From: an uncultured Acetobacteraceae bacterium
Lineage (GTDB): Bacteria > Acidobacteriota > Terriglobia > Terriglobales > Acidobacteriaceae
Length of the DNA stretch: 64,000 nucleotides
Direction of reading: 5' to 3'
Assembly (NCBI GenBank): GCA_964658265.1
Contig: CAZZYN010000006.1
Span: 13,790-77,789 of the forward strand
The position numbers were made by a program, and so were the translations under genes. The notes beneath the pieces were generated by a model, which saw only the letters and a program-made list of their open reading frames with translations, was not told the origin of the DNA and ran no database searches. Numbering within the stretch: position 1 is the stretch's first letter; each line of letters opens with the position of its first letter. Of this stretch, positions 1 to 64,000 are shown piece by piece.

Positions 1-2129
1 CACAGCTGCTAAGCGGGAAGACCAATACGGTCAGTATCACGGGCTATGACTTTACGCCGGCCACGACGATCCTGGTGGGCGGCCAGCCAGTAGCAAGCAC
101 GTACCAGTCACCCGGCGTCATGCTGGCACAGATCCCGGTAGGCCCTGTGGCGCTGAACTCCCTGGCGGTGGTGGCCCAGAATCCGCAACCCGGTGGTGGC
201 TTGAGCGCGGCAGCAACGGCGACGGTATTGCCATTGACGATTCAACTCAGTTCCTACAACCAGAAGGGTCTGACGCCTGCGGCTGTGCCGCTGGGTCAGT
301 CAGTGCAGTATCTTGCCTCGATCGTTGGCTCCGGCAACCCGGCACAAGCCTGGAGCTTTGCGTGGTCGGTTCAGGGAGGCGGGACTATCTCGGCCAGCGG
401 TCTCTACCAGGCTCCAACAGCGATGCCGGCAAATACTGCGGTAGTGATTACTGCGACTCTTTCGACAGATAGTGCTGTCACGGTTCACTCCAGTCTTTCC
501 CTGCTACACCCGTTGCCGGTAGTCAATGATTCGTTGCCGCTCCAGGTAGCAGCGGGCAAGCCGACGATCGTCACTTTCCTGGGCGAGGGCTTTGAGCCCG
601 GCACCCAGCTGTCGTTGAACGGCACGCCGCTGACTGCTGTGTATGTCTCGCCCAACTCGATGACGGCGAGTGTCAGCGTCGCTGCAGATGCTACCGGCAC
701 ACTTTCCATCCGCGCTCAGAACACGGCTCCAGGTGGAGGCCTCAGCAGTCCATTCGCATTGCCGGTTGCAAACACATCGATTGTCACGGCAACGATCGGC
801 GATCAGCCAGGCCTGACGGTACCGGGTGATTTCGTCGGCTTTTCTCATGAGTGGGGGGACGCGCAGGGCTTCCTGGGCTGGTCGGCAGTGGGCACCAACG
901 CCATCTATCGGCAGCTGTTGAGTAACCTCGCCAATCCGGGCTGGCCATTCCTGGTCCGCATTGGCGGCGGATCAACGGACAGTTCAGTAGAACCAGTGGC
1001 CACGACGGTGACAGCATTCGCGGAGCTTGCCAATGCGCTGCCGGTGAAGTTTTCTCTTGGCGTCAATCTAGGTTCGAACAATCTGCAACTAGCGAAAGAC
1101 CAGTCTGCCTTCTTTGCGGCGCAGATGCCTTCCGGCTCTCTCCGCAGTATCGAGTTTGGCAACGAACCGGACATGTACGGGAGCGTGGGCTTTCGCGCCT
1201 CCAGTTACAGTGCGGCCAGCTATGCTGCTGATCTGAACACGTGGAAGGCCGGGATTGTTCCGCTTCTGCCATCCTCCACGCGACTCATGGCACCTTCCTT
1301 CGCCTCGGTCTGGTTCATGCAACAGAATCTTCCGCTGATCGAACAGCAGCAATCTGCAAGCATCGGGATCGTCAGCCAGCACTTTTATGCGCTGCACCAG
1401 AGTGCCACAACCTACATCGCGCCGGACACGTTGTTGCAGGCTTCTGTTTCTACCAGTCATGTCCCAGCTTTAGCTGCCGCAGCTGTCACGGCGCACGGCT
1501 ATCAGCAGTCATTCCGCATCGGAGAGCTGAATTCGGTCGATAATGGCGGTCTGGCCGGGGTCAGCAATACCTTCAGTGCTGCGTTATGGTCGATCGACAC
1601 CATGTTCGAGTATGCGAATGCTGGTATCGATGGAGTGAACTGGCATGGAACCAGTAACTGCAACTACTGTGCTTTCAGCTTTAATGTGCAGACCCTTGCC
1701 GGTAAACGTCTGTATACACTGCAGCAGGTGAACCCGCTTTATTACGGCCTGCTCTTCTTCCACCAGGCTACCGCGAACGGAGCCAGGCTTCTGCCGGTGA
1801 CGCTGGCCGCGAGCCCGAACATCAAGGTATGGGCGACGATCGACCAGGCAGGGACGACCCACGTAGCCATCCTGAACAAGGACGAGTCCTACTCGGGTAC
1901 GATCGCTATCCATCTTCCGGGACATCCCCAGGCATCCGTCTCCCGCCTGGTGGCACCCGGCTACCAGGCTGTGGCCGGTGTTTCAATCGGCGGACAGAGC
2001 TTTGACGGCAGCATGGACGGTAAGCTCATCGGCACCCCGCTGGTTGAGCTTGCAGACCCATCCAACGGAACCTATTCCATTACTATGCAGCCGGTCAGTG
2101 CAGTACTGCTGACAATTCCTGCGCAATAA
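1..2129 (+). CDS. Secreted glycoside hydrolase, GH79-like (beta-glucuronidase/heparanase-like) with N-terminal Ig/IPT-like modules; 5' partial
   Basis: The reading frame is open from nt 3 to the window edge, so the gene starts upstream. N-terminal modules repeat the signature QN(P/T)xPGGGLS. The C-terminal region carries FGNEPD (acid/base) and IGELNS (nucleophile) motifs typical of clan GH-A family 79. Confidence 0.8.
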   Translation, partial: QLLSGKTNTVSITGYDFTPATTILVGGQPVASTYQSPGVMLAQIPVGPVALNSLAVVAQNPQPGGGLSAAATATVLPLTIQLSSYNQKGLTPAAVPLGQSVQYLASIVGSGNPAQAWSFAWSVQGGGTISASGLYQAPTAMPANTAVVITATLSTDSAVTVHSSLSLLHPLPVVNDSLPLQVAAGKPTIVTFLGEGFEPGTQLSLNGTPLTAVYVSPNSMTASVSVAADATGTLSIRAQNTAPGGGLSSPFALPVANTSIVTATIGDQPGLTVPGDFVGFSHEWGDAQGFLGWSAVGTNAIYRQLLSNLANPGWPFLVRIGGGSTDSSVEPVATTVTAFAELANALPVKFSLGVNLGSNNLQLAKDQSAFFAAQMPSGSLRSIEFGNEPDMYGSVGFRASSYSAASYAADLNTWKAGIVPLLPSSTRLMAPSFASVWFMQQNLPLIEQQQSASIGIVSQHFYALHQSATTYIAPDTLLQASVSTSHVPALAAAAVTAHGYQQSFRIGELNSVDNGGLAGVSNTFSAALWSIDTMFEYANAGIDGVNWHGTSNCNYCAFSFNVQTLAGKRLYTLQQVNPLYYGLLFFHQATANGARLLPVTLAASPNIKVWATIDQAGTTHVAILNKDESYSGTIAIHLPGHPQASVSRLVAPGYQAVAGVSIGGQSFDGSMDGKLIGTPLVELADPSNGTYSITMQPVSAVLLTIPAQ

Positions 2130-2151
2130 CTTTAGCTTCTCCCATAACAGG

Positions 2152-2180
2152 AAAGGGGTCCCGGAGGTGGGGACCCCTTT
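2152..2180 (+). terminator. Terminator-like hairpin after the GH79-like gene
   Basis: AAAGGGGTCC (2152-2161) pairs perfectly with GGACCCCTTT (2171-2180) across a 9-nt loop. The downstream U-tract is weak (cccctttg). Confidence 0.5.
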
Positions 2181-2458
2181 CCCCTTTGCAGGCGACGCAG
2201 ATCTCCCGGAAATCGGGGCTGGTGGTGACAGGAGTTATTGCTTCCTAATAATTATCGTTCTTTCGAAGAGTGGCCTAAGAACAGCGACCCAGAGCGACGA
2301 TACGCTTAGCTTAGTTTGCCGCATCAGGCATATTCGTAGAAACTGGAGATGGCTTTTGGTTTATTTACTAGTTACGAATCAGTAACTGCCCTGAGCGCAA
2401 TTTCATATTGCTGCAAAACTTTTTGGCCGTGGCAATTCGGCGAAAGTGTCGCGAGATC

Positions 2459-2471
2459 AAGTCAGTGACTT
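2459..2471. promoter_or_regulatory. Perfect 13-bp palindrome AAGTCAGTGACTT flanked by GATC; candidate operator
   Basis: Seen directly in the AT-richer 510-bp intergenic region, about 200 bp upstream of the DeoR-family gene. The binding protein is unknown. Confidence 0.25.
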
Positions 2472-2672
2472 CAAGATCATTGCTGTTAAAGATTCAAAGC
2501 ATTTTTGTTGGTCGGTGATGCGAAGCTTCTAAGTTTTTTTAGTATTATCCTGCAACAGTCAATAGAGCATTCGCCGATCGTTGTCGCGGTCCGGCCCTCC
2601 CGGTTTGCTCTGGAACGTTAGCCAGCCTGAGGCGGAGGGATCGTGGGAGAGCAAGATCTAACTGGACAGACG

Positions 2673-3434
2673 ATGCTGATTGCAGAGCGCCGTCAACATC
2701 TTCTTGCCCTGGTACAGCGCGAGGGTCGTGTACTGACGGGAGACGTGGCCGCACAGCTTGGCATCTCCCGCATCACGATCCGGAAAGATCTGGAATTTCT
2801 GCAGGACCAGGGCCTGCTGCGCCGGACACATGGCGGTGCTCTTGCGCTGCCGATGAAAGGCTGGTCGGACTTAACGCTGTCGGACCGCGAAAAGATGCAT
2901 GTGCCAGAGAAGCAGCGCATCGCTGCGGCTGCTGTTCAATATGTTTCCGATGGCCAGTCGCTCATTCTTGACTCCGGCAGCACCACGCATGCGGTGGCAA
3001 GGGCCCTGCGGCACCTGGCGCGACTGACAGTAATCACCAACGGCGTGAAGATTGCCGCGGAACTCAGCAGCACTGATTTCGAAGTGATCCTGACGGGCGG
3101 TGCGCTGCATCGGAACTCTTTTTCGCTGGTGGGTCCGCTGGCTGAAGAGGTGCTGCGCAGTATGCGTGCCGATGTGCTGTTCCTGGGGGCCGACGGCCTG
3201 GATGTGGAAATGGGCGTCAGTGCCTGTGACGTTCTCGAGTCACGTGTTGGCCGCGCGATGGTTGATGCGGCAAAGACTGTGATTGTCGTGGTCGACTCCA
3301 GCAAATTCGGCAAGCAGAGTCTTGCATCCGTGCTGCCCCTGTCGGAGATCGACCTGGTCATTACCGACATCGATCTGGACCGGCACTACCTCGAAGTGCT
3401 TCGCAGCGGCGGTTTGACTGTCAACCTGGTTTGA
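2673..3434 (+). CDS. DeoR/GlpR-family transcriptional regulator
   Basis: N-terminal wHTH (ERRQHLLALVQREGRVLTGDVAAQLGISRITIRKDLEFL) plus a C-terminal DeoR sugar-phosphate sensor domain (LDSGSTT, VITNG, FLGADG). The ATG at 2673 is preferred over the GTG at 2643. Confidence 0.85.
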   Translation: MLIAERRQHLLALVQREGRVLTGDVAAQLGISRITIRKDLEFLQDQGLLRRTHGGALALPMKGWSDLTLSDREKMHVPEKQRIAAAAVQYVSDGQSLILDSGSTTHAVARALRHLARLTVITNGVKIAAELSSTDFEVILTGGALHRNSFSLVGPLAEEVLRSMRADVLFLGADGLDVEMGVSACDVLESRVGRAMVDAAKTVIVVVDSSKFGKQSLASVLPLSEIDLVITDIDLDRHYLEVLRSGGLTVNLV

Positions 3435-3485
3435 GCCAGGGTTGTGACTGGCGAGGTTCTGCAGGAGCGGCCCACCAACGTGGCA

Positions 3486-5426
3486 TCAGCGGGCTGGAAG
3501 CAGCTCCATCACTCGTACTTCAAAGGGCCTGAGTGAAATGCGGGTGGGCCGGCCGGCATCTGCAGTAAACGCCTGCATCGATAGTCCGGCCACCACGTGT
3601 CCCTGGAACTGCCTGCCTGCATCCGGAGGCAGCTCGAATGCCGTCCCGGCATCGAGAGAAAAGGTCTGTGCATGATCTGCCGGGTTGCGCAGTACGACGA
3701 TGCCCTTGGCCGGGGACCATGCGGCCCAGCCATACACCGCGAGCTTTGCCGGATCACCGCCAAGCCAGTGTACGTCGCGCAACGTGGCCTGGTTGGCGCG
3801 CGACCAGTTGGCGGCAGTCGCCAGTGTGTCCCAGTCTGCTTTGCCGAGCAGGGACGGCGTGACGTACATCTCCTGCAGCTGGGTGCCGCTGCCGAAGTAG
3901 CTCCAGACTTCGCTGCTGAAGTCGTGGCCGGAATCGGTCTCAAGATGCTCGACCTGCTTTGCCCAGAGAATGCCGTGCAGCATGAGCGAGTTGAGTGGAT
4001 ACAACGGGCCCGCCTGGACGATGTTTTTATACGTGGTCGCATCGCGATAAGTGATCCACTTTTGCCGCCAGGTACCGACACCGGCGAAGTCATTATCTTC
4101 GCCGCCACGCCAGGTCGAATCCGCATAGCGCAGCCAGAAGGGTGAGGGCGTGGTGCCTGTGGTGAGGTTGACGAAGAGGCCGGGCTCTTCCTGCCGCAGG
4201 CGGGTGATGAGGGAGATTGCTGCCTCGAAGTCGCTGTCGAAAACGCTGCCGTTAAAGACGTGATCGGCATTGCCGGTGCCATCAAATTTGAACTGGTTCA
4301 CGCCGTATTTCCGGATCATGTCGAGACAGCGCTGTTCGAAGGCTGCGAAATAGCGCGGCCCTGATAATGCGTAACCGTCATCAATGATTTCGTAGCCTGC
4401 GGATTTGCCGTAGGCGATGCGCTCCTTCTTTTCCTGGGAGTAGCCGCCCCAGGGTGAGAGCCAGACCCCGACGCCGGCTTTGTATTTGGCCGCAGCGGCG
4501 CGAGCGTTGGTGAAGCCGTCCGGAAAGCCGCTGTCAAAGCCCCAGAGGGTGTGGGTATCGTCCCATCCATCGTCAAATAGAAAAGAGCTCAGCTGGACAC
4601 CACGTTTGACGGTCAACTCTTCGCCAAAGGCATGGATACGATCGAGTGCACCTGCTTCGCCAAAGCGTTGTCCGAAGCCGAGGTCGTACCACGAGTTGTA
4701 GTGGAGGAAGGGTGCGTACGGCCTTGGCCGCTCCCGTTCGATGTAGGCCAGGAAGTCGCGCCGCATCTGGCCCGGCGCTGCGACGCCGATGACGGACGAG
4801 TATTGAACACTGGTTCCGGCACGCAGAGGAAGGATGCGCTGGATGGAGGCATGCACCATGCCGTGCTCAACCTGCGCGTGCGAGAGAGGATGCTCGAAAC
4901 CGAAGTAGGCATTGCCTGCAACGATAGGGGATCCGGCCACGGTGCCGATTACCCGCGCGTCGGTGCTGACAAAGTCCAGCAGTGCTACTTCAGAGGCGGG
5001 AACATCCGCGGCGGCTGCCTTGAGGGTCAGGGTCTGGCGAAGGTAGTGGGCGTTCGTCGGCTGCACCAGGCACCAGGTGGCATCGAGGTGGCCAGCGGTT
5101 GCGGCCAGGGCAAAGCAAAGCTGCTTTCCGGCTGAGCGAGCTGTGCCCGCGATCGGGAGGGTTTTTGGAGCACCGTTCAGGACGAAATCGCTTGCCTTCA
5201 GCAGCGAACCATCACGCATCCGGATGGTGAAGGCTTCCGGCAGCTCTGCAACGACTGCGCCGCTACTGCTTTTCAGTACTACGCTGCCCAGGTGCCGCTG
5301 CTTCACTGCCACGGATGCGGTCAGCGTCGAGTTACCAAGCACCTGGCTGGTCTGCGCATCAGTAGGGTTGAGGATCGCGGCGCAGGAGGCCAGGCTCAGC
5401 AAAATCGGCACAATGATTCTTCGCAT
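3486..5426 (-). CDS. Secreted clan GH-D glycosidase, alpha-galactosidase-like (GH27/36-related)
   Basis: Motifs HYNSWYDLGF, FLFDDGWDD and QFKFDGTG resemble the melibiase catalytic core. The start was chosen at MRRIIVPILLSLASCAA (signal peptide, ATG 5426) rather than the ORF-track start at 5519. Confidence 0.7.
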   Translation of the reverse strand: MRRIIVPILLSLASCAAILNPTDAQTSQVLGNSTLTASVAVKQRHLGSVVLKSSSGAVVAELPEAFTIRMRDGSLLKASDFVLNGAPKTLPIAGTARSAGKQLCFALAATAGHLDATWCLVQPTNAHYLRQTLTLKAAAADVPASEVALLDFVSTDARVIGTVAGSPIVAGNAYFGFEHPLSHAQVEHGMVHASIQRILPLRAGTSVQYSSVIGVAAPGQMRRDFLAYIERERPRPYAPFLHYNSWYDLGFGQRFGEAGALDRIHAFGEELTVKRGVQLSSFLFDDGWDDTHTLWGFDSGFPDGFTNARAAAAKYKAGVGVWLSPWGGYSQEKKERIAYGKSAGYEIIDDGYALSGPRYFAAFEQRCLDMIRKYGVNQFKFDGTGNADHVFNGSVFDSDFEAAISLITRLRQEEPGLFVNLTTGTTPSPFWLRYADSTWRGGEDNDFAGVGTWRQKWITYRDATTYKNIVQAGPLYPLNSLMLHGILWAKQVEHLETDSGHDFSSEVWSYFGSGTQLQEMYVTPSLLGKADWDTLATAANWSRANQATLRDVHWLGGDPAKLAVYGWAAWSPAKGIVVLRNPADHAQTFSLDAGTAFELPPDAGRQFQGHVVAGLSMQAFTADAGRPTRISLRPFEVRVMELLPAR

Positions 5427-5603
5427 ACATACCCCGGGCTCGGTGCGGGCTGACGGATCGCTGCCGTGGACGGCAACGTTTGCTGCGCACTTAAAATGAA
5501 GGAGGCCGTGGCAGCTCAACTCTGGTCGACGGCTTCCTGTGCAAGGGTATACCGGCAGGCCATCACTCTCTATTTACGAGCAAGGAAGAAGTACTGAACG
5601 CTT

Positions 5604-6701
5604 ATGACGAAGCCGCTTCCCGAACCAGAGAATACTGCGTCGCCCGCCGACAAGTTTGTATCCATGGTCACTGCGCGGGCCGAGGTTGATCTGCGCCTGA
5701 GCGCATTCGAGCCGAGGGCGATGCTGAGAGCGCCGGAGCATTTACCGTTGCGGCCGCTTGCGGAGGATCCGGCTTTCCGGGCTATCGATGCGCATAATCA
5801 TCTTGATTCGACGGAGCCGCGCGACGTTCTCGCCATTATGGATGCATGCGGGATTGAGCGCACGCTGAACATTACGATGAAGACCGGCGACGCTGCCATC
5901 GCGATCCTGAAAAAATTTCAGGCAGCGGATGGGGATCGATTCGCGACGATGGCCTGGATGGACTGGACCGGGATCGACAGCCCGAGCTTCTGGCCGCAGC
6001 TGACCAGCCAGTTCGAACGCATGGTCGAGGCCGGCGCATGCGGCCTGAAGCTGTGGAAAGACCTGGGCCTGCGGCTTCGCGATCACACGGGAGCGCTGCT
6101 GCATATCGATGACGAGCGGCTTGCGCCGCTGTTTGAGAAAGCTGCCGAGCTGAATGTACCGATCATGTTTCACACGGCGGACCCGGATGCATTCTTCCAG
6201 CCGATTGACCGATTCAACGAGCGCTACGAAGAACTGGCGGCGCATCCGGACTGGGCTTTTCTTGACGCAGAGCTTTCCAAGCCGGAGTTGCTTGCACAGC
6301 GCGACCGAGTCTTTGCACGCCATCCCGGCACGCGCTTTGTCGCGGCGCATCTTGCGGAATCCGGTGAGCAGCTCGACCGCGTTGCGGCGATGCTGGAAGC
6401 TCATCCCAACGTGTGTGTCGACATGAGTGCGCGGGTGGCCGAACTGGGCAGGCAGCCTTATCGTGCGCGTGATCTGTTTGTGCGCTTTGCCGATCGCATT
6501 CTCTTTGGCGCCGACCTGCTGCCGGACATTGATATGTACCGCCAGCACTATCGCTTCTTCGAGACCTACGATGAATACATTGACTACCCGTCACATGCGT
6601 CGCGCCAGGGCCGCTGGCAGGTGTACGGCATTGGACTGCCGCGCGAAGTGCTCATCCCGCTTTACCGCACCAACGCACAGCGCGTCTATGGCTGGAGATG
6701 A
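5604..6701 (+). CDS. Amidohydrolase-2 family metal-dependent TIM-barrel hydrolase
   Basis: IDAHNHLD metal-binding motif near the N-terminus of the barrel, later MFHTADP and VAAHLAE motifs, and a length typical of PF04909-like proteins. Confidence 0.75.
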   Translation: MTKPLPEPENTASPADKFVSMVTARAEVDLRLSAFEPRAMLRAPEHLPLRPLAEDPAFRAIDAHNHLDSTEPRDVLAIMDACGIERTLNITMKTGDAAIAILKKFQAADGDRFATMAWMDWTGIDSPSFWPQLTSQFERMVEAGACGLKLWKDLGLRLRDHTGALLHIDDERLAPLFEKAAELNVPIMFHTADPDAFFQPIDRFNERYEELAAHPDWAFLDAELSKPELLAQRDRVFARHPGTRFVAAHLAESGEQLDRVAAMLEAHPNVCVDMSARVAELGRQPYRARDLFVRFADRILFGADLLPDIDMYRQHYRFFETYDEYIDYPSHASRQGRWQVYGIGLPREVLIPLYRTNAQRVYGWR

Positions 6702-6744
6702 ATTCCCGGGGACACTTTGGGCACGCCCCCAGGGTATCTAGATT

Positions 6745-8085
6745 TTGTATGCGTCTCCGGATAGCATCGCGCATAGTTTCCGGGCTCGTGCACGCGAGGA
6801 TCTAGAACCCATTTTCAAAAAATCTCATGATGGCGGTACTCCCGGCGAAGCAGCGCCTGCATGGCTGGTGCTGCTGCTGACAGCGGTCTTCTGCGGCCTC
6901 TTCGCACGGCTGTGGCATCGGCCGTACGGGCTGGTGTGGCTGGAAGATCTGCCTGTGTATGCCTCGGCCATCCAAGCCTTCCTGCGCGGGGGCGATCCCT
7001 ATGCGGTCAATCACTTTGGTCTGCACTTCGTCTATCCGCCACTGGTGCTGTATCCGGCAGGCTGGTGTGCACGGCTTCTTCCCGTGCATGTAACGCGGCT
7101 GCTATTTGTCGGCATACACCTGGCGGCGGTCCTTGCCTTGCCTTATGTCCTGGCGCGCTGGTACGTTCGCGCACGATGGTGGGGACGCTATCTCCCGCTG
7201 CTGGTGCTGGTTGCCGAACCGGGCTTTGCAGGATTTCGCGCGCTATTCAGTGCAAACATCGCGCCTGCGCTGTACCTTGCGGCGTGGATCGCAGCGCTTC
7301 CCGGGGTGCGGCACAATCGGTGGCGATGGTTTTATGGCGTCGTCATCCTCGCCGCCCTGGTGAAAGTCACATTCCTGGTCCTGCTGCTGCTGCCGCTGCT
7401 CGCCGGCAGACAGCAATGGCTGCGCAGTGTGGCTGCGGGTGCGATAGTCGCCGGGGCAAGTCTTCTGGAACAGCGCTCGCTGCCGGTACTGTTCGCTGGC
7501 TACAAGGCGGCGCTGGTGCAGCAGGTTTCTGTGCAACAGCTTTATGGCTACGGCATTTTCGGTTTTGCTGCACGCCTCGAACATCACGTGCACGGGATTG
7601 TGAGCGCATTCGCTTTCGGCGTGCATGCCGTCGTTGTGCTGCTGATGATCGCGGTGCTCCTGCTTTTGCGGCGCCGGCACCACTTTCAACCGGGACCACT
7701 ATTCACGGGCGAGGCTTCACCGGTCGCCAGCCTCTGGCTCGGCCTGTTGATCATTACGGTCATCCTGGCTAATCCGCGGATCCTGCACTACGACATCTAC
7801 ATCCCACTCTTCGCTGCCTTCGCCATCATCGCGCTTGCATGCGGGCTTGACCGATGGAAGCTGGCTGCGCTGGCCGTAGCGCTGCATCTGCCCTCGTTCC
7901 TGGTCATACTCGGCGTGCGATCCTGGGCTCTGCAGCAGGCGTGGCAACTGGGAGTGGTGCTGTGCGCCTTTGCAGTGGGAGCGTGGACGCTCTGGCGGGT
8001 AGCTCCTTCGCCGACTTCTGCCGAACTTAGAATTGTCGCCGATCGCAGCCGCGAAGAAGCAGCTCTACCCGCAGTCTCGGCCTAG
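6745..8085 (+). CDS. Polytopic membrane protein, DUF2029/GT87-like glycosyltransferase (GT-C fold)
   Basis: About 10 or more hydrophobic helices. The first loop has the DLPVYasAiqaflrGgdPY....FvYPP pattern characteristic of DUF2029/PimE-like enzymes. The TTG start is uncertain. Confidence 0.65.
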   Translation: MYASPDSIAHSFRARAREDLEPIFKKSHDGGTPGEAAPAWLVLLLTAVFCGLFARLWHRPYGLVWLEDLPVYASAIQAFLRGGDPYAVNHFGLHFVYPPLVLYPAGWCARLLPVHVTRLLFVGIHLAAVLALPYVLARWYVRARWWGRYLPLLVLVAEPGFAGFRALFSANIAPALYLAAWIAALPGVRHNRWRWFYGVVILAALVKVTFLVLLLLPLLAGRQQWLRSVAAGAIVAGASLLEQRSLPVLFAGYKAALVQQVSVQQLYGYGIFGFAARLEHHVHGIVSAFAFGVHAVVVLLMIAVLLLLRRRHHFQPGPLFTGEASPVASLWLGLLIITVILANPRILHYDIYIPLFAAFAIIALACGLDRWKLAALAVALHLPSFLVILGVRSWALQQAWQLGVVLCAFAVGAWTLWRVAPSPTSAELRIVADRSREEAALPAVSA

Positions 8086-8160
8086 AGCGCTTGCAGTTTT
8101 TGCACGAACCCTGTCCAATCACTTTCGCCATAGAAATTTCGTGAAGGCGGATTCTACGTG

Positions 8161-9669
8161 ATGCTGTCTGCTCCTGCCCCGGTACTCTCCCGCCGTCCCT
8201 CTGCTGCCATTGCGTTCGCGTCGATGCTCGCGCTGCTTGCCAGCACTGCACTTCCCGCACAAACCAACAGCCTCGCGCCCACGCCCGAAACCAGCATGCA
8301 GCTGCGCAACCTGATTGGCGATACTGTGCTGAATGGGCAGGCCTATGAATATGATCGTCAGCTTGCGGACACCATCGGCCCGAGACTGACGGGCTCTGCC
8401 AATTACATGCGCGCCGCCGAGTGGGCGCAGGAGAAGTTCAAGTCGCTTGGCCTTTCTAACGTGCATACAGAAGACTGGGTAATTCCTGCAACCTGGGAGC
8501 CGGAAGGCGCAGCAGCCGGGCACATCACCAGTCCTGTGAATCACCTGCTGCATATCTATTCCATCGGCTGGAGCCCCTCTACGCCGAAGCAGGGAGTGAG
8601 CGGCCAGGTGGTGTACGTGCCCAGCATTGTGCCTGCTGAGCTCGACAAGCAGAAAGACAAGCTGAAGGGCTCCATCGTGCTGCTGGATGAGGCAAGTTTC
8701 GGCGAGAAGCCGCGCTTCGATCAGATCCTGGTGGCGATCGATCGCATGCGCTCATTCGGCATCACGGCGATTCTCAGCCCGGGCGGCCCGAATGGTACCG
8801 AGACTCTGACTTCGCTGAATTTTTCGGGCACGATCGATCCAACCCCGGAGGCACAAATCGGCCTGGAAGATGCCTCGCTGATCAAGCGGCTGCTCGATCA
8901 TGGTCCGGTGTCGGTCGAGTTCAGCTTCACGAACAAGATTCGCAAGGACGTCAAGGTTCCTAACGTCGTTGCCGAACTGCCGGGCACGGACCTTGCCAGT
9001 GAAGTGGTCATTATCGGCGCACATCTTGACTCGTGGCAGCCCGGTACAGGCGCACAGGATAACGGCACCGGCGTTGCAAGTGTGCTGGAGGCAGCCCGCG
9101 CGATCAAGGCGCTGAATCATCCGCCACGGCGCACTATCCGCTTCGTATTGTTCGGTGGAGAGGAGGAGGGATTGCTGGGCTCGACGGCCTACGCGCGTGC
9201 ACATCTAGCTGAGATTCCGAAGATCGATACCATCCTGATTACAGACACGGGCGCGCAGCCCGCGAAGGGCTGGTACCTGATGGGACGCGATGATGCGAAG
9301 GACGCCGTGGCCTCACTCAAGCCAGTGCTGAGCGGGCTTGGCGCGGATGCGACCAGCTCCGACACCGAGTTTATTTTTGAGACAGACCACGCTGCCATGG
9401 ACGTACTGGGTGTGCCGACACTGGTGTTGTGGAACGATACCGACAAATACTTCACACTGCACCACAAGGCGTCCGACACGTTCGACAGTATTGTGCAGAA
9501 GGACCTGACGCAGGGTGCTGCCGTAACCGCAGTGACAGCCTATGCGATTGCGAACGCGAACGCGCCGCTTGGCAAACACCTGAGCCCGGATGAAGTGCAG
9601 GCCATGCTGAAGAAGGCCGGCAACCTGGAGGAATACGAGTTCCTGAAGAAGGCGAATTCACTGCCGTAG
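8161..9669 (+). CDS. Secreted M28-family aminopeptidase with PA domain
   Basis: Signal peptide, then the zinc-ligand context GAHLDSW...GAQDNGTGVASVLEAARA and FVLFGGEEEGLLGS, which are typical of M28. Confidence 0.85.
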   Translation: MLSAPAPVLSRRPSAAIAFASMLALLASTALPAQTNSLAPTPETSMQLRNLIGDTVLNGQAYEYDRQLADTIGPRLTGSANYMRAAEWAQEKFKSLGLSNVHTEDWVIPATWEPEGAAAGHITSPVNHLLHIYSIGWSPSTPKQGVSGQVVYVPSIVPAELDKQKDKLKGSIVLLDEASFGEKPRFDQILVAIDRMRSFGITAILSPGGPNGTETLTSLNFSGTIDPTPEAQIGLEDASLIKRLLDHGPVSVEFSFTNKIRKDVKVPNVVAELPGTDLASEVVIIGAHLDSWQPGTGAQDNGTGVASVLEAARAIKALNHPPRRTIRFVLFGGEEEGLLGSTAYARAHLAEIPKIDTILITDTGAQPAKGWYLMGRDDAKDAVASLKPVLSGLGADATSSDTEFIFETDHAAMDVLGVPTLVLWNDTDKYFTLHHKASDTFDSIVQKDLTQGAAVTAVTAYAIANANAPLGKHLSPDEVQAMLKKAGNLEEYEFLKKANSLP

Positions 9670-9728
9670 CTTGTGGCTGCGCATGCTATCGAAGCGGCCT
9701 GCGGCATGGCGAGGTGCGGTGGAGTTCG

Positions 9729-10580
9729 TTACTTCTTCGTCTTTACTCCGTGCCGAAAGGGCGCAGTGGAAGAGATGGTTACCTGGAGAGCGTGGTTCGT
9801 CTCACCGACGATCCCGTTGCCGGCCGGCATGGCCTGGTAGAGGTAGCCGATCTCCAGCTGTAGGTCTTTCTTGACGTCCCAGCCGATGGCTCCGTAGGTC
9901 CTGTTTTGGTCGAGTGCCTGTGAGCCGCCGTGAGGACCGAAGTTCACGAAGACTTCGTTGTAGACCGAGGCGTAATCCGGAAGAGCCCCGGACGTTTTCC
10001 AGCGGAAGGGCACATCGGCGGTCAGCCGGTAGCGTGCGCGCTCGGCAAACTCCCACGCGGTGGTGCCGACATCGATGGTCGAAGTGCCTTCGAAACGTTG
10101 TTCGGCGCGGAAGCGATGGGCCAGCTTTACTGCCTGCTCACCGTGGCCGAGCAGACGGTGGGTGACTTTGAATTCCTCGAGGATGCGGTGTTCGGGCTGG
10201 GGGCCAGTGGTGGTTGGCTCGCCCAGGCTGGCGCCTTCGAAGGGATAGTCGCGCAGGTAGGTGTAGGCGAGCATTGCGGTCAGGCCGTGCCCGAATGCAT
10301 AGTAGACGCCGGGCCTTACCAGCAGCTGCTCCCAGCGCTGGCCCAGGTCTTCGCGCCGGTATTGCCCTTCAAGGTGGATACCCCATGCCGGGGTCAGGGC
10401 GTGGTCGCCAAAGTACATATACCAGGCCGACCGCTCGGCACCGCCGCTGGGCAGCGCTGCCTGTGCCCGCGCTGCAGGAAAGAACGCGAAGATCCCCCAG
10501 GCGAGCACCAGTACAGCAGGCAGGCGTGCAGAAACATGGCGGAGGAGACTGGTGCGGCCGAACGAAACTGGAGCAGTCAT
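9729..10580 (-). CDS. Secreted beta-rich protein, DUF2490-like (putative outer-membrane protein)
   Basis: Signal peptide ending ARAQAA. The sequence has an aromatic- and Gly-rich alternating pattern and the terminal residue is not aromatic. The resemblance to DUF2490 is from memory only. Confidence 0.55.
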   Translation of the reverse strand: MTAPVSFGRTSLLRHVSARLPAVLVLAWGIFAFFPAARAQAALPSGGAERSAWYMYFGDHALTPAWGIHLEGQYRREDLGQRWEQLLVRPGVYYAFGHGLTAMLAYTYLRDYPFEGASLGEPTTTGPQPEHRILEEFKVTHRLLGHGEQAVKLAHRFRAEQRFEGTSTIDVGTTAWEFAERARYRLTADVPFRWKTSGALPDYASVYNEVFVNFGPHGGSQALDQNRTYGAIGWDVKKDLQLEIGYLYQAMPAGNGIVGETNHALQVTISSTAPFRHGVKTKK

Positions 10581-10729
10581 CCAGCATGAGATGTAAGCCT
10601 GATCCAGACGGTGTCGACGAGAACGCGTCCCCGGGGCGGTCGAGTCAGCGGCGGGTGTTGACTACGGCGCAGGATTGGCGGGGCAGGCTGTTCGTTGGCA
10701 GAGGCGGCAGCTATAATCGAATCATCAGG

Positions 10730-11785
10730 ATGCCGGTATCCGCCTACAGATCGACCCTTTCCTTCAAGCTCAAAGCAGCAGCCCGCAAAGCTCGCGAGCT
10801 TGGGATTGTGGGCCATGCCCTCGCCTCGACACATCATCCTGTCATGGCGCAGATTGTGCCCATGCGTCGATGCAATCTTTCCTGCGCCTACTGTAATGAG
10901 TATGACGAAGTGTCGAAGCCGGTTGCGCTCGAGGAAATGTATCGGCGGATCGATGATCTCGGCCGCCTGGGTACCAGCATCATCACGATTTCAGGCGGCG
11001 AGCCGCTGCTGCATCCCGAGCTCGATGACATCATCCGGCGCATCCGCAAGGTCGGATCGCTTGCCGGCATGATCACGAACGGCTACCTGCTGGTGCCGGA
11101 GCGGATTCAGAGATTGAATGCTGCCGGGCTCGATCACATGCAGATTTCGATCGACAATGTGCAGCCGGACGAGATTTCGAAGAAAAGCCTGAAGGTGCTG
11201 GATCGCAAGCTGCAGAATCTCTCGGAGAATGCTGATTTCCACGTGAATATCAACTCCGTGGTGGGCGGCGGAATCAAGAATCCGATTGACGCGCTGGTGA
11301 TCGGTCGCCGGGCCCTGGAGCTTGGCTTTACCTCGACAATCGGGATTATTCACGATGGCAGCGGGCAGTTGAAGCCGCTGGTCGATGAAGAGCGGCGTGT
11401 GTATTACGAGATGGTCAACCTGGAGAAGAAGAACTACTCCCGATTCAACCATTTCCAGGAGGCCATTGCCAACGGCAAGCCGAATGACTGGCGCTGCCGG
11501 GCCGGGTCGCGGTACCTGTATATCTGTGAGAACGGGCTGGTGCATTACTGCTCGCAGCAACGGGGCTTTCCGGGTACGCCACTGTCGCAGTATATGCAGG
11601 CGGACCTGGACCGCGAGTTTCGTTCGGAGAAGGGCTGCGCGCCTAACTGTACTGTGTCGTGTGTTCACCAGATTTCGTACATCGATCACTGGCGGGCGCC
11701 GCAGACGCGTCATGCAGATCCGGGGCTGCCGCTGCAAACAGATGACGCCAGTCATGACTCAGCACTGGTAAATATCCAGCTGTAG
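10730..11785 (+). CDS. Radical SAM enzyme with C-terminal Cys-rich (SPASM/twitch-like) region
   Basis: CNLSCAYC (CxxxCxxC) plus the GGEP SAM-binding motif. The C-terminus has C-x9-C-x7-C-x28-C-x3-C-x3-C. The start was moved to ATG 10730 because the ORF-track 5' extension overlaps the opposite-strand gene and is Arg/Pro-rich. Confidence 0.8.
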   Translation: MPVSAYRSTLSFKLKAAARKARELGIVGHALASTHHPVMAQIVPMRRCNLSCAYCNEYDEVSKPVALEEMYRRIDDLGRLGTSIITISGGEPLLHPELDDIIRRIRKVGSLAGMITNGYLLVPERIQRLNAAGLDHMQISIDNVQPDEISKKSLKVLDRKLQNLSENADFHVNINSVVGGGIKNPIDALVIGRRALELGFTSTIGIIHDGSGQLKPLVDEERRVYYEMVNLEKKNYSRFNHFQEAIANGKPNDWRCRAGSRYLYICENGLVHYCSQQRGFPGTPLSQYMQADLDREFRSEKGCAPNCTVSCVHQISYIDHWRAPQTRHADPGLPLQTDDASHDSALVNIQL

Positions 11786-12085
11786 CCAACCCTCCGGGCC
11801 TGTTTACCCTCACAACTGCAACGGCACGTTACCACTCATTACTCAGAAGCCTTCGCCAAGTTACGGTAGTGGTCTAGCATTCTGCCACTTAAGCTGTATT
11901 GTGAATGCATGCGGTGGTTCTTCTTGAACTGCCTGAAACTGCAGCCTTTCGGGGGAGGGGCTTCTGAGTCAGGTGGCTAAAGAAGAATCGCCGCGACTGA
12001 CAACACGGCTCCTGTTGCAAGGCCGCTTTAGAGAACGCAGCGCCGGGCTCCAGGCCATGAGACAAGCTGAAGGAAAGGGCTCCGA

Positions 12086-12289
12086 ATGAATCCATTGCAG
12101 CTTGCCAGCGCACTAGAGCAGACCCGCTCCATTCCCCTCGAACAGATCGCTTCCGTCGCCATGGACTACAAGCGACAGCTGGCCGTAGTGCAGCTTCACT
12201 CAGGCACCGAGGTTCAGATGGAAGCCAGCGGCTACCCCGAGTTGATCGAGAAGCTTACAGAACTGTATTCAGGACGCTACGTAGCCTAA
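12086..12289 (+). CDS. Small hypothetical protein (67 aa, no Cys, C-terminus ...TELYSGRYVA)
   Basis: ATG preceded by a purine-rich GGAAAGGG. The gene is followed by a clean intrinsic terminator at 12315-12346. I recognise no family. Confidence 0.5.
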   Translation: MNPLQLASALEQTRSIPLEQIASVAMDYKRQLAVVQLHSGTEVQMEASGYPELIEKLTELYSGRYVA

Positions 12290-12314
12290 GTACAACATGG
12301 CGCCAAATGTTCAC

Positions 12315-12346
12315 GCCCACTCCTGATGGAGTGGGCTTTGTGCTTT
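12315..12346 (+). terminator. Rho-independent terminator
   Basis: GCCCACTCC (12315-12323), loop TGAT, GGAGTGGGC (12328-12336), then TTTGTGCTTT. Confidence 0.65.
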
Positions 12347-12441
12347 CTGGACTGTGCGGTCATCGGCACCCTGTCCTGCATAGCTCGGCTTACTTGGAGA
12401 AATGCGGATGCCGCGTTTGGTTAAGGCTGCAATGGGTCGCT

Positions 12442-13968
12442 TCAGTCCCGCTTGACGCCCCGCAGTTCCACCACGGCCAGGCCCTGTGCCGGGACGCTCA
12501 CGTGGACTGATCCATCCTGCGCTGGTAGATATTCCGGCAGGCTTTTCGCACCCACTTTCTGCAGCGCGGCAACCTGTTCCCTGGTCGGGAACTGTGGGCT
12601 GCCCATCGCTTTCCAGGCATCGAGAGTATTGCCGTGCTGGCCGTCGGCGCGCCAGATTACTGCAGATTCGGCCTTGCTGCCCTTCAAAGAAACGTTGAAC
12701 TCCCTGGCCGGCGCCGTCACTCCCGGCTCCACGAGGTTCCACAAGGCCACGATCAGCGAGCCGTCCCCGCGCCTGGTGACCAGCGCATCGGTTGATGGAT
12801 TGGGCAGCCGCGTGGTTCCAAGTTCATGCAGGATGGAGAATGCATTTAATGCCGGTTTCGGGATTTCGTCCTCCGCCACCAGTCCGTAACCTCCGTAGAA
12901 CGGCGTCTTGACGACACCCTGCTCTTCAAACACATCGGAGAACGACCAGTAGGACATCATGGCGGTCATGCCGTCGCACTCGCGGATGGTGTTGGCCATC
13001 CATGGTCCGATATAGGTCGAGTCGGTGATCTCCTGCTGGTTCATGTAGGTTGCGTTGAACTCGCTCCAGATCAGCGGCATCTGCGGGCGAGCCGAGTGCA
13101 CGATCTGTTCATGCACATGCTTGACGGCTTCGCACACCATTCCGTGCGGAGGAATTGTCTGCGGTTTGCCGAAGACGTCCTGCGCGGTGTCGTTGCCATA
13201 CACGTGCGTCGACACAAAATCGAGTGGCACATTCTGAGCCGTGGCGTGGGCGATGATCGCGTCCACCCATGCTGCCTGGGCGGTTGCGGGACCACCGACG
13301 CGCAGGCGCGGGCTGACTGCTTTCACGGCACGGGCGGCGTGATCGTATAGCTCGAAATAGGTCGACTGGGCCGGGCGGCCGGTCCAGAAATCGATATTGG
13401 GTTCATTCCAGACCTCGAAGTACCAGCTTGCTACTTCATCAAGGCCATAGCGATCGACGAGGTGCTGCGTGAAGGCCTGCACCAGGGCGCCCCACTTGTT
13501 GTAATCGGCCGGCGGCGCGACGATCTGCTTATACCAGAAGGCGTGGTAATCCAGCCGCGAAGCCATTTTCTTCGGGGTAAAGCTCAGCTCGACGAAGGGC
13601 TTGACGCCATTCTCCAGCAGGCCGTCATAGATGTGGTCCACGTAGGACCAGTTGTACAGCGGCTTGCCGTCTTTATCTTCATCGTAGACGCCGACTTCGT
13701 CGTGGAAGATGGCGTGAAAGCGGACGTACTTGAAGTCGGTGGCGCTTCGTACGGTGACCAGGTCGTGGCGGTAGTCTTCGCGCAGCGACAGGATGGCGCG
13801 GCCAGAGCCGAACATCTGCTCCCAGAAATGCGGAAACGCTCTGCCCGGAGCGGTTGTATCCACGGTGATGGTCTCTATTGCCGAAGCGGGTGTCTCTGAA
13901 CCGGCGAGCGAGGCAGCAGGCATCAGAGCTGCCAGGGCGAGCAACGCGGGGAAACGAAAAATGGGCAT
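12442..13968 (-). CDS. Secreted GH39 glycoside hydrolase (beta-xylosidase-like)
   Basis: WYFEVWNEPNIDFW acid/base motif and IWSEFN nucleophile context. The start at ATG 13968 is preceded by a GAGGAGGA Shine-Dalgarno and followed by a signal peptide MPIFRFPALLALAAL. Confidence 0.85.
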   Translation of the reverse strand: MPIFRFPALLALAALMPAASLAGSETPASAIETITVDTTAPGRAFPHFWEQMFGSGRAILSLREDYRHDLVTVRSATDFKYVRFHAIFHDEVGVYDEDKDGKPLYNWSYVDHIYDGLLENGVKPFVELSFTPKKMASRLDYHAFWYKQIVAPPADYNKWGALVQAFTQHLVDRYGLDEVASWYFEVWNEPNIDFWTGRPAQSTYFELYDHAARAVKAVSPRLRVGGPATAQAAWVDAIIAHATAQNVPLDFVSTHVYGNDTAQDVFGKPQTIPPHGMVCEAVKHVHEQIVHSARPQMPLIWSEFNATYMNQQEITDSTYIGPWMANTIRECDGMTAMMSYWSFSDVFEEQGVVKTPFYGGYGLVAEDEIPKPALNAFSILHELGTTRLPNPSTDALVTRRGDGSLIVALWNLVEPGVTAPAREFNVSLKGSKAESAVIWRADGQHGNTLDAWKAMGSPQFPTREQVAALQKVGAKSLPEYLPAQDGSVHVSVPAQGLAVVELRGVKRD

Positions 13969-14112
13969 GATCCTCCTCTGGCATCCACTGTAACGCCAGC
14001 ATGGGCATGAATCAGGCAGATGCATCGACCATTCAGATGCACCGGGCGATCACCAGACAAGGCGAGCCCGGCAGTCTGCCGGGCTCTCAGGGCGTTTTGG
14101 GTTGTGGCTCGG

Positions 14113-15057
14113 CTAAGAAGCCCGGCCGACGCGCTGGGCTGCTTCTGCCGGGGTTAACTGCTTGGCGTAGACCTTCTTGGCCAGCCCGATCTTTTTGAGG
14201 AAGAGGATGCCCCACCAGTTGAAGTCAACTTCATACCAGGCCATCCCGTGTTTGGCAGAAACCGGGTGCGCATGGTGGTTGTTGTGCCAGCCTTCGCCAC
14301 CCGTCAGCAATGCTACCCACCAGTTATTAGTGGAGTCGTCCTTGACCGACCAGCGGCGCGATCCGAACATGTGGGTTGCTGAATTGACCAGCCAGGTCGC
14401 ATGCCAGCCGCAGACGACGCGAAGGAATACACCCCACAGGACAAAGCTTGCGGCACGTTTCATGCCGCCCAGGGCATAGCCGCTTGCCAGCAGGCCGGCG
14501 GCGAGCACGAATATCGGCAGCCAGTGGTATTTGCTGAGCCAGCGGTAGTAGCTGTCCTTCATCAGGTCCGGAGCATAGCGTTTCAGCAGAGGACTGTGAT
14601 TGCTGAGATTGCCGTTGGTGATCCAGCCCAGGTGCGACCACCAGGCGCCCTCGCGCGGGGAGTGCGGATCGCCCGGTTTGTCAGTGTATTGATGGTGCAG
14701 GCGATGGACGGCCACCCAGTAGATTGGTCCACCCTGCAGGGCAAGTGTTGCGCCCGTGGTCAGGCAGTACTCCAGCCACTTGGGGACGGCATAGCCGCGA
14801 TGGGTCAGCAGGCGATGGTAAGCCATGGCGATGCCGCCGTTCTGCGCAATGATCCAGAACACCACTGTGGTGACCAGCGCCTGCCAGGAGAAGAAAAACA
14901 GTGCAGCGACTGCACCGGCGTGGAAGAACAGGAGGAAGATGGCGAAGGTCCAGTCCAGCGAGCCGGCGGCTGTCTCGTGGAGGATCAGTTCTTTATCTTT
15001 ATCCGGTGCGGAATATAGAGGCGCCGAAGCGGTAGGGTCGATGATCGTGGTTGCCAT
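14113..15057 (-). CDS. Membrane acyl-CoA/acyl-lipid delta-9 fatty acid desaturase
   Basis: Three histidine boxes: HRLLTHR, HRLHHQYTD and WHNNHHAHP. Four hydrophobic helices. Confidence 0.9.
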   Translation of the reverse strand: MATTIIDPTASAPLYSAPDKDKELILHETAAGSLDWTFAIFLLFFHAGAVAALFFFSWQALVTTVVFWIIAQNGGIAMAYHRLLTHRGYAVPKWLEYCLTTGATLALQGGPIYWVAVHRLHHQYTDKPGDPHSPREGAWWSHLGWITNGNLSNHSPLLKRYAPDLMKDSYYRWLSKYHWLPIFVLAAGLLASGYALGGMKRAASFVLWGVFLRVVCGWHATWLVNSATHMFGSRRWSVKDDSTNNWWVALLTGGEGWHNNHHAHPVSAKHGMAWYEVDFNWWGILFLKKIGLAKKVYAKQLTPAEAAQRVGRAS

Positions 15058-15214
15058 AAGGGGTGTCCAAGGAAAGGCTATATGTGATCTTCCTGCCCCA
15101 GGTCACTCCGGCCTGTAAGAGTTTGGTAACAGCGCCGACTTTCCTATAGCAGTGCAATTTTATCCCGCTTCGGCCTCCTGTTTTAAGGTCCGGCTATACG
15201 CAGGTGGCTGGAGC

Positions 15215-15655
15215 TCAGAAGCGGGCTACCAGCCAGACACCGGCAATCATGAGGCCACAGCCGAGTGTGCGCATCGGGGTGAGGGCATGCTGCTGAAAGC
15301 CGACCCATCCATAGTGATCGAGCAGGGCCGAGACGACGACGGACGCGGTAATTGTCAGGCCCGTGAAAACGCCGGAACCCAGCTTCTGTGCCAGCATCAG
15401 TCCGGCCATGGTCGAGGCAATACTGACCAAGCCGCCCGGCCATGCCCATGCACTCGCTTCTCCCGCTCGCGATGCAGGGAATGCCTGCCTCAACACCAGT
15501 TGCAAAAGTAGTAATCCGCCGAAGCCCGTGGCGTAGACGGTCAGCCCGGCCCAAAGCGGTGATGCCAGTTGTTTGTTCAATTGTGCATTCATACCGGACT
15601 GCAGCGGATTGGCTGCGCCCGCTGCCAGCGCAACCACAAAGAATAACCAGGACAT
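15215..15655 (-). CDS. DMT-superfamily small membrane protein, YdcZ/DUF606-like
   Basis: About 147 aa with 4-5 helices, starting MSWLFFVVALAAGAANPLQSGMNAQL. The longer ORF-track version adds an implausible N-terminus. Confidence 0.65.
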   Translation of the reverse strand: MSWLFFVVALAAGAANPLQSGMNAQLNKQLASPLWAGLTVYATGFGGLLLLQLVLRQAFPASRAGEASAWAWPGGLVSIASTMAGLMLAQKLGSGVFTGLTITASVVVSALLDHYGWVGFQQHALTPMRTLGCGLMIAGVWLVARF

Positions 15656-15789
15656 GGAAAAGCCTCGTTCCTTCGGATGCAGGTTTGCGGCCGCGCCGGA
15701 TTCTGCCTGTGCGTGCCGGAAATGCTGCAGAATGTGGATCAGGCAGCGAACCGAGGCTTCTTTGTTGCCCGCCGGCGCCCGCGACAGCA

Positions 15790-15814
15790 ATGTAGGACTA
15801 ACGTTGTCGCATAT
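15790..15814 (+). promoter_or_regulatory. Candidate IscR type-1 operator
   Basis: ATGTAGGACTAACGTTGTCGCATAT matches about 15 of 25 positions of my recollection of ATASYYGACTRWWWYAGTCRRSTAT. The match includes the GACT/GTC cores and the AT/TAT flanks. It lies 20 nt upstream of the iscR ATG and is embedded in the inverted repeat GCGACA-N18-TGTCGC (15781-15810). Confidence 0.3.
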
Positions 15815-15833
15815 CAGGTACACTGGTAACAGC

Positions 15834-16310
15834 ATGTTGCGACTCACCAAAAAAGCGGACTACGGACTGATGGCTTTGAAGTTTCTGGCCGAGCATCCGG
15901 GACTGGCTTCGCAGAGTGCGAAGGACATAGCGGACGCCTACGGAATTCCGGCACAGCTGCTGGCCAAGATCCTGCAGCGGCTGACCAAGGTAGGCCTGCT
16001 TCGGTCGCATGCGGGCATCAACGGCGGCTACTCGCTGACCCGGCGCCCAGCAGATATCAGTGCTTTTGAAGTGATACACGCAATCGACGGACCTTTGTTT
16101 ATCACTTCCTGCGATAACGGCCTGAGGCAATGCGACCTGAACGACAGCTGCACCATCAAAGAGCCATTACGCAAAGTTAACGACAGTATTTCGGATGTTT
16201 TGAAGGCATTGAGTATTGCCGATATGTGTGACTCGGAGCAGGCTCTTCATCGCCATGCGATGGGTATGCCGACCGGGCAGCATACGACCCTGATCACCCT
16301 GAACCGATAA
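15834..16310 (+). CDS. iscR: Rrf2-family Fe-S cluster regulator IscR
   Basis: MLRLTKKADYGLMALKFLAEH Rrf2 wHTH. Cys residues are in the C-terminal half (FITSCDNGLRQC...DSC). It is the first gene of the isc operon. Confidence 0.85.
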   Translation: MLRLTKKADYGLMALKFLAEHPGLASQSAKDIADAYGIPAQLLAKILQRLTKVGLLRSHAGINGGYSLTRRPADISAFEVIHAIDGPLFITSCDNGLRQCDLNDSCTIKEPLRKVNDSISDVLKALSIADMCDSEQALHRHAMGMPTGQHTTLITLNR

Positions 16311-16382
16311 TGCCCGCGGCCGGTGAGCCCCGGGACGGATCAAAAGATTGAAGTAGATGTACACGAGCCAGGAGATACAACG

Positions 16383-17687
16383 ATGAGCACTATCGCCACT
16401 GAATTAAATAGCGCCGAGGCCACCTCGTTCAACGGCGCAGCCATCCACAGCAATGTCCAGGCGCCGAAGGACATTAAGCTGCCGATCTACATGGACAACC
16501 ATGCCACGTCGCAGATGGATCCCCGCGTCCTCGAGGCCATGCTGCCTTACTTTACGGACGTGTACGGAAATGCCGCCAGCCGCAATCATTCCTTCGGCTG
16601 GACAGCCGAGCAGGGTGTGGATGTGGCTCGGGAACAGGTGGCGAGGCTGATTGGCGCCACGGCGAAGGAGATCATCTTCACCTCCGGCGCCACCGAAAGC
16701 AATAATCTAGCAATCAAGGGTATTGCCGAGATGTACCGCGAGCGCGGCAATCACATCATTACCCAGGCGACCGAGCACAAGGCTGTTCTTGATACCTGCA
16801 AACGCCTGGAGAAGTCCGGCTACAAGGTGACGTATCTTGCCGTGAAGGATAACGGCCTGATCGATCTCGACGAGCTGAAGGCGGCCATGACCGACCAGAC
16901 CATCCTGGTGTCGATCATGTTTGCGAACAACGAAATTGGCGTGGTGCAGCCAGTGGCTGAGATCGGCAAGCTGTGCCATGAGAAGAATGTGATCTTCCAC
17001 ACGGATGGCGTGCAGGCTGTTGGTAAGATCCCGGTCGATGTGCAGGCCATGAATATCGACCTGTTGTCACTGACTGCGCACAAGATCTACGGTCCGAAGG
17101 GTGTGGGCGCGCTGTATGTTCGCCGCCGTAATCCGCGGGTGCAGATTTCCGAGCAGATCAATGGCGGCGGACACGAGCGCGGCATGCGTTCGGGCACACT
17201 CAACGTGCCGGGTATCGTCGGACTGGGCAAGGCCTGCGACATTGCGCGTGAAGAGATGCCGACCGAGGCCGAGCGTCTGGGACGTCTGCGCGATCGCTTG
17301 AAGGCAAAGCTTGAGTCGCAGCTCGACTACATCCACGTCAACGGCACCATGGAGCATCACCTTCCGGGCAATCTCAATATGAGCTTCGTGTACGTGGAAG
17401 GCGAATCGCTGCTGATGGGCATCAACGATATTGCGGTTTCGAGTGGATCGGCATGCACCTCGGCAACACTGGAGCCATCCTATGTATTGAAGGCGCTCGG
17501 GCTGGGCGATGATGTGGCTCACAGCTCGATCCGCTTCGGGCTTGGCCGCTTCAACACGGAAGCCGAAGTGGATTATGTCGCCGACAAGATCATCGATGTG
17601 GTGCAGAAGCTGCGCGAGCTTTCGCCGTTGTACGAGATGGTGAAAGAAGGCATTGATATCTCGAAGATCGAGTGGCAGGCTCACTGA
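16383..17687 (+). CDS. iscS: Cysteine desulfurase IscS
   Basis: Class V aminotransferase with PLP-Lys context [12 protein letters not shown], catalytic loop SSGSACTS, and a C-terminal EWQAH tail typical of IscS. Confidence 0.95.
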
Positions 17688-17755
17688 GCCTAGTCCACGA
17701 CGAAGAGCAGTTTTGAATTGCAGGAACAGTAGTTTTAGAAACGCCGGAGGAATAC

Positions 17756-18181
17756 ATGGCATACAGTGATAAGGTCATCGACCACTACAACAATCCCCGC
17801 AACGTAGGTCAGCTCGACAAGTCCAGCAGCGAAGTCGGCACTGGATTGGTTGGCGCACCAGAGTGCGGAGACGTCATGCGTCTGCAAATCAAGGTCAACC
17901 CGGCGACGCAGGTCATTGAAGAAGCCAAGTTCAAGACCTTTGGCTGCGGTTCTGCCATTGCCTCGTCGTCGCTTGCGACGGAGTGGGTGAAGGGCAAGAC
18001 GATCGAAGAAGCTATGTCGATCACCAATACGGATATCGTCAAGGAACTGGCGCTGCCGCCGGTGAAGATTCACTGCTCCGTGCTTGCAGAGGATGCGATC
18101 CGCGCAGCAATCGGCGACTGGAAGAAGAAGAACAACGTGGCAGAAACTGCGGGCGTTGAAACCGCCGTTGCTGCGCACTAA
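17756..18181 (+). CDS. iscU: Fe-S cluster scaffold IscU
   Basis: MAYSDKVIDHYNNPRNVG, GAPECGDVM, FKTFGCGSAIASSS and LPPVKIHCS motifs. Confidence 0.95.
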   Translation: MAYSDKVIDHYNNPRNVGQLDKSSSEVGTGLVGAPECGDVMRLQIKVNPATQVIEEAKFKTFGCGSAIASSSLATEWVKGKTIEEAMSITNTDIVKELALPPVKIHCSVLAEDAIRAAIGDWKKKNNVAETAGVETAVAAH

Positions 18182-18268
18182 GTAGTTCCGGATTAGCGGC
18201 GACTGGCGGGCATATAGCCACTCGCCGCTACCTGGATTCAGCAAAACAGGTCTTCTCTCGAATTGCAC

Positions 18269-18694
18269 ATGACTCAGCTCACATCCATCTCGCCCGCAGG
18301 ATCGGCCGCTCAGGAGCCAGCGACTGCTGCGTCTGAAACCAGTGCTGCAAATTCCAAGATCCAGGGCGTGCAGGTGACGGACAAAGCCGTTCGTCGCATC
18401 CGCACTGCCATGGCGAAGGAAGGCATCGCTCCCGACCAAGGTGGTCTGCGGCTTGGTATCCAGGGCGGCGGGTGCTCAGGTTTGTCTTACAACATTCGCT
18501 TCGATACGCAGCCGCGCGAGCGGGATCGCGTGTATACGTTTGACGATGTGCGGGTTTTCGTCGATCCCAAGTCGTTCTTATATCTGAATGGCATGATCCT
18601 CGACTACGAAGAGACGCTGATGCGCCAGGGCTTCAATTTCATCAACCCGAATTCGAAGAAGTCCTGCGGCTGCGGCTCCTCTTTCTCCGGCTAG
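18269..18694 (+). CDS. iscA: A-type Fe-S carrier IscA/HesB family
   Basis: GGGCSGLSY and the C-terminal CGCGSSF signature. It has a low-complexity N-terminal extension. The start could be TTG 18263 or ATG 18269. Confidence 0.9.
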   Translation: MTQLTSISPAGSAAQEPATAASETSAANSKIQGVQVTDKAVRRIRTAMAKEGIAPDQGGLRLGIQGGGCSGLSYNIRFDTQPRERDRVYTFDDVRVFVDPKSFLYLNGMILDYEETLMRQGFNFINPNSKKSCGCGSSFSG

Positions 18695-18778
18695 GTACTG
18701 GCCAAAAAGACAGGCGCTTAGCGCTTATCCCCCGATGGTCGAATTTGTTTTCCTGACGGAGAGGCGTTCCGTGCTTTG

Positions 18779-19444
18779 ATGTCGGCGCTGCGACAAATGT
18801 TAATGAATTCTATGCAGACTCAAGAGCAGAGCATGACCGATCCTGGCAAAACCGCTGATTATTTCAGTGTCTTTGACCTTCCGCGTAAGTTGACTGTCGA
18901 TGTGCCGGCGCTTGAGAAGCAGTTTTACAGACTCAGCCGCAAGCTGCATCCGGACCTGCATGCGCAGGCTGGACCGGATGAGCAGACCGCTATTCTGGCG
19001 CAAAGTTCGCAGTTGAATGATGCGTACCGGACACTGAAGCATCCGGTCGCGCGCGTGGATTATCTGCTGACCCTTACCGGCGCGCGCATCAGCGAGAACG
19101 ATGCCAGCAAAAAGCCGGATGCTCCGCGTGTTCCTGCCGATCTGCTTGAAGAAGTCTTCGAGTTGAACATGCAGCTGGAAGAGATGCGGGCCAATAAGAA
19201 GATGGGCGAAGACGATACACAGCTTCGCGCGGATCTCGAGAAGGCGCAGGCACAATTTAGTAGCCAGCTTGCTGCTGTCGATCAGGATTTGGAACATGCC
19301 GGTTCTGCGTGGGACCAGGCGCTCGATCAGCAGGACGAAGTCGGCAAAGCTGCCATACTCAAAGACCTTGCCGCACTCCTTGACCGGCGAAACTATCTGC
19401 GTAACCTGGTTCGTGACGTGACTGAGACACTCGAAGCAGCCTGA
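18779..19444 (+). CDS. hscB: J-type co-chaperone HscB
   Basis: J-domain [33 protein letters not shown] followed by a helical C-terminal domain. Its position is between iscA and hscA. The start is ambiguous, with several in-frame Met up to 18833. Confidence 0.85.
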
Positions 19445-19461
19445 TTCAGAAGAAAGTTCCC

Positions 19462-21480
19462 ATGCCTGAAGACATAAAAAACCTGGACATCTCGCCTGCT
19501 GCGAAAAGCCCGGCTGCTGCGGGCCCGGTGGTGGGCATCGACCTCGGCACCACCAACTCGCTGATTGCTTTCATGCAGGGCGACATACCGGTTGTGATCC
19601 CGGGTGAGGATGGCTCAAGCCTGGTTCCTTCGGTCGTCGCTATACCTGCAAACGAGCCGGGGCAAAAGACACGCGATCGCATAAGTGTCGGCAATGCGGC
19701 ACGCACATCGCTGCTTACGGCGCCGGATCGCGCCATCTATTCGGTCAAGCGGTTGATGGGACGCGGCCTCGAAGATGTGACGGAAGAACTGAAGCTTTTT
19801 CCGTTCAAGCTGGCGTCGGACATACAGCCTGGCGAAGTGCTGCGCATCCTGCTGGGCGGCACGGAATATACGCCGCCCGAGATCTCTGCATACATCCTGC
19901 GGCAGCTCAAGCGAAATGCGGAGCGCTACTTCGGTACGCCAGTCACACAGGCTGTCATTACAGTGCCGGCATACTTCAACGATGCGCAGCGACAGGCCAC
20001 CAAGGATGCTGGCCGCATGGCCGGACTAGAAGTTCTGCGCCTGGTCAACGAGCCTACTGCAGCGGCCCTAGCGTACGGACTCGATCGCAAGAAGGAAGGC
20101 ATCGTCGCAGTCTACGACCTGGGCGGAGGCACCTTTGATATTTCCATCCTCAAGCTGCACGATGGCATCTTTGAGGTAATTGCAACCAACGGTGATACAC
20201 ATCTCGGTGGGGACGATATCGACAACCTGCTGATTGCCGTTGCGATCGATGACATTCACGGCGAACATAACCTCGACCTGCGCACGCCTTCTGCTACCAA
20301 TGCTGAAACGATCCAAGCCCTGCGTAAGGCTGTCATTGATGCGAAGATCCTGCTCTCGACAAGTGAATCTGCTGCGATCGATGTCGCCCTGCCGAGCAGC
20401 GAACGATACCAGCGGCTCATCACACGCGAGCAGTACGAGCAGCTGATTGCGCCGGTGATCGCACGCACGATCGGTCCCTGCAAAGCGGCAATTAAAGATG
20501 CCGGCATCGATCCTTCGGCGATCGATGAAGTGGTGATGGTTGGCGGGTCGACGCGCATTCCAAAAGTCCGGGCACTGGTCGACGAACTGTTTCAGTTGAC
20601 ACCGCGCGGGAAGTCTCCGCACATCGAACTCAATCCTGATGAAGTCGTAGCGCTCGGTGCCGCGGTGCAGGCCAATATTCTTGGCGGCGGCTCGGCTGCG
20701 ACCGAAGACATGCTGCTGCTGGACGTCACGCCGCTTTCGCTCGGCATTGAAGCACTGGGCGGCGTGGTGGCGAAAATCATTCAGCGTAATTCCACGATCC
20801 CGGCATCGGCGACCGAGCACTTTACGACCGGTGTCGATGGCCAGACGAACGTCGCCATCCATGTTCTGCAGGGAGAGAGGGAGCTCGCAAAGGACTGCCG
20901 CTCGCTCGCGCGCTTCGACCTTAAAGGCATTCCGCCGATGACGGCCGGCCTGCCCCGCATTGAAGTGAAATTTCTCATCGATGCGAATGGGCTGCTGCAT
21001 GTTTCTGCGTCCGAACAGCGATCCGGCAAGCAGTCCGAGATCGAAGTGAAGCCGACCTACGGGCTTACAGATGACCAGGTCGAATCAATGATTCTTGAGT
21101 CATTCGATTATGCCGAGCAGGACTTTGCTGAACGGCAGCTTATCGAAGCGCGGAATGAAGCAGCGACCATTCTGGATGCGGTGACGAAGGCTCACACTCA
21201 TGCAGCGTGGCAGCAGCTTACCGATGCCGAACGCGCCACTATTGATGAGGCTCATGCGCAGCTTACTGCCATCGCGGAGGGGAGCGATCTCGATGCGATC
21301 CGCGCTGCCACCGCCAAGCTCGACAAGGCGACGACGCGTTTTGCGGAGATCATGATGGATACAGCCGTGACCAGCGCCATCGGCGGACAGACCATGAACC
21401 AGGCCAGCGACAGCATGGATGCCAGTATGGGCAATGCGCCGACTGCACCACATCCCTTCGCTCCCGCAGATTTCAAGTAA
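19462..21480 (+). CDS. hscA: Hsp70-type Fe-S chaperone HscA
   Basis: [17 protein letters not shown] and VGGSTRIP Hsp70 ATPase motifs. Operon context. Confidence 0.95.
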
Positions 21481-21521
21481 AGCGGAAGCCGTAAACTATA
21501 GCCAGAGCGAGACACAACTGC

Positions 21522-21995
21522 ATGCCACAAGAACAGAAGCCCGTTGATCTATCTAAGCCACCCGCAGACAATATCGTTCGCGTGACCTTCGAACCCGAAA
21601 ACCGTACCGTTGAGTTTGAGTACGGCACGATGCCGTATGACCATCATGGCAAGCCGATGTCTTTTCTGGATGTCGCCGAAAATTACGAGATTTTCCTGGA
21701 CCACGCGTGCGGCGGCGTTTGTGCGTGCACCACATGCCACCTGTATGTAAAGCAGGGCGCGAATAACCTTACAGAAGCTGACGATGACGAGATGGACCGG
21801 GTCGATCTTTCGCCGGGTCTGCAGTTAAACTCGCGCCTCGGCTGCCAGGCAGTGATCAAGGGTCCCGGTACGTACGTCGTTGAGATTCCTGCATGGAACA
21901 AGAATTATGTGCAGGAAGGCAAGCCTCTCACGGCTGAACAGATTGCTGCGCGCGACGCGATCGACATTGCTGAAAAGACAGTCAAGAACGACTAG
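21522..21995 (+). CDS. fdx: Adrenodoxin-type [2Fe-2S] ferredoxin Fdx
   Basis: CGGVCACTTCH ... LGC Cys ligands. Operon context. Confidence 0.9.
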   Translation: MPQEQKPVDLSKPPADNIVRVTFEPENRTVEFEYGTMPYDHHGKPMSFLDVAENYEIFLDHACGGVCACTTCHLYVKQGANNLTEADDDEMDRVDLSPGLQLNSRLGCQAVIKGPGTYVVEIPAWNKNYVQEGKPLTAEQIAARDAIDIAEKTVKND

Positions 21996-22013
21996 GCACA
22001 GGAGCTTGATCAT

Positions 22014-22232
22014 ATGCCCAAAGAGATCATGTGGACCGATGCGGAAGAACTCGGCATCCAGTTGCAGGAAAAGTTTCCCGACATCGATCCACTGAAGGTG
22101 CGATTCACGGATCTGCACAAGTACGTTGTTGAGCTTAAAGGCTTCGCGGATGATCCGGCGAAGTCGAATGAGAGCCGCCTTGAGGCCATCCAGATGGCCT
22201 GGTATGAAGAAGTCCAGGAAGCCGGCAAGTAG
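22014..22232 (+). CDS. iscX: Fe-S assembly protein IscX (YfhJ-like)
   Basis: WTDAEELG...FPDIDPLKVRFTDLHKYV..L..F.DDP..SNE..LEAI...W is closely parallel to my recollection of E. coli IscX. It is the last gene of the operon. Confidence 0.8.
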   Translation: MPKEIMWTDAEELGIQLQEKFPDIDPLKVRFTDLHKYVVELKGFADDPAKSNESRLEAIQMAWYEEVQEAGK

Positions 22233-22266
22233 AGCCCCGGGCCGCGTTCGCGCTCAATGCCATCCA

Positions 22267-23877
22267 ATGAAGAAAGAGTATCCGCAGCATCCGGATGTTC
22301 CGTACCGCGGTCCTTGTGGCTCAGCGGTGCGGCACCTGTCGATCGCGTTTCTCTTCTTCCACACGCTCGCGGGATTCGCTTTCCAGGGCAATAAGTCGCA
22401 GGGTGCGAACGGGGCTGAGTTCAACGCTATCCGGACGCAGTCGCTGTCTGCCGCATCGGGCACCATCAGCGGTATGCTTACGGCAGCTGTTACGAATGGT
22501 GTGATCAATGCAGCGATGTATCCGGGAGCGACCATTGATGCACGTGTGGCCGCGGCCATCGCTGCGAATTGTGCTGCTCTTATTCCCAATGTAATCGGGC
22601 CGGGCTGCACGATTGTGATTCCGCAGGGCAGCTATACCTATAGTTCTGCGATTGTGCTTCCGGCAATCCGGAATGTCACGCTGATCGGGACCGGCGCTTA
22701 TCTCAATTACAAGGGAAGCGGCTATGCGATCGAAGTAGCGCCGGGTGCGGATCATTTCTTTGTCAACGGCATTGATCTGAATGGCAATCCATCGGCCAAG
22801 GGCGGCATCGCGATTGGTCGCGGGATCCAAGGTGCATATCTGTCCGATATCCGCGTGCACAACTTTGCGAATGGCGACGGGATTATCAATTACGGGGCCA
22901 ACGTCGGCCTGTGGCTGCGTATCCAGTCCAGCAACAACGAGTTCGGCGTCCATCTCACGGGTTCACCCGGCTTCGCTTCGAACGCGATTCATATCGTCGG
23001 CTCGATCCTGACAAATAATCGTCGGTGGGGTTATATCAGTGGTGATGTGACACAGTTTCCGGTGGGCTGGTATGGCGGCCCGCACGGTGCGGCCATCATG
23101 ACGCCCGGTGTCAGTTCGCCAGAGTTTAACAACTCGGTGACGGACTCTGATCTTGAAGGCAACAACAGCAGCCATGGCAGCGGGGCGATACTTTCCGCGT
23201 TGACGGTGTCCGAAAGTTTTGATCGGAACTACTTCGAGGGCACGCCGGGAAATGAAATCGTGTTTGGCCAATATGGTGCACCCGATAAAGAATATGCCCG
23301 TCTCTACAAAGTTGCCGGTCCGCAGGGCGGGACCGCAGTCTCGCCGAAAGCGCAGGATAACTACTTCACTCCTGCTGGCGGGACCTCGGTATACCTGAAT
23401 GCTGTAGTCGGCGCAGTGGTTACGGGGAATGGAATGGCGACGATTGCGAATGTGTCAGACGCCTGCTTTGTATCCGTGAACACTGCGCTTCGCGCCTTCG
23501 TCAACAACAACACCATCACTGCCCGCAGTATGTTCTGCCAGGGCGGCATGCCCGAAAGTGCAGACGCATTCGCCATACACGTTGGCCCGTCGCTCTTTGA
23601 CAATGCAATAGCAACTGCCGCGAGTACAGTGTACCTCGGCGCCGACGGCAATCCTGCAGGAGCGACGGGCGCCAGGATGATTCGTTTCGACAACACTGGA
23701 CCGCCGACGCCCGCGAATCCGTCGAATGCCACGACCAGCAATACGCGCTGCACGCCCGCGTGGTCGCTGGGATCGATGTGGATTGATGCCTCTACGGGCA
23801 ACTGGTGGCAATGCCTGGCCGACTCGCAGCTCCCCGTGCCAGTGAAGGATGGGCAAGGCACCTGGGTCAGGAAGTAA
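22267..23877 (+). CDS. Right-handed parallel beta-helix repeat protein (pectate-lyase-fold, function unknown)
   Basis: Repeated G-x-x-I/V-x-N/G turns (NGIDLNGNP, GGIAIGRG, IRVHNFANGDGI, GVHLTGS, HIVGSILTNN). The start was chosen at ATG 22267 (MKKEY) to avoid overlap with iscX. Confidence 0.6.
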   Translation: MKKEYPQHPDVPYRGPCGSAVRHLSIAFLFFHTLAGFAFQGNKSQGANGAEFNAIRTQSLSAASGTISGMLTAAVTNGVINAAMYPGATIDARVAAAIAANCAALIPNVIGPGCTIVIPQGSYTYSSAIVLPAIRNVTLIGTGAYLNYKGSGYAIEVAPGADHFFVNGIDLNGNPSAKGGIAIGRGIQGAYLSDIRVHNFANGDGIINYGANVGLWLRIQSSNNEFGVHLTGSPGFASNAIHIVGSILTNNRRWGYISGDVTQFPVGWYGGPHGAAIMTPGVSSPEFNNSVTDSDLEGNNSSHGSGAILSALTVSESFDRNYFEGTPGNEIVFGQYGAPDKEYARLYKVAGPQGGTAVSPKAQDNYFTPAGGTSVYLNAVVGAVVTGNGMATIANVSDACFVSVNTALRAFVNNNTITARSMFCQGGMPESADAFAIHVGPSLFDNAIATAASTVYLGADGNPAGATGARMIRFDNTGPPTPANPSNATTSNTRCTPAWSLGSMWIDASTGNWWQCLADSQLPVPVKDGQGTWVRK

Positions 23878-24191
23878 AGGCTGGCAAACCGGGGCGGCCC
23901 GGATGCGAGTGGAGCGCCAGGCTCTGTTTGACTCACTAACGAGTCCGGCGCGTAAGCGGATTTATAGAGCGCATGACATTCATGAAAGTCGTTTAAGTGG
24001 TTACCAGAATGGTGAGTCCGCGGTTACTTTGCGGCGCGCTAACCAGTACATCCTAGGGAAGGCAGGTTGGGGCGAGCACGATTGCCGATTGCCTCTGCCA
24101 CCGCATCCGCACAACGTCGTGCACGGAGAAAGTTTGCTTTACCGCAGCACAGATCAGCAACGCACGTTCCAACCATATTCTGGAGACCCGC

Positions 24192-25001
24192 ATGAAGCAG
24201 GAAGATACAAACATCGCAACTGGCCGTCGTTCATTTCTTAAAGGTGCTGGTATGACCGGCCTGGGCATCGCCGGAGCTGCCATGATCGGCAGCAAGCTGG
24301 GCAGCAGCAACACCCCGAAGGTAGAAGCGGCCGCTTACAGCGATCTCGACATCCTCAACTTCGCACTCAATCTTGAGTACCTGGAAGCAGAGTTTTACGC
24401 GGTTTCTACGTATGGCGCGACCCTGGTGCAGCTGGGTGTCATCACCTCTGCTGATGAGACGGGTCCCACCACTGGCGGCAACCGGGTTCCGAACTTCTCG
24501 TCTTCGTGGGAAGCGACGCTGGCCACTGCTCTGCGCACGGATGAGATCAACCACGTTGTGTACCTCCGCAAGGCGCTTGGCTCGCACGCTGCCAAGAAGC
24601 CGGCCATCAACCTCAACGCGCTTGGCTACGGCTTTTCGAGCGTAAACAGCTGGTTGAAGCTGGCACGCCAGTTTGAAGATGTCGGCATCAGCGCATACCT
24701 GGGCGCGGCTCCTCTCATCAGCAGCAGCGCGTACCTTGCAGCTGCCGGCGCAATCCTGGCCACGGAAGCACAGCACTCGGGTGCGATCCGGATGTCCTGC
24801 ATCCAGAACGGTGTTGCCAGCCCTGCAGTGGATTCGATCGATGTGCCGCCGACAGCCAAGGCTGTCTTCGCTGTCGACAGCAGTTCGCTCAGCAAGCCCC
24901 GCACCACCTCGCAGGTCCTCAATGTTGTTTACGGTGGCGGCCACTGCGCAGGCGGCTTCTACCCGAACGGCATGAACGGCACCATCGTCTGCCAGTCATA
25001 A
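24192..25001 (+). CDS. Tat-exported ferritin-like domain protein (Ferritin_2/PF13668-like)
   Basis: Twin-arginine signal GRRSFLKGAGMTGLGIAGAA. The hallmark DLDILNFALNLEYLEAEFY is present, with a second half-site EAQHSGAIR. Confidence 0.8.
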   Translation: MKQEDTNIATGRRSFLKGAGMTGLGIAGAAMIGSKLGSSNTPKVEAAAYSDLDILNFALNLEYLEAEFYAVSTYGATLVQLGVITSADETGPTTGGNRVPNFSSSWEATLATALRTDEINHVVYLRKALGSHAAKKPAINLNALGYGFSSVNSWLKLARQFEDVGISAYLGAAPLISSSAYLAAAGAILATEAQHSGAIRMSCIQNGVASPAVDSIDVPPTAKAVFAVDSSSLSKPRTTSQVLNVVYGGGHCAGGFYPNGMNGTIVCQS

Positions 25002-25023
25002 GCACTGAACTACGATTGAAAAC

Positions 25024-25056
25024 GGGGGCGCTCGCTAGAGCGTCCCCATTTTTTTT
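25024..25056. terminator. Bidirectional rho-independent terminator between convergent genes
   Basis: GGGGGCGCTC (25024-25033), loop GCTA, GAGCGTCCCC (25038-25047), a 10-bp stem with one G-U pair. It is followed by T8 on the + strand and preceded by AAAA, which gives a short U-tract on the - strand. Confidence 0.75.
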
Positions 25057-25072
25057 CGTCCTGGGAATCAGA

Positions 25073-25534
25073 TCACCAGCCGAAAACCCCGCGATACAGA
25101 TGACAGCCATCCGGATAGACAGTGACCACGTCGAAACGCACACTTTCCGGCGGTGGTTCCACCAGTTTTAGATAAAGGCTTCCCAGCCGGCGAAGCACCT
25201 GCCGCTTGTCTTCATCGACAGCCGACTCGGCACTCGGTCCTTCACGATCGCCGCGTGTCTTCACTTCGACGAAGCACAGCGCGTTGCCCTCCCACGCCAC
25301 CAGGTCAAGATCGCCACGCTGCCGGATATTTTTCCAGCGCCGGGCGACGATCGCGTAGCTATTCCGCCTGAGTTCAAAGAGTGCTGCCACTTCGCCCTGC
25401 TCTCCGGCGACAAGATGAGCAGCCCGCGTGGGAACTCGTCCGCGCTCAAGAGCGCAACGCTGCATGGCATTCAACGAACGCTCGAGCAGCCGAAGCGCGA
25501 TCAAGCCCGGCCTTAACATAGGCACAGTGTGCAT
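25073..25534 (-). CDS. YraN/UPF0102-family endonuclease-like protein
   Basis: GEQGEVAA...GDLDLVA....LCFVEVKTR...VDEDK core, typical of the UPF0102 PD-(D/E)xK fold. Confidence 0.7.
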   Translation of the reverse strand: MHTVPMLRPGLIALRLLERSLNAMQRCALERGRVPTRAAHLVAGEQGEVAALFELRRNSYAIVARRWKNIRQRGDLDLVAWEGNALCFVEVKTRGDREGPSAESAVDEDKRQVLRRLGSLYLKLVEPPPESVRFDVVTVYPDGCHLYRGVFGW

Positions 25535-25584
25535 TGCCGGGCGGCGGGCTGCTACGGTACGCCAGTCTCGTGTCGATCCAGCTA

Positions 25585-27192
25585 TTACCCGCCATGCCTA
25601 CTCCCGCAGCTATGCGGCTGTAAGACTCCCTGCCACAACCGCAGCTCCTTGGCCTGCGGATGGTCCTCGACACGGCTGGTTCCAGCCCCTGTGGCTGTGC
25701 CAAAGATCATTGTTGCCCGCTGTGTTTCCTTGTATGCGGGCCAGCCGGGCAGCCCGTTCGCGGTCGGAGTTTCTCCGCGGATGAACGCAGCCCATGCAGC
25801 GTGCATCTGCTGTGCCAGCGCGGCCTCTGCATCAGCATTCGGGATCTGCGTGCGGGGATGTTCCCATACCATCGGAACCTCGATGGAGTGGTAGGCCTCT
25901 CCTTCAAGCTTGCCGCTGGTCTCAGCGAACTCTGTCTCATACACAAACGCTGTGCCGCCACCGCGCACATGGGCTTCTGCCACTCGCATCGACGGCACCC
26001 AGTACTCTTCAGCAGTGACGGCCCGGACGCGCCGCTGCTGCACGGTCAGCTCTGGATAGACCTGCGCATATCGACGGTAGATCTCATCGAACCTGGCTGT
26101 ACCCATGTTGCCCAGGTCAGCAGCGCGCGCATCATGCTCGGGATGCGGACCAATGAAGAATGCACTCTCTTCGCGATTGGTGCCGATCAAAAGACGTTTT
26201 CCACGGGTGGACCCCGCGGCGATGGTTTCGACTGGCGGACGCGGTATCAGGCGGCCATCGATTTCTGCGCGCAAGGGAAAATGCTGAGGCCAACCGTTAA
26301 TAAAGCGCTCCTGCACCTCAATCAGCAGTGATCCATCTGCTGTCTTGAGACTCGCGAGTGTATTTCCGGCTGTCCTGGTCCAGGCATCGCCGAAGCCCTT
26401 TGCAATCGCAGTACTATTCAGCTGCGGCCAGATCCGCTCGGCACCGCCGCTTTCCGAGATCATCTGGTGGAAGAGGTCCTTCGCTGCCGGAATGCCCATG
26501 AGGATGTCTGTCAGCTTCGCTCCCGCGGACTGGCCGCCGACCGTCACACGGCCGGGATCGCCCCCGAACGCCGCCACATTCTCCTTCACCCAGGTGAGTG
26601 CCATCATCAGGTCGCCCAGCGCATTGTTGGCTGTGCCGGCATACGGTTCACCCAGCAGCGGCTCAAAATCGAGAAAGCCAAAGACGCCCAGGCGATAGGC
26701 AACCGTGATGCATACGATCCCGGCCTGCGCGAAGCCGCTGCCGTCATAAATGGCCTCGAAGGCGTGGCCGCCGGTGAAGCCGCCACCGTGGATCCAGACA
26801 AAGACCGGCAGCCCAGACGCTGGGGTGGCGCTGGCCGGTGCCCATAGATTGAGGTAGAGGCAGTCTTCACTATGGGTTACATCATGCTGGCCGGTCTGCA
26901 TCGGGGCAGCAGCGAAGTGTGTGGCCTCCCGTTCGCCGGTCCATGGCCGGGCTTTCTGCGCGGGTAGAAAGCGGGCCGGCCCGACGGGAGGCTCGGCAAA
27001 GGCCACGCCGCGAAAGACCTGGGTCCCGGCCTCATGCGCGCCGACGAGGATGCCGCCGGGCGTCTTCACCCTGGCTGCCCGGCCATCGGCTGCCGCCTGT
27101 TGAAGAGCAGTTTCGCCCGGAAGTACGCCCGCGCACATGGCCAGGGAGCCGTTCAGCAGGAAGCTTCTTCGCGTCCACTCAGCACCATTCAT
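25585..27192 (-). CDS. Tat-signal type-B carboxylesterase/lipase
   Basis: RRSFLLNGS Tat motif, EDCLYLNLWAP, HGGGF oxyanion motif and GGQSAGA nucleophile elbow. Confidence 0.9.
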   Translation of the reverse strand: MNGAEWTRRSFLLNGSLAMCAGVLPGETALQQAAADGRAARVKTPGGILVGAHEAGTQVFRGVAFAEPPVGPARFLPAQKARPWTGEREATHFAAAPMQTGQHDVTHSEDCLYLNLWAPASATPASGLPVFVWIHGGGFTGGHAFEAIYDGSGFAQAGIVCITVAYRLGVFGFLDFEPLLGEPYAGTANNALGDLMMALTWVKENVAAFGGDPGRVTVGGQSAGAKLTDILMGIPAAKDLFHQMISESGGAERIWPQLNSTAIAKGFGDAWTRTAGNTLASLKTADGSLLIEVQERFINGWPQHFPLRAEIDGRLIPRPPVETIAAGSTRGKRLLIGTNREESAFFIGPHPEHDARAADLGNMGTARFDEIYRRYAQVYPELTVQQRRVRAVTAEEYWVPSMRVAEAHVRGGGTAFVYETEFAETSGKLEGEAYHSIEVPMVWEHPRTQIPNADAEAALAQQMHAAWAAFIRGETPTANGLPGWPAYKETQRATMIFGTATGAGTSRVEDHPQAKELRLWQGVLQPHSCGSRHGG

Positions 27193-27345
27193 TGATAGAC
27201 ATCCCCTGTTATCTTTGTGATTGCAGCTTTGACCTGGTCGGCCAGTTTTTGGCGGTCCTTGCCGATTGCATTATGTGCCAGGAAGTGGTTCCTCGAACAG
27301 GCTGCACATTGCTCACTCTCGCCGGCATGCATACACTCTATCCAG

Positions 27346-27723
27346 ATGAAGAACGCCTTTGCCGAACAGCCGCGCATCTTCGTCGTCGACGATGATCTCG
27401 ACATCGCTAAAATGCTCAGCGTCGTGCTGCAGATGAATCTCTTTGACGCGACTCCGCACACCGACGCACAGGCTGCGCTTGAAGCCGCGCGCGCCGCGCC
27501 ACCTGATTACCTGATCTCTGACATCATGATGCCTGGTATGAACGGCATCGAACTTGCCGTCGCCATGCAGCAGGAGATCCCCGACTGCAAGATCCTGCTA
27601 TTTACCGGAGAGGATGCCTCGCACCACCTTTTAACGGAAGCCAGGGAAGCGGGTCACACCTTTACTCTCATCCAGAAGCCGATCCACCCGACGAAGCTGG
27701 TTGCTGCCATCCGCGAACTCTAG
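27346..27723 (+). CDS. Single-domain CheY-like response regulator
   Basis: IFVVDDD, the phospho-acceptor context LISDIMMPGMNG, and KP near the C-terminus. There is no output domain. The start at ATG 27346 is preferred to the ORF-track start at 27217. Confidence 0.85.
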   Translation: MKNAFAEQPRIFVVDDDLDIAKMLSVVLQMNLFDATPHTDAQAALEAARAAPPDYLISDIMMPGMNGIELAVAMQQEIPDCKILLFTGEDASHHLLTEAREAGHTFTLIQKPIHPTKLVAAIREL

Positions 27724-27786
27724 CCTGGCGGTCGACGCGTATTCTGCCCGGCCTGCTTTTGCATCTGAAGAGGCTGAGGTGCTGCC

Positions 27787-28263
27787 ATGCTGCGAAAACA
27801 AATTATCGGGGAACCGACGCCGATCCAGGACGCCCACACGGATATTGCCTGGCTCAAACTGGCTGATCTTGCTTCGATTGAGCTGACTTCAGAAGATCCG
27901 CGCCATCCTTTTGATCCCGTGCTTGAAGAAGGCGGCGATCGCGGCTGGCGTGCCGCTGGTCCGGGACGACAGACCATCCGCCTGCGCTTCGATAAGCCTC
28001 AGCCCATCCACCGGATCCGCCTGCGTTTTACGGATCGCGACCACGAGCGCAGCCAGGAGTTTGTGATTCGCTACAGCAGCAGTGGCACATCTCTTCGGGA
28101 TATCGTGCGGCAGCAGTGGTCATTCAGCCCCGGAGGGTCGACCGAGGAGGTAGAGGACTACACGGTCAACCTGCCGGCGGTGGACGTGCTCGAGATTGAA
28201 ATCGATCCGGACCGTGGCCGCAACACATTACCAGCGACACTGGCAGAGCTGCTTATTTCCTAA
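27787..28263 (+). CDS. Hypothetical protein, possibly galactose-binding/discoidin-like beta-sandwich
   Basis: 158 aa with a pattern (GWRAAGPGRQTIRLRFDKPQPIHRIRLRF ... EIEIDP) that reminds me of F5/8-type-C-like carbohydrate-binding proteins. The fold call is weak. Confidence 0.55.
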   Translation: MLRKQIIGEPTPIQDAHTDIAWLKLADLASIELTSEDPRHPFDPVLEEGGDRGWRAAGPGRQTIRLRFDKPQPIHRIRLRFTDRDHERSQEFVIRYSSSGTSLRDIVRQQWSFSPGGSTEEVEDYTVNLPAVDVLEIEIDPDRGRNTLPATLAELLIS

Positions 28264-28428
28264 AGACTGCTGACCGACGCTGCTATCTTTCATCTCATAC
28301 CACGCCTTGCCGTCCGGACTGGTGACATCAGGCCGACCCTCATGCACACTGAAAAAAGAACATTGTTGTAGTGGATCGGCAGGACCCGACCCTTCGAGGG
28401 TTGGTACATCACCAAGGAGTTCTCGCGC

Positions 28429-28599
28429 ATGCCCGCCTTGAAGCAGTGGATCTGGTTCATTGGCGCGGCCGCCTGGTATATCGACGCCGCCATCAACCTT
28501 CATTACGGGGCCCGCAGTCACGCATTGCTGGCTTTGCTGGTCGCTACCATGTTCTTCGCAGCCGGGATGGTGTGGGTCAAAACCCCCCGCAGACGCTGA
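28429..28599 (+). CDS. Small two-helix membrane protein (56 aa), below the ORF-track length cutoff
   Basis: AAGGAG lies 9 nt upstream of ATG 28429. The translation is MPALKQWIWFIGAAAWYIDAAINLHYGARSHALLALLVATMFFAAGMVWVKTPRRR, which gives two hydrophobic helices and a basic tail. It resembles the ORF at 62296-62484. Confidence 0.5.
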   Translation: MPALKQWIWFIGAAAWYIDAAINLHYGARSHALLALLVATMFFAAGMVWVKTPRRR

Positions 28600-28722
28600 C
28601 GAAGGGCGAGGTCAACTCTGTAGCTTCCTCCGTCTTCCCTGAACGATCCCCCGATCACCCGTAAGTGGTATCGAGCCGCATGGTTGCCGGCGCGATGATG
28701 GTGGACGAGGGGATCACGTTCC

Positions 28723-29508
28723 ATGGAAAACAATCTATCCGACGTTTTTGAACAGGCCCGGCAGCTGGTTGCCGAAGCTGACCGTCGCGTCGCGGAGACG
28801 GAGCGCCGCCGTCGCGAGATCGAAGGTCAGGCTAAACTCGCCGAGCTGGTAGTGAGGGCTGAAGAAGCATTCGACTTTACCAGCCGCGAAAAGCTTGAGC
28901 TCGACCCTCGCATGGATGTCCATGAAGACATGGCCGTCATCGAATTTGTAGTTCGTTCGGCCCGCGCCATCTTCGTCCTCTCCCCCAAGGACGATGTGAT
29001 GTGGGATTTGCTGGTAGTCGAGGACGGCAAAAACGTATCGAGTGTGGCTGAGATTATCGGCGGCATCAAGTCCGAGCCGAATTCGCGCCGCCTGGCCGCT
29101 GCACGGGTTGTGGCGTCGATTGCTACCTGGGTAGAAAAGTATCGCAACGGCCGTCGAGCCAGTCAGCAGGGGATTGCCAACGGCCAGAACCAGGCCGCAG
29201 CACAATCCTCATTGCCGGCAGCACAAAATCCACCGACCTCGTCGAACCAGGCTGCAGCTTATCCGCAGTTCGCCCCACCAGTTGTGGATGTTCAGCCTGC
29301 TGCGCTGGCAGATCAATCCGCACAGGTGCCGGCGGCGCCGTCCAGCTATGAGACCCGCGAGCGCCGCAACGCAGAAGCTGCTGCGCGTTACGACGACCTG
29401 CTGCCGGCCCGCACACCTGCCGCCCCGCCGGCGACGCGACCTGCGCAAAGCAATCCTGCGCCAGCTCGTGCAAGTTACGGAACCTTCGGCAAATTCTTCG
29501 GCCACTGA
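28723..29508 (+). CDS. Hypothetical protein: N-terminal charged helix, central domain, Pro/Ala/Gln-rich disordered tail
   Basis: Long ORF with coding-like composition. I recognise no family. Confidence 0.6.
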   Translation: MENNLSDVFEQARQLVAEADRRVAETERRRREIEGQAKLAELVVRAEEAFDFTSREKLELDPRMDVHEDMAVIEFVVRSARAIFVLSPKDDVMWDLLVVEDGKNVSSVAEIIGGIKSEPNSRRLAAARVVASIATWVEKYRNGRRASQQGIANGQNQAAAQSSLPAAQNPPTSSNQAAAYPQFAPPVVDVQPAALADQSAQVPAAPSSYETRERRNAEAAARYDDLLPARTPAAPPATRPAQSNPAPARASYGTFGKFFGH

Positions 29509-30252
29509 AAGGAAGAGGACTCCCCGCCAGCAGCATTGGCGCCGGATGATCCTTTCCTTCAGCAGTTCTTAAGTCACGAGCCGGAAGATGGTGCAGCGGA
29601 TTTTCCCCCACCCGCCCGGCGCAGTCTGCAATGGCTGCGCCGGAATGTCGGGCAGCTGCGAGTGATCGTGTCGCTGCAGCGCGTGGCACCGCCGGATGAT
29701 GCCGAGGAACCGCTGCGCAAGGTTTCGGGCAAATGACGCGCCGCGCATGCATTGTCATCAGCTGTCGCGCCCCGTGGGTGTGCTGGCGATGAAGATCCGC
29801 GCCCAGCTTTACAGGAAAAACCAAGGCTCAGGGCATCAACGGCTTTCAGCGCTATTCAACTGGCGCGTCCGACTGATCCTTTCAAGAAGTGCCGCCTCTC
29901 GCATGCCGGGACCTCGGGAGCTGCCGTCCAGCAGCGCGTCAGGACCTCGCAGCACCTCCTAAGGCGCTCCGGGACAATCGCAGGGCATCCGCAGGGCATC
30001 CTACCCGCACCTGCGTGGGAGTAGCATGTGTCCGTGACTGGCGCGTCATGTCGAAGTGAGCAATCCATGTTCAAGGTCGTGCGAGGATCACGCTGTCGAG
30101 AAAATCCGGGCCAGAACCCGCAGTGCCGGAGTCTGACCGGCAGCATGAAAGCGATGCCTTCCAGGCAGGTAAACACGGCAAGGCCACGTGGTGTGCAGTA
30201 AGGCTGAAGATGCCCGGCGGCAGCGGTCGATTCCGGGGCATCCCTTCCGACG

Positions 30253-30540
30253 CTATTCGCTGTAGGGCACGCCGAAGCAAAGCTCGGCCTTCCGTGCCGG
30301 ACGCTTCATCGTTTCCAGCACCTCAACCGTGTGGCCCATCTTCTGCCAGACCTGCAGTGCCGCGTCATTCATGTACAGCAGGCGCAGTCGCTGTGCGCTC
30401 TCGCCGCGCAGGGCGTAGATGCTAAGGGTATTCAGCAGATTGCTCTGGTCTGTCTGGACTAGATATTCGGAAATCGTGCGAGCGGGCGCATTGTCAGGCT
30501 GCAGTACTTCGCGGGCGCTTTGCGTAATCAGGTGATACAT
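30253..30540 (-). CDS. Hypothetical protein (95 aa)
   Basis: ATG 30540 is preceded by GGAGAC. Composition is plausible and no family is recognised. Confidence 0.45.
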   Translation of the reverse strand: MYHLITQSAREVLQPDNAPARTISEYLVQTDQSNLLNTLSIYALRGESAQRLRLLYMNDAALQVWQKMGHTVEVLETMKRPARKAELCFGVPYSE

Positions 30541-30772
30541 AGGTCTCCATCCATGCCCATCATCGAAACCATGGGCGTTTGGGACGCGCCATTGGAACAT
30601 TCAGACGTTGAGATGCGCATTTCGCCTGGCGATTCGCGCCATGTAGAAAATACTCAAAGGCGAGGTAATCGCCTGAAAGTGTGAGTAGAAAATGCGTGAT
30701 CTGCCCGATTGGTAAGCTGTTCGCCAACAGAATTAGCCGTTACGCTTCAATCATTCGCGGAGGGCGAACACT

Positions 30773-31345
30773 GTGAACCTGAAAACTACATCTGCACTTC
30801 TGGCCGCCGGCATCGTGGTGATTGCATCCTCGGGCTGCACCGACCGCACTGCTGTCAGCAAGGAAAATTTTGCCCAGATCATTAATGCCGACTATGCCAC
30901 AAACGATGACTGCCTCTTCACGCGGTCGCTGTCCTTTCCGTATCGCGTCAGCCCCGGCGACAAGTTGCTTGCCGACACCCGCAAGCAACTCGAGGCATTG
31001 TCTTCCGAAGGTCTGCTGACCCGTACAACGATGACCGACAATGGCGAGAGTCTTATCGTTTTCGGTATGACGCCGGAAGGCCGCAAAGTTCCCGGGTCCG
31101 GGCGCTTCTGTTACGGCAAACGCGAAGTGGTATCGGTCGACAACTACTCGGCCCCTTCGGAGTTCCGCGGCGTACAGATGACCCATGTTGGCTATCACTA
31201 CATGATGAAGGACAGCGCAACCTGGGCGAAGGCGCCTGCGGTCAAGACCGCTTTCCCGACAGTGGCGCGCTCGCTGTCGGATGGCGCTGTCGATGAAGCG
31301 ACACTGGTGCTGGAAAAAGAAGGCTGGACCCTCGAAAACCAGTAA
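30773..31345 (+). CDS. Hypothetical lipoprotein
   Basis: GTG start. Signal peptide with lipobox IASSGC. It is followed by the terminator at 31372. Confidence 0.65.
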   Translation: MNLKTTSALLAAGIVVIASSGCTDRTAVSKENFAQIINADYATNDDCLFTRSLSFPYRVSPGDKLLADTRKQLEALSSEGLLTRTTMTDNGESLIVFGMTPEGRKVPGSGRFCYGKREVVSVDNYSAPSEFRGVQMTHVGYHYMMKDSATWAKAPAVKTAFPTVARSLSDGAVDEATLVLEKEGWTLENQ

Positions 31346-31371
31346 AGCAACGATGCATCACGATCCACTCC

Positions 31372-31398
31372 AGGGCGGCCACAGAGGCCGCCCTTTTT
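31372..31398 (+). terminator. Rho-independent terminator
   Basis: AGGGCGGCC, loop ACAGA, GGCCGCCCT, then TTTTT. Confidence 0.75.
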
Positions 31399-31525
31399 GC
31401 GGCTGGCATTCCAAAGATTTGGGTCATTCGACGAAGGGTATGCAAGGCAAGCGTGAGCTTTAAAGCAGAGGGGGCGGCGTTCCGGGTACATTGGTGACGC
31501 GCAATTCTTGCCCAGAGGACCATCC

Positions 31526-32752
31526 ATGCTGACCAACTGCTCGTCATCTCCTGCCAGGCTTTTCCTTGCCGCCGCCCTGGCATTTGCCGGCTGTAATGCT
31601 CAAGCGCAGGCGCCTGCTGCCGCTGCCAAAGCGGCCGACGCCACTGCCCCCACCCCGCTTGTCGCTGCGCCGCCGACCTATCCGGTGGTCGCGCCGGATG
31701 GATCCGCTACATTCCACCTTGTCCTGCCGACGGCGCAGAAGGTGGAATTGAACCTTGAGGGCCGGAAAGAGCCGCTGCCGATGCAGAAAGCCTCCAACGG
31801 CGACTGGACGGTGAGTGTTCCTGGTCTAGCGCCGCAGATCTACAGTTACTCCTTCGATGTCGACGGCACCACGGTGCTCGATCCGCACAACACGTTCATC
31901 AAGACCAGCTTCTTCTCGAACGACAATGTGTTCACTGTTCCGGGCCATCCCGCGATGCCATGGGAGGAGTCTTCGGTTCCTCATGGCGTCGTAAATCACC
32001 ACTACTACCACTCAGCCATCGTCGGCATTGATAGCCAGTATTACGTTTACACGCCGCCTGGCTTCGATCCCCACAGCAGCCAGAAGTATCCGGTGCTCTA
32101 TCTTCTGCATGGATACAGCGACGATCCGAGTGCGTGGACATTCATGGGCCGCGCCAACCTCATCTTCGACAACCTGATTGCGTCCGGCAAGGCGAAGCCG
32201 ATGATTGTCGTAATGCCGTGGGGCTATGGCGATATGCATATCATCACGAACGGCTGGCAGTCGTGGCGTGATCCGGCGCTGGTCATGAGCAACTTTCAGC
32301 ACTTCGGCGAGGCACTTTACAAGGAAGTGATGCCGGCTGTGAAGCAGCAGTATCCGATTTCGGATAACCGGGAGGATCACGCTATCGCGGGACTGTCGAT
32401 GGGCGGTGCCGAGACACTGCTGGTCGGCCTGAATCACACGGACGATTTCGCTTACATCGGCGCCTTCAGTGCGGGCGGCATCGGCATGCCTACGGGCCCG
32501 GCAGATAAGCACTACGAACCGCTCTTCCCGACAATTACGGCGCAGACGGCACCCGCCATGCAATCGAAACTGAAGCTGTTATGGATAGCGTGCGGTACCG
32601 AAGATGGCCTGAACACGCCGAATCAGGCGTTCATCGCATGGCTCAACCAGCAGGGAATGAAGCCGACAGCGATCCACACCCCCGGTATGCATGCGTGGAT
32701 GGTGTGGCGGGATAACCTCAGCAACTTCGCCCCGCTGCTCTTCCAGAAGTGA
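31526..32752 (+). CDS. Secreted esterase, esterase-D/CE1-like with N-terminal E-set (CBM48-like) module
   Basis: Signal/lipobox-like LAFAGC. N-terminal beta-sandwich (FHLVLPTAQKVEL...W). The catalytic domain has YLLHGYSDDPSAW and the GLSMGG nucleophile elbow. Confidence 0.8.
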   Translation: MLTNCSSSPARLFLAAALAFAGCNAQAQAPAAAAKAADATAPTPLVAAPPTYPVVAPDGSATFHLVLPTAQKVELNLEGRKEPLPMQKASNGDWTVSVPGLAPQIYSYSFDVDGTTVLDPHNTFIKTSFFSNDNVFTVPGHPAMPWEESSVPHGVVNHHYYHSAIVGIDSQYYVYTPPGFDPHSSQKYPVLYLLHGYSDDPSAWTFMGRANLIFDNLIASGKAKPMIVVMPWGYGDMHIITNGWQSWRDPALVMSNFQHFGEALYKEVMPAVKQQYPISDNREDHAIAGLSMGGAETLLVGLNHTDDFAYIGAFSAGGIGMPTGPADKHYEPLFPTITAQTAPAMQSKLKLLWIACGTEDGLNTPNQAFIAWLNQQGMKPTAIHTPGMHAWMVWRDNLSNFAPLLFQK

Positions 32753-32800
32753 GCGCCGAGGAGTAAATGCGCCCTGGGAGGCTGATCAGGGTTAAGAGCC

Positions 32801-32829
32801 GGCCGGGTCTTGCGTTCCGCGACCCGGCC
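32801..32829 (+). terminator. Terminator-like hairpin
   Basis: GGCCGGGTC, 11-nt loop, GACCCGGCC. The U-tract is poor. Confidence 0.4.
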
Positions 32830-32970
32830 AGATGTGTTCGTGCGTCGTGTCCATCCGGATGCAGGGTGCTTCCGAAACATCCGCCGATCCGCAGGCGTCT
32901 TTAGATCAAGCGCTTTCCGCATCTCACCGCAGGAGTGCCCGGCAATTTTCCCGCTTGCCCGAATGAAAGG

Positions 32971-34029
32971 ATGACCATGTCGATCATCGCGCGCGCCCAG
33001 CTTCTTCTTGTAGCCTCACTCCTGCTTGTGCCCGTCTCGCGGTCGCAGGAGGCCAGCACTGCGGCGCCCTCTGCCGCGACTGCAGATGCATCCGAGATCC
33101 AGCTCGACGTCGTGGCCACACCCAAGTCCGGACCGCCGAGTGCCGAACTGAGACGCGAGGATTTCACCATTCTCGACAACAAGGTTCCGCAGCCGATCTC
33201 GTCGTTCAAGGCTATGGGCGGAGAGAAAGCGCCGGTGCAGGTCCTGCTGTTGATCGACGCAGTGAACACGTCCTACGAGAACATCGCGTTCGAGCGCGGC
33301 GAGCTCGACAGGTATCTCAAGGCCAATGGTGGTCATCTCCCGTATCCGACAGCACTTGCTGTCTTTACGGATACCAACACCCAGATCCAGCAGGGGTTCA
33401 CTACGGATGGTAACGGCCTGAGCAAGGATCTCGGCAACATCGCGATCGGGTTGAGGGATATCCGTCGGTCCGCAGGCTTCTATGGAGCCGCCGAACGCTT
33501 CGACCTCTCCCTGCGTGCGCTTGAGCAGCTTGCTTCCCGCGAAGCATCTGTACCCGGCCGCAAGCTGGTCCTCTGGATCTCTCCTGGCTGGCCGCTGCTG
33601 TCCGGCCCAGGCATCCAGCTGAGCTCAAAAGAGCAGCAGCAGCTGTTCGGCAGCATTGTCGGTATCTCCCATGCCCTTCGGCAGGCGCGCATCACCCTGT
33701 ACAGCCTCGACTCCTACGGGGCGTCGGAGAACCTGGCCCGCGCCGACTACTACCAGAGCTTTCTGAAAGGTGTCAGCAAGCCCAGCCAGGTCGATATCGG
33801 CGATCTGTCCCTGCAGGCACTGGCGGTCCAGTCAGGCGGCCTCGCGCTGAACTCCACCGGCGTGCAGAAGATGATCGAGCGCTGCGTGGCGGATGCCAGT
33901 GCGTATTATGAGCTGTCTTTCCGGCCGCTGCCGACGGAGACGCCAGCCACCTATCACCACATCGAGGTCAAGCTGACCCAGGCGGGTCTCACGCCGCGTA
34001 CGAGGCAGGGTTACTACACCCAGCCGTAA
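32971..34029 (+). CDS. Secreted VWA-domain protein (acidobacterial VWFA-related type)
   Basis: Signal peptide, then a beta-sandwich (IQLDVVAT...FTILDNKVPQPISSF) followed by LLIDAVNTS and a von Willebrand A-like fold. This architecture matches what I recall of TIGR03436. Confidence 0.75.
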   Translation: MTMSIIARAQLLLVASLLLVPVSRSQEASTAAPSAATADASEIQLDVVATPKSGPPSAELRREDFTILDNKVPQPISSFKAMGGEKAPVQVLLLIDAVNTSYENIAFERGELDRYLKANGGHLPYPTALAVFTDTNTQIQQGFTTDGNGLSKDLGNIAIGLRDIRRSAGFYGAAERFDLSLRALEQLASREASVPGRKLVLWISPGWPLLSGPGIQLSSKEQQQLFGSIVGISHALRQARITLYSLDSYGASENLARADYYQSFLKGVSKPSQVDIGDLSLQALAVQSGGLALNSTGVQKMIERCVADASAYYELSFRPLPTETPATYHHIEVKLTQAGLTPRTRQGYYTQP

Positions 34030-34316
34030 CGGCGTGGCTGGTGCGACCTGCGCCACAGGGCCGTGGAGAGTGGTGCCCACCCGCGGCCGGAAAACGGTTG
34101 CTGTCCGGATACCCACATTCCCACATCGTTCCACACCACTTGCACCATCCCCGCACCTTGGCGCACGACCCGGCGCCGCGTACCTTCGAAGCACCGGCAG
34201 GGATACGTATTCCCGCTCCAGCCGCAGCTTCCAACGATCTCCACAGGCCGGATACCTGCATTTTGCGACCGGGTATCTTCCCCGTCATCAAATCACAAGA
34301 TGTTGGGGTTTCGAGC

Positions 34317-34345
34317 TTGACATGATCTATACACGGGGCTAACTT
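34317..34345 (+). promoter_or_regulatory. Candidate sigma70-type promoter for nrdJ
   Basis: TTGACA (34317-34322), 17 nt, TAACTT (34340-34345). This would leave a 5' UTR of about 150 nt. Assigned by eye only. Confidence 0.25.
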
Positions 34346-34501
34346 CACATTTGCAACCCCACTTTCGAGCCATGCCGCTCAAAGGGCTGCCCACTTTAGA
34401 CACGCATCCCCAGACCCGTTTTCCCCGTCTGCAGCTCACCTTTTAGAAGAGAGCGCGGCGGCTCTTCAGTCTCTATTTCGATACCGCCCCAAGGAGTCAT
34501 C

Positions 34502-37500
34502 ATGGCCGAGGCCACCCAGCAATCCGCCCCTTCCTCTGCTGCATCCACACGCACCGCGGCTGGCAATCCTGCGCCCAAGTCGTCACCCGGTTTGAAGGTG
34601 CAGCGCCGCTTCACCAGGGCCGGCGTCTCGCCCTATGCCGAAGTGCAGTGGGAGCGCCGCACGGCTGCCATCACTGACTCCAAGGGAAAGATCATCTTTG
34701 AGCAGAAGCAGGTGGAAGTGCCTGTTGACTGGTCGATGACCGCGACCAACATCGTCGCCTCGAAGTATCTGCACGGGCCAATGGATGCCGCGCCGGGCGG
34801 TGCAGCGGAACATACCTCTGCCTACAAGCGTGAGACTGGCGTGCGCGAACTGATTGCCCGCGTCGCCGAGAGCATCCGCGACTGGGGCATGAAGATGGGC
34901 TACTTCGCAACTGCTGAAGATGCTGCAAATTTCCATGACGATCTTGTGCACCTGCTGGTTCATCAGAAAGTAGCGTTCAACTCGCCGGTATGGTTCAACG
35001 TCGGCTGTGATCGGCTGGAGCCGGATTCCGACGCGCGCAACTGGCACTGGGACCCGAAGACGCGCGAAGTGCGCTACTCGGTGACGGGCTATCGCAATCC
35101 TCAGTGCTCGGCCTGCTTTATCAATTCCGTCGATGATTCGCTGGACAGCATCCTGACGCTCGCGAAGACCGAAGGCATGCTCTTCAAGTGGGGTTCGGGC
35201 ACGGGTACGAACCTGTCGCCGATTCGCGGATCGAGCGAACTGCTGTCGGGTGGCGGGACGGCGTCCGGTCCGCTGAGCTTCATGCGCGGCTTTGACGCTT
35301 TTGCCGGTGTGATCAAGTCCGGGGGCAAGACGCGCCGCGCGGCCAAGATGGTCATCCTGAATGTGGATCATCCGGATATCACGGATTTCATCGAGTGCAA
35401 GGCAAAGGAAGAGGCCAAGGCGCACTCGCTGGTCGCTGCTGGCTATGACGGTTCCGGACCTGACTCTGAAGCCTACAGCTCGATCTTCTTCCAGAATGCC
35501 AACAACTCTGTTCGCGTGAACGATGAATTTATGCACGCGTGGGAGGCGAATGGCGATTTCTCCACCAGGACCGTGAAGGATGGTACGCCGGTCAAGACCT
35601 ACAAGGCCCGGGAATTGATGCGCCTGCTGGCACAGGCCACGTGGGCCTGCGGCGATCCGGGCATGCAGTACGACACCACCATCAATCGCTGGCACACCTC
35701 GAAGAACAGCGGCCGCATCAATGCGTCCAATCCCTGCTCCGAGTACATGTTTCTCGACAACTCTGCCTGCAACCTGGCCAGCTTCAACCTGATGAAGTTC
35801 GTCACACCGACAGGTACGTTTGACATCGCCGCCTATCGCGCCGCTGTCGATACACTGATCATCGCAATGGATATCCTGGTCGATTCTGCCGGTTATCCAA
35901 CGGAGCTGATCAGCAAGAACTCGCATGACTATCGTCCGCTTGGCCTGGGCTATGCGAACCTCGGCGCGCTGCTGATGGCGATGGGCCTGCCGTACGACTC
36001 CGATGCCGGACGTGACTTTGCTGCGACGCTCACGGCGATCATGTGCGGTGCGGCGTACCTGCAGTCGGCGAAGCTGGCGGAGAGCTGCCCGGAGCTCGGG
36101 TCAGCGACAACGCTCACCAATTCGGTGACACGCGAAGGCGGCGCCTGCCCCGGCTTTTACGTCAACCGCGAGCCGTTCCTGGATGTCATCCGCATGCATC
36201 GCGCGGAGGTCAACAATATCGGCAAGTCGAAGACGTCCGCAGAACCATTCTCTGTGCCGCAGCTCGATACTTTGATCGCTGCTTCCAAGGAATGCTGGGA
36301 CCAGGCTCTGGCCCATGGTGAGAAGTTCGGCTATCGCAATTCGCAGGTCACGGTGCTGGCCCCGACGGGGACGATCGGCTTCATGATGGATTGCGATACG
36401 ACTGGCATCGAGCCTGAACTGGCGCTGGTGAAGTACAAGAAGCTGGTTGGCGGCGGCATGATCAAGATCGTCAACGGCACGGTGCCGGCGGCTCTGTTCA
36501 AGCTCGGCTACTCGGATGAGCAGGTGCAGTCGATCGTCAGCTATATCGATTCGACGGGCACCATCGAAGGCGCGCCGGGCATCAAGCACGAACACCTCTC
36601 GGTCTTTGACTGCTCCTTCAAGCCGGCCAAGGGCACGCGCACGATTCACTACAACGGTCACATCAAGATGATGGCCGCGACCCAGCCGTTCCTCTCCGGT
36701 GCCATCTCGAAGACGGTTAACCTCCCGACCGAGGCGACAGCGGACGACATCGCCGAGGTGTACGTCGAGGCATGGCGTCTCGGCATCAAGGCGGTCGCGA
36801 TCTATCGCGATGGATCGAAGGGTGTGCAGGTCCTGAACACCTCGCAGGATGAAGGCAAGAAGGCTGATCCGGCCGCGGCTGCGCTGGCTGCCTCGGCGGA
36901 ACGCGTGCTGACGTCCATGGCACAGGGCAATGCGGCATCGACCAATGATCTGCAGTCGCTGCAGCGTGCGCTTGAGACGAAAATCTCGAGCAAACTGGAA
37001 GTCAGTGCGAAGGCTGTTGCCGATGCGGCGCGGACCTTTGAGCTGGCTATCCAGAACGCAGTGTCTGCGACACCAGTGGAGGCGGAAACGCCTGTGCAGC
37101 CGACGCTGGCCGATGCAGTACTGCAGTCACAGAACCCGAATGCTCCACCGCGTGCCGTACGTCATCGGCTCCCGGAAGAACGGGCTTCGCTGACCCACAA
37201 GTTTTCGATCGCCGGGCACGAAGGCTACATCACGGTTGGCCTCTACCCGACGGGTGAGCCGGGCGAAATCTTCATCAAGATGGCGAAGGAGGGTTCGACT
37301 GTCTCCGGCCTGATGGATTCATTCGCCACCGCGACGTCGCTCTCGCTGCAGCATGGCGTGCCGCTAAAGGTGTTGTGCGAGAAGTTTGCGCACACGCGCT
37401 TTGAGCCCTCCGGCTGGACTGGCAACGAGCACATCGGCTATGCCAAGTCGATCATGGATTACATCTTCCGCTGGCTCCAGCTGCGCTTCCTTTCCGGCCA

Positions 37501-37879
37501 GCAGCTGGATCTGTTCGCGGGAATGGGCGGCAGCCATCAGCCGGCGGTCCCGGTCCTCGGCACCATCGGCGACGCGCCCAATCCGGATAGTCCCGGCCTG
37601 GCCTTCGGCTCTCCGGATGCAGCCGGTGCCAAGCCGAAAGTTGCTTCGAACGATACCCGGCTGATGTCTTCCGGACACCCGGTCACCGGCGCCGGCCAGA
37701 CCATCATTCCTGGCCACGCGGCACAAGTCGTGGCAACGTCGGGTCATGCGGCCGATGCGATGCGCAGTATGTATGACATGGGCGATGCGCCGTCATGCCA
37801 TACCTGCGGCGCGATCATGGTGAGGAACGGCAGCTGCTACCGCTGCATGTCCTGCGGGAGCACCAGCGGCTGCAGCTAA
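34502..37879 (+). CDS. nrdJ: Class II (adenosylcobalamin-dependent) ribonucleotide reductase NrdJ
   Basis: AAGGAG SD. RNR core motifs are NPCSEY and SACNLAS. The Ala-rich linker is followed by a TSCPD-like segment (HKFSIAGHEGYITVGLYPTGEPGEIFI) and a C-terminal Cys-rich zinc-ribbon tail CHTCG...CYRCMSCG. Confidence 0.95.
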   Translation: MAEATQQSAPSSAASTRTAAGNPAPKSSPGLKVQRRFTRAGVSPYAEVQWERRTAAITDSKGKIIFEQKQVEVPVDWSMTATNIVASKYLHGPMDAAPGGAAEHTSAYKRETGVRELIARVAESIRDWGMKMGYFATAEDAANFHDDLVHLLVHQKVAFNSPVWFNVGCDRLEPDSDARNWHWDPKTREVRYSVTGYRNPQCSACFINSVDDSLDSILTLAKTEGMLFKWGSGTGTNLSPIRGSSELLSGGGTASGPLSFMRGFDAFAGVIKSGGKTRRAAKMVILNVDHPDITDFIECKAKEEAKAHSLVAAGYDGSGPDSEAYSSIFFQNANNSVRVNDEFMHAWEANGDFSTRTVKDGTPVKTYKARELMRLLAQATWACGDPGMQYDTTINRWHTSKNSGRINASNPCSEYMFLDNSACNLASFNLMKFVTPTGTFDIAAYRAAVDTLIIAMDILVDSAGYPTELISKNSHDYRPLGLGYANLGALLMAMGLPYDSDAGRDFAATLTAIMCGAAYLQSAKLAESCPELGSATTLTNSVTREGGACPGFYVNREPFLDVIRMHRAEVNNIGKSKTSAEPFSVPQLDTLIAASKECWDQALAHGEKFGYRNSQVTVLAPTGTIGFMMDCDTTGIEPELALVKYKKLVGGGMIKIVNGTVPAALFKLGYSDEQVQSIVSYIDSTGTIEGAPGIKHEHLSVFDCSFKPAKGTRTIHYNGHIKMMAATQPFLSGAISKTVNLPTEATADDIAEVYVEAWRLGIKAVAIYRDGSKGVQVLNTSQDEGKKADPAAAALAASAERVLTSMAQGNAASTNDLQSLQRALETKISSKLEVSAKAVADAARTFELAIQNAVSATPVEAETPVQPTLADAVLQSQNPNAPPRAVRHRLPEERASLTHKFSIAGHEGYITVGLYPTGEPGEIFIKMAKEGSTVSGLMDSFATATSLSLQHGVPLKVLCEKFAHTRFEPSGWTGNEHIGYAKSIMDYIFRWLQLRFLSGQQLDLFAGMGGSHQPAVPVLGTIGDAPNPDSPGLAFGSPDAAGAKPKVASNDTRLMSSGHPVTGAGQTIIPGHAAQVVATSGHAADAMRSMYDMGDAPSCHTCGAIMVRNGSCYRCMSCGSTSGCS

Positions 37880-37900
37880 ACCAAGGCGCGGTAACGATTA

Positions 37901-37931
37901 GAAGCCCGGCAGAGCGCCGGGCTTCTTTTTT
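37901..37931 (+). terminator. Rho-independent terminator of nrdJ
   Basis: GAAGCCCGGC, loop AGAGC, GCCGGGCTTC, then TTTTTT. Confidence 0.85.
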
Positions 37932-38045
37932 GCGCTGAATTGATGAATCTGCCATTAACTAGAGAGTAACAGCGAAAGTATCCGTAACCTTTTTCCGGAC
38001 AAGATCATTCAGGTCGGCCGCCGTTTTTGCTCCTGGATCGACACA

Positions 38046-39413
38046 GTGGCTGATAGGCTTGGGCCGATGCAAATGCCCAGGATGCGCTTCCGGATGCTAT
38101 GTGTAGCCATAGTTGTGCTGTTCCTGACATGGATGTTCCGGCATTATCAGCTGGACGATTCGCTGATTTACGCGCGCTATATACGCAACGCCCTGATGGG
38201 TCGCGGTCTTGTCTATAACGCTGGCGAACACGTAAACGCGCTCACCTCTCCACTCTTTTCAGCCCTGATGCTGCTCACGGCATGGTTGCTGCACGGGCAC
38301 GTCATACTGGCGGAGAACGTGTTGTACTGCGCATTCTTCCTGAGCGCATGCGTACTCGCAGAGATGCTTGTTCCGTTGTCCGGCCTGCTGATCGCCAGCA
38401 CTGCCTACTTCTACACTCTGGTTGGCATGGAGACGTCGCTGTTTCTCTTCCTGCTTATCCTTGCAGTCGCACTTTACCTTCAGGAGAAGGACAAGTGGCT
38501 GCCACTGGTGGCAGTGCTGCTCTTCCTTACACGGGCGGAAGGGCTTGCAATGGTACTGGTGCTTGCTGTCCTGATGACCCGGGAGCGGCGATTTCCGCCC
38601 CGCCTGTTCTTGCTGCCGCCGGGACTGCTGATCGGAGCGTATCTCGTCTTCAACCGGGTCTACTACGGCAGTCTCCTGCCATCCTCCGGAGCAGCGAAAC
38701 TAGGCCAGGCGCGCTCAGGATACTGGGGGCCGTGGCCATCCGCGTTCCTACGCGTTCCGGCGGCTTTTTATGACCGGTTCCGCTACTCGTATTACGTCAT
38801 TCCACTCATTCTTGTGATGGCCGCATGGGGCATCTGGAAGTATCACAGGGAGCCCATCAGTCGCGTCCTGCTTCCTTTTGGTCTGCTACTCGGCAGCTTC
38901 TATGTGCTGCTGAATATTCCGGATTACCAGTGGTACTACGCACCATTCGTCTTTTTCCTGATGCTCTACGCTGTTCTCGCGGTACCCGATCGCAAGCTGG
39001 CGCACTTGGCCGTAACGCTGGTAATCGTGCAGTGTCTGCTCGGTTCGATGAGCCGCGGGAAGCACCTGGAACTAGTTGGCCCATACAGGGATGCGGCACT
39101 GTGGCTGGCACAAAATACTCCGAAGGATGCGCGCGTGGCCTGTATCGAGACTGGAACGATCGGCTGGTATTCCGACCGTTACATTTATGACATGGTGGGA
39201 CTGACCACCCCGCGGAATGCGGTCCATATCGAGCATCGCGATCTGAACTCCTGGCTGGCCGAGGACAAGCCTGACTACGTCGTCATGCATCCGGTACAGA
39301 GCTTCGGAGAGAGGGCTGCCCTGGATAGTCCGGATTACTATGCATTGCCGCGGCACTTCGGTCCCATCTACCTGCTCAAACGCAAATCTGTGGCCCAAGC
39401 CGGATTGCGCTGA
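38046..39413 (+). CDS. Polytopic membrane protein, GT-C-like glycosyltransferase with C-terminal soluble domain
   Basis: Many hydrophobic helices. The first loop DDSLIYARYIRNALMGRGLVYNAGEHVNALTSPLF resembles the acidic loop of GT-C enzymes. The exact start is uncertain (GTG 38046 or a nearby Met). Confidence 0.6.
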   Translation: MADRLGPMQMPRMRFRMLCVAIVVLFLTWMFRHYQLDDSLIYARYIRNALMGRGLVYNAGEHVNALTSPLFSALMLLTAWLLHGHVILAENVLYCAFFLSACVLAEMLVPLSGLLIASTAYFYTLVGMETSLFLFLLILAVALYLQEKDKWLPLVAVLLFLTRAEGLAMVLVLAVLMTRERRFPPRLFLLPPGLLIGAYLVFNRVYYGSLLPSSGAAKLGQARSGYWGPWPSAFLRVPAAFYDRFRYSYYVIPLILVMAAWGIWKYHREPISRVLLPFGLLLGSFYVLLNIPDYQWYYAPFVFFLMLYAVLAVPDRKLAHLAVTLVIVQCLLGSMSRGKHLELVGPYRDAALWLAQNTPKDARVACIETGTIGWYSDRYIYDMVGLTTPRNAVHIEHRDLNSWLAEDKPDYVVMHPVQSFGERAALDSPDYYALPRHFGPIYLLKRKSVAQAGLR

Positions 39414-39474
39414 CTCCGACGGTGCTCTCTGACTGCGTGCGGCGGCAGCCGTTAAAATTCATCAGGAGGCCTTC

Positions 39475-39783
39475 ATGGCAGTGTTCCTGGTGCGGGTTGC
39501 CCTTGCCGGTGTACCCGAGAACGATGACGCCTACGGTGAGCTGGATTCGCTGATGCTGCATTACGATTTCACGCGCTCTATTCTCGGAGCCGATGGTGAG
39601 GAGTATGCTCTCGCCTCCGGCACGTACGATGGCGAGTCCACCATGGAGGCCGACGAGCTGCAGGCAGAGCTTGCCGACGCCATCGAGTCCGAACTGGAAG
39701 CCCGATTCTCGATTCTCGTCGTTCAACGATCGACAGCCTCGTGGACTGGCCTTTCGCCGTTTGACACATTGGCAGAAGAGTAA
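39475..39783 (+). CDS. Small acidic hypothetical protein (102 aa)
   Basis: A perfect AGGAGG lies 6 nt upstream of the ATG. Composition is coding-like and no family is recognised. Confidence 0.6.
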   Translation: MAVFLVRVALAGVPENDDAYGELDSLMLHYDFTRSILGADGEEYALASGTYDGESTMEADELQAELADAIESELEARFSILVVQRSTASWTGLSPFDTLAEE

Positions 39784-40121
39784 AGTCACGCATTACCCTG
39801 TTACTGCTGCTTACTCTTAAGTGGCGTGTACTCCTTTGTCCTGCCTCACGAGAAAGAAATTGCCAGTCGATTTGCAGCGACGGCGCAGTATTCCCTCTAG
39901 TAGCATTCCTCAAAAGTTAGTGGAGTCACACTCCAACGGGTCTACGAACCTTCTGTTCCTTGCCGTTTGTCCCTGCCGTCTTTTCCCTGCCTGCGTCTCT
40001 CCCCCTCTTGTGCCCCACTTTTGGGCTGCCAGCACCACATTTCAAAGTAAGCGACCCCCGCTGCAGCAGAGTCTCGCTGTATCGCGCCTCTATCTCTGTC
40101 TACCCAAATGAGGGAATATCG

Positions 40122-42161
40122 ATGTTTGCCAATGCAACGCATACGTTGTTGGGAAGTTTTCAGAAAACCGGACTTGCGCTCGCGGCTCTTGCTCTTGTAG
40201 CGTCGCCGATCGCAGCCATGGCACAGGCCAAGGTCGTCAGTGCCGTGCCATCTATCGTTTCCAGGTCAGCCAGTCGCGGTCAGATTGCCCCGGCTACCGA
40301 TCTTCGTCTCACAGTGTGGCTGTCGCTGAAAGACAAGTCGGCTTTCGATAAGAAGGTGCAGGACCTGTACACCCCGGGCTCGCCCACTTTCCACAAGTGG
40401 ATGTCTTCAGAAGAATTGCTGGCCTACGCTCCTTCTGCGAGCGAGGTGAAACTGGTGAAGGACGAGCTGGCACGCCAGGGACTTGCCGTTATCGAAGACG
40501 GCCGCGACAACTTCTCCATCCAGGTGCATGGCCCGGCCGCGAAAGTACAGGAAGCCCTTGGCACACGCATCGAGCTCTTCGAGAAGAACGGCAAGACCTT
40601 CCACGCCAACACGGCAGAGGCCAGGCTGCAGGGCGAAGCCGCAAAGTATGTCAGCAGCATCAGCGGCCTGAACAACATCGGCATGAAGCCGTCGCTTGCG
40701 TATGCAATCAATCCAAAGACGCGCAAGCCGGTCGCTCCCACGCCTATGGCCAAAGTGAAGGCGGCTGGAAGCGGACTTTCGGATGTGTTCACCAACCAGT
40801 GCTTCCAGGCCGCGTCTCCGTTTGCCTTCGGCTCGCAGGGCGCATTACCGGAGGGAGTCTACTTCGGGAATGTCTATGACAATGTGCCGCAGGTCTGTGG
40901 CTGGACGGCTTCGCAGATGCAGGCAGCCTACGGTTTGCCCGCGGTATACAAGGCCGGGTTGGAGGGTAGCGGCCAGACCATCGTGATCGTGGATGCCTAC
41001 GGTTCTTCGACCATCCTGAGCGATGCCAACACGTTCAGCCAGCTGAACGGTCTGCCGGCACTCACAAACACGTCTTTCAAGGAAGTGTTCCCCAGCGGTC
41101 AGCCCCTGGATCCGGCTCTCGGCATTACGCTTGGCTGGAACGTGGAGACTTCGCTGGATGTGGAATGGGCGCATGCCATCGCGCCCAAGGCCAAGATCGT
41201 GTTGCTTGCTGCTGCCGGGCAGGACGACCAGGACCTGCAGTACGCCGTGCATTATGCAGCGATCCACAAACTGGGGAGTGTCGTCTCGAACAGCTATGGC
41301 AGCCCGGAGGTAGAGGATGGCGCCGCAGCCCTGAATGCCTGGAACCAGGTGAACCAGATCGCGGCAGCTGCTGGTATCTCAGTGAACTACTCCACGGGTG
41401 ATAGCGGGGATGCAGGCGTTGGCTCGCCGGTGGGCGCGGCTTCGGTGCCGGCGGACTCTCCCTATGCGACCGCGGTGGGTGGCACCAGTATCGGCGTGCC
41501 GTCCGGCTCAGGTCCGGCGTCTGAGACCGGCTGGGGTAACAACCAGACGGAACTTGCGGCGAATGCGACGACAGCGCTGGATCCGCCATTCAACTTCGGC
41601 AATGTCGGCGGTGCTGGTGGCGGGGAGAGTGTCTTCTTCAAGAAGCCTACCTGGCAGAAGGCGCTTCCGGGCACCGGCCGTCAGCTTCCGGATGTATCCA
41701 TGGAAGCTGATCCCTATACCGGGGCCATCATCGTTGTGACCGATCCCACGCTGGGCGTTATCGCTGAAAGCATCGGCGGCACCAGTCTTTCATGCCCGAT
41801 GTTCTCTGCTTACTGGGCGCTGGCCAATCAGAAGGCCGGCCACCTGCTTGGCCAGGCGGCTCCGATTATCAGCAAGCTGCCGGCTGCGGCGTTGACGGAT
41901 GTTCGTCCCGTCAGCTCGCCGACCAATGTGACAGGAACCGTAATCGACAGCAGCGGGGCCACCTTCTACACCGCTGCCGAACTGGCAGCGCCGCTGGAAG
42001 GGACCACCCGCTTCACCAGTGCGATCTGGCCGGTGCAGGGATACTTTATCGAGCTCACCTTCGGGACCGATACTTCGCTGCACACCACGGCTGGATGGGA
42101 CAACGTGACTGGCTACGGCACGCCGACCGGGCTGCCATTTATCAACGCTGCTGCTAAATGA
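40122..42161 (+). CDS. Secreted S53 sedolisin-family peptidase with pro-kumamolisin activation domain
   Basis: Signal peptide, a propeptide-like N-domain, and a catalytic domain with TSLDVEWAH and the nucleophile context GGTSLSCPMF. The start at ATG 40122 (GAGGGA upstream) is preferred to the ORF-track start at 39960. Confidence 0.85.
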   Translation: MFANATHTLLGSFQKTGLALAALALVASPIAAMAQAKVVSAVPSIVSRSASRGQIAPATDLRLTVWLSLKDKSAFDKKVQDLYTPGSPTFHKWMSSEELLAYAPSASEVKLVKDELARQGLAVIEDGRDNFSIQVHGPAAKVQEALGTRIELFEKNGKTFHANTAEARLQGEAAKYVSSISGLNNIGMKPSLAYAINPKTRKPVAPTPMAKVKAAGSGLSDVFTNQCFQAASPFAFGSQGALPEGVYFGNVYDNVPQVCGWTASQMQAAYGLPAVYKAGLEGSGQTIVIVDAYGSSTILSDANTFSQLNGLPALTNTSFKEVFPSGQPLDPALGITLGWNVETSLDVEWAHAIAPKAKIVLLAAAGQDDQDLQYAVHYAAIHKLGSVVSNSYGSPEVEDGAAALNAWNQVNQIAAAAGISVNYSTGDSGDAGVGSPVGAASVPADSPYATAVGGTSIGVPSGSGPASETGWGNNQTELAANATTALDPPFNFGNVGGAGGGESVFFKKPTWQKALPGTGRQLPDVSMEADPYTGAIIVVTDPTLGVIAESIGGTSLSCPMFSAYWALANQKAGHLLGQAAPIISKLPAAALTDVRPVSSPTNVTGTVIDSSGATFYTAAELAAPLEGTTRFTSAIWPVQGYFIELTFGTDTSLHTTAGWDNVTGYGTPTGLPFINAAAK

Positions 42162-42184
42162 TGTCTGCGGTGCTTCTGAATGAA

Positions 42185-42213
42185 AAACGGGACAGCCATT
42201 GGCTGTCCCGTTT
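42185..42213. terminator. Bidirectional rho-independent terminator between convergent genes
   Basis: Perfect 13-bp stem AAACGGGACAGCC / GGCTGTCCCGTTT with a 3-nt loop. It has A-runs and T-runs on both sides. Confidence 0.75.
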
Positions 42214-42229
42214 GTGTGTGCGGCGCCGT

Positions 42230-43438
42230 TCAGGCAGAGTTCCGGCGGAGCTGGGCGTGCTGGTGCCGGTAGGGCAGAAAGATGCTCATGCAGGTACCGC
42301 GTCTTGGTCCGGATACGGAACTGCGGACGCAGAAATCGCCGCCCTGGCGCTTCACGATGTCCTTCGAGATCCAAAGTCCGAGGCCGGTGCCAGTCTTTTC
42401 CTTGGTGGTGACGAAGGCCTCGAAGACTTTCGTCAGCATGGTCTTTGGAATACCGGATCCGGTGTCGGCCACAGTAACGCGAATGCCTTCCTGGCTGGTT
42501 CGCCAGTTACGCGCGGGCTTGACGGCAATCCAGAGCTTTGCCGGCGATTCCATGGCATCGAGAGCATTGCCGACGAGGTTTACAAAGACCTGGCGCAGCT
42601 CGCCGCTGAAAGCTACCAGTGGTTGCGTGCCTGGATGGTAGCGTCGTTCCACCTGCACCTGCTCGCAGCGGATACGGCCAGCGAAGAGTGCCAAAACGCC
42701 GTCGAGGACCTCGGACATCTGGAGTGCGGAAGGTTCTGCCTGTGGGCGGCAGAAACGAAGCGTCTGCGTGGCGATAGTGCTCACGCGTGCAAGCTCCTGC
42801 TCAGCCAGGACGCCATAGCGGCGGACGTCCTCAAGGCTCTCGGCCTGATTGACCAGGAAGAGCAGGTTGATGACGCTCTCGAGTGGATTGTTCAGCTCGT
42901 GAGCGATGGATGCTGAAAGCCGGCCCATGGAAACCAGGCTTTCAACCTGCATCAGGGTTTGCTCAGCCTGCCGCCTGCGCGTAATGTCATGCGCCACAAT
43001 GACGATGCAGTGCGGTGTCTGATCGTTCGCGCAAAGGACAGTAACTGTCTCTGCAGCCCAGGCATCCCCGCCATCTCTCCGCTGATATCTTGTCTCTACG
43101 TGAAATGTACCTGCTGTTCCGTCGATCAGGTGCTGCAGGTGCTGCTGCCGTTGCGAGCGGCTTTCCGGGTGCACCAGCTCATCTATCGCTTCGGCAAGCA
43201 ACTCCGCAGCTTCGCAGCCAAGGAGCGCGGCGTAGGCATTGTTTACATGGTAGACGGCGCCTGTCTTGTCGACCAGGGCAAAGCCGGCTGAAGCACTTTT
43301 GAAGAAACGCATCAGCTCCTGTTCTGTTTCCGCCAACAGCCGGTCCGCACTGCCCGTCTCTGCCCGGCCAGGAGTTTCAGCCATGCAAAGAACGTATCGA
43401 ACGTCGCCATTGTCCGAAGGCAATGGCGTATGGGTCAT
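42230..43438 (-). CDS. PAS-domain sensor histidine kinase
   Basis: PAS region (FALVDKTGAVYHVNNAY...), H-box SIAHELNNPL, and N/G boxes (VNLVGNALDA, DTGSGI, GTGLGLWISKDIV). The alternative start is MAETPG at 43384. Confidence 0.85.
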   Translation of the reverse strand: MTHTPLPSDNGDVRYVLCMAETPGRAETGSADRLLAETEQELMRFFKSASAGFALVDKTGAVYHVNNAYAALLGCEAAELLAEAIDELVHPESRSQRQQHLQHLIDGTAGTFHVETRYQRRDGGDAWAAETVTVLCANDQTPHCIVIVAHDITRRRQAEQTLMQVESLVSMGRLSASIAHELNNPLESVINLLFLVNQAESLEDVRRYGVLAEQELARVSTIATQTLRFCRPQAEPSALQMSEVLDGVLALFAGRIRCEQVQVERRYHPGTQPLVAFSGELRQVFVNLVGNALDAMESPAKLWIAVKPARNWRTSQEGIRVTVADTGSGIPKTMLTKVFEAFVTTKEKTGTGLGLWISKDIVKRQGGDFCVRSSVSGPRRGTCMSIFLPYRHQHAQLRRNSA

Positions 43439-43994
43439 AGCGACGGATGCAGTCGAACCTGAAGCGACCAGGCGCGCGTAGGCCTGGTTGGCAGCGACTA
43501 CTGTGCCTCATCCGCAAGGTAGACTGCGGCGGCCTGGGGCAGAGCGGAGAGCAATGCGCGAAAGCCTGGTAATTCCAATTCGCTGCCGGGCATCTTCTCT
43601 TACCAATCCTGGGTTGAAGTCTGGCCGATCGTACTAGAGCCCTAGCAGAATGGATTGCTTCGACGGACAATAGGTTGTTCTGTCGATAACACCAAAAATC
43701 AACGTAGGAATTACCCTTTTCCGTGGCAACCAAAGAGCCTTTCATTCCTAGCCTCTTTGGGTCATTGGCAGCAGCTTGATCTGTATCTATAACGGTCACA
43801 TATCCCAGGTTTTTACCAGGTTGATGTAGAAGCGCAGGCTTTGTCCGGCAAGCCAGGACCCGGCTGGCAGCGGGCCTGCTGTGAAGCGCTGTGAACCTGG
43901 GGACTACGGGCTCTTCATGATGCCGGAGATATCCGGGTTCTGTCAGGCAAAGTTCCCTTCGGACGAACCCGGCTCGGCCCTGCTCTTCAGTCAT
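43377..43994 (-). CDS. Doubtful ORF in an AT-richer stretch (205 aa)
   Basis: This is the only ORF of 60 aa or more across 43439-43986. Its ATG overlaps the upstream stop in ATGACTGA, the same junction as hisD/hisC. However, it is rich in rare AGG/AGA/CTA/ATA codons and its C-terminal half is Arg/Cys-rich like a non-coding frame. Confidence 0.25.
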   Translation of the reverse strand: MTEEQGRAGFVRRELCLTEPGYLRHHEEPVVPRFTALHSRPAASRVLACRTKPALLHQPGKNLGYVTVIDTDQAAANDPKRLGMKGSLVATEKGNSYVDFWCYRQNNLLSVEAIHSARALVRSARLQPRIGKRRCPAANWNYQAFAHCSPLCPRPPQSTLRMRHSSRCQPGLRAPGRFRFDCIRRYDPYAIAFGQWRRSIRSLHG

Positions 43995-44517
43995 CCAGAC
44001 CGGAGACCGGGGCCACTTTTTTGAAGCCATAGCGTTCCGCCAGTTCCCACGGCCCTCCCAGGTATCGCCACAGCAGCAGGCCGGTGGCTGTGAGCGGGAA
44101 GGGAGCAAAATTTTCGCCCAGGTGCCGATGCAGTTCTTTCGATGCCGCCGGCTCCACCTTGTTCTGGATGACGATATGCGGGGCATACCGCTGGCGGTCC
44201 TGGCTGGTAAGGTCGTCGGCGAAGGCGGCAGCCAGTCTTGCATGCAGAGCCAGCAGCTCGGGCGAACGCAAAACGTAGGCCACGCCTTTCCCAAGATGGC
44301 GCAGGCCGGTCACCTCCATGGCGAACTCGGCGCAGGAGTCGGCTGTTTCGCGCAGCTCTGCCTCAACTGCTCCTGACTTTTCCGCTGGAAGGGTGTGGAA
44401 GAGGGTGATGTGCGCCGGTATCCGATTGAGGTGCGGCGGAAAATGCGCCTTGCGCAGGGTATCCATCTGCAGCTGCTGCTCGGCGGCGATCTCGAGTGTC
44501 AATACGAATGAATTCAC
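43987..44517 (-). CDS. 2H phosphoesterase superfamily protein (2'-5' RNA ligase/ThpR-like)
   Basis: Two H-x-T/V-x motifs (AHITLFHTL and PHIVIQNK), separated as in 2H-family proteins, and about 176 aa in length. Confidence 0.7.
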   Translation of the reverse strand: MNSFVLTLEIAAEQQLQMDTLRKAHFPPHLNRIPAHITLFHTLPAEKSGAVEAELRETADSCAEFAMEVTGLRHLGKGVAYVLRSPELLALHARLAAAFADDLTSQDRQRYAPHIVIQNKVEPAASKELHRHLGENFAPFPLTATGLLLWRYLGGPWELAERYGFKKVAPVSGLDD

Positions 44518-44594
44518 ATCCCAAGGGATACCAGACTTTGCAACAATGGTCTTGCGGGTTGTGCTCTCTGCAATGCGCGCCAGGGGAGTTCTTC

Positions 44595-45164
44595 ATGCGA
44601 CCGATGTTCGTCTGTTCGACCGTACTTACGGCTGTCATGTTCACCGCCGCGGGCGTGGCCCAGACTTCCACTCCATCTCCGTCGCCCGCTCTACCGGCCG
44701 CCCCGCCGATGCCGGCTGTGGGCGCGCAGGCAGTGTCGATCACCCCGCCGGCTGGTGCACAGCTGCTGATGACTGCGCGTGGTGACGGCGTTCAGATCTA
44801 CACCTGTACACAGGATCAGGGCAGCTGGGGCTGGAAGCTTAAAGCTCCCGAGGCGACGCTGTTTGATGCGGAAGGCAAAACAATCGGCAGGCATGGTGCC
44901 GGTCCAACGTGGCAGCTGGACGATGGCAGCGCGATCAAGGGCACTCTGATGGCGAGCCAGCCCCAGGTAACAGCCATTCCCTGGCTGCTGCTGTCAGCCC
45001 AGTCAACTGGAAGCGCCGGCAGGCTGGAACATGCGGGCTTTGTGCAGCGGACCGAGACGGTCGGCGGCCGCGCACCGTCGACTGGATGCGACGCCGCCAA
45101 CCCGCAGGGAGAAACCCGTGTGCCCTACTCGGCGAAGTACAGTTTTTACAGCAGCAACAAATAG
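44595..45164 (+). CDS. Secreted DUF3455-family protein
   Basis: Signal peptide, then GVQIYTC....W.WK...PEATLFD..GK.IG.H..GPTWQ..DGS.I.G, which is the pattern I associate with DUF3455. GGGGAG lies upstream of ATG 44595. Confidence 0.65.
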   Translation: MRPMFVCSTVLTAVMFTAAGVAQTSTPSPSPALPAAPPMPAVGAQAVSITPPAGAQLLMTARGDGVQIYTCTQDQGSWGWKLKAPEATLFDAEGKTIGRHGAGPTWQLDDGSAIKGTLMASQPQVTAIPWLLLSAQSTGSAGRLEHAGFVQRTETVGGRAPSTGCDAANPQGETRVPYSAKYSFYSSNK

Positions 45165-45273
45165 CCGGTGCAGCGATTTCCACTGCACGCCTGGCAGACC
45201 GCGGGCTTCTCCTTCGGTAGCATGAAGAAGCCGCACGTCTTTGCGTGCCACACCTCGATCTAGAACGGATTGC

Positions 45274-46890
45274 ATGGAACCCAGGCTTCTCCCTATCACG
45301 GCCATCGCCGACAAACTGCACATTGCTTCCCGCTACCTTGAACAGCTCGGCACCTACGGCGCGAAACTCCGTCTTGAACTTTTGAACGACGCCTCCCTGC
45401 CCGTGCGCGGCAGGCTGATACTGGTCACTGCGACGACGCCGACGGTCTCCGGTGAAGGCAAGACGGTGACGGCGATTGGACTGACGCAGGGCCTGGAGCG
45501 CATCGGCAAGAGTGTGGTGATCACATCGCGCGAGCCCTCGCTGGGTCCGGTCTTCGGCATGAAGGGAGGCGCCTCCGGGGGCGGCCGGGCGCAGGTCGAG
45601 CCGAGTGCCAAGATCAACCTGCATTTTCATGGCGACTTCCATGCGATTACGTCCGCGCATAATCTGCTGTCGGCTTTAATCGACGCACATCTATTTCATG
45701 GGAATGCACTCTCCATCGATCCGGACAAGGTCACATGGCCGCGGGCGCTTGACATGAACGATCGCGCCCTGCGCCGCATTGTGGTGAGTGCCGGCGGCAA
45801 GCGCGAGGGCGCTGATCGTGCGTCCGGCTTTGTCATCACGGCGGCTTCCGAAATCATGGCAATCATGGCACTTGCCAGCAGCCGCGAGAACCTGCGGCAA
45901 AGGCTGGATGCCATCATTATCGGCGAGAACAAGTCCGGCGGCCCGGTGACTGCAAAGGACCTTGGCGCAAGCGGCGGCATGATGGCGCTGCTGACAGAAG
46001 CATTGCTGCCGAACCTGGTCCAGACCAGCGAAGGCACGCCAGCCATGGTGCACATGGGGCCGTTCGCAAATATCGCGCATGGCACCAGTAGCGTGCTTTC
46101 GCAGCAGATGGGTCTGCGGCTTGCCGACTACGTGATCAACGAAGCTGGCTTCGCCTCTGACCTTGGCCTGGAGAAGTACATGGATATCGTGATGCCCTCG
46201 TCAGGCATCCGGCCAGCCGCGGCCGTGCTGGTCACGACGGTGCAGAGCATGAAGAACCAGGGTGACGGCGACCTGGCAGCGGGGCTCGAAAATCTCGGCG
46301 CACACATTCGTATTCTGCAGGAGTTCAAGCTGCCGACCGTGGTCGCCATCAACCGCTTCCCGAGTGACACGGAGGCGGATCTGGCAGCACTCCAAGCGTA
46401 TTGTTCGGAACACGGCCTGCCATCGGCGTTTTCAGAGGCCTTCAGCAAGGGTGCCGAGGGGTCGGTCGACCTGGCGCAGGCATTGGTCAAGCTGATCGAA
46501 GAACATCCGGATGCACCCGTGGCGTCCGTGTATGCAGCCGGCGATGCGTTGAAAACGAAGATCGAAAAGGTAGCGAAGACGATCTACGGGGCGGCCGCGG
46601 TTGCCTATTCTGCCGAAGCCGAGGCACAGCTGCAGCGCTTCAGCGGCTGGGGGTTTGCGGCTCTTCCGGTATGTATTGCGAAGACGCAGTACTCACTGTC
46701 AGACAATCCGAAGCTGCCCGGCGCGCCTGCCGGATGGACGCTCAACATCAATAGTGTGTCGCTGTCGGCGGGTGCGGGCTTCCTGGTGGCGATTGCCGGG
46801 AACATGATGCTGATGCCTGGTCTGCCGAAGGTGTCGCGGGCAGAACGGATCGACGTGGATGCGCAGGGCGAAGTGATCGGACTGAAGTAA
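45274..46890 (+). CDS. fhs: Formate--tetrahydrofolate ligase
   Basis: P-loop-like TPTVSGEGKT, GFVITAASEIMAI and GPFANIAHG motifs, co-linear with Fhs over the full length. The start is at ATG 45274 (MEPRLLPI). Confidence 0.95.
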   Translation: MEPRLLPITAIADKLHIASRYLEQLGTYGAKLRLELLNDASLPVRGRLILVTATTPTVSGEGKTVTAIGLTQGLERIGKSVVITSREPSLGPVFGMKGGASGGGRAQVEPSAKINLHFHGDFHAITSAHNLLSALIDAHLFHGNALSIDPDKVTWPRALDMNDRALRRIVVSAGGKREGADRASGFVITAASEIMAIMALASSRENLRQRLDAIIIGENKSGGPVTAKDLGASGGMMALLTEALLPNLVQTSEGTPAMVHMGPFANIAHGTSSVLSQQMGLRLADYVINEAGFASDLGLEKYMDIVMPSSGIRPAAAVLVTTVQSMKNQGDGDLAAGLENLGAHIRILQEFKLPTVVAINRFPSDTEADLAALQAYCSEHGLPSAFSEAFSKGAEGSVDLAQALVKLIEEHPDAPVASVYAAGDALKTKIEKVAKTIYGAAAVAYSAEAEAQLQRFSGWGFAALPVCIAKTQYSLSDNPKLPGAPAGWTLNINSVSLSAGAGFLVAIAGNMMLMPGLPKVSRAERIDVDAQGEVIGLK

Positions 46891-46935
46891 AGAAAAGAGC
46901 CGGCTTTGTGTTGTTGAGCCGGCCCTGTTGTTCTA

Positions 46936-48555
46936 CTAGATCTTGATATCGTCGGCCGTATCCAGCTGCTTGTCCTTCACGGTTGTGCTGCCGAAGGTGC
47001 GGAAATTGCGCACGTCATGCAGCGCAAAAGCCGGCACATCGCGCGGTGTGCGGACGCGGAAGAAGTCTGCGCCATCGACATCCATCAGCCAGAAGGCCGG
47101 CCGCTGGTCCGGCTTCTGCACGGCAACCTCGACGTTGGACATTTCGAGATTGCGTGCATGCCGGATAAAGAAGCCTGAAGCCGGCAGCTTGCCGAACATA
47201 TCCGGCTCGGGATAGCTCGCTACTTTTTCTTCCGGGCGCAGGGCGGCCATTGCGCTCGTGCCGCCGCCCATGTGCTCGAAGTAGATGTTGCTGAGCTTGA
47301 CGTCTTCGATGAAGTGGTCAGGCACGCCGCTCAGGATCGACGCATATTCGGTCGAAGCAGCGTGGCAGGTGATATTGCTGATGAGGATGCGCTTCATCGT
47401 GCCAACCGCGGCATCCTTCGGTCCGCGCATGCGTGAGCCCAGCCGCAGGAACAACGGCCCACTGCGAATCTCGCGCATGGCAATATTCGTGATCGTAATG
47501 TCTTCGCACAGCGCGCCGTCTTCGCTTTCGAGGGCCAGACCCTGGCAGCCTTCAAAGGTGCAGTTGGAGATAGTGATGTTGCGAAAGCCGCCGTTCGATT
47601 CGGTACCGCACTTGATGCGGCCGGTGCCGTAGTATTTCGCGCCTTCGGGAAAGCGCTTCCAGGTGCCGTCCAGCATGGTACCCAGCATGTAATGGCCGGT
47701 GACGAAGCAATTCGTGATGGTTACGTTCTCTGTTGGCCGCGCATAGCCGAGCGCGAACGAGCTCTTTGGACAGATCGCGTCATCCCACGGCGAGTTGACA
47801 CTGCAGTTCGAGACACGCACATTGCGGCAGCAATCGATGTCCATGCCATCGCGGTTGGTATCGATTTTGAGATTGTCGATGGTGAGGTTGTCGACGCCAG
47901 TGGCCAGGATGCCAAACCAGCCGCCCTGCAGGATCGAGAAGTCGCGCAGTATGACGTTGCGGCAATTTTTCAGCGAGATTGCCTTGTTGCCTACGCCGGG
48001 CTTCTTGGTGTCCGGCAGATCTGTATCTTCACTGTGACCGCGGCTCAGTCCTTTTCCGTAGATCAGGCCAGGGCCGAGGATCGAAAAGTCATGAATGTCC
48101 TCGCCCCACATCAGGCTGTTGTGCCAGTGATTGTGACCGTAATCCTGGTAAGGCTCGAAGGCGCCCTGGGGCTCGGCTGCATCGTAACCGCCGCTGGTGG
48201 TTCCTTCGATCGGCACCGAGGCTGCGAGGATGGTCGCGCCCTGGTCGAGGTATAGTGACACGTAACTTTTCAGGTGAATGGAGTAGCAGGCGTAGGTGCC
48301 GGCGGGAAAGAAGACAGTGCCGCCGCCAGCCTTTTCTGCCTCGGCAATAGCGGCATTGACAGCCGCTGTATCCAGAGTTTTGCCGTCGCCTTTAGCGCCG
48401 TAGCTGCGCACGTTGAAGAAGGTCGCGGAGCCGCTGGAGTTTGACTCCTCGGCAGCTACCGGCAGTGCGCCTATCGTGGCGAATGCAGAAGCAGCCGCGC
48501 CACTGGCTGCCATCTTCAAAAAGTCTCTTCTAAATGCAGTTCGGTCAGTTGCCAT
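46936..48555 (-). CDS. Tat-exported GH28 family glycoside hydrolase (polygalacturonase-like)
   Basis: Tat motif FRRDFLKMAASG. GH28 signatures are NRDGMD, WDDAI, a G-x-G segment and RIK(CG). It has a parallel beta-helix repeat pattern. Confidence 0.85.
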   Translation of the reverse strand: MATDRTAFRRDFLKMAASGAAASAFATIGALPVAAEESNSSGSATFFNVRSYGAKGDGKTLDTAAVNAAIAEAEKAGGGTVFFPAGTYACYSIHLKSYVSLYLDQGATILAASVPIEGTTSGGYDAAEPQGAFEPYQDYGHNHWHNSLMWGEDIHDFSILGPGLIYGKGLSRGHSEDTDLPDTKKPGVGNKAISLKNCRNVILRDFSILQGGWFGILATGVDNLTIDNLKIDTNRDGMDIDCCRNVRVSNCSVNSPWDDAICPKSSFALGYARPTENVTITNCFVTGHYMLGTMLDGTWKRFPEGAKYYGTGRIKCGTESNGGFRNITISNCTFEGCQGLALESEDGALCEDITITNIAMREIRSGPLFLRLGSRMRGPKDAAVGTMKRILISNITCHAASTEYASILSGVPDHFIEDVKLSNIYFEHMGGGTSAMAALRPEEKVASYPEPDMFGKLPASGFFIRHARNLEMSNVEVAVQKPDQRPAFWLMDVDGADFFRVRTPRDVPAFALHDVRNFRTFGSTTVKDKQLDTADDIKI

Positions 48556-48628
48556 GTGGGGACCATGCTCCTTGCTGTGAACAAGGAGCATGGTAAGCCA
48601 GCCGCATCTTTATGTCTTGCTGCTTCAC

Positions 48629-49444
48629 TCAGTTTGCGTTGCTGGCAGCATGCTGCGGCAGCGCTATCTCTTCGAAGCGGGCGGAAAGCTGGCGCAGGCG
48701 CCCGGCAATGTCGCTGCCCGCAAGAGGCTGACCATGACCGGGTGCAAGCGTATCCGGCTCAAGCGCGGCGAGGGCGTCGACGGAGTGTTTCGCGGCTGTC
48801 CAGTCTGGCGTGTAGTAGGCCGGCGGTCCGTGTAGTTCCGGTGTCTGTTTTGCTATCGCCATCAGCGATTCGGACTTGACGGTACAGAATGCATCCCCCA
48901 CCAGCAAAACGCGATCCGACTCGCGGAAAAAGGACACGTGCCCGACTGTATGGCCCGGCGTGTGGATTAGCTTCCAGCCCGGCATGGTTGGAAGAGCGCC
49001 GTCTGTAGAAAATGTCCTGAGCCGCGTGCCCAGGTCCATGGGACCCTTCGGGTAGAGCGGCGAGAGTGTCGCCATCACGCCTCCGCCCACTGAAGGATCT
49101 GGCGGCGGATAGTGTTGGCGGCCATCGAGGAACGGCGCTTCCAGTGAGTGCGCGAAGATCGGCACGTTCCAGTGATCGGCCAGTTCTTTCGCCGAGCCGG
49201 CGTGATCGAAGTGGCCGTGGGTCAGAACGATGGAAGCAGGCGCATTGCCGAAGGTCTCCTCCGCCCACTTGCGGATGCGGGAAGCCGCCATTGGGATACC
49301 GGTATCAATGAGGGTCCAGGAACCATCGTTGTTCGAGATTCCGAAGACGTTCACGAACAGGATGCGCAGGCCGGCCACCCCCGGCGCGATCTCATTCAAC
49401 GGCACCACATCTTCTTCAGCTATCGGCAAACCATGTTCGTTCAT
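48629..49444 (-). CDS. MBL-fold metallo-hydrolase
   Basis: LTHGHFDHAG metal-binding motif plus later HTPGHT and PGHG. GGAGGA lies upstream of ATG 49444. Confidence 0.85.
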   Translation of the reverse strand: MNEHGLPIAEEDVVPLNEIAPGVAGLRILFVNVFGISNNDGSWTLIDTGIPMAASRIRKWAEETFGNAPASIVLTHGHFDHAGSAKELADHWNVPIFAHSLEAPFLDGRQHYPPPDPSVGGGVMATLSPLYPKGPMDLGTRLRTFSTDGALPTMPGWKLIHTPGHTVGHVSFFRESDRVLLVGDAFCTVKSESLMAIAKQTPELHGPPAYYTPDWTAAKHSVDALAALEPDTLAPGHGQPLAGSDIAGRLRQLSARFEEIALPQHAASNAN

Positions 49445-49488
49445 CCCATCCTCCTGCTGTCTGGGATGCACGCGCATCCGGCGCGGTC

Positions 49489-51786
49489 TTACGGGAGCAG
49501 CCCGAAGACCGCTACTCCATTTGGTGTGCCGACATAGACGTTGCCATTTGCCACGACCGGCGTCAGGAACTTGTTACCCAGGCCAAAGCTGCTGCTGCCG
49601 CCGCCCGGCAGAGGCTGGTTGGTGTTGTAAAGCTCGTCCGCCAAGTTGTTAGCGTCGTAGGCATGCAGCACAGCAGGCGCGCCCGGACCGCTTTCGAGGG
49701 CCCAGACGATACCGCCAGTCGTGCCGTTTGCAGACACTGTCGGGGTCGCGCCCGGATACTGGAAGGTGACAGCGGAACGACTGGACGGTGTGGCTGCCAA
49801 GCGCGCCTGGCTGATCGGGAATGCCTTCAATACATCGCCCTGGCCGCCGTAGTAGACGGTGTTGTTGAAGTAGGCGGGGCTTGACCATGCGCCATTGACC
49901 AGCGCACCCGGAATCTCCTGGTAGAGGTTGCTGTTGTCCTGGGTCGCTGCGTTGAACCGCCCCAGTTTGTCGCGGTCACCGACATAGATGTTCATATCTT
50001 TGCCGGCGCCGACCAGCAGGTGCCGCGTCGTGCCGCTGGCGTCCACCATGTCCGGCAGCAGCATCACACCGCCGGAGCCCAGGTCTGCATCCGCAGCCGA
50101 CTCGCTGACCGTGTTGTAGGGCTCAAAGAAGTCAGTGACGGCAAGCGTACTGGTCGTGCCGAGCTTCACGATGGCATTGCCGTAGTCGCCGTCGGAGGGG
50201 AAGCCGGCTGCATTGATGGTGTCCTGGAACGATCCATTCGCGTCCAGGAAGTACAGATTATTCGAGCTATCCGCGGCCAGGCCGTTGCCGGACATCCAGA
50301 TCGAGCCTTCGCTGCCGTTCGGCGTGAGATTCAGGACCTGGGTCTGCTTTAACGTGGCTTCGCTGAAGCCCATCACCCAGCCGGTGTACGGGCGAATGTC
50401 GCAGTGCGAGGTCCAGGCGGTGTAGATGGTGCCATTCACCAGCGTGAGTGCAGCGCGCTCAGCATATTGCGCAGGATCAAAGATCACCATCCCGCCGCTG
50501 CTGTTGTCGCCGGTACCAGGATACGTTGCGGTGATCTCGGTTGGACTTCCAGCCTGCTCGGCGCCAGTTGCCAGGTCGAGCGCATGCAGCCGCTGATGAT
50601 AATGGTTGGCCGCGTCCAGACTCATGCTTACAGCGAAGATCGTCCCGTTCGGACCAGCCTTGCGGTCAATTACCGGCGTGGAGGTGATGCCGACTTCCGG
50701 TGTGATCTGACCGCAGCCATTCTTGGCCGTTGTCTCGTTCAGTCCCAGCAGCGATGTCATCCAGACCTGCGCGCCGGTCGCCGTATTGAAGGCATAGAGG
50801 CTGCCATGTTCGGAAGCGACATAAACCAGGTTGGCAATCGTTCCGCCGCCGACCGGCACCTGGGCCGCGAAGAGGGGGGCCGCGTCTACCTTGCCATCTG
50901 CTGCATAGAAGCCTACTTTGCCGAAAGTGGCGGCGGTGACCTTCGCGGGCGTCAGAATCGACTCCTGCGCGTTCAGGCCATCGCGTGCATTGTCATAGTG
51001 ATAGGTCACGACGTCGGCGACCGCAGCAGCCTGGATATTCAACGTGACCGACGCGCTGCCGGTAAGTGCGGGTGTCGCGCCGGCATCGGCTGCATTGATG
51101 CTGACAGCAGAAGAGCCGGCCGCTGCGCTGTAGCCCGCAGCAAAAGTGATGTTCTGCGGCACGCCAGGCGCCAGCTTGAGGGATGCCGGGCTAGCAGTGA
51201 CGCCGGCAGGCAAAGGTCCGAGAGTGACGGTTACAGGATCGGTAAACCCGTTGAGGGCATTCTCGGTGATCGCGACTTGCGCGCCGGCTGGATTGCCAAT
51301 CGTCAGCGTCTGCGCTGCCGGGGCTGCCGAGATGGTAAAGCCCGGAGCGGCCTTCACTGCCACCGCGAAGGTCGCCGTATGCGTGAGCGATCCGGCGGCG
51401 CCGGTTGCCGTGATAGTTGCATTCGCGGCGGCAGCACTGGCAGCGGCGCCGAGTGTAACGCTCTGGCTACTGCCGGGCGCCACGCTGAAGCTGGCGGGAG
51501 TTGCGGTCACCCCGGCCGGAAGTCCTGTGAGGCTTACGGCGACAGCTGTTGTGAAGTTTCCGACGGCCGTAGCCGCGACCGACACGGTCTGCGTGGCGGC
51601 GCCCGCCGTCAGGCTGGCCGTTGCCGGCGAGACAGCCAGGGAAAAGTCAGCCGTTGCTGCAGGTGTGGTGGTGGTCTTGGGAGCAGTCGTCGAGCTACTG
51701 CTGCAGCCCTGCAACAGGCAGATCAGCATGGCAGACACAGGCAGTATCGGATTCAGGAAAGATTTCAAAGTGGCCCCCCGCCGCAC
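49489..51786 (-). CDS. Lipoprotein with two tandem Ig-like modules and a PQQ-like (BamB-like) beta-propeller
   Basis: Lipobox LLQGC. The repeated module signature is LPAGVTA(T/S)PAS..(V/L)APG...Q..T. The C-terminal region has repeated ...LYA(F/L)(N/D)..TG...W blades. Confidence 0.75.
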   Translation of the reverse strand: MRRGATLKSFLNPILPVSAMLICLLQGCSSSSTTAPKTTTTPAATADFSLAVSPATASLTAGAATQTVSVAATAVGNFTTAVAVSLTGLPAGVTATPASFSVAPGSSQSVTLGAAASAAAANATITATGAAGSLTHTATFAVAVKAAPGFTISAAPAAQTLTIGNPAGAQVAITENALNGFTDPVTVTLGPLPAGVTASPASLKLAPGVPQNITFAAGYSAAAGSSAVSINAADAGATPALTGSASVTLNIQAAAVADVVTYHYDNARDGLNAQESILTPAKVTAATFGKVGFYAADGKVDAAPLFAAQVPVGGGTIANLVYVASEHGSLYAFNTATGAQVWMTSLLGLNETTAKNGCGQITPEVGITSTPVIDRKAGPNGTIFAVSMSLDAANHYHQRLHALDLATGAEQAGSPTEITATYPGTGDNSSGGMVIFDPAQYAERAALTLVNGTIYTAWTSHCDIRPYTGWVMGFSEATLKQTQVLNLTPNGSEGSIWMSGNGLAADSSNNLYFLDANGSFQDTINAAGFPSDGDYGNAIVKLGTTSTLAVTDFFEPYNTVSESAADADLGSGGVMLLPDMVDASGTTRHLLVGAGKDMNIYVGDRDKLGRFNAATQDNSNLYQEIPGALVNGAWSSPAYFNNTVYYGGQGDVLKAFPISQARLAATPSSRSAVTFQYPGATPTVSANGTTGGIVWALESGPGAPAVLHAYDANNLADELYNTNQPLPGGGSSSFGLGNKFLTPVVANGNVYVGTPNGVAVFGLLP
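51031..51648 (-). repeat. Two tandem ~100-aa Ig-like coding repeats inside the propeller lipoprotein
   Basis: Residues ~47-144 and ~148-252 share GLPAGVTATPASFSVAPGSSQSVTL versus PLPAGVTASPASLKLAPGVPQNITF and a similar Ala/Thr-rich beta pattern. Confidence 0.6.
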
Positions 51787-51959
51787 GGGCCGGTAGAAGA
51801 CGGGGCCCGGGATTCACTGCCTGATGGTGTCGTCCTGGTAGACAGGCAGTACTACCCCAACAGTAATGCCTTTGCTATGCGAGAGGGAAAGGGAAGCAAC
51901 AACCGTTCGTAACAATCAACTTGACGCTATAAAAGCAGGGACGTTACGAAAGGACGAGA

Positions 51960-52913
51960 TTACTGTGCAGCCGGCAGCAGGGCATCCGCAATTGCCTGCG
52001 AGTTGATGGCCACCCCCGCGGTGCTGAGGTGCTGCGCATCAACAAAGGCAGAGTCATCCAGCAGCAACGGGGCAGGCAGGCCTAGGAATGCTGTGCCGAC
52101 CTTGTAATCGTTCAGATGTTCGTCACAGTGACGGACCGGAGACGGCCATATCAGCACCCTGGTCCCATGCCGTGCGTAGGCCTGGTAGCTGGCAACGTAA
52201 CTGCGGCTGAAGGTGACGTCGTGGAACTGGTAGAAGCAATCGGTATTGCCGCCGGGATGCTGGCTTGCGTAGAAGCCGTTCGTCGCCTGCAGGGCTGCCG
52301 TATCCCGCTTGAACGTACCCTCCGATAGGTCCGGACTGGTGCTGGGTGTAAAGCCGATGAGCTGCCGCCAGAGCTGCGCTGCGAAGTAGAAGCTGTCTTT
52401 CGGGTGTCTCAGGAAAAGGCGTACGGCCTGGAGTGGCGGCAGTTTGCGGTCTGCGATCAGGAAGCCGTCGATGATGCCCGCATCGTCGTCGATTGCCGGG
52501 GGCCGCAGATGCGCTGCCAGCAGCTCGATGACGATGAAGCGAGGCGGCCTGTGCGTGGCCAGGTAATGATCCAGTGCCAGGTTGCCGGTAGTTGCCAGGC
52601 CCAGGTAGGTGAGTCCGAAGTTGCAGGTTTTCAGGCCGGTGCGTGCTTCGATCAAGCGCGGATCAGCACCCAGCAGGGCAGTCGAATCGCCAAAAATGAC
52701 GATGTCGCACTGCTCGGGACGATCGGCAAACTGGTATTCCATGGCGTGCCAGAAATCGCGTTTGGAAGTGCGGATGAACCAGTCCGTACGCGCCAGCGGG
52801 AAGACTGCCAGGAAGGCCAAGAGCGGCACCAGCACAAGCAGCAGCAGGTAGACGGACGGCCTTCCCGCCGGACGGCCGACGACAGCCGAGCGCTGTTCCG
52901 GACCAGGGTTCAT
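51960..52913 (-). CDS. Membrane-anchored GDS-motif protein, SGNH/DltD-like (putative acyl-transfer partner)
   Basis: Single N-terminal helix (VYLLLLVLVPLLAFLAVF), then CDIVIFGDSTALLG, which is SGNH block I-like. The start at ATG 52913 lies 4 nt after the carrier-protein stop. Confidence 0.5.
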   Translation of the reverse strand: MNPGPEQRSAVVGRPAGRPSVYLLLLVLVPLLAFLAVFPLARTDWFIRTSKRDFWHAMEYQFADRPEQCDIVIFGDSTALLGADPRLIEARTGLKTCNFGLTYLGLATTGNLALDHYLATHRPPRFIVIELLAAHLRPPAIDDDAGIIDGFLIADRKLPPLQAVRLFLRHPKDSFYFAAQLWRQLIGFTPSTSPDLSEGTFKRDTAALQATNGFYASQHPGGNTDCFYQFHDVTFSRSYVASYQAYARHGTRVLIWPSPVRHCDEHLNDYKVGTAFLGLPAPLLLDDSAFVDAQHLSTAGVAINSQAIADALLPAAQ

Positions 52914-52917
52914 GCGG

Positions 52918-53172
52918 CTAGGCGCCGCGAGCCGCGAGCTTCTTCTCAATAATGTCGACGAAGTGGCCGACGTTCTTCATGGACTCGATCTCGGCGGTCT
53001 GGAATTTGATTTTGAACTTCGCCTCTGTCGCCACGATGAGATTGATGTGATTAAAGGAATCCCACTCGTCGATATCAGCGGCTGTTGTCTCTGGCTTCAG
53101 GACGATGGCCTCATCATCAAAGATGTCGCGAAAGATGTCGGTCAGACGGCTATAAATCTCGGCTTGCTGCAT
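52918..53172 (-). CDS. Acyl/peptidyl carrier protein
   Basis: 84 aa four-helix pattern with the phosphopantetheine site DEWDSFNHINLI. Confidence 0.8.
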   Translation of the reverse strand: MQQAEIYSRLTDIFRDIFDDEAIVLKPETTAADIDEWDSFNHINLIVATEAKFKIKFQTAEIESMKNVGHFVDIIEKKLAARGA

Positions 53173-53244
53173 GGTTCCCTTCGTCTACTTGTTTACGGGC
53201 TGGTTCGCTTAAAAACCGGCCGCATCCTGCTTTGGCGTCCGCTC

Positions 53245-55392
53245 TTAAACCGCCTGGACTGCCGCTGGTTCCTGGACAGTGACCTTCATGATGACGGGCT
53301 TTTTTTCATAGCCGGCTAGTTTCAGTGTCCACTCTATGGTCTCTGCGTCGCCCACTTCAACTCCGGATGGCCTCGATGACGTGCCCAGTGTAAAGCCAAG
53401 CCGCTCATAGAGGGTGCGGACCATCTCGTTCTTCGCGGTCGGACGGTACAGCCCGATGATCCGCATAGCGCCTAGCCGGCGAGCAGCGTCGATCATGATG
53501 TTCAGGCAGGCCTCTTCCACCTGGCGGCCGAGCACGCGGCAACTCATCAGCCACGTGTCCATGACCAGTGCATGGTCAGCCTCCACCCGTCCGATCAGGA
53601 TTGCGATGATGCCGTTATCGCCGAAACGGTCCGTCAGCCGAAACTGGTAAGCAGCCACGCCGGGATCGCTCATCATGGCGCGCACATCGGCCTCGGTGTA
53701 GCGGCGTGTCGTCAGGTTGAACTGGTTGGTTTTGTTGATCAGCTGCACGATTCTGGCCAGTCCGACTGCGTCGAAAGGGCGGACGATCAATTCCATATCC
53801 AGGCCACGCAGGTAGCCGTCGAGATCGGTGGCGGAGGTCTTCAACTGTTCACGTTCGATATTGGCGCGATATTGACCAGCGCGCTCACGATCCTCTTCGG
53901 TGACCGCCAGCGATTCGAAGTAGCCCGCGGCCGCAATGGTCGCAGCGTAGAACGAGGGGTCCTCGGGAAGTTCCGGGACCTGCACTTCCGGCAGCTCCTG
54001 CCGGACCAGGTTGCGCTCGAAGGGATTGTCGTCGGCGAAGACCAGCGAATCGAGACCGATGTTCAGTGTCTTCGCGATATGCCGCAGGTTCCCGGCCTTG
54101 TCCTGCCAGTTGGCGACGAAGCAGGCAATATCCTTCCGCTTCAACACCATGTCGGGATGCTGTTCAAAGGGCGAAAGCGCATTTGCCTCGTCGTTTTTCG
54201 AGCAGACCGCCAGGATGACGCCGCGTCGCGAAAGCTGCTGCGCATATGTTTGGAAGTCAACGAATGCTTCGCCCATTGCAGAGCCCTGGCCCAGCTGAAT
54301 ACCTTCCAGGCCATCGTCTCCGATGACTCCACCCCACAGGGTGTTATCGAGGTCGAGCACCAGGCACTTCGAGGACCGGCCACGGATGGCTGCCAGCAGC
54401 CGGCCGGCCAGGTCGCCGTACAGATGCGAGACGCGCGGATGGACTTCCTGCTTGGAACGGTGCCACAGGACCGGATCGAACCAGTGTGCCATCCCCGCCT
54501 CAGCCGCATAGCTGTCCACTGCAAGCAGGTGGGCGCCGTGCTTGTCCGCGAGCGACCGCAGGCGGCCATTGATTGTTTCCACAATCGCTGCGGGCGACTC
54601 TGGATCACGCTGCTCATTGTTGCCGAGCAGGCGCGGAAACACCGGCAGCACTGCCTGGTGAAGGACTGTCGCGTTGAAGTTGTCGCGGGCCGCATACCAG
54701 CACGTCGTGATGTTTTCGAGTGCAGCTTCCGGATTGCCTCGCGCGGACGCAGCCACATGGTGCGCGTCGAGCGCCAGCAGTACTACCTGCGGCTTGAAGG
54801 CCTTCAGGGCCTGTCCGGGCTCCAGCAGCTCCTGGCGATACTGCCCGTATTCTCCTTCGAAGACTTCAATCCACATTCCGCGCCGTAGTCCTGCGACGCG
54901 GATTGCCGGGGCCAGGTGGTGCAGCGTGGAAGAGCCCAGCAATGCCAGCCGGATAGGTGCGCCGGCTGCTGAGGGTGCCGTGGGAAAAAGCTTGCGGGTG
55001 GTTCGATCCAGTTTGCCCGTCTCGAGGAAGTCGATGCGGAAGTTCGCTGCTGCTACCAGGTGGCGCCAGCGGGAGAGTTCATCCGGCTGTTCTGTCGCTG
55101 CACGCAGATGGCTGCCCCAGTCCGCAATGGCTGGCAGCCAGGTAAATTCAGTCAAAACATCTCTCCAGAATCGGGGGTTTTCCTGCCAGCCCAATTGTAT
55201 GCACAGGAGCGCCAGGGTGGAATTCAGCTGCGGGTGGAAGAATGCGGGCGTGACTCCAAGCCTTCGAAGCTGGCAGGGATGCAGGCGGAACTTCTGCTGC
55301 CACCACGGAAAAGGGCCTCCCGGATACGGGACGCCCTCTTCATTCCTAATTTGCGCCGGCCGTTGCCGGTCACTTCCAGGAGAACCGTTCAC
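53245..55392 (-). CDS. FkbH-like HAD-superfamily (subfamily IIIC) phosphatase/acyl-loading enzyme with C-terminal GNAT-like domain
   Basis: HAD motif I LVLDLDNTLWGGVIGDDG, motif II CSKN, and motif III/IV KAGNL...FADDNP. The C-terminus has DRFGDNGIIAIL...WLMSCRVLGRQVE, typical of FkbH-family proteins. The N-terminal ~330 aa is SGNH-like (LALLGSST). The true start is uncertain. Confidence 0.85.
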   Translation of the reverse strand: MNGSPGSDRQRPAQIRNEEGVPYPGGPFPWWQQKFRLHPCQLRRLGVTPAFFHPQLNSTLALLCIQLGWQENPRFWRDVLTEFTWLPAIADWGSHLRAATEQPDELSRWRHLVAAANFRIDFLETGKLDRTTRKLFPTAPSAAGAPIRLALLGSSTLHHLAPAIRVAGLRRGMWIEVFEGEYGQYRQELLEPGQALKAFKPQVVLLALDAHHVAASARGNPEAALENITTCWYAARDNFNATVLHQAVLPVFPRLLGNNEQRDPESPAAIVETINGRLRSLADKHGAHLLAVDSYAAEAGMAHWFDPVLWHRSKQEVHPRVSHLYGDLAGRLLAAIRGRSSKCLVLDLDNTLWGGVIGDDGLEGIQLGQGSAMGEAFVDFQTYAQQLSRRGVILAVCSKNDEANALSPFEQHPDMVLKRKDIACFVANWQDKAGNLRHIAKTLNIGLDSLVFADDNPFERNLVRQELPEVQVPELPEDPSFYAATIAAAGYFESLAVTEEDRERAGQYRANIEREQLKTSATDLDGYLRGLDMELIVRPFDAVGLARIVQLINKTNQFNLTTRRYTEADVRAMMSDPGVAAYQFRLTDRFGDNGIIAILIGRVEADHALVMDTWLMSCRVLGRQVEEACLNIMIDAARRLGAMRIIGLYRPTAKNEMVRTLYERLGFTLGTSSRPSGVEVGDAETIEWTLKLAGYEKKPVIMKVTVQEPAAVQAV

Positions 55393-55739
55393 CGCAAAGT
55401 GTCACAAGGGTCTCAACATGCGGCCATGTGGACGCAAGAGCGCTCAAGCGCGGGAGCTCTCATCTTGAGGCAAGAGTCTCCCCGGGGGAGGTGCCGGACT
55501 CTTCTCTCAGGGTCCCGGTGGACCGGGTGGCCTGGAAGAGCGATCCGGATTTAGTGATGTGCTTGTTTGCTGTAGTGACTGTTACATACGGAGTCGCGGA
55601 TAACAAGATTCAAGCCATCACACGAACGTGGTACCAGTGCGGATTCGGGAAAGCCGCTTCTGTTTCGGGATCATGGCGCTCGACGTATCGTGCTCCGCAT
55701 TCGCCGCAAAGGCGCCCGGGGCAACCCGGACCGGTCGCA

Positions 55740-55768
55740 TTGACACCAAGCATAAGAGCAGTTAGGTT
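55740..55768 (+). promoter_or_regulatory. Candidate sigma70-type promoter of the his operon
   Basis: TTGACA (55740-55745), 17 nt, TAGGTT (55763-55768). The predicted start site would fall within a few nt of the leader ATG at 55777. Assigned by eye only. Confidence 0.25.
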
Positions 55769-55776
55769 GATTGCAG

Positions 55777-55854
55777 ATGCGAGTTCGCTTCCACCATCGC
55801 CATGACCATCATCATCATGCGCACAGCGTGTGGGCGGACTCTTCCCGGACATAA
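55777..55854 (+). CDS. hisL: Histidine-operon leader peptide (25 aa, MRVRFHHRHDHHHHAHSVWADSSRT)
   Basis: Hand-translated and shorter than the ORF-track cutoff. There are 8 His codons within codons 6-16, including a run of four. The stop TAA is at 55852-55854. It is followed by an intrinsic terminator and then hisI. Confidence 0.7.
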   Translation: MRVRFHHRHDHHHHAHSVWADSSRT

Positions 55855-55885
55855 GGCATAAGCACTTAAGACCGTGAAAGATTAG

Positions 55886-55921
55886 AAAGGCCCGCCAGCG
55901 GATAACGCAGCGGGCCTTTTT
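55886..55921 (+). terminator. Intrinsic terminator (attenuator) between the leader peptide and hisI
   Basis: AAAGGCCCGC (55886-55895) pairs with GCGGGCCTTT (55910-55919), with an inner GCG/CGC extension and a GATAA loop. It ends in TTTTT (55917-55921), 39 nt before the hisI ATG. There is no upstream + strand gene for it to terminate other than the leader. Confidence 0.75.
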
Positions 55922-55960
55922 ACTTAAGGCCACGTAGCAGCGAATGAACAGGAGAACGAG

Positions 55961-56335
55961 ATGGCTCTGCAAACAGAACGCGAGGTCACGATTGACTTTG
56001 CCAAGATGGACGGCCTGGCGCCTGCCGTCGTACAGGATGCTGAGACCGGCCAGGTATTGATGGTAGGTTTCGTCAACGAGGTAAGCTACGCCCGGACTCT
56101 TGAATCCGGATACGTGACGTTCTGGAGCCGCACCCGCGGCAAGCTCTGGATGAAGGGTGAGACCAGCGGCAACCGCCTGCGCATCCTGGAGGCTTCTACA
56201 GACTGTGACAACGACACACTGCTGTTTCGTGTGCAGGTCGAAGGCGACGGCCTGGTCTGCCATGAAGGCACCAAGGGCTGCTTCACGAAACAGATCACCA
56301 TGCCCACTGCAGACAGCCTCGCGGAGGCCAAGTGA
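55961..56335 (+). CDS. hisI: Phosphoribosyl-AMP cyclohydrolase (monofunctional HisI, no HisE domain)
   Basis: [38 protein letters not shown] and CDNDTLL...CH motifs. 124 aa. AGGAG SD. Confidence 0.9.
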
Positions 56336-57213
56336 TGGCAGCGGGAAAGCTTAGACTTGGCATTCCGAAAGGCAGTCTGCAGGATGCGACGATCGCCCTG
56401 TTCGAGCGCGCAGGGTGGCGGATTTATGCGAACGGCCGCTCGTACTTCCCGGCCATTGATGACCAGGAGATCGAGTGCATGCTGATCCGCGCCCAGGAGA
56501 TGGCCCGCTACGTGGACAAGGGCGTACTGGACGCCGGGCTGACCGGCGTTGACTGGGTCGTAGAAAGCGGACGGAAGGTCACCAGCGTCACCAGCCTCAC
56601 CTACTCAAAGCAAAGCCGGACCAAGGTGCGCTGGGTGCTGGCGGTGCCGGAAGACTCCCGATATCAACGCGCCGAGGATCTGGCGAATACCACCATTGCG
56701 ACCGAACTGGTGGAAGTGACAAAGCGCTATTTTGCGGAGAAAAATGTCCCCGTCAAAGTGGAATTTAGCTGGGGCGCGACGGAGGTCAAGCCTCCGATGC
56801 TGGCGGATGCCATCGTCGAGGTCACCGAGACCGGCTCATCGCTGAAGGCGAACCGACTCCGTATCATCGACACAGTCATGGAAAGCGAGACGCACCTGAT
56901 CGCCAATCCTGCTGCCTATGCCGATCCGTGGAAGCAAAAGAAAATCGATAACCTGGCGCTGATGCTCAAAGGTGCGATGGCCGCGCAGGGCCAGGTCGGA
57001 TTGATGCTGAACGTGGAGAAGATTCATCTCGCGGCCATTCTGTCTGTGCTGCCAGCGCTCAATTCCCCCACCATCAGTGAGCTCAGTACTGCCGGGTGGG
57101 TGGCGCTGAATACCATCCTTGAAGAAAGCGTGGTGCGCGACGTGGTGCCGAAGCTGAAGGCGGCAGGGGGTACCGGCATCGTCGAATACCCGTTGAATAA
57201 GGTCGTACTGTAA
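56335..57213 (+). CDS. hisG: ATP phosphoribosyltransferase, long form
   Basis: [19 protein letters not shown] and the [17 protein letters not shown]-loop context. Its ~293 aa length implies the C-terminal regulatory domain. The start overlaps the hisI stop (TGATG). Confidence 0.9.
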
Positions 57214-57237
57214 CGCTGCGCAGAGGAGCACGCAGAT

Positions 57238-58503
57238 ATGAAACTGCATGAGACAAGTGGATGGAGCGCAGCCCGCACGGCCAAGCTGATCGCTGCACTC
57301 GAACACCGCGGCACCACTTCTTCAGAAGAGGTCTCACCGCGCGTGAGAAAGATCATTCGCGATGTGCGCAGTGGCGGCGACAAGGCCCTGTTGCGTTACG
57401 CGCGCAGGCTTGACGGCCTTTCGCCGGAACAGCCGCTGCGCGTCACGAAGCAGGCGATGCAGGATGCGCTGGCCACGCTGGCAGCCCCGCTGCGTTCTGC
57501 TCTCGAACTGGCCGCAGACAACATCCGTGCATTTGCCCGGCGTCAGCTACCCGGCGAGTGGAAGCTGCAGGCGGCTGAGGGCGTGGTGACGGGTCAGCTG
57601 CTGCGGCCGCTGGATGCGGTCGGCTGCTATGTTCCCAGTGGGCGCTATCCACTGCCATCTACCTTGCTGATGACAGTAATACCGGCCCAGGTCGCAGGGG
57701 TTAAGCGGATTGTAGTGGTTTCGCCGCGGCCATCACCAGCGACGCTGGCTGCTGCGGCGCTGCTGGGCGTGGAAGAGTTTTACGCGATCGGCGGCGCACA
57801 TGCGATCGCGGCACTTGCCTACGGGACGGCGAGCGTCTCACGCGTCAACAAGATTGTGGGACCCGGCAATCAATATGTCACGGCAGCCAAGCGGCTGGTC
57901 TCAGGTGACTGCGGGATTGATATGCTTGCCGGGCCGACCGAGATCGGCGTGATGAGTGATACAGGCAATCCGGACTGGATCGCAGCTGACCTGGTTGCAC
58001 AAAGCGAGCACGACGCGGAGGCGCTCGCTGTTCTGATCACTACTAACGCGAAGCTGGGAAAAGCAGTGCTGAAGAAAAGTACGCAGTTTGCACGAAGGAA
58101 TAAGACTGCTGCCCTCGCCCTTGCGAAGAATGGATATGTGATCGTTGCGGCTTCGCGGGAAGAAGCTCATGCCATCACGAACCGGCTGGCATTCGAACAT
58201 CTGACGATCGACGCCGATGCGGACCTCGAATGGGTGACCAATGCCGGCTCGGTGTTTGTAGGGAACTGGTCAGCACAGCCGCTGGGTGACTATATCTCTG
58301 GTCCGAATCACACGCTGCCAACAGGCGGCCTGGCGCGGGTTCGCGGGGGCCTGAGCGTGATGGACTTTGTGAAAGTGATGACCGTTCAGCAGTATGCCCA
58401 AGCCGGCGTCCAGGCACTGGGTCCAGCCGCAGTCGAAATCGCCGAGGCAGAAGGATTGCGCGGCCACGCACAAGCCATCCGGTTGAGGGTAGGACATGAC
58501 TGA
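57238..58503 (+). CDS. hisD: Histidinol dehydrogenase
   Basis: GGAHAIAALAYGT, GPGNQYV, QSEHD and PNHTLPTGG motifs. Confidence 0.95.
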   Translation: MKLHETSGWSAARTAKLIAALEHRGTTSSEEVSPRVRKIIRDVRSGGDKALLRYARRLDGLSPEQPLRVTKQAMQDALATLAAPLRSALELAADNIRAFARRQLPGEWKLQAAEGVVTGQLLRPLDAVGCYVPSGRYPLPSTLLMTVIPAQVAGVKRIVVVSPRPSPATLAAAALLGVEEFYAIGGAHAIAALAYGTASVSRVNKIVGPGNQYVTAAKRLVSGDCGIDMLAGPTEIGVMSDTGNPDWIAADLVAQSEHDAEALAVLITTNAKLGKAVLKKSTQFARRNKTAALALAKNGYVIVAASREEAHAITNRLAFEHLTIDADADLEWVTNAGSVFVGNWSAQPLGDYISGPNHTLPTGGLARVRGGLSVMDFVKVMTVQQYAQAGVQALGPAAVEIAEAEGLRGHAQAIRLRVGHD

Positions 58504-59587
58504 TGCTGCAACGCCTTTGCCGCCGGTGCCTCGCCGGGCAGTAGCTGGCATGAAGGAGTATCACCCGCCGCTGGCCGGTCGCGATCACCTGCGCCTCGAC
58601 TTCAACGAGAACACGCTGGCATGTTCGCCGCGCGTGCTTGAAGCACTGGCACGCGTGGCAGCTGGCGACCTGACGAGATATCCGGAACGGAGTGTCATCG
58701 AAGAAAAGGTGGCACATCATCTGCAACTGCAGCCGGAGCAGGTGCTGCTGACCAACGGCGTCGATGAAGCGATCCATGTACTGTGCCAGGCTTTTCTCGA
58801 TTGCAGAGACGAGATGCTGCTGCCTGTGCCGACCTACACCATGTACGAGGTGTATGCCTCGTCGACCGACGGACAGAGCGTCACCGTGCAGGCGGGCGAC
58901 GACTTCACTTTTCCTTTTCAGCGCCTTCTTGATGCGATCGATGCCAAGACCAAGCTCATCTGCATCGCCAATCCGAATAGTCCGACCGGCAGCACGGTCA
59001 AGCGCGACGAGATACTTGCCATCGCTGCAAAAGCGCCGCACGCAGTTGTCCTGGTGGACGAGGCCTATTTTCATTTCTTTGGCGAGACGGTCATCGACCT
59101 GGTCGACGACGTGCCAAACCTGGTGGTGGCGCGCACTTTTTCGAAGGCCTATGGGCTGGCTGGACTGCGCCTCGGCATGCTCGCTGCATCTGCCGAAATC
59201 ATGCAGTGGCTGCGCCGCGTGATCTCGCCCTACAGCGTGAACTCACTCGCGCTGGCATGCCTGCCTGCGGCTCTCGAGGACCAGGCCTACCTGGATTGGT
59301 ATGTTGGTGAAGTAAAGCTTGCGCGCACCGAAGTGGCTCGGGATCTGGTGCAGGCTGACATCCGGCACTGGCCTTCCGCCGCGAATTTTGTTCTTTTGTA
59401 CATCGGCGCGAAGCATGCCGCGTTTGTGTCCGCCATGCGTTCACGCGGTGTTCTCACGCGCGATCGCTCAGCGGATCCTGGCTGCGATGGATGCGTGCGC
59501 CTCACGATTGGTACACGCGAGCAGATGACGTTCGCGATGTCCGCACTGCGGGAAGCATTGCAGGAGATTGGATGGAAACCGGAATGA
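58496..59587 (+). CDS. hisC: Histidinol-phosphate aminotransferase
   Basis: Class II aminotransferase. NPNSPTG, VDEAY and the PLP-Lys context [15 protein letters not shown]. The start overlaps the hisD stop in ATGACTGA. Confidence 0.9.
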
Positions 59588-60192
59588 CAGTAGAGACATC
59601 ATCGCTTCGCCGCGCTACTCTGCATCGGCACACCACCGAGACCAAGATCGATCTTGAATTGACCATCGAAGGCGGCGGCCACTATGACGTGCACACCGGA
59701 ATCCGCTTCTTCGATCACATGCTGGAACTCTTCACGCGACACGGCGCTTTCGATCTGAAGTTGAAGTGTGACGGCGATCTCGATGTCGATCAGCACCATA
59801 CGGTCGAAGATGTAGGCATTGCCCTGGGTGAAGCTTTCGACAAGGCACTCGGCGACAAAAAAGGCATACTGCGCGCGGGCTATTTTCTGATGCCGATGGA
59901 CGAGACTCTCGGCATCGCTGCGATCGATCTCAGCGGCCGCGTCGCCAGCGTTGTATCCACGCTGGTTGATGTCGTCACCGTAGGCGATCTGCAGACCGAA
60001 CTGGTTGAAGATTTCTTCGAGGGCTTCGCACGGGGTGCCCGGGCCAATGTGCACGTAAAGACAATGTATGGCCGGTCGAACCATCACAAGATCGAGGCAC
60101 TCTTCAAGGCGTTTGCGCGTGCCCTTCGTGTGGCCTGCTCGCGTGATCAGCAACTTGGCGAGATGCTGCCCAGCACCAAGGGCCTGCTCTGA
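59584..60192 (+). CDS. hisB: Imidazoleglycerol-phosphate dehydratase (monofunctional, no phosphatase domain)
   Basis: [31 protein letters not shown] and [16 protein letters not shown] motifs. There is an ATGA overlap with hisC. Confidence 0.9.
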
Positions 60193-60797
60193 TGATTGCT
60201 GTCATCGACTACAAGGCCGGCAATCTCACGTCTGTGTTGAAAGCCCTTGATGCGCTCGGCGCCGGTGATGCTTTCGTCACCTCCGATCCGGCAATTATCA
60301 GGAAGGCGGAAAGGATCATCCTGCCCGGCGTAGGGCATTTTGCGTCGACCTCTGTGCTTACAGAGCAGGGCATTACTCCGGCTATTCGGGAGCGCCTTGC
60401 GGCGGGTGTCCCTTTCCTTGGCATCTGTGTTGGCCTGCAATGGCTTTTCGAAGGCAGCAGCGAGGCTCCGGAAGTTCCCGGTTGCGGCATCTTCCCGGGC
60501 TGGTGCGAACGCTTCACGCCGGGCGCGAAAGTGCCGCACGTCGGCTGGAATTCTATCCGTATTAATCCTGGCTCAAGACTGATGCATGGCGTTGATGAGG
60601 GTAGTTACGTCTACTACACACATTCGTATCGCGCACCGCTTGTCAAAGCCACAGCGGCTGTTACGGAATATAGCGAAGCCTTTACGGGAGCCGTCGAGCA
60701 GGCGAATGTGATGGGTGTGCAATTTCATCCCGAGAAGTCCGGCGCGGCGGGACTGCAGGTTCTCAGTAATTTTTTATCATGGACGCCCGCATGCTGA
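60192..60797 (+). CDS. hisH: Imidazole glycerol phosphate synthase, glutamine amidotransferase subunit
   Basis: LPGVGHF, catalytic GICVGLQ and VQFHPEKS. Confidence 0.95.
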
Positions 60798-61573
60798 CGC
60801 GACGCATTATTGCCTGCCTGGACGTCAAGGCAGGTCGGGTCGTCAAGGGTGTCAATTTCGTTGACCTGGCTGACGCCGGCGATCCTGCCGAACTAGCGGG
60901 CCGGCATGCCCGCCTGGGTGCGGACGAGATCGTGCTGCTCGATATCACGGCGACACATGAAGGACGTGGAACCCTAATCGACACAGTCAAGCGAACGGCG
61001 CGCGACCTGTTTATTCCGTTCACCGTGGGCGGCGGCATCCGGACAGCCGATGATGCCGCGGCTGTTTTCGACGCTGGTGCAGACAAGGTGAGTATCAATT
61101 CGGCAGCACTCGTTCACCCCGAACTGATCGATGCAATTGGACGCAGCTTTGGTGCGCAGGCAGTCATCGTAGCCATCGACGCGCGCCGGGGCAATGCCAG
61201 GGCTGATCGCGCGGAAGTCTATGTGAATGGCGGCCGCAAGCCTGCAGGTCGCCAGGTGATCGAGTGGGCTCGTGAAGCAGAGCAGCGCGGCGCAGGTGAA
61301 ATCCTGTTGACTTCCATGGATTCCGACGGCACCCGGGCCGGATTTGACTGCGAGCTTACAGCGGCTGTCAGTGATGCAGTCCAGATTCCGGTCATTGCTT
61401 CCGGTGGTGCGGGGACGGCCGAGCATTTTGTCGAGGTCTTCGGTTGCGGCGCCTCGCAGGGTCATGCCGATGCAGCACTGGCTGCCAGCATTTTTCACTA
61501 CGGCGTATCCGACGCGCGCTCGCTGAAGCAGCAGTTGCAGCTGGCAGGTATCCCGGTGAGGCTGCCATGCTGA
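60791..61573 (+). CDS. hisF: Imidazole glycerol phosphate synthase, cyclase subunit
   Basis: [26 protein letters not shown] and IASGGAG motifs. ATGCTGA overlap with hisH. Confidence 0.95.
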
Positions 61574-62292
61574 TCCCTTCCATTGACCTGATGGGCGGCC
61601 GTATCGTCCAGCTGGTTCAGGGCGAAAAGCTCAGGCTGGCGTTTGACGACTTCGAATACTGGATCGAGCGCTTCTCGAAATATCCCATGGTGCAGCTCAT
61701 TGATCTCGACGCAGCCATGCGTCAGGGAGACAACCAGGAATTGATTGAGCAATTCGCGAAGCGTCTGCCGTGCCAGGTTGGCGGCGGCCTCGGCACCATC
61801 GGACGTGCGCAGGCGATGCTGGCAGCGGGTGCGAAGCGCGTCATCCTCGGATCCGCTCTTTTCGGCGAAGAATCTGATGTTGAGGAGGCGGCTGGACGCG
61901 AAGAAACACAGCCCGCATGGAAGTTGATCCGGCGCAGATTTGCAGCAGAGCTTGCCGAAGCTGTTGGCTCTGAACATCTGGTTTTCAGTGTCGACACGAA
62001 AAACGGCAAGGTTGCGGTCAAGGGATGGAAGGAGCAGGTCAACCTGGAACCTGCTACTGCCATGCGCGGCCTTGAACCCTTCTGCAGCGCCTTCCTGTAT
62101 ACCCATGTCGACAAGGAAGGGACGATGCAGGGGTTTCCGATGAAAATTGCAAAGGAACTTCGCGGCGTTACCCAACGTCAACTGATCGTAGCCGGAGGGA
62201 TCCGCGAGCAGGCAGAGATAAACGCGCTCGATGCCATGGGAGTGGATGCTGTGGCAGGCATGGCTGTCTATCTGGGCCGTCTTGCGACGTGA
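61567..62292 (+). CDS. hisA: ProFAR isomerase HisA, apparently of the His6/eukaryote-like subtype
   Basis: [38 protein letters not shown] and VAGGI. This pattern resembles my recollection of yeast His6 more than the canonical bacterial HisA (IIPAIDL..G..VRL). It has the same ATGCTGA overlap, here with hisF. Confidence 0.85.
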
Positions 62293-62295
62293 GCA

Positions 62296-62484
62296 CTAAC
62301 GGATCTTCGGCACCCGGCGCCGTTCTACTGCATCACGCCTGCCGATCCACACGCCGACCAGGGCGAAAAGGAGAGCGAAAAACGCAGCCGGCACTGCCTG
62401 CGGCGCATGATGTCGAACAAACCCGAGCAGTGCGGCAAGGCTCCAGCCAAGGGCCAGGCCGTACCAGATGAAGTGGCGGCGCAT
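62296..62484 (-). CDS. Small two-helix membrane protein (62 aa)
   Basis: MRRHFIWYGLALGWSLAALLGFVRHHAPQAVPAAFFALLFALVGVWIGRRDAVERRRVPKIR, which gives two hydrophobic helices and a basic tail. It resembles the 56-aa ORF at 28429-28599. The start was chosen at ATG 62484. Confidence 0.5.
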   Translation of the reverse strand: MRRHFIWYGLALGWSLAALLGFVRHHAPQAVPAAFFALLFALVGVWIGRRDAVERRRVPKIR

Positions 62485-62598
62485 GTGGCAACCATAAGAC
62501 ACTTTCGAGGGGGACGCCACCCGTCTTAACGGTCATCCGGATCCCCGGCTGCTAACGTTAACAGGCGGGCTTGTACACGGTGAAGAAAGCAGGCACAC

Positions 62599-63783
62599 AT
62601 GGAATCGACAGCAACATTAACTGGCTCGGCTCGGCTGGCGCATCGGCTGGACGACGTCGGCTTCTCTGACATCGTTAAGATTCGCAATAAGGTGATGGAC
62701 CTCCGTGCGCGGGGTGAAGCCGTGCATGCATTCCACGGGGGAGAGCCGTACTTTGCAACGCCTGAAGCGGTCAAGCAGGCGCTGGTGCAGGCGGTTGCCG
62801 AAGACCGTACCAAGTATGCACCGTCGTCCGGTATACAGCCGCTGCGTGAAGCCATCGCGGAGAAATTGCAGAATCGCAACGCCATGTCCACGATGCGTGC
62901 GGACGACGTGATCGTCACCGTTGGCGGCGCACATGGCTTGTGGGTCACTTTCCAGGCGGTGCTCAATCCCGGCGACGACGTACTCATTTTTTCTCCATAC
63001 TGGACGCCGATAGCCGACATGGTCCGGGCGGCCGGGGCCAGGCCCGTCTTCGTACCGACCAGCACGGCGCGTGCAGAGGGCATCGCTGCCACACTGGAGC
63101 GCTATGCCACCCATGCGACCCGGGCGATTTACTACAACACGCCGCAAAATCCCAGTGGGGTGGTGTTCACGCGGGAGGAGGCTGAGCAGACTGCTTCCTT
63201 CGCACAGCAGCATGACCTGTTGGTGATCGCAGACGAAGCCTACGAAGATCTCGTCTACCATGGCGGCCATGTTTCGATTGCCTCGCTGCCCGGCATGGCC
63301 GAACGCACGATCACGACATACACGTTCTCGAAAAGCTATGCCATGACCGGCTGGCGCATCGGCTATGTCGTTGCGAAAGAACCGTTCATGACTGGCTTGA
63401 AAAAACTCGTACTCTACTCCACCAACGGCGTCACCACCATGGTGCAATACGCCGGCCTTGCGGCTCTCCGCAGCGCGCCTGCTGATCTTGAGGCGCGCAA
63501 TCTCGAATATCGAAAGCGCCGCGATCTGCTGGTCAGTGGTCTGCGCGAACTGGGTTTCAAGTGCGAGATGCCCCAGGGCGCCTTCTACGCATTTCCGGTT
63601 TGCGATCGCGTGAGTCCCGACAGCCGGGAGGCGGCGACCATCCTGCTCGAGAAAGCGCATGTTGCAACTATTCCAGGCGTAGTTTTCGGTGCCGAGGGTG
63701 AAGGCCATCTGCGCTTCGGCTATGCAACAGGCCTCAATGAAATTTCCTCAGGCCTTGAAGCTTTGAAGGCGGCTCTACGCTAA
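62599..63783 (+). CDS. Class I PLP-dependent aminotransferase (aspartate/aromatic type)
   Basis: YNTPQNPSG, ADEAYEDLVY and the PLP-Lys context TFSKSYAMTGWRIGY. Full-length co-linearity with AspC-like enzymes. Confidence 0.9.
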   Translation: MESTATLTGSARLAHRLDDVGFSDIVKIRNKVMDLRARGEAVHAFHGGEPYFATPEAVKQALVQAVAEDRTKYAPSSGIQPLREAIAEKLQNRNAMSTMRADDVIVTVGGAHGLWVTFQAVLNPGDDVLIFSPYWTPIADMVRAAGARPVFVPTSTARAEGIAATLERYATHATRAIYYNTPQNPSGVVFTREEAEQTASFAQQHDLLVIADEAYEDLVYHGGHVSIASLPGMAERTITTYTFSKSYAMTGWRIGYVVAKEPFMTGLKKLVLYSTNGVTTMVQYAGLAALRSAPADLEARNLEYRKRRDLLVSGLRELGFKCEMPQGAFYAFPVCDRVSPDSREAATILLEKAHVATIPGVVFGAEGEGHLRFGYATGLNEISSGLEALKAALR

Positions 63784-63860
63784 GCAAACTTTGTCCTCAT
63801 CAAGCAGAACGTTCAGCAACTTTGCACCAGACGTCCATCCCCCTGAATCAAAGGCCCTGT

Positions 63861-64000
63861 ATGAACATTGAGAATGCAACTCACAAGCTGGCACTGCTCA
63901 GCATCGGCCTGCTGGTGTTTCCACTCACGCTGAGCCTCTCGGCGCAGACACAGACCAAGGCCCAGCCGCCCGCCGTCCTTGTCGCCTCCAGCAGCCTGGC
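63861..64000 (+). CDS. Start of a secreted protein (3' partial, runs off the window)
   Basis: ATG 63861 gives MNIENATHKLALLSIGLLVFPLTLSLSAQTQ..., a signal-peptide-like N-terminus that is open to the window end. Confidence 0.4.
   Translation, partial: MNIENATHKLALLSIGLLVFPLTLSLSAQTQTKAQPPAVLVASSSL

Follow-up and report, generated by a model that had tools for sequence, protein, structure and literature searches.

Three co-directional genes occupy positions 51960-55392 on the minus strand of the window, the whole 64,000-nt stretch of DNA that was analysed. Their products are a loader of the FkbH family, a carrier protein of 84 aa (ACP) and a third protein, membrane-anchored, in which GDS and DxxH motifs occur (Table 1). 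An earlier note on this DNA, made from the sequence alone, had described this arrangement, and the ORFs were located where it had placed them, with the ACP gene 72 nt downstream of the FkbH gene and the third gene opening at ATG 52913, 4 nt past the ACP stop codon as the note had read it. The trio is neighboured by a his operon, a propeller lipoprotein, a metallo-beta-lactamase-fold protein, a GH28-like protein and a formate-tetrahydrofolate ligase. A promoter and terminator scan of the cassette was uninformative. Two phosphopantetheinyl transferases are encoded in the genome.

Table 1. Coordinates of the cassette genes and of the related site in the window, with the evidence used for each
Feature	Coordinates	Strand	Evidence
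FkbH-family loader	53245..55155	-	TIGR01686, 3slr match, invariant motifs, start-site analysis, AF2/Foldseek
Discrete acyl carrier protein, 84 aa	52918..53172	-	Sub-cut-off NCBIfam ACP matches, invariant Ser
Predicted membrane-anchored SGNH/DltD-like protein, 317 aa	51960..52913	-	Alignment invariants, AF2 model, Foldseek
Empty syntenic site	43439..44495	.	~1 kb, family-less ORF, no MBOAT remnant; synteny and tblastn

Components of the trio

The loader matched the FkbH model TIGR01686 at 330.9 bits (E 7.6e-99; cut-off 146.65), the HAD-IIIC model TIGR01681 at E 8.7e-16 and the FkbH_N model PF21211 at E 1.1e-7, and its domains run in the order N-terminal FkbH_N, HAD-IIIC phosphatase and GNAT-like C-terminal domain. 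LDLDNT, CSKN, K353, DDN and the C-domain motif WLMSCRVL, with its invariant Cys, were unchanged across 14 loader sequences; the invariant HAD motifs and the scores against TIGR01686 and TIGR01681 confirmed the HAD IIIC motifs reported earlier in this FkbH-family protein. PDB entry 3slr (BF1531) matched the loader at E 1.1e-70, and the Foldseek matches of its AF2 model (pLDDT 82.9) were 3slr and GNATs. The C-terminal domain is GNAT-like in its modelled fold, as had been claimed, matching many GNAT acetyltransferases at Foldseek E ~5e-6 and target-normalised TM 0.6-0.69. The length of 715 aa given earlier had to be revised. It is that of the maximal ORF (53245-55392, minus strand, from GTG 55392) and not the likely protein, since conservation among orthologues begins only at ...WLP and TTG 55155, with GGAGAG upstream, yields a protein agreeing in length with its orthologues; the loader is thus probably 636 aa long. 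A second FkbH subtype, ~40% identical, is likewise linked to ACP, SGNH and MBOAT genes (loci L069 and L080).

All matches of the 84-aa protein to NCBIfam ACP models fell below cut-offs (best E 1.5e-7), and a Pfam search gave no match. The Ser of its WDSF site, pointed out in the earlier note, and the flanking residues are invariant in 17 relatives, all of which adjoin an FkbH-type gene, an SGNH-like gene or an MBOAT, and this serine is the presumed phosphopantetheine site. The ACP is conserved beside FkbH in 14 distinct loci, and carrier protein, loader and SGNH gene occur together here and in 13 further distinct loci.

The third protein is 317 aa long from ATG 52913, or 329 aa from TTG 52949, and its residues are numbered here on the 329-aa ORF. 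It carries IVIFGDSTALLG and one N-terminal helix (model residues 31-53), so that the length and single helix described earlier agree with the ATG and the AF2 model (pLDDT 90.6). GDS and DxxH are invariant in an alignment of its family, with Ser89 (GDS), Asp304 and His307 (DxxH) as presumed catalytic residues, and four cysteines (C81, C109, C238 and C275) are also invariant. No Pfam or NCBIfam family was assigned to it, and a sequence-profile search of its family against the PDB found nothing; DUF1574 was faint in 4 of 30 family members, Lipase_GDSL was faint too, and no SGNH sequence model rose above noise. The top Foldseek PDB matches were all SGNH hydrolases, including DltD 6o93, at a weak E of 2e-3 and a query-normalised TM of ~0.3. 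The SGNH prediction of the earlier note therefore stood at the level of motif and fold, in weak form, and the protein is tentatively placed in an SGNH-like family without a Pfam or NCBIfam model. This family comprises 241 representative clusters (E <= 1e-30), all named 'hypothetical protein'. Since basic residues lie on both sides of the membrane helix, the four invariant cysteines and MBOAT logic were used to infer a periplasm-facing SGNH-like domain.

Linkage of the cassette and its MBOAT partner

Of 151 genomes sampled from the family, 8 had an FkbH orthologue (>750 bits), and in 8/8 the third gene lay within ~2 kb of it. This linkage is not due to chance. Six intact MBOATs and one partial adjoin the trio among these 8 genomes, the present one alone having no MBOAT near it. 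More widely, in 47 of 52 related loci the third gene adjoins an MBOAT of the type found on contig C12 of the present genome, and 8 of these 47 also carry FkbH and the carrier protein beside the pair. Complete genes of the C12 type score ~500-760 bits, whereas the other MBOAT type scores ~140 bits. The majority of MBOAT-SGNH pairs in the third-protein family are without FkbH or ACP and presumably use acyl-CoA.

No MBOAT was found on the window's contig, in keeping with the absence noted earlier, and the search elsewhere in the genome that had been suggested recovered one cassette-lineage MBOAT on C12 (positions 4834-6372), beside a paralogue of the third gene. This protein, encoded in trans and outside the window, matches PF03062 at E 1.8e-19 and the DltB structures 6bug and 8jem at E ~4e-27, contains WHGAG and ends in FLYFQF, as do 16/16 aligned MBOATs of its lineage. 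The genome's two MBOATs, neither at the trio locus, score 151-161 bits (C12 copy 160.9) against a DltB equivalog cut-off of 375, and they are the only ORFs genome-wide with an FXYXXF-type C-terminus (search F[ILVM]Y[FA][QN]F at the stop). The C12 MBOAT and its SGNH neighbour each nest, with starred support, within the FkbH-linked clade of their own tree, and this phylogeny suggests that the C12 MBOAT is the partner of the trio.

In the two closest syntenic relatives, a cassette-lineage MBOAT lies 8 kb downstream of the trio, between a DUF3455 gene and a histidine kinase (synteny in L009, L063 and L065); the corresponding site in the window is empty. An MBOAT pseudogene in the window was rejected, as tblastn of the relatives' MBOATs gave nothing better than E = 1.2. 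That no MBOAT lies nearby reflects loss or splitting in this lineage and is not a feature of the system itself. Separation occurs elsewhere: FkbH and ACP are located apart from the MBOAT-SGNH pair in G158, and in at least one genome, Bryocella (L079), the FkbH orthologue has no adjacent ACP, SGNH or MBOAT. Across the phylum sample, at least three further FkbH domains adjoining MBOATs (G121, G321 and G271) were present among the matches listed; most FkbH-domain genes among those matches are located elsewhere, some as fusions within multi-domain ORFs 900-2,500 aa long.

Comparison with known systems and proposed pathway

In the Dlt system, an MBOAT hands the acyl group across the membrane to the Tyr of an FXYXXF motif, shown experimentally to be an acyl-Tyr shuttle for PatA and DltX, from which a membrane-anchored SGNH-like protein transfers it to a polymer of the envelope (PMC12148441). 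The present genes share with Dlt a cytoplasmic loader that would charge a small carrier protein, an MBOAT with an FXYXXF Tyr and a putative membrane-anchored SGNH-like deliverer. They differ in that the loader is an FkbH-type HAD/GNAT-like protein rather than an adenylating ligase (DltA), no AMP-binding gene being found among the cassette genes or scanned neighbours; in the cargo, probably glyceryl here and D-alanine in Dlt; in the fusion of FXYXXF to the MBOAT C-terminus rather than its presence on a DltX microprotein, no such microprotein being found and no window ORF ending in FxYxxF; and in the spread of the genes over two loci. The host is also a Gram-negative acidobacterium, not known to have teichoic acids.

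The likeness to PatA/PatB (and to AlgI/AlgJ/AlgX and WssH/WssI) lies in an MBOAT of ~500 aa that has the conserved His and an FXYXXF hexapeptide fused at its C-terminus, in a partner whose single N-terminal membrane helix would anchor a domain predicted here to be SGNH-like and periplasmic, and in the Gram-negative host. PatA/PatB-type systems use acyl-CoA, without a carrier protein (PMC12148441), whereas the clade described here is linked to FkbH and ACP. Its SGNH-like partner resembles DUF1574 only faintly and belongs to a family that neither Pfam nor NCBIfam models.

FkbH-type enzymes carry out glyceryl-ACP loading, with phosphatase and acyl-transfer steps, in methoxymalonyl-ACP and tetronate pathways (PMC7489565). 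Like FkbH, OzmB and Mad7/Mad14, the present loader has an FkbH domain above cut-off, a discrete ACP beside it and intact HAD and C-domain motifs; in work on OzmB, the conserved Cys of the C-terminal domain reportedly has a role in acyl transfer. Unlike in those pathways, the locus is without downstream oxidoreductases, O-methyltransferase, FabH-like enzyme or PKS, the conserved partners being an MBOAT and an SGNH-like protein, and the loader bears an extra N-terminal FkbH_N domain, as does the uncharacterised Bacteroides protein BF1531 (3slr). A further FkbH-domain gene, cj1302, lies in the flagellar glycosylation locus of Campylobacter jejuni (PMC7099621). It resembles the present case, as a lead only, in its glycan-modification rather than polyketide context, and differs in that its decoration presumably arises on nucleotide sugars within the cytoplasm. 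We take its neighbours to include ACP genes and its product to be a glyceric-acid-derived sugar decoration, and we know of no MBOAT-SGNH export step in that system.

From the observed gene content, conserved linkage, motifs, folds and lineage of the trans-encoded MBOAT, we propose, at a probability of roughly 0.6, a PatAB-type MBOAT-SGNH envelope O-acylation pathway in which a carrier protein supplies the acyl group, as it does in Dlt, FkbH replaces DltA and probably loads glyceryl, and the genes are split over two loci. Of its four components, the trio would contribute those on the donor and acceptor sides. By homology, the FkbH-like enzyme would accept a phosphorylated glycolytic acyl donor, 1,3-bisphosphoglycerate, the HAD site would dephosphorylate it, and the conserved Cys in the GNAT-like domain would relay the glyceryl unit to the phosphopantetheine arm of the ACP; a glycolysis-derived three-carbon acid is probably what reaches the carrier protein. 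The MBOAT, here that of C12, would then carry the acyl group across the membrane to the Tyr of its own C-terminal FLYFQF motif, following the PatA and DltB/DltX mechanism, and the periplasm-facing SGNH-like protein (Ser89, Asp304, His307) would receive it and esterify an envelope polymer or lipid. On this reading the ancestral cluster has been split, leaving FkbH, ACP and one SGNH copy by the his operon and a paralogous SGNH gene with the MBOAT on C12, so that one MBOAT may serve two SGNH transferases. The earlier suggestion of carrier-protein-dependent envelope decoration gains support from the third-gene family, which is almost always beside an FXYXXF MBOAT, with FkbH and ACP in many loci. 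At somewhat short of even odds, the fuller statement is that Acidobacteriaceae and some other Gram-negatives esterify an envelope polymer or lipid with D-glycerate, passed from FkbH through the carrier to the Tyr of a PatA-like MBOAT and on to the unmodelled SGNH-like family, with one MBOAT here serving two paralogous transferases at separate loci.

Alternative readings, significance and acceptor

The same machinery might carry another cargo, either a different small acyl phosphate or an acyl-CoA-derived group brought in by the GNAT-like domain, so that the ester would not be glycerate. The GNAT fold of that domain would suit this, no FkbH member from an MBOAT context is characterised in the literature found, and in some related cassettes (L080) genes for a MaoC dehydratase and for a short-chain reductase lie beside FkbH and ACP, which indicates that the carrier-tethered unit can be remodelled. 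We regard a different cargo as unlikely here, because the invariant HAD motifs and the SCRV Cys fit the two-step phosphatase/acyl-transfer chemistry of known FkbH enzymes and the trio has no flanking tailoring genes. A rather smaller chance is given to the trio being an orphan, decaying or idle after loss of the syntenic MBOAT and delivering nothing to the envelope. Both closest syntenic relatives have that MBOAT 8 kb downstream, and here it is indeed gone without a remnant, in the only one of the 8 FkbH-orthologue genomes to lack one near the trio. Against decay, none of the three reading frames is disrupted and their catalytic motifs are invariant, dN/dS is 0.08-0.18 for each of the three genes (though dS is saturated), an MBOAT of the same FkbH-linked clade is kept on C12, and other genomes (the G158 case above) also hold FkbH and ACP away from their MBOAT-SGNH pair.

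The earlier note had seen no PKS, dehydrogenase or O-methyltransferase gene nearby. This held for ketosynthases on the window's contig and for the scanned neighbours (no methoxymalonyl-type dehydrogenase or methyltransferase in ten flanking ORFs at ~42.2-49.5 kb and 56.3-60.2 kb, no tailoring genes among the neighbours scanned and no FabH-like gene adjacent to the trio), but a PKS-NRPS hybrid (KS-AT-T-aminotransferase-C-A-T / C-A-T-TE) with its own Sfp-type transferase lies on contig C27, and its orthologues are present in the five closest cassette-bearing genomes tested. Supply of glyceryl-ACP to this hybrid or to another small-molecule pathway, with the 317-aa protein an unrelated esterase, is nevertheless highly improbable. 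In the 151-genome sample, the hybrid occurs in many genomes without an FkbH orthologue (e.g. G065, G079, G138, G072, G044 and G118) and was not found in cassette-bearing G009, G120, G077 and G151, while FkbH and ACP are never beside it and always beside the SGNH-like gene; the trio also lacks an adjacent FabH-like gene, dehydrogenase or O-methyltransferase. A PKS link was rejected, as the presence of the hybrid does not follow that of the cassette.

Bacteria generally rely on MBOAT-SGNH pairs to acylate polymers outside the cytoplasm. The view taken in the 2025 PatAB paper is that a carrier protein is used in Dlt only and acyl-CoA in all other pairs (PMC12148441). A conserved FkbH-ACP module feeding PatA-like MBOATs would break this rule. 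If the proposed carrier-fed pathway is correct, glycolysis would be tied directly to a hydroxy-acid ester decorating the envelope, and Gram-negatives would have their first MBOAT pathway fed by a carrier protein, Dlt being the only other such pathway. No paper was found that describes the FkbH-ACP-MBOAT-SGNH combination or such a supply route for MBOAT machinery, and literature searches on FkbH with MBOAT, DltD or polysaccharide returned nothing relevant. The cassette defines a putative SGNH-like family without a Pfam or NCBIfam model and is a candidate route to glycerate esters on bacterial polysaccharides. Native gellan bears O-glyceryl groups, and nothing relevant on its glyceryl transferase genes was found in the literature searchable. 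Acidobacteria are abundant in soil and their envelope chemistry is poorly known.

The adjacent propeller lipoprotein (49489-51786), raised earlier as a possible part of the system, was rejected and is probably unrelated to the cassette: only in the two closest syntenic relatives does its gene come after the trio, and in L003 and L012 the MBOAT comes directly after the trio instead. Conserved extra neighbours were also considered as a clue to the acceptor and rejected, none being found across the FkbH-linked loci; no conserved polysaccharide genes flank these cassettes, so nothing there points to an acceptor. The pair-only clade keeps as neighbours an IclR regulator, a glucose-6-phosphate isomerase, a mannose-6-phosphate isomerase-like gene and a desaturase, which look like vertical synteny within Granulicella-like genomes.

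The three genes in the window

The FkbH-like ORF scored 330.9 bits against TIGR01686 (cut-off 146.65) and also matched HAD-IIIC (8.7e-16) and PF21211 FkbH_N (1.1e-7); its residues 146-499 aligned with BF1531, an uncharacterised protein of Bacteroides fragilis (PDB 3slr, E 1.1e-70). In the AlphaFold model (pLDDT 82.9) the N-terminal and HAD domains resembled 3slr (target-normalised TM 0.79), and the GNAT-like C-terminus described in the earlier note was borne out, because the last ~170 residues matched many GNAT acetyltransferases (E ~5e-6, TM 0.6-0.69). The HAD motifs LDLDNT, CSKN and DDN and the C-domain motifs NKTNQFNLTT, GDNG, WLMSCRVL and KNxMV were invariant across 14 relatives. The length of 715 aa first assigned to this protein is the figure for the maximal ORF, since orthologue conservation begins only at ...WLP and a TTG codon at 55155, with GGAGAG upstream, yields a protein of 636 aa that matches its orthologues in length; the first 79 codons (window 55155-55392) are conserved in no orthologue. 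Judged from sequence, TTG 55155 is the likely start of the gene, which would widen the gap between this gene and the his leader.

Locations of the trio and of other features discussed in the text
Feature	Location	Strand	Remarks
FkbH-family ORF	window, maximal 53245-55392	minus	first of three closely spaced ORFs in 51960-55392
Carrier protein (ACP) ORF	window	minus	84 aa; second of three ORFs in 51960-55392
SGNH-like ORF	window, ATG 52913	minus	317 aa; starts 4 nt past ACP stop
MBOAT, contig C12	C12:4834-6372		convergent with SGNH-like paralogue
Second MBOAT and 334-aa protein, contig C33	C33:11718-14089 of G000 (L007:6719-9089)		MBOAT of 479 aa
Hybrid synthetase, contig C27	C27:8083-27413 (L082)
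Variant cassette	L080:3673-9534
FkbH orthologue + ACP with flanking genes, genome G158	L078:3450-11463
Cassette with tandem SGNH-like ORFs, genome G077	L072:3287-9053

The carrier protein matched NCBIfam ACP models only, all below their cut-offs. The serine of its WDS(F) site was invariant among relatives (n=17), and two phosphopantetheinyl transferases are encoded in the genome.

No family was found for the third protein in Pfam or NCBIfam. A word-based search returned 33 relatives, none of them named, and a full profile search returned 2,158 representative clusters at E <= 1e-3, 241 of them at E <= 1e-30, the sampled members all being annotated as hypothetical; Pfam gave faint DUF1574 matches only, in 4/30 members. 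Invariant in 30 aligned members were GDS (Ser89, numbered on the 329-aa ORF), D304 and H307 of a DxxH block, and four cysteines, and because the cysteines are invariant an extracytoplasmic location of the domain is suggested. The confident model (pLDDT 90.6) shows one long helix at the N-terminus (31-53) that leads into an alpha/beta domain. Its best PDB fold matches were all SGNH hydrolases with weak scores (E 2e-3 to 1e-2, TM 0.3-0.49), among them a carbohydrate acetylesterase, a PAF acetylhydrolase and DltD (6o93 and 7dxm). With weak fold support, we read the protein as a putative member of a divergent SGNH/DltD-like family lacking an existing profile.

Neighbourhoods and the MBOAT lineage

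Gene neighbourhoods settle which system the trio belongs to. An MBOAT gene lay directly beside the SGNH-like gene in 47 of 52 related loci from species-representative genomes. Apart from a few in Steroidobacteraceae and one in a Verrucomicrobiae MAG, the loci belong to Acidobacteriaceae; most of the related genomes are MAGs. FkbH and ACP genes stood immediately upstream in 8 of these loci and ACP alone in 2 more. In a sample of 151 genomes from the family to which the window belongs, 8 had an FkbH orthologue (>750 bits, 55-71% identity), each with an SGNH-like gene within ~2 kb; the MBOAT was intact and adjacent in 6 of these and partial in 1. A second FkbH subtype, ~40% identical and likewise linked to ACP, SGNH and MBOAT genes, was found in locus L069 (the window's own genus) and in L080. 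In the latter, genes for a KR (short-chain reductase), a MaoC dehydratase, an ACP and the FkbH-like protein diverge from SGNH-like and MBOAT genes, a set which suggests that some lineages dehydrate and reduce the C3 unit on its carrier before exporting it. Polysaccharide genes are not conserved around the FkbH-linked cassettes, whose surroundings thus give no pointer to the acceptor.

The earlier note had proposed looking for an MBOAT partner elsewhere in the genome, and a candidate is present on contig C12, beside the genome's only SGNH-like paralogue and of the same lineage as the cassette-linked MBOATs. Complete neighbour MBOATs scored ~500-760 bits against it and ~140 bits against the genome's other MBOAT. 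It resembles DltB (PDB 6bug, E 3.7e-27), though it falls far under the DltB equivalog cut-off. All 16 aligned MBOATs of this lineage end, after the final membrane helix, in the hexapeptide FLYFQF. This hexapeptide is an instance of FXYXXF, the "acyl shuttle" motif, whose tyrosine is acylated in DltX and, by experiment, in PatA (PMC12148441). Whereas Dlt has the DltX microprotein, here the motif is fused to the MBOAT; the window holds no DltX-like microprotein, and no ORF of the genome besides the two MBOATs ends in a motif of this type. The second MBOAT has FIYFQF at its C-terminus, and the gene after it encodes a membrane-anchored protein of 334 aa in which the motifs LLLGSSH and HDSNH occur; the two make up another MBOAT and DltD-like pair, of a different lineage and without a carrier protein.

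Several loci depart from the common arrangement. In L078 a hexapeptide acyltransferase, a GT2 and a PAF-AH-like hydrolase precede the FkbH orthologue and ACP, which are followed by an 864-aa protein without a Pfam match; the MBOAT-SGNH pair of this genome lies ~50 kb away. Bryocella elongata DSM 22489, a cultured type strain (L079, L034), has a locus with the MBOAT-SGNH pair only and, at a separate site, a lone FkbH orthologue; the glyoxalase and GHMP-kinase genes that come after the latter are the same two that flank a complete cassette in L005; its L079 locus may be a partly deleted cassette. In L072 a second, truncated SGNH-like ORF stands in tandem and the MBOAT match is only partial, which may reflect decay of this copy or faulty assembly (genome 68% complete).

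Proposed division of the cassette between two contigs

The two closest relatives are syntenic with the window (hisG, FkbH-ACP-SGNH-propeller-MBL-GH28, FTHFS-DUF3455), and both carry a same-lineage MBOAT of ~523-528 aa between the DUF3455 gene and a histidine kinase, 8 kb from the trio. No MBOAT trace was found at the corresponding window site (43439-44495); window 43377-44495 holds just a family-less 305-aa ORF and resembles the scar of a deletion or a replacement. Maximum-likelihood trees built separately for SGNH-like proteins and MBOATs agreed: a large clade of loci with the pair only (Granulicella, Bryocella) stands apart, and the window SGNH gene, the C12 paralogue and the C12 MBOAT nest among FkbH-linked members with starred support. 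The simplest history is an ancestral cluster of FkbH-ACP-SGNH convergent with MBOAT, still seen in L003 and L012, followed by SGNH duplication and a split. Four other "pair" lineages within the FkbH-linked clade (G002, G158, G155 with the 40% subtype, and the L003/L040 genome) have FkbH and ACP elsewhere in the same genome. Two MAGs labelled "uncultured Acetobacteraceae" (L009, CAZZZL010000010.1; L010, CAZZXL010000103.1) show full synteny with the window and HisG 88-90% identical; the window's other relatives are Acidobacteriaceae, and the label of these records is probably wrong.

Proposed mechanism and alternatives

The FkbH-like enzyme would load a glyceryl unit, the likely cargo by homology, onto the ACP. 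The acyl-ACP would dock at the cytoplasmic face of the MBOAT, acting in trans from C12, as DltC does on DltB, and its acyl group would move first to the tyrosine of FLYFQF, then to Ser89 of the SGNH-like protein and on to an acceptor. The scheme starts from observed gene content, linkage, motifs and folds, whereas its cargo, topology, partnership in trans and acceptor are inferred. One MBOAT with two SGNH paralogues may serve two acceptors or two positions. No tailoring enzymes adjoin the trio, and a cargo other than glyceryl is conceivable.

That the trio is a decaying remnant, as the missing neighbour might imply, is argued against by its intact motifs, by the MBOAT kept on C12 and by dN/dS of 0.08-0.18 for all three genes, which, with dS saturated, points to purifying selection. 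No second FkbH or ACP was found in the genome. MBOAT-SGNH pathways other than Dlt are stated to lack a carrier protein because acyl-CoA is used (PMC12148441), and a full-text literature search found no paper joining FkbH with DltD, or with MBOAT in this sense. The evidence supports an FkbH-ACP-MBOAT-SGNH design in Acidobacteriaceae; new here are its proposed split over two loci, the fusion of FLYFQF to the MBOAT and the SGNH-like family.

A polyketide role for FkbH and ACP could be sought in the PKS-NRPS hybrid on contig C27 and is unlikely: many genomes have the hybrid but lack the cassette, and a search of four cassette-bearing genomes did not find it. About 17 of the 151 family genomes encode a protein of ~2,700-2,840 aa that is 45-63% identical to the first 1,200 residues of the hybrid. 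The hybrid (KS-AT-T-aminotransferase-C-A-T, then C-A-T-TE) belongs to a cluster of polysaccharide export and glycosyltransferase genes: a Wza-like exporter gene lies on one side of it and a gene for a GT4 glycosyltransferase on the other, and an Sfp-type transferase is encoded close by.

Follow-up and report, generated by a model that had tools for sequence, protein, structure and literature searches.

A conserved candidate histidine leader-peptide attenuator, probably leaderless, upstream of the acidobacterial hisI operon

A complete histidine operon lies in the 64,000-nucleotide stretch of acidobacterial DNA analysed here (the window), and the short interval before its first gene raises the question of whether, and how, its transcription is tuned to histidine supply. 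An earlier note on this DNA proposed that a histidine-rich short ORF and a hairpin in this interval form a leader-peptide attenuator. We evaluated this proposal by re-reading the sequence, by folding, and by comparison with related loci and metagenome copies.

Results

A histidine-rich ORF and a terminator precede hisI

The following features, all on the plus strand, define the interval and the operon:

55777-55854, plus strand: leader ORF of 25 codons, peptide MRVRFHHRHDHHHHAHSVWADSSRT, stop TAA (coordinates re-read; homologous 23-28-codon ORFs in relatives)
55792-55824, plus strand: putative regulatory His-codon cluster, codons 6-16, with 8 His in 11 codons (shuffle test; CAT/CAC mix in relatives)
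55886-55921, plus strand: intrinsic terminator AAAGGCCCGC...GCGGGCCUUU with a U5 tail (hairpin fold; kept in relatives)
55886-55895, 55910-55919 and 55917-55921, plus strand: 5' arm, 3' arm and U5 tail of the terminator
55961-62292, plus strand: hisI-hisG-hisD-hisC-hisB-hisH-hisA-hisF, the operon thought to be regulated (Pfam assignments)

The leader ORF opens with an ATG at 55777 and closes with a TAA at 55852-55854, and His occupies residues 6, 7, 9, 11, 12, 13, 14 and 16 of MRVRFHHRHDHHHHAHSVWADSSRT. Every coordinate given earlier for a 25-codon ORF with eight His in residues 6-16 was reproduced. A window of 11 codons with eight His occurs only once in the 64 kb, all six frames considered; in 200 shuffled versions the maximum was 4-6 His per 11 codons and eight was never reached (0/200).

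The hairpin at 55886-55921 has a predicted folding energy of -26.0 kcal/mol and lies in a segment (55770-55930) whose own energy is -61.7 kcal/mol (z = -5.1 relative to 200 dinucleotide shuffles). It begins 31 nt past the leader stop and ends 39 nt short of the hisI ATG at 55961, distances which, like the GC-rich stem and U5 tail, are exactly those previously described. Because an A tract precedes the hairpin and a U tract follows it, it is terminator-like on the minus strand also. The sole upstream neighbour of hisI, the first gene of the operon, is a divergent minus-strand gene encoding an FkbH_N domain (53245-55392). A plus-strand ORF that overlaps the leader (55428-55805, 125 aa) was rejected as a real gene because it lacks a Pfam match and is uncalled on an identical public contig. 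The earlier note likewise saw no plus-strand gene upstream for the hairpin to terminate.

Among 80 related loci, 64 carry a His-run short ORF upstream of hisI by a strict rule, of 23-28 codons with 5-9 His codons and together with a terminator and a promoter. The carriers include Terriglobales, Vicinamibacterales and Bryobacterales; culturable strains among them are Tunturiibacter lichenicola MP8S11 (L004), Terracidiphilus gabretensis S55 (L021), Granulicella rosea DSM 18704 (L031) and Granulicella sp. S156 (L058). Four apparent negatives had sufficient flanking sequence; three of these hold weaker versions, and locus L051 shows a terminator. The aligned His codons of the relatives comprise 236 CAT and 140 CAC, with both types found within the same columns, and such wobble variation, while the length and frame of the ORF stay fixed, points to selection on decoding. 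The terminator has the consensus GCCCGCC...GGCGGGC-U in relatives. It was recognised by a strict rule in 60 of 65 leaders, the remaining five having UUUCU or UUUGU tails, and its outer stem is 94.4% paired in the alignment.

An antiterminator helix covaries among relatives

The hand-derived antiterminator of the earlier note joins the terminator to a strand within the leader ORF:

55829-55837, plus strand: segment 2, predicted antiterminator strand UGUGGGCGG, pairing with 55892-55900

The pairing surface of the terminator 5' arm for segment 2 reaches 55900, and the predicted antiterminator, which uses that arm, would exclude the terminator. The helix drawn by hand proved to be the one that covaries in relatives, where it occupies alignment columns 62-70:135-143. 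In the slightly wider span of columns 60-70:135-145, 91.2% of cells are paired as compared to 29-52% in slid controls. Changes on both sides of the helix occur at four pairs, in 25 cells, which none of 500 shuffles equalled, and RNAalifold predicts the helix independently. At one codon of the ORF, changes between Ser, Pro and Leu (UCG, CCG and UUG) are matched by base changes in the terminator arm.

In the window itself the helix is weaker than in relatives, owing to a UCG-to-UGG change that leaves nine positions with one mismatch and two G-U pairs, just as the earlier note had it, or, alternatively, a shifted 6-bp register pairing 55830-55835 with 55890-55895. Its predicted energy is -15.6 kcal/mol against -26.0 for the terminator. 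For the distant clades (Vicinamibacterales, Bryobacterales and others), a duplex-energy test placed three of 11 loci (L063, L064 and L071) at 0.015 or less of 200 shuffles and four further loci at a marginal 0.06-0.11, which weakly supports a comparable antiterminator there.

The examination of relatives that the earlier note had proposed turned out in favour of an attenuator. The His run, terminator and antiterminator are kept before hisI not only in dozens of Terriglobia genomes but also outside that group, the opposite of the absence of conservation that the note had held to count against its reading.

Upstream pairings and a predicted kinetic switch

Three further structures involve the coding part of the leader:

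55781-55795, plus strand: segment 1 (codons 2-6), predicted 5' strand of the anti-antiterminator, pairing with 55826-55841 in free RNA (MFE folds, -22.8 kcal/mol)
55816-55832, plus strand: small hairpin CAUGCGC-ACA-GCGUGUG, built from the final His codons and the 5'-proximal half of segment 2 (-6.2 kcal/mol)
55842-55878, plus strand: hairpin around the leader stop codon, nested within the antiterminator helix (folds; relatives)

Every one of the 50 nascent folds pairs segment 2 with upstream sequence, 39 of them with codons 1-6, in a register that varies. In most sequences codons 2-6 pair over a longer stretch with the region after the His run, which places the His codons in a loop. Compensatory variants of this segment 1:2 pairing are visible (GUCC/GGAC, GUUC/GAAC and AUUC/GAAU), although a count of covariation in fixed columns failed because the register shifts between subgroups. 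A shorter 1:2 pairing, of 55819-55825 with 55829-55835, had been put forward previously. It is possible (-7.6 kcal/mol), but relatives instead keep 55816-55822 with 55826-55832, the small hairpin, for which RNAalifold pairs columns 51-53 with 59-61 and finds covariation. A hairpin contains or encloses the stop codon in 46 of 50 relatives, a feature absent from the earlier note.

When a ribosome was simulated by masking, the terminator was the MFE structure of full-length transcripts in 41-50 of 50 sequences in each state, from which it follows that the switch, if it operates, must be kinetic. Equilibrium folds of full-length RNA were therefore dropped as a test, and nascent transcripts ending before the terminator 3' arm were folded instead. 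With the ribosome on a His codon, these formed the antiterminator in every one of the 50 sequences and for 350 of the 366 stall positions; a ribosome on the last His codon would mask segment 2. Free nascent RNAs with no ribosome already had the antiterminator as their MFE structure in 33 of 50 sequences.

Promoter spacing is consistent with a leaderless start

The promoter candidate and, for comparison, the ribosome-binding site of hisI are placed as follows:

55740-55745, plus strand: -35 hexamer TTGACA of the putative leader promoter, found equally far from the leader start, allowing one mismatch, in 59 of 65 leaders
55763-55768, plus strand: -10-like hexamer TAGGTT (TANNNT), after a 17-nt spacer, ending 8 nt before the AUG
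55950-55954, plus strand: Shine-Dalgarno AGGAG of hisI, 6 nt before its ATG; the leader ORF lacks one

The TTGACA-N17-TAGGTT promoter had been suggested to make the mRNA nearly leaderless. Both hexamers are present and their position is kept in relatives, where the form is TTGACA-N17/18-TANNNT and 58 of 59 promoters place the start codon 6-11 nt (mode 8) past the -10 box. A simple consensus scan flagged neither this promoter nor the leader terminator, since TAGGTT matches TATAAT at three of six positions and the hairpin loop is too long for the rule of the scan. Shine-Dalgarno sequences were looked for before the leader ORFs and were absent except in L040 and L069, which combine SD-like sequences with longer promoter spacing. 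We infer that transcription starts at about 55775-55777, leaving a 5' UTR of 0-2 nt or none. Given a -10 box only 6-11 nt from the AUG and the lack of a Shine-Dalgarno sequence, the leader mRNA is probably leaderless.

A comparison of 55300-56100 with Rfam 15 (cmscan, E <= 10) returned no His_leader (RF00514) and no T-box. The sole match was a partial, terminator-like Thr_leader (E = 0.65), taken to be a generic GC hairpin plus U tract, and over the whole window no family matched at gathering thresholds. These results bear on the possibility that a protein or uncharged tRNA, rather than a stalled ribosome, works the terminator and antiterminator, with the His run incidental or secondary. Alternative structures would be conserved whatever reads them, a Shine-Dalgarno sequence is missing at the leader start, and control of His genes by T-boxes or repressors is known in other phyla (PMC9413887). 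Against this, neither a T-box nor any other Rfam family matches, the His codons survive CAT/CAC wobble in an ORF of fixed length and frame, and the distance from -10 box to start codon is fixed, as leaderless translation predicts. We regard control by such a factor as unlikely.

Independent copies of the element lie before hisI

Metagenomes were scanned with a motif that contained no His codons. From 69 matches, 40 have a His-run ORF, and 39 of these 40 have hisI 29-272 nt downstream; the remaining true copy, L085, is a chimeric contig broken inside the terminator. The other 29 matches were rejected as chance GC-rich patterns in unrelated coding DNA. His ORF and hairpin now stand together in more than 100 independent sequences.

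A conserved ORF length and His content, followed by a strong terminator, would also be expected if the ORF encoded a functional His-rich small protein, for instance a metal-binding one, with the hairpin as its terminator and hisI transcribed from its own promoter. Outside the His run, however, conservation tracks RNA pairing rather than residues, the Ser/Pro/Leu changes are compensated in the terminator arm, and a peptide gene would have no use for an antiterminator helix. Moreover, the element is found only directly before hisI, in all 39 interpretable metagenome copies, and the 39-nt gap between terminator and hisI in the window holds no promoter-like site. A small-protein gene thus appears very improbable. 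A last reading, in which the hairpin terminates constitutively or in both directions, or is a structure unrelated to his, perhaps insulating the divergent gene, and the ORF arose by chance, is barely credible: although its A- and U-tract flanks make it terminator-like on both strands, no minus-strand gene runs into it, 53245-55392 diverging and hisI lying on the plus strand, the His run exceeds chance, and ORF and hairpin occur together in the more than 100 sequences mentioned above.

Discussion

These data allow us to propose that the interval upstream of hisI is, with high probability, a ribosome-mediated leader-peptide attenuator that tunes transcription of hisIGDCBHAF to the supply of charged tRNA-His. 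The attenuator first read from the window alone has gained comparative support, while its 1:2 register has been corrected, a stop-codon hairpin has been added, and the switch is now required to be kinetic.

In the mechanism that we infer from anatomy and folding, transcription would begin at the AUG at 55777 or 1-2 nt earlier, and translation of the leader ORF would proceed on a leaderless mRNA. With ample His-tRNA, the ribosome would cross the His codons and segment 2, open the stop-codon hairpin and halt at 55852. Segment 2 would then be masked, or would pair again with segment 1 (codons 2-6), so that the terminator at 55886-55921 could form and RNA polymerase would release its RNA at the U tract. 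With His-tRNA in short supply, a ribosome stalled on codons 6-14 would cover segment 1 and expose segment 2, which would capture the terminator 5' arm as soon as this emerges, enclosing the stop-codon hairpin; with the terminator blocked, polymerase would continue into hisI. In RNA that is not translated, pairing of segments 1 and 2 would promote termination.

Elsewhere, His attenuators of the leader-peptide type are already known, and so are leaderless attenuators. The E. coli His leader peptide has 16 residues with seven consecutive His, and the enterobacterial his leader follows an A:B/C:D/E:F arrangement. The acidobacterial element shares with enterobacterial hisL (RF00514) a short ORF with a His run, followed by an intrinsic terminator just before the first his gene, and a mutually exclusive terminator and antiterminator read, here by prediction, through ribosome stalling on His codons. 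It differs in having no match to RF00514, in lacking a Shine-Dalgarno sequence and placing its promoter for a leaderless start, and in preceding hisI, whereas hisG comes first in the enterobacterial operon. Its peptide has 25 residues and an interrupted His run, its His codons are predicted to lie in the 1:2 loop, and its stop codon lies in a nested hairpin. An origin independent of the enterobacterial his leader is probable.

His leader-peptide attenuators have also been predicted in the Firmicutes, namely in the Bacillus cereus group, Peptostreptococcaceae and Erysipelotrichales (PMC9413887), and for hisS/hisZ in bacilli (PMC2965389). Likened by description, these too are lineage-specific His-codon ORFs with terminator and antiterminator, found by comparative genomics and without a match to RF00514, but they belong to another phylum, have 3-5 consecutive His codons and are not reported to start leaderless. 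Leaderless short ORFs with mapped transcription start sites include the polycysteine ORFs of mycobacteria (bioRxiv 10.1101/834739) and 14 predicted leader peptides of Deinococcus deserti (PMC4007540). In these systems, as is predicted for our element, a short ORF no more than 1 nt from the transcript 5' end controls amino-acid genes downstream, although other amino acids and phyla are concerned and the start is deduced here from conserved promoter spacing. The His-specific T-boxes of Firmicutes and Actinobacteria, like the predicted attenuator, sense tRNA-His charging and choose between terminator and antiterminator before his genes; in contrast, our element has no covariance-model match and its leader of about 145 nt contains a translated-looking ORF.

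Full-text literature searches, mostly outside subscription journals, turned up no account of an acidobacterial His leader, and a prior report is possible; the author of the earlier note was likewise aware of none. That Acidobacteriota hold their own, independently evolved and obligatorily leaderless family of His attenuators seems to us somewhat more plausible than the contrary. If so, 70S ribosomes would engage the AUG at the very 5' end while it emerges from RNA polymerase, and the terminating ribosome would sit within the very helix that it must prevent, inside which the stop-codon hairpin is nested. As far as the searched literature goes, this would be the first leader-peptide attenuator for Acidobacteriota, and one more independent origin of leader-peptide attenuation beyond Proteobacteria, leaving the textbook mechanism unchanged.

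To our knowledge, almost no cis-regulatory RNAs with an assigned function exist for Acidobacteria, an abundant but little-studied soil phylum. A conserved His attenuator would give a usable annotation and, since nothing in Rfam matches the element, a candidate new RNA family, as well as a natural expression switch responding to histidine that could be used in the few culturable strains. Attenuation needs synchrony between ribosome and polymerase, and here that synchrony would have to be reached with no ribosome-binding site for loading. If the leaderless family holds true, it would offer a natural setting in which the coupling of transcription and translation on leaderless mRNA could be studied cleanly.

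Results

The region in front of hisIGDCBHAF contains a histidine-rich leader ORF followed by a terminator-like hairpin, which the earlier note had read as a candidate translation-coupled attenuator.

Features of the leader and its surroundings
53245-55392, minus strand: divergent gene with an FkbH_N domain, sole upstream neighbour of the leader
55740-55745, plus strand: -35 box TTGACA (sequence)
55763-55768, plus strand: -10 box TAGGTT, after a 17-nt spacer (sequence)
55777 (ATG) to 55852-55854 (TAA), plus strand: leader ORF, 25 residues, MRVRFHHRHDHHHHAHSVWADSSRT (sequence)
55842-55878, plus strand: stop-codon hairpin, alignment columns about 71-120 (folding, relatives)
55886-55921, plus strand: hairpin AAAGGCCCGC-CAGCGGAUAACGCA-GCGGGCCUUU with U5 tail (sequence)
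55961-56335, plus strand: hisI (Pfam PRA-CH)
56332-57213, plus strand: hisG (Pfam HisG and HisG_C)
57238-58503, plus strand: hisD (Pfam)
58496-59587, plus strand: hisC (Pfam)
59491-60192, plus strand: hisB (Pfam)
60192-60797, plus strand: hisH (Pfam)
60779-61573, plus strand: hisA (Pfam)
61444-62292, plus strand: hisF (Pfam)

The leader ORF, histidine cluster, hairpin and spacings described previously were all borne out in the sequence. Eight histidines lie within residues 6-16 of the peptide, and the hairpin starts 31 nt past the leader stop and ends 39 nt short of the hisI ATG at 55961. Eight His codons in 11 occur once in the six frames of the 64 kb, and shuffled windows (n = 200) reached maxima of 4-6, placing the run beyond chance. 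The fold of 55770-55930 has a predicted energy of -61.7 kcal/mol (z = -5.1 against dinucleotide shuffles), and the hairpin in isolation -26.0 kcal/mol. As noted earlier, there is no plus-strand gene upstream for the hairpin to terminate; we find only the divergent gene on the minus strand. A mechanical ORF at 55428-55805 (plus strand) was discarded; it has no Pfam match and is uncalled on a public contig encoding an identical HisI. The approximately 350 nt at 55393-55739, between the FkbH_N-domain gene and the leader promoter, are without an assigned feature and presumably hold that gene's promoter.

No Rfam 15 family matched anywhere in the window at gathering thresholds, and neither His_leader nor a T-box matched the leader region at E <= 10, where the single match was terminator-like, a partial Thr_leader (E = 0.65). 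The terminator is nearly symmetrical, with a 5' A tract and a 3' U tract; its minus strand is also terminator-like (partial Thr_leader-like match, E = 1.7), and no minus-strand gene runs into it. Elsewhere, 33800-34350 holds only short overlapping ORFs, one of them a 94-aa frame with six His codons in 11 (YPHSHIVPHHLHH, from 34116); this interval gave no Rfam match and the frame has no leader-like anatomy.

A HisI scan using one genome per GTDB species returned 80 loci, mostly from Acidobacteriaceae and other Terriglobales, including Candidatus Angelobacter, with others from Vicinamibacterales, Bryobacterales and a few Bacteroidales. The best match, 83% identical, comes from an Acidobacteriaceae MAG, and we therefore regard the window as acidobacterial. 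The earlier note had staked its reading on conservation of the His-codon run and hairpin upstream of hisI, and both are conserved. In 64 of the 80 loci the 700 nt in front of hisI include a short His-run ORF (for example MQVRTHHHRHHHHHVTSVSADGSGQR, MQSRRHHGHHHHHGHSMPADCHGLS, MSVRLHHRGHHHHHATSVLAAVSCAVN and MISFAHRHHHHHCAANVSAEACRS), and 60/65 leaders carry, by a strict rule, the terminator core GCCCGCC...GGCGGGC and U4-9 3' of the ORF; the tails of the remaining five are UUUCU or UUUGU. Among loci without such an ORF, five lie on contigs truncated upstream, and eight belong to Bacteroidales or are unclassified. Three of the remaining four (L003, L039, L062) combine the same terminator with a weaker His ORF, and the terminator is also present in L051.

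In 50 aligned Terriglobales sequences the leader ORF has 23-28 codons, 5-9 of them His, and ends in TAA (39), TAG (10) or TGA (1). The His codons comprise 236 CAT and 140 CAC, which co-occur within single columns (e.g. 24 versus 17, 28 versus 20), a pattern that would be expected where decoding as histidine is selected. Pairing in the outer terminator stem reaches 94.4%, and one pair shows A-U/G-C exchange.

The segment immediately after the His run (consensus CGUGUCGGCGG) complements the terminator 5' arm CCGCCGGCGCG. Across this antiterminator helix 91.2% of cells form standard pairs, versus 29-52% in controls with the 3' partner shifted by 1-3 columns. Both sides change at 4 of 11 pairs (25 cells), as in U-A/C-G/U-G at columns 64:141 and C-G/U-A at 65:140, and 0/500 shuffles reached the observed covariation score. 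Unprompted, RNAalifold returned this helix as the consensus structure (62-69 with 136-143), along with a small covarying hairpin between the last His codons and the 5' half of the antiterminator segment. The post-His residues vary (S-V-S-A-D, S-M-P-A-D, S-V-L-A-A) and the same nucleotide changes are compensated in the terminator arm, which argues that this part of the peptide is conserved as RNA and not as protein. In the window, a UCG-to-UGG change reduces the family register to nine positions with one mismatch and two G-U pairs, and also creates a shifted 6-bp register (GUGGGC 55830-35 with GCCCGC 55890-95). Its duplex energies are -15.6 kcal/mol for the best antiterminator, -22.8 for 1:2, the pairing that would sequester the antiterminator strand, and -26.0 for the terminator.

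When the RNA was folded only as far as the antiterminator strand, the strand was paired upstream in 50/50 sequences, with codons 1-6 in 39. Compensation in 1:2 is visible (GUCCGC/GCGGAC, GUUCGCC/GGCGAAC, GAUUC/GAAUC); since the register differs between subgroups, a fixed-column covariation count is not meaningful here. These models suggest that a 1:2 anti-antiterminator element is likely to exist. Another hairpin sits in the loop closed by the antiterminator and, in 46/50 relatives, encloses or overlaps the stop codon of the leader. Its 3' strand is the conserved CAGGAU or AGAGAUC between ORF and terminator, and its partners, GUCCGG or UGGCC, directly follow the antiterminator strand. The hairpin may serve to draw segments 2 and 3 close to each other, or it may sense a terminating ribosome. 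The comparative tests called for in the earlier note support the attenuator it proposed, with its 1:2 register corrected and the stop-codon hairpin added.

In full-length transcripts nearly all simulated states had the terminator as their minimum-energy structure, and therefore the choice between terminator and antiterminator must be kinetic, as it also is in classical attenuators. In nascent transcripts, ending ahead of the terminator 3' arm, a ribosome with a His codon in the A site gave the antiterminator in 50/50 sequences and 350/366 stall positions, and most exceptions fell at the last His codon, at which the antiterminator strand lies under the ribosome. Masking up to the stop codon gave the antiterminator in none, a partly trivial result, as all RNA behind the ribosome was masked too. 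Ribosome-free nascent RNA formed the antiterminator in 33/50, and in 15/50, including the window, the strand was instead sequestered upstream.

The promoter candidate proposed previously, TTGACA-N17-TAGGTT, has an equivalent in 59/65 leaders: upstream regions anchored on the leader start codon align gap-free and show TTGACA (<=1 mismatch) and TANNNT separated by 17 or 18 nt, or by 16 nt in one locus. The -10 box ends 6-11 nt before the start codon in 58/59 (23 at 8 nt, 13 at 9, 12 at 10 and 6 at 7). Bacterial transcription usually starts about 7 nt past the -10 hexamer, so the leader 5' UTR would be 0-3 nt. No Shine-Dalgarno sequence was seen at the leader ORF starts in these anchored regions, the loci L040 and L069 excepted; hisI has a canonical AGGAG 6 nt ahead of its ATG, with no counterpart at the leader ORF. 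In Bryobacteraceae loci TGnTAYAMT-type extended -10 boxes replace the -35, with 8-9 nt spacing in three of four and 19 nt in L069. L040 (2773-2830) and L069 (2830-2865) have 16-19 nt between -10 and start codon and SD-like GGAGAG or AGGAA tracts, indicating that leadered versions exist alongside the apparently leaderless majority. This conserved promoter geometry makes it reasonably likely that the leader mRNA is leaderless.

We also scanned metagenomes with GTGTCGGCGGAC-N25-55-GCCCGCCGGCG, a pattern of antiterminator strand and terminator arm that specifies no His codons. Of 69 matches, 40 had a His-run ORF in the motif's frame, 39 of these with hisI 29-272 nt downstream; the other 29 lacked a His run and were chance matches to unrelated GC-rich sequence. 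The scan revealed no element ahead of genes other than hisI. In the remaining one of the 40, contig L085 (Ga0137403_10138086; 1740-2414), a perfect His leader gives way to unrelated high-GC sequence midway through the terminator hairpin, a junction best explained by chimeric assembly at the inverted repeat.

Acidobacteriaceae-like hisI (69-76% identity) occurs in L029 (OY970299.1, labelled Verrucomicrobiae) and in L024 and L079 (labelled Rudaea and Rhodanobacteraceae). L029 and L079 also have the acidobacterial His leader; in L024 the flank upstream is just 93 nt long. Their labels or binning are probably wrong. L071:60-224 (labelled Ilumatobacteraceae, Actinomycetota) has a 35-codon ORF ending ...AHNSHHHVHHVSRRALV and a GCCCGUCGG...CCGGCGGGU6 terminator in front of a hisI 60% identical, with a candidate antiterminator at -14.6 kcal/mol versus a shuffled mean of -8.2. 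Either another phylum has a similar attenuator or the contig was mis-binned.

Discussion

The sequences show the anatomy of the element, its conservation and its covariation, and together these match the classical attenuation model in a local variant of its architecture. Ribosome stalling, its timing and the response to histidine we infer as follows. Segment 1 would be codons 2-6 (55781-95), with the His codons in the loop of 1:2; segment 2 would be 55826-41 (core 55829-37), followed by the stop-codon hairpin (55842-78), and segments 3 and 4 would be the terminator arms (55886-900, 55910-19), with the U tail to 55921. A ribosome stalled on His codons 6-14 would mask segment 1 and free segment 2; transcription would then read through because segment 3 is already bound by segment 2 when segment 4 is synthesized. 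During unimpeded translation the ribosome would cross segment 2 and enter the stop hairpin, placing itself within the loop that would have to be closed by the antiterminator; with the trailing edge of the terminating ribosome at the 3' end of segment 2, 3:4 would pair and transcription would terminate. Without translation, 1:2 pairing would favour termination. From the sequence comparisons we consider it highly probable that the element works by ribosome-mediated attenuation in response to histidine.

Leader-peptide control of his is textbook for enterobacteria, and the acidobacterial element would share the mode of working of hisL but lies outside RF00514. Predictions of His-codon leaders without an RF00514 match exist for several lineages of Firmicutes (PMC9413887) and, in bacilli, for the region in front of hisS/hisZ (PMC2965389); PMC4833913 cites a conference paper on Actinobacteria. 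A full-text literature search, with most subscription journals beyond its reach, found no description of a His leader in Acidobacteria. Leaderless leader peptides, a feature of two other phyla that the element appears to share, are predicted in 14 cases in Deinococcus deserti (PMC4007540) and demonstrated by experiment for mycobacterial polycysteine short ORFs (bioRxiv 10.1101/834739).

Judged by these results, the element is a new member of the leader-peptide attenuator class, probably independently evolved. The mechanism itself is unsurprising; the family is new to databases and phylum-wide in an under-studied group, and the element is well suited to coupling experiments without a ribosome-binding site.
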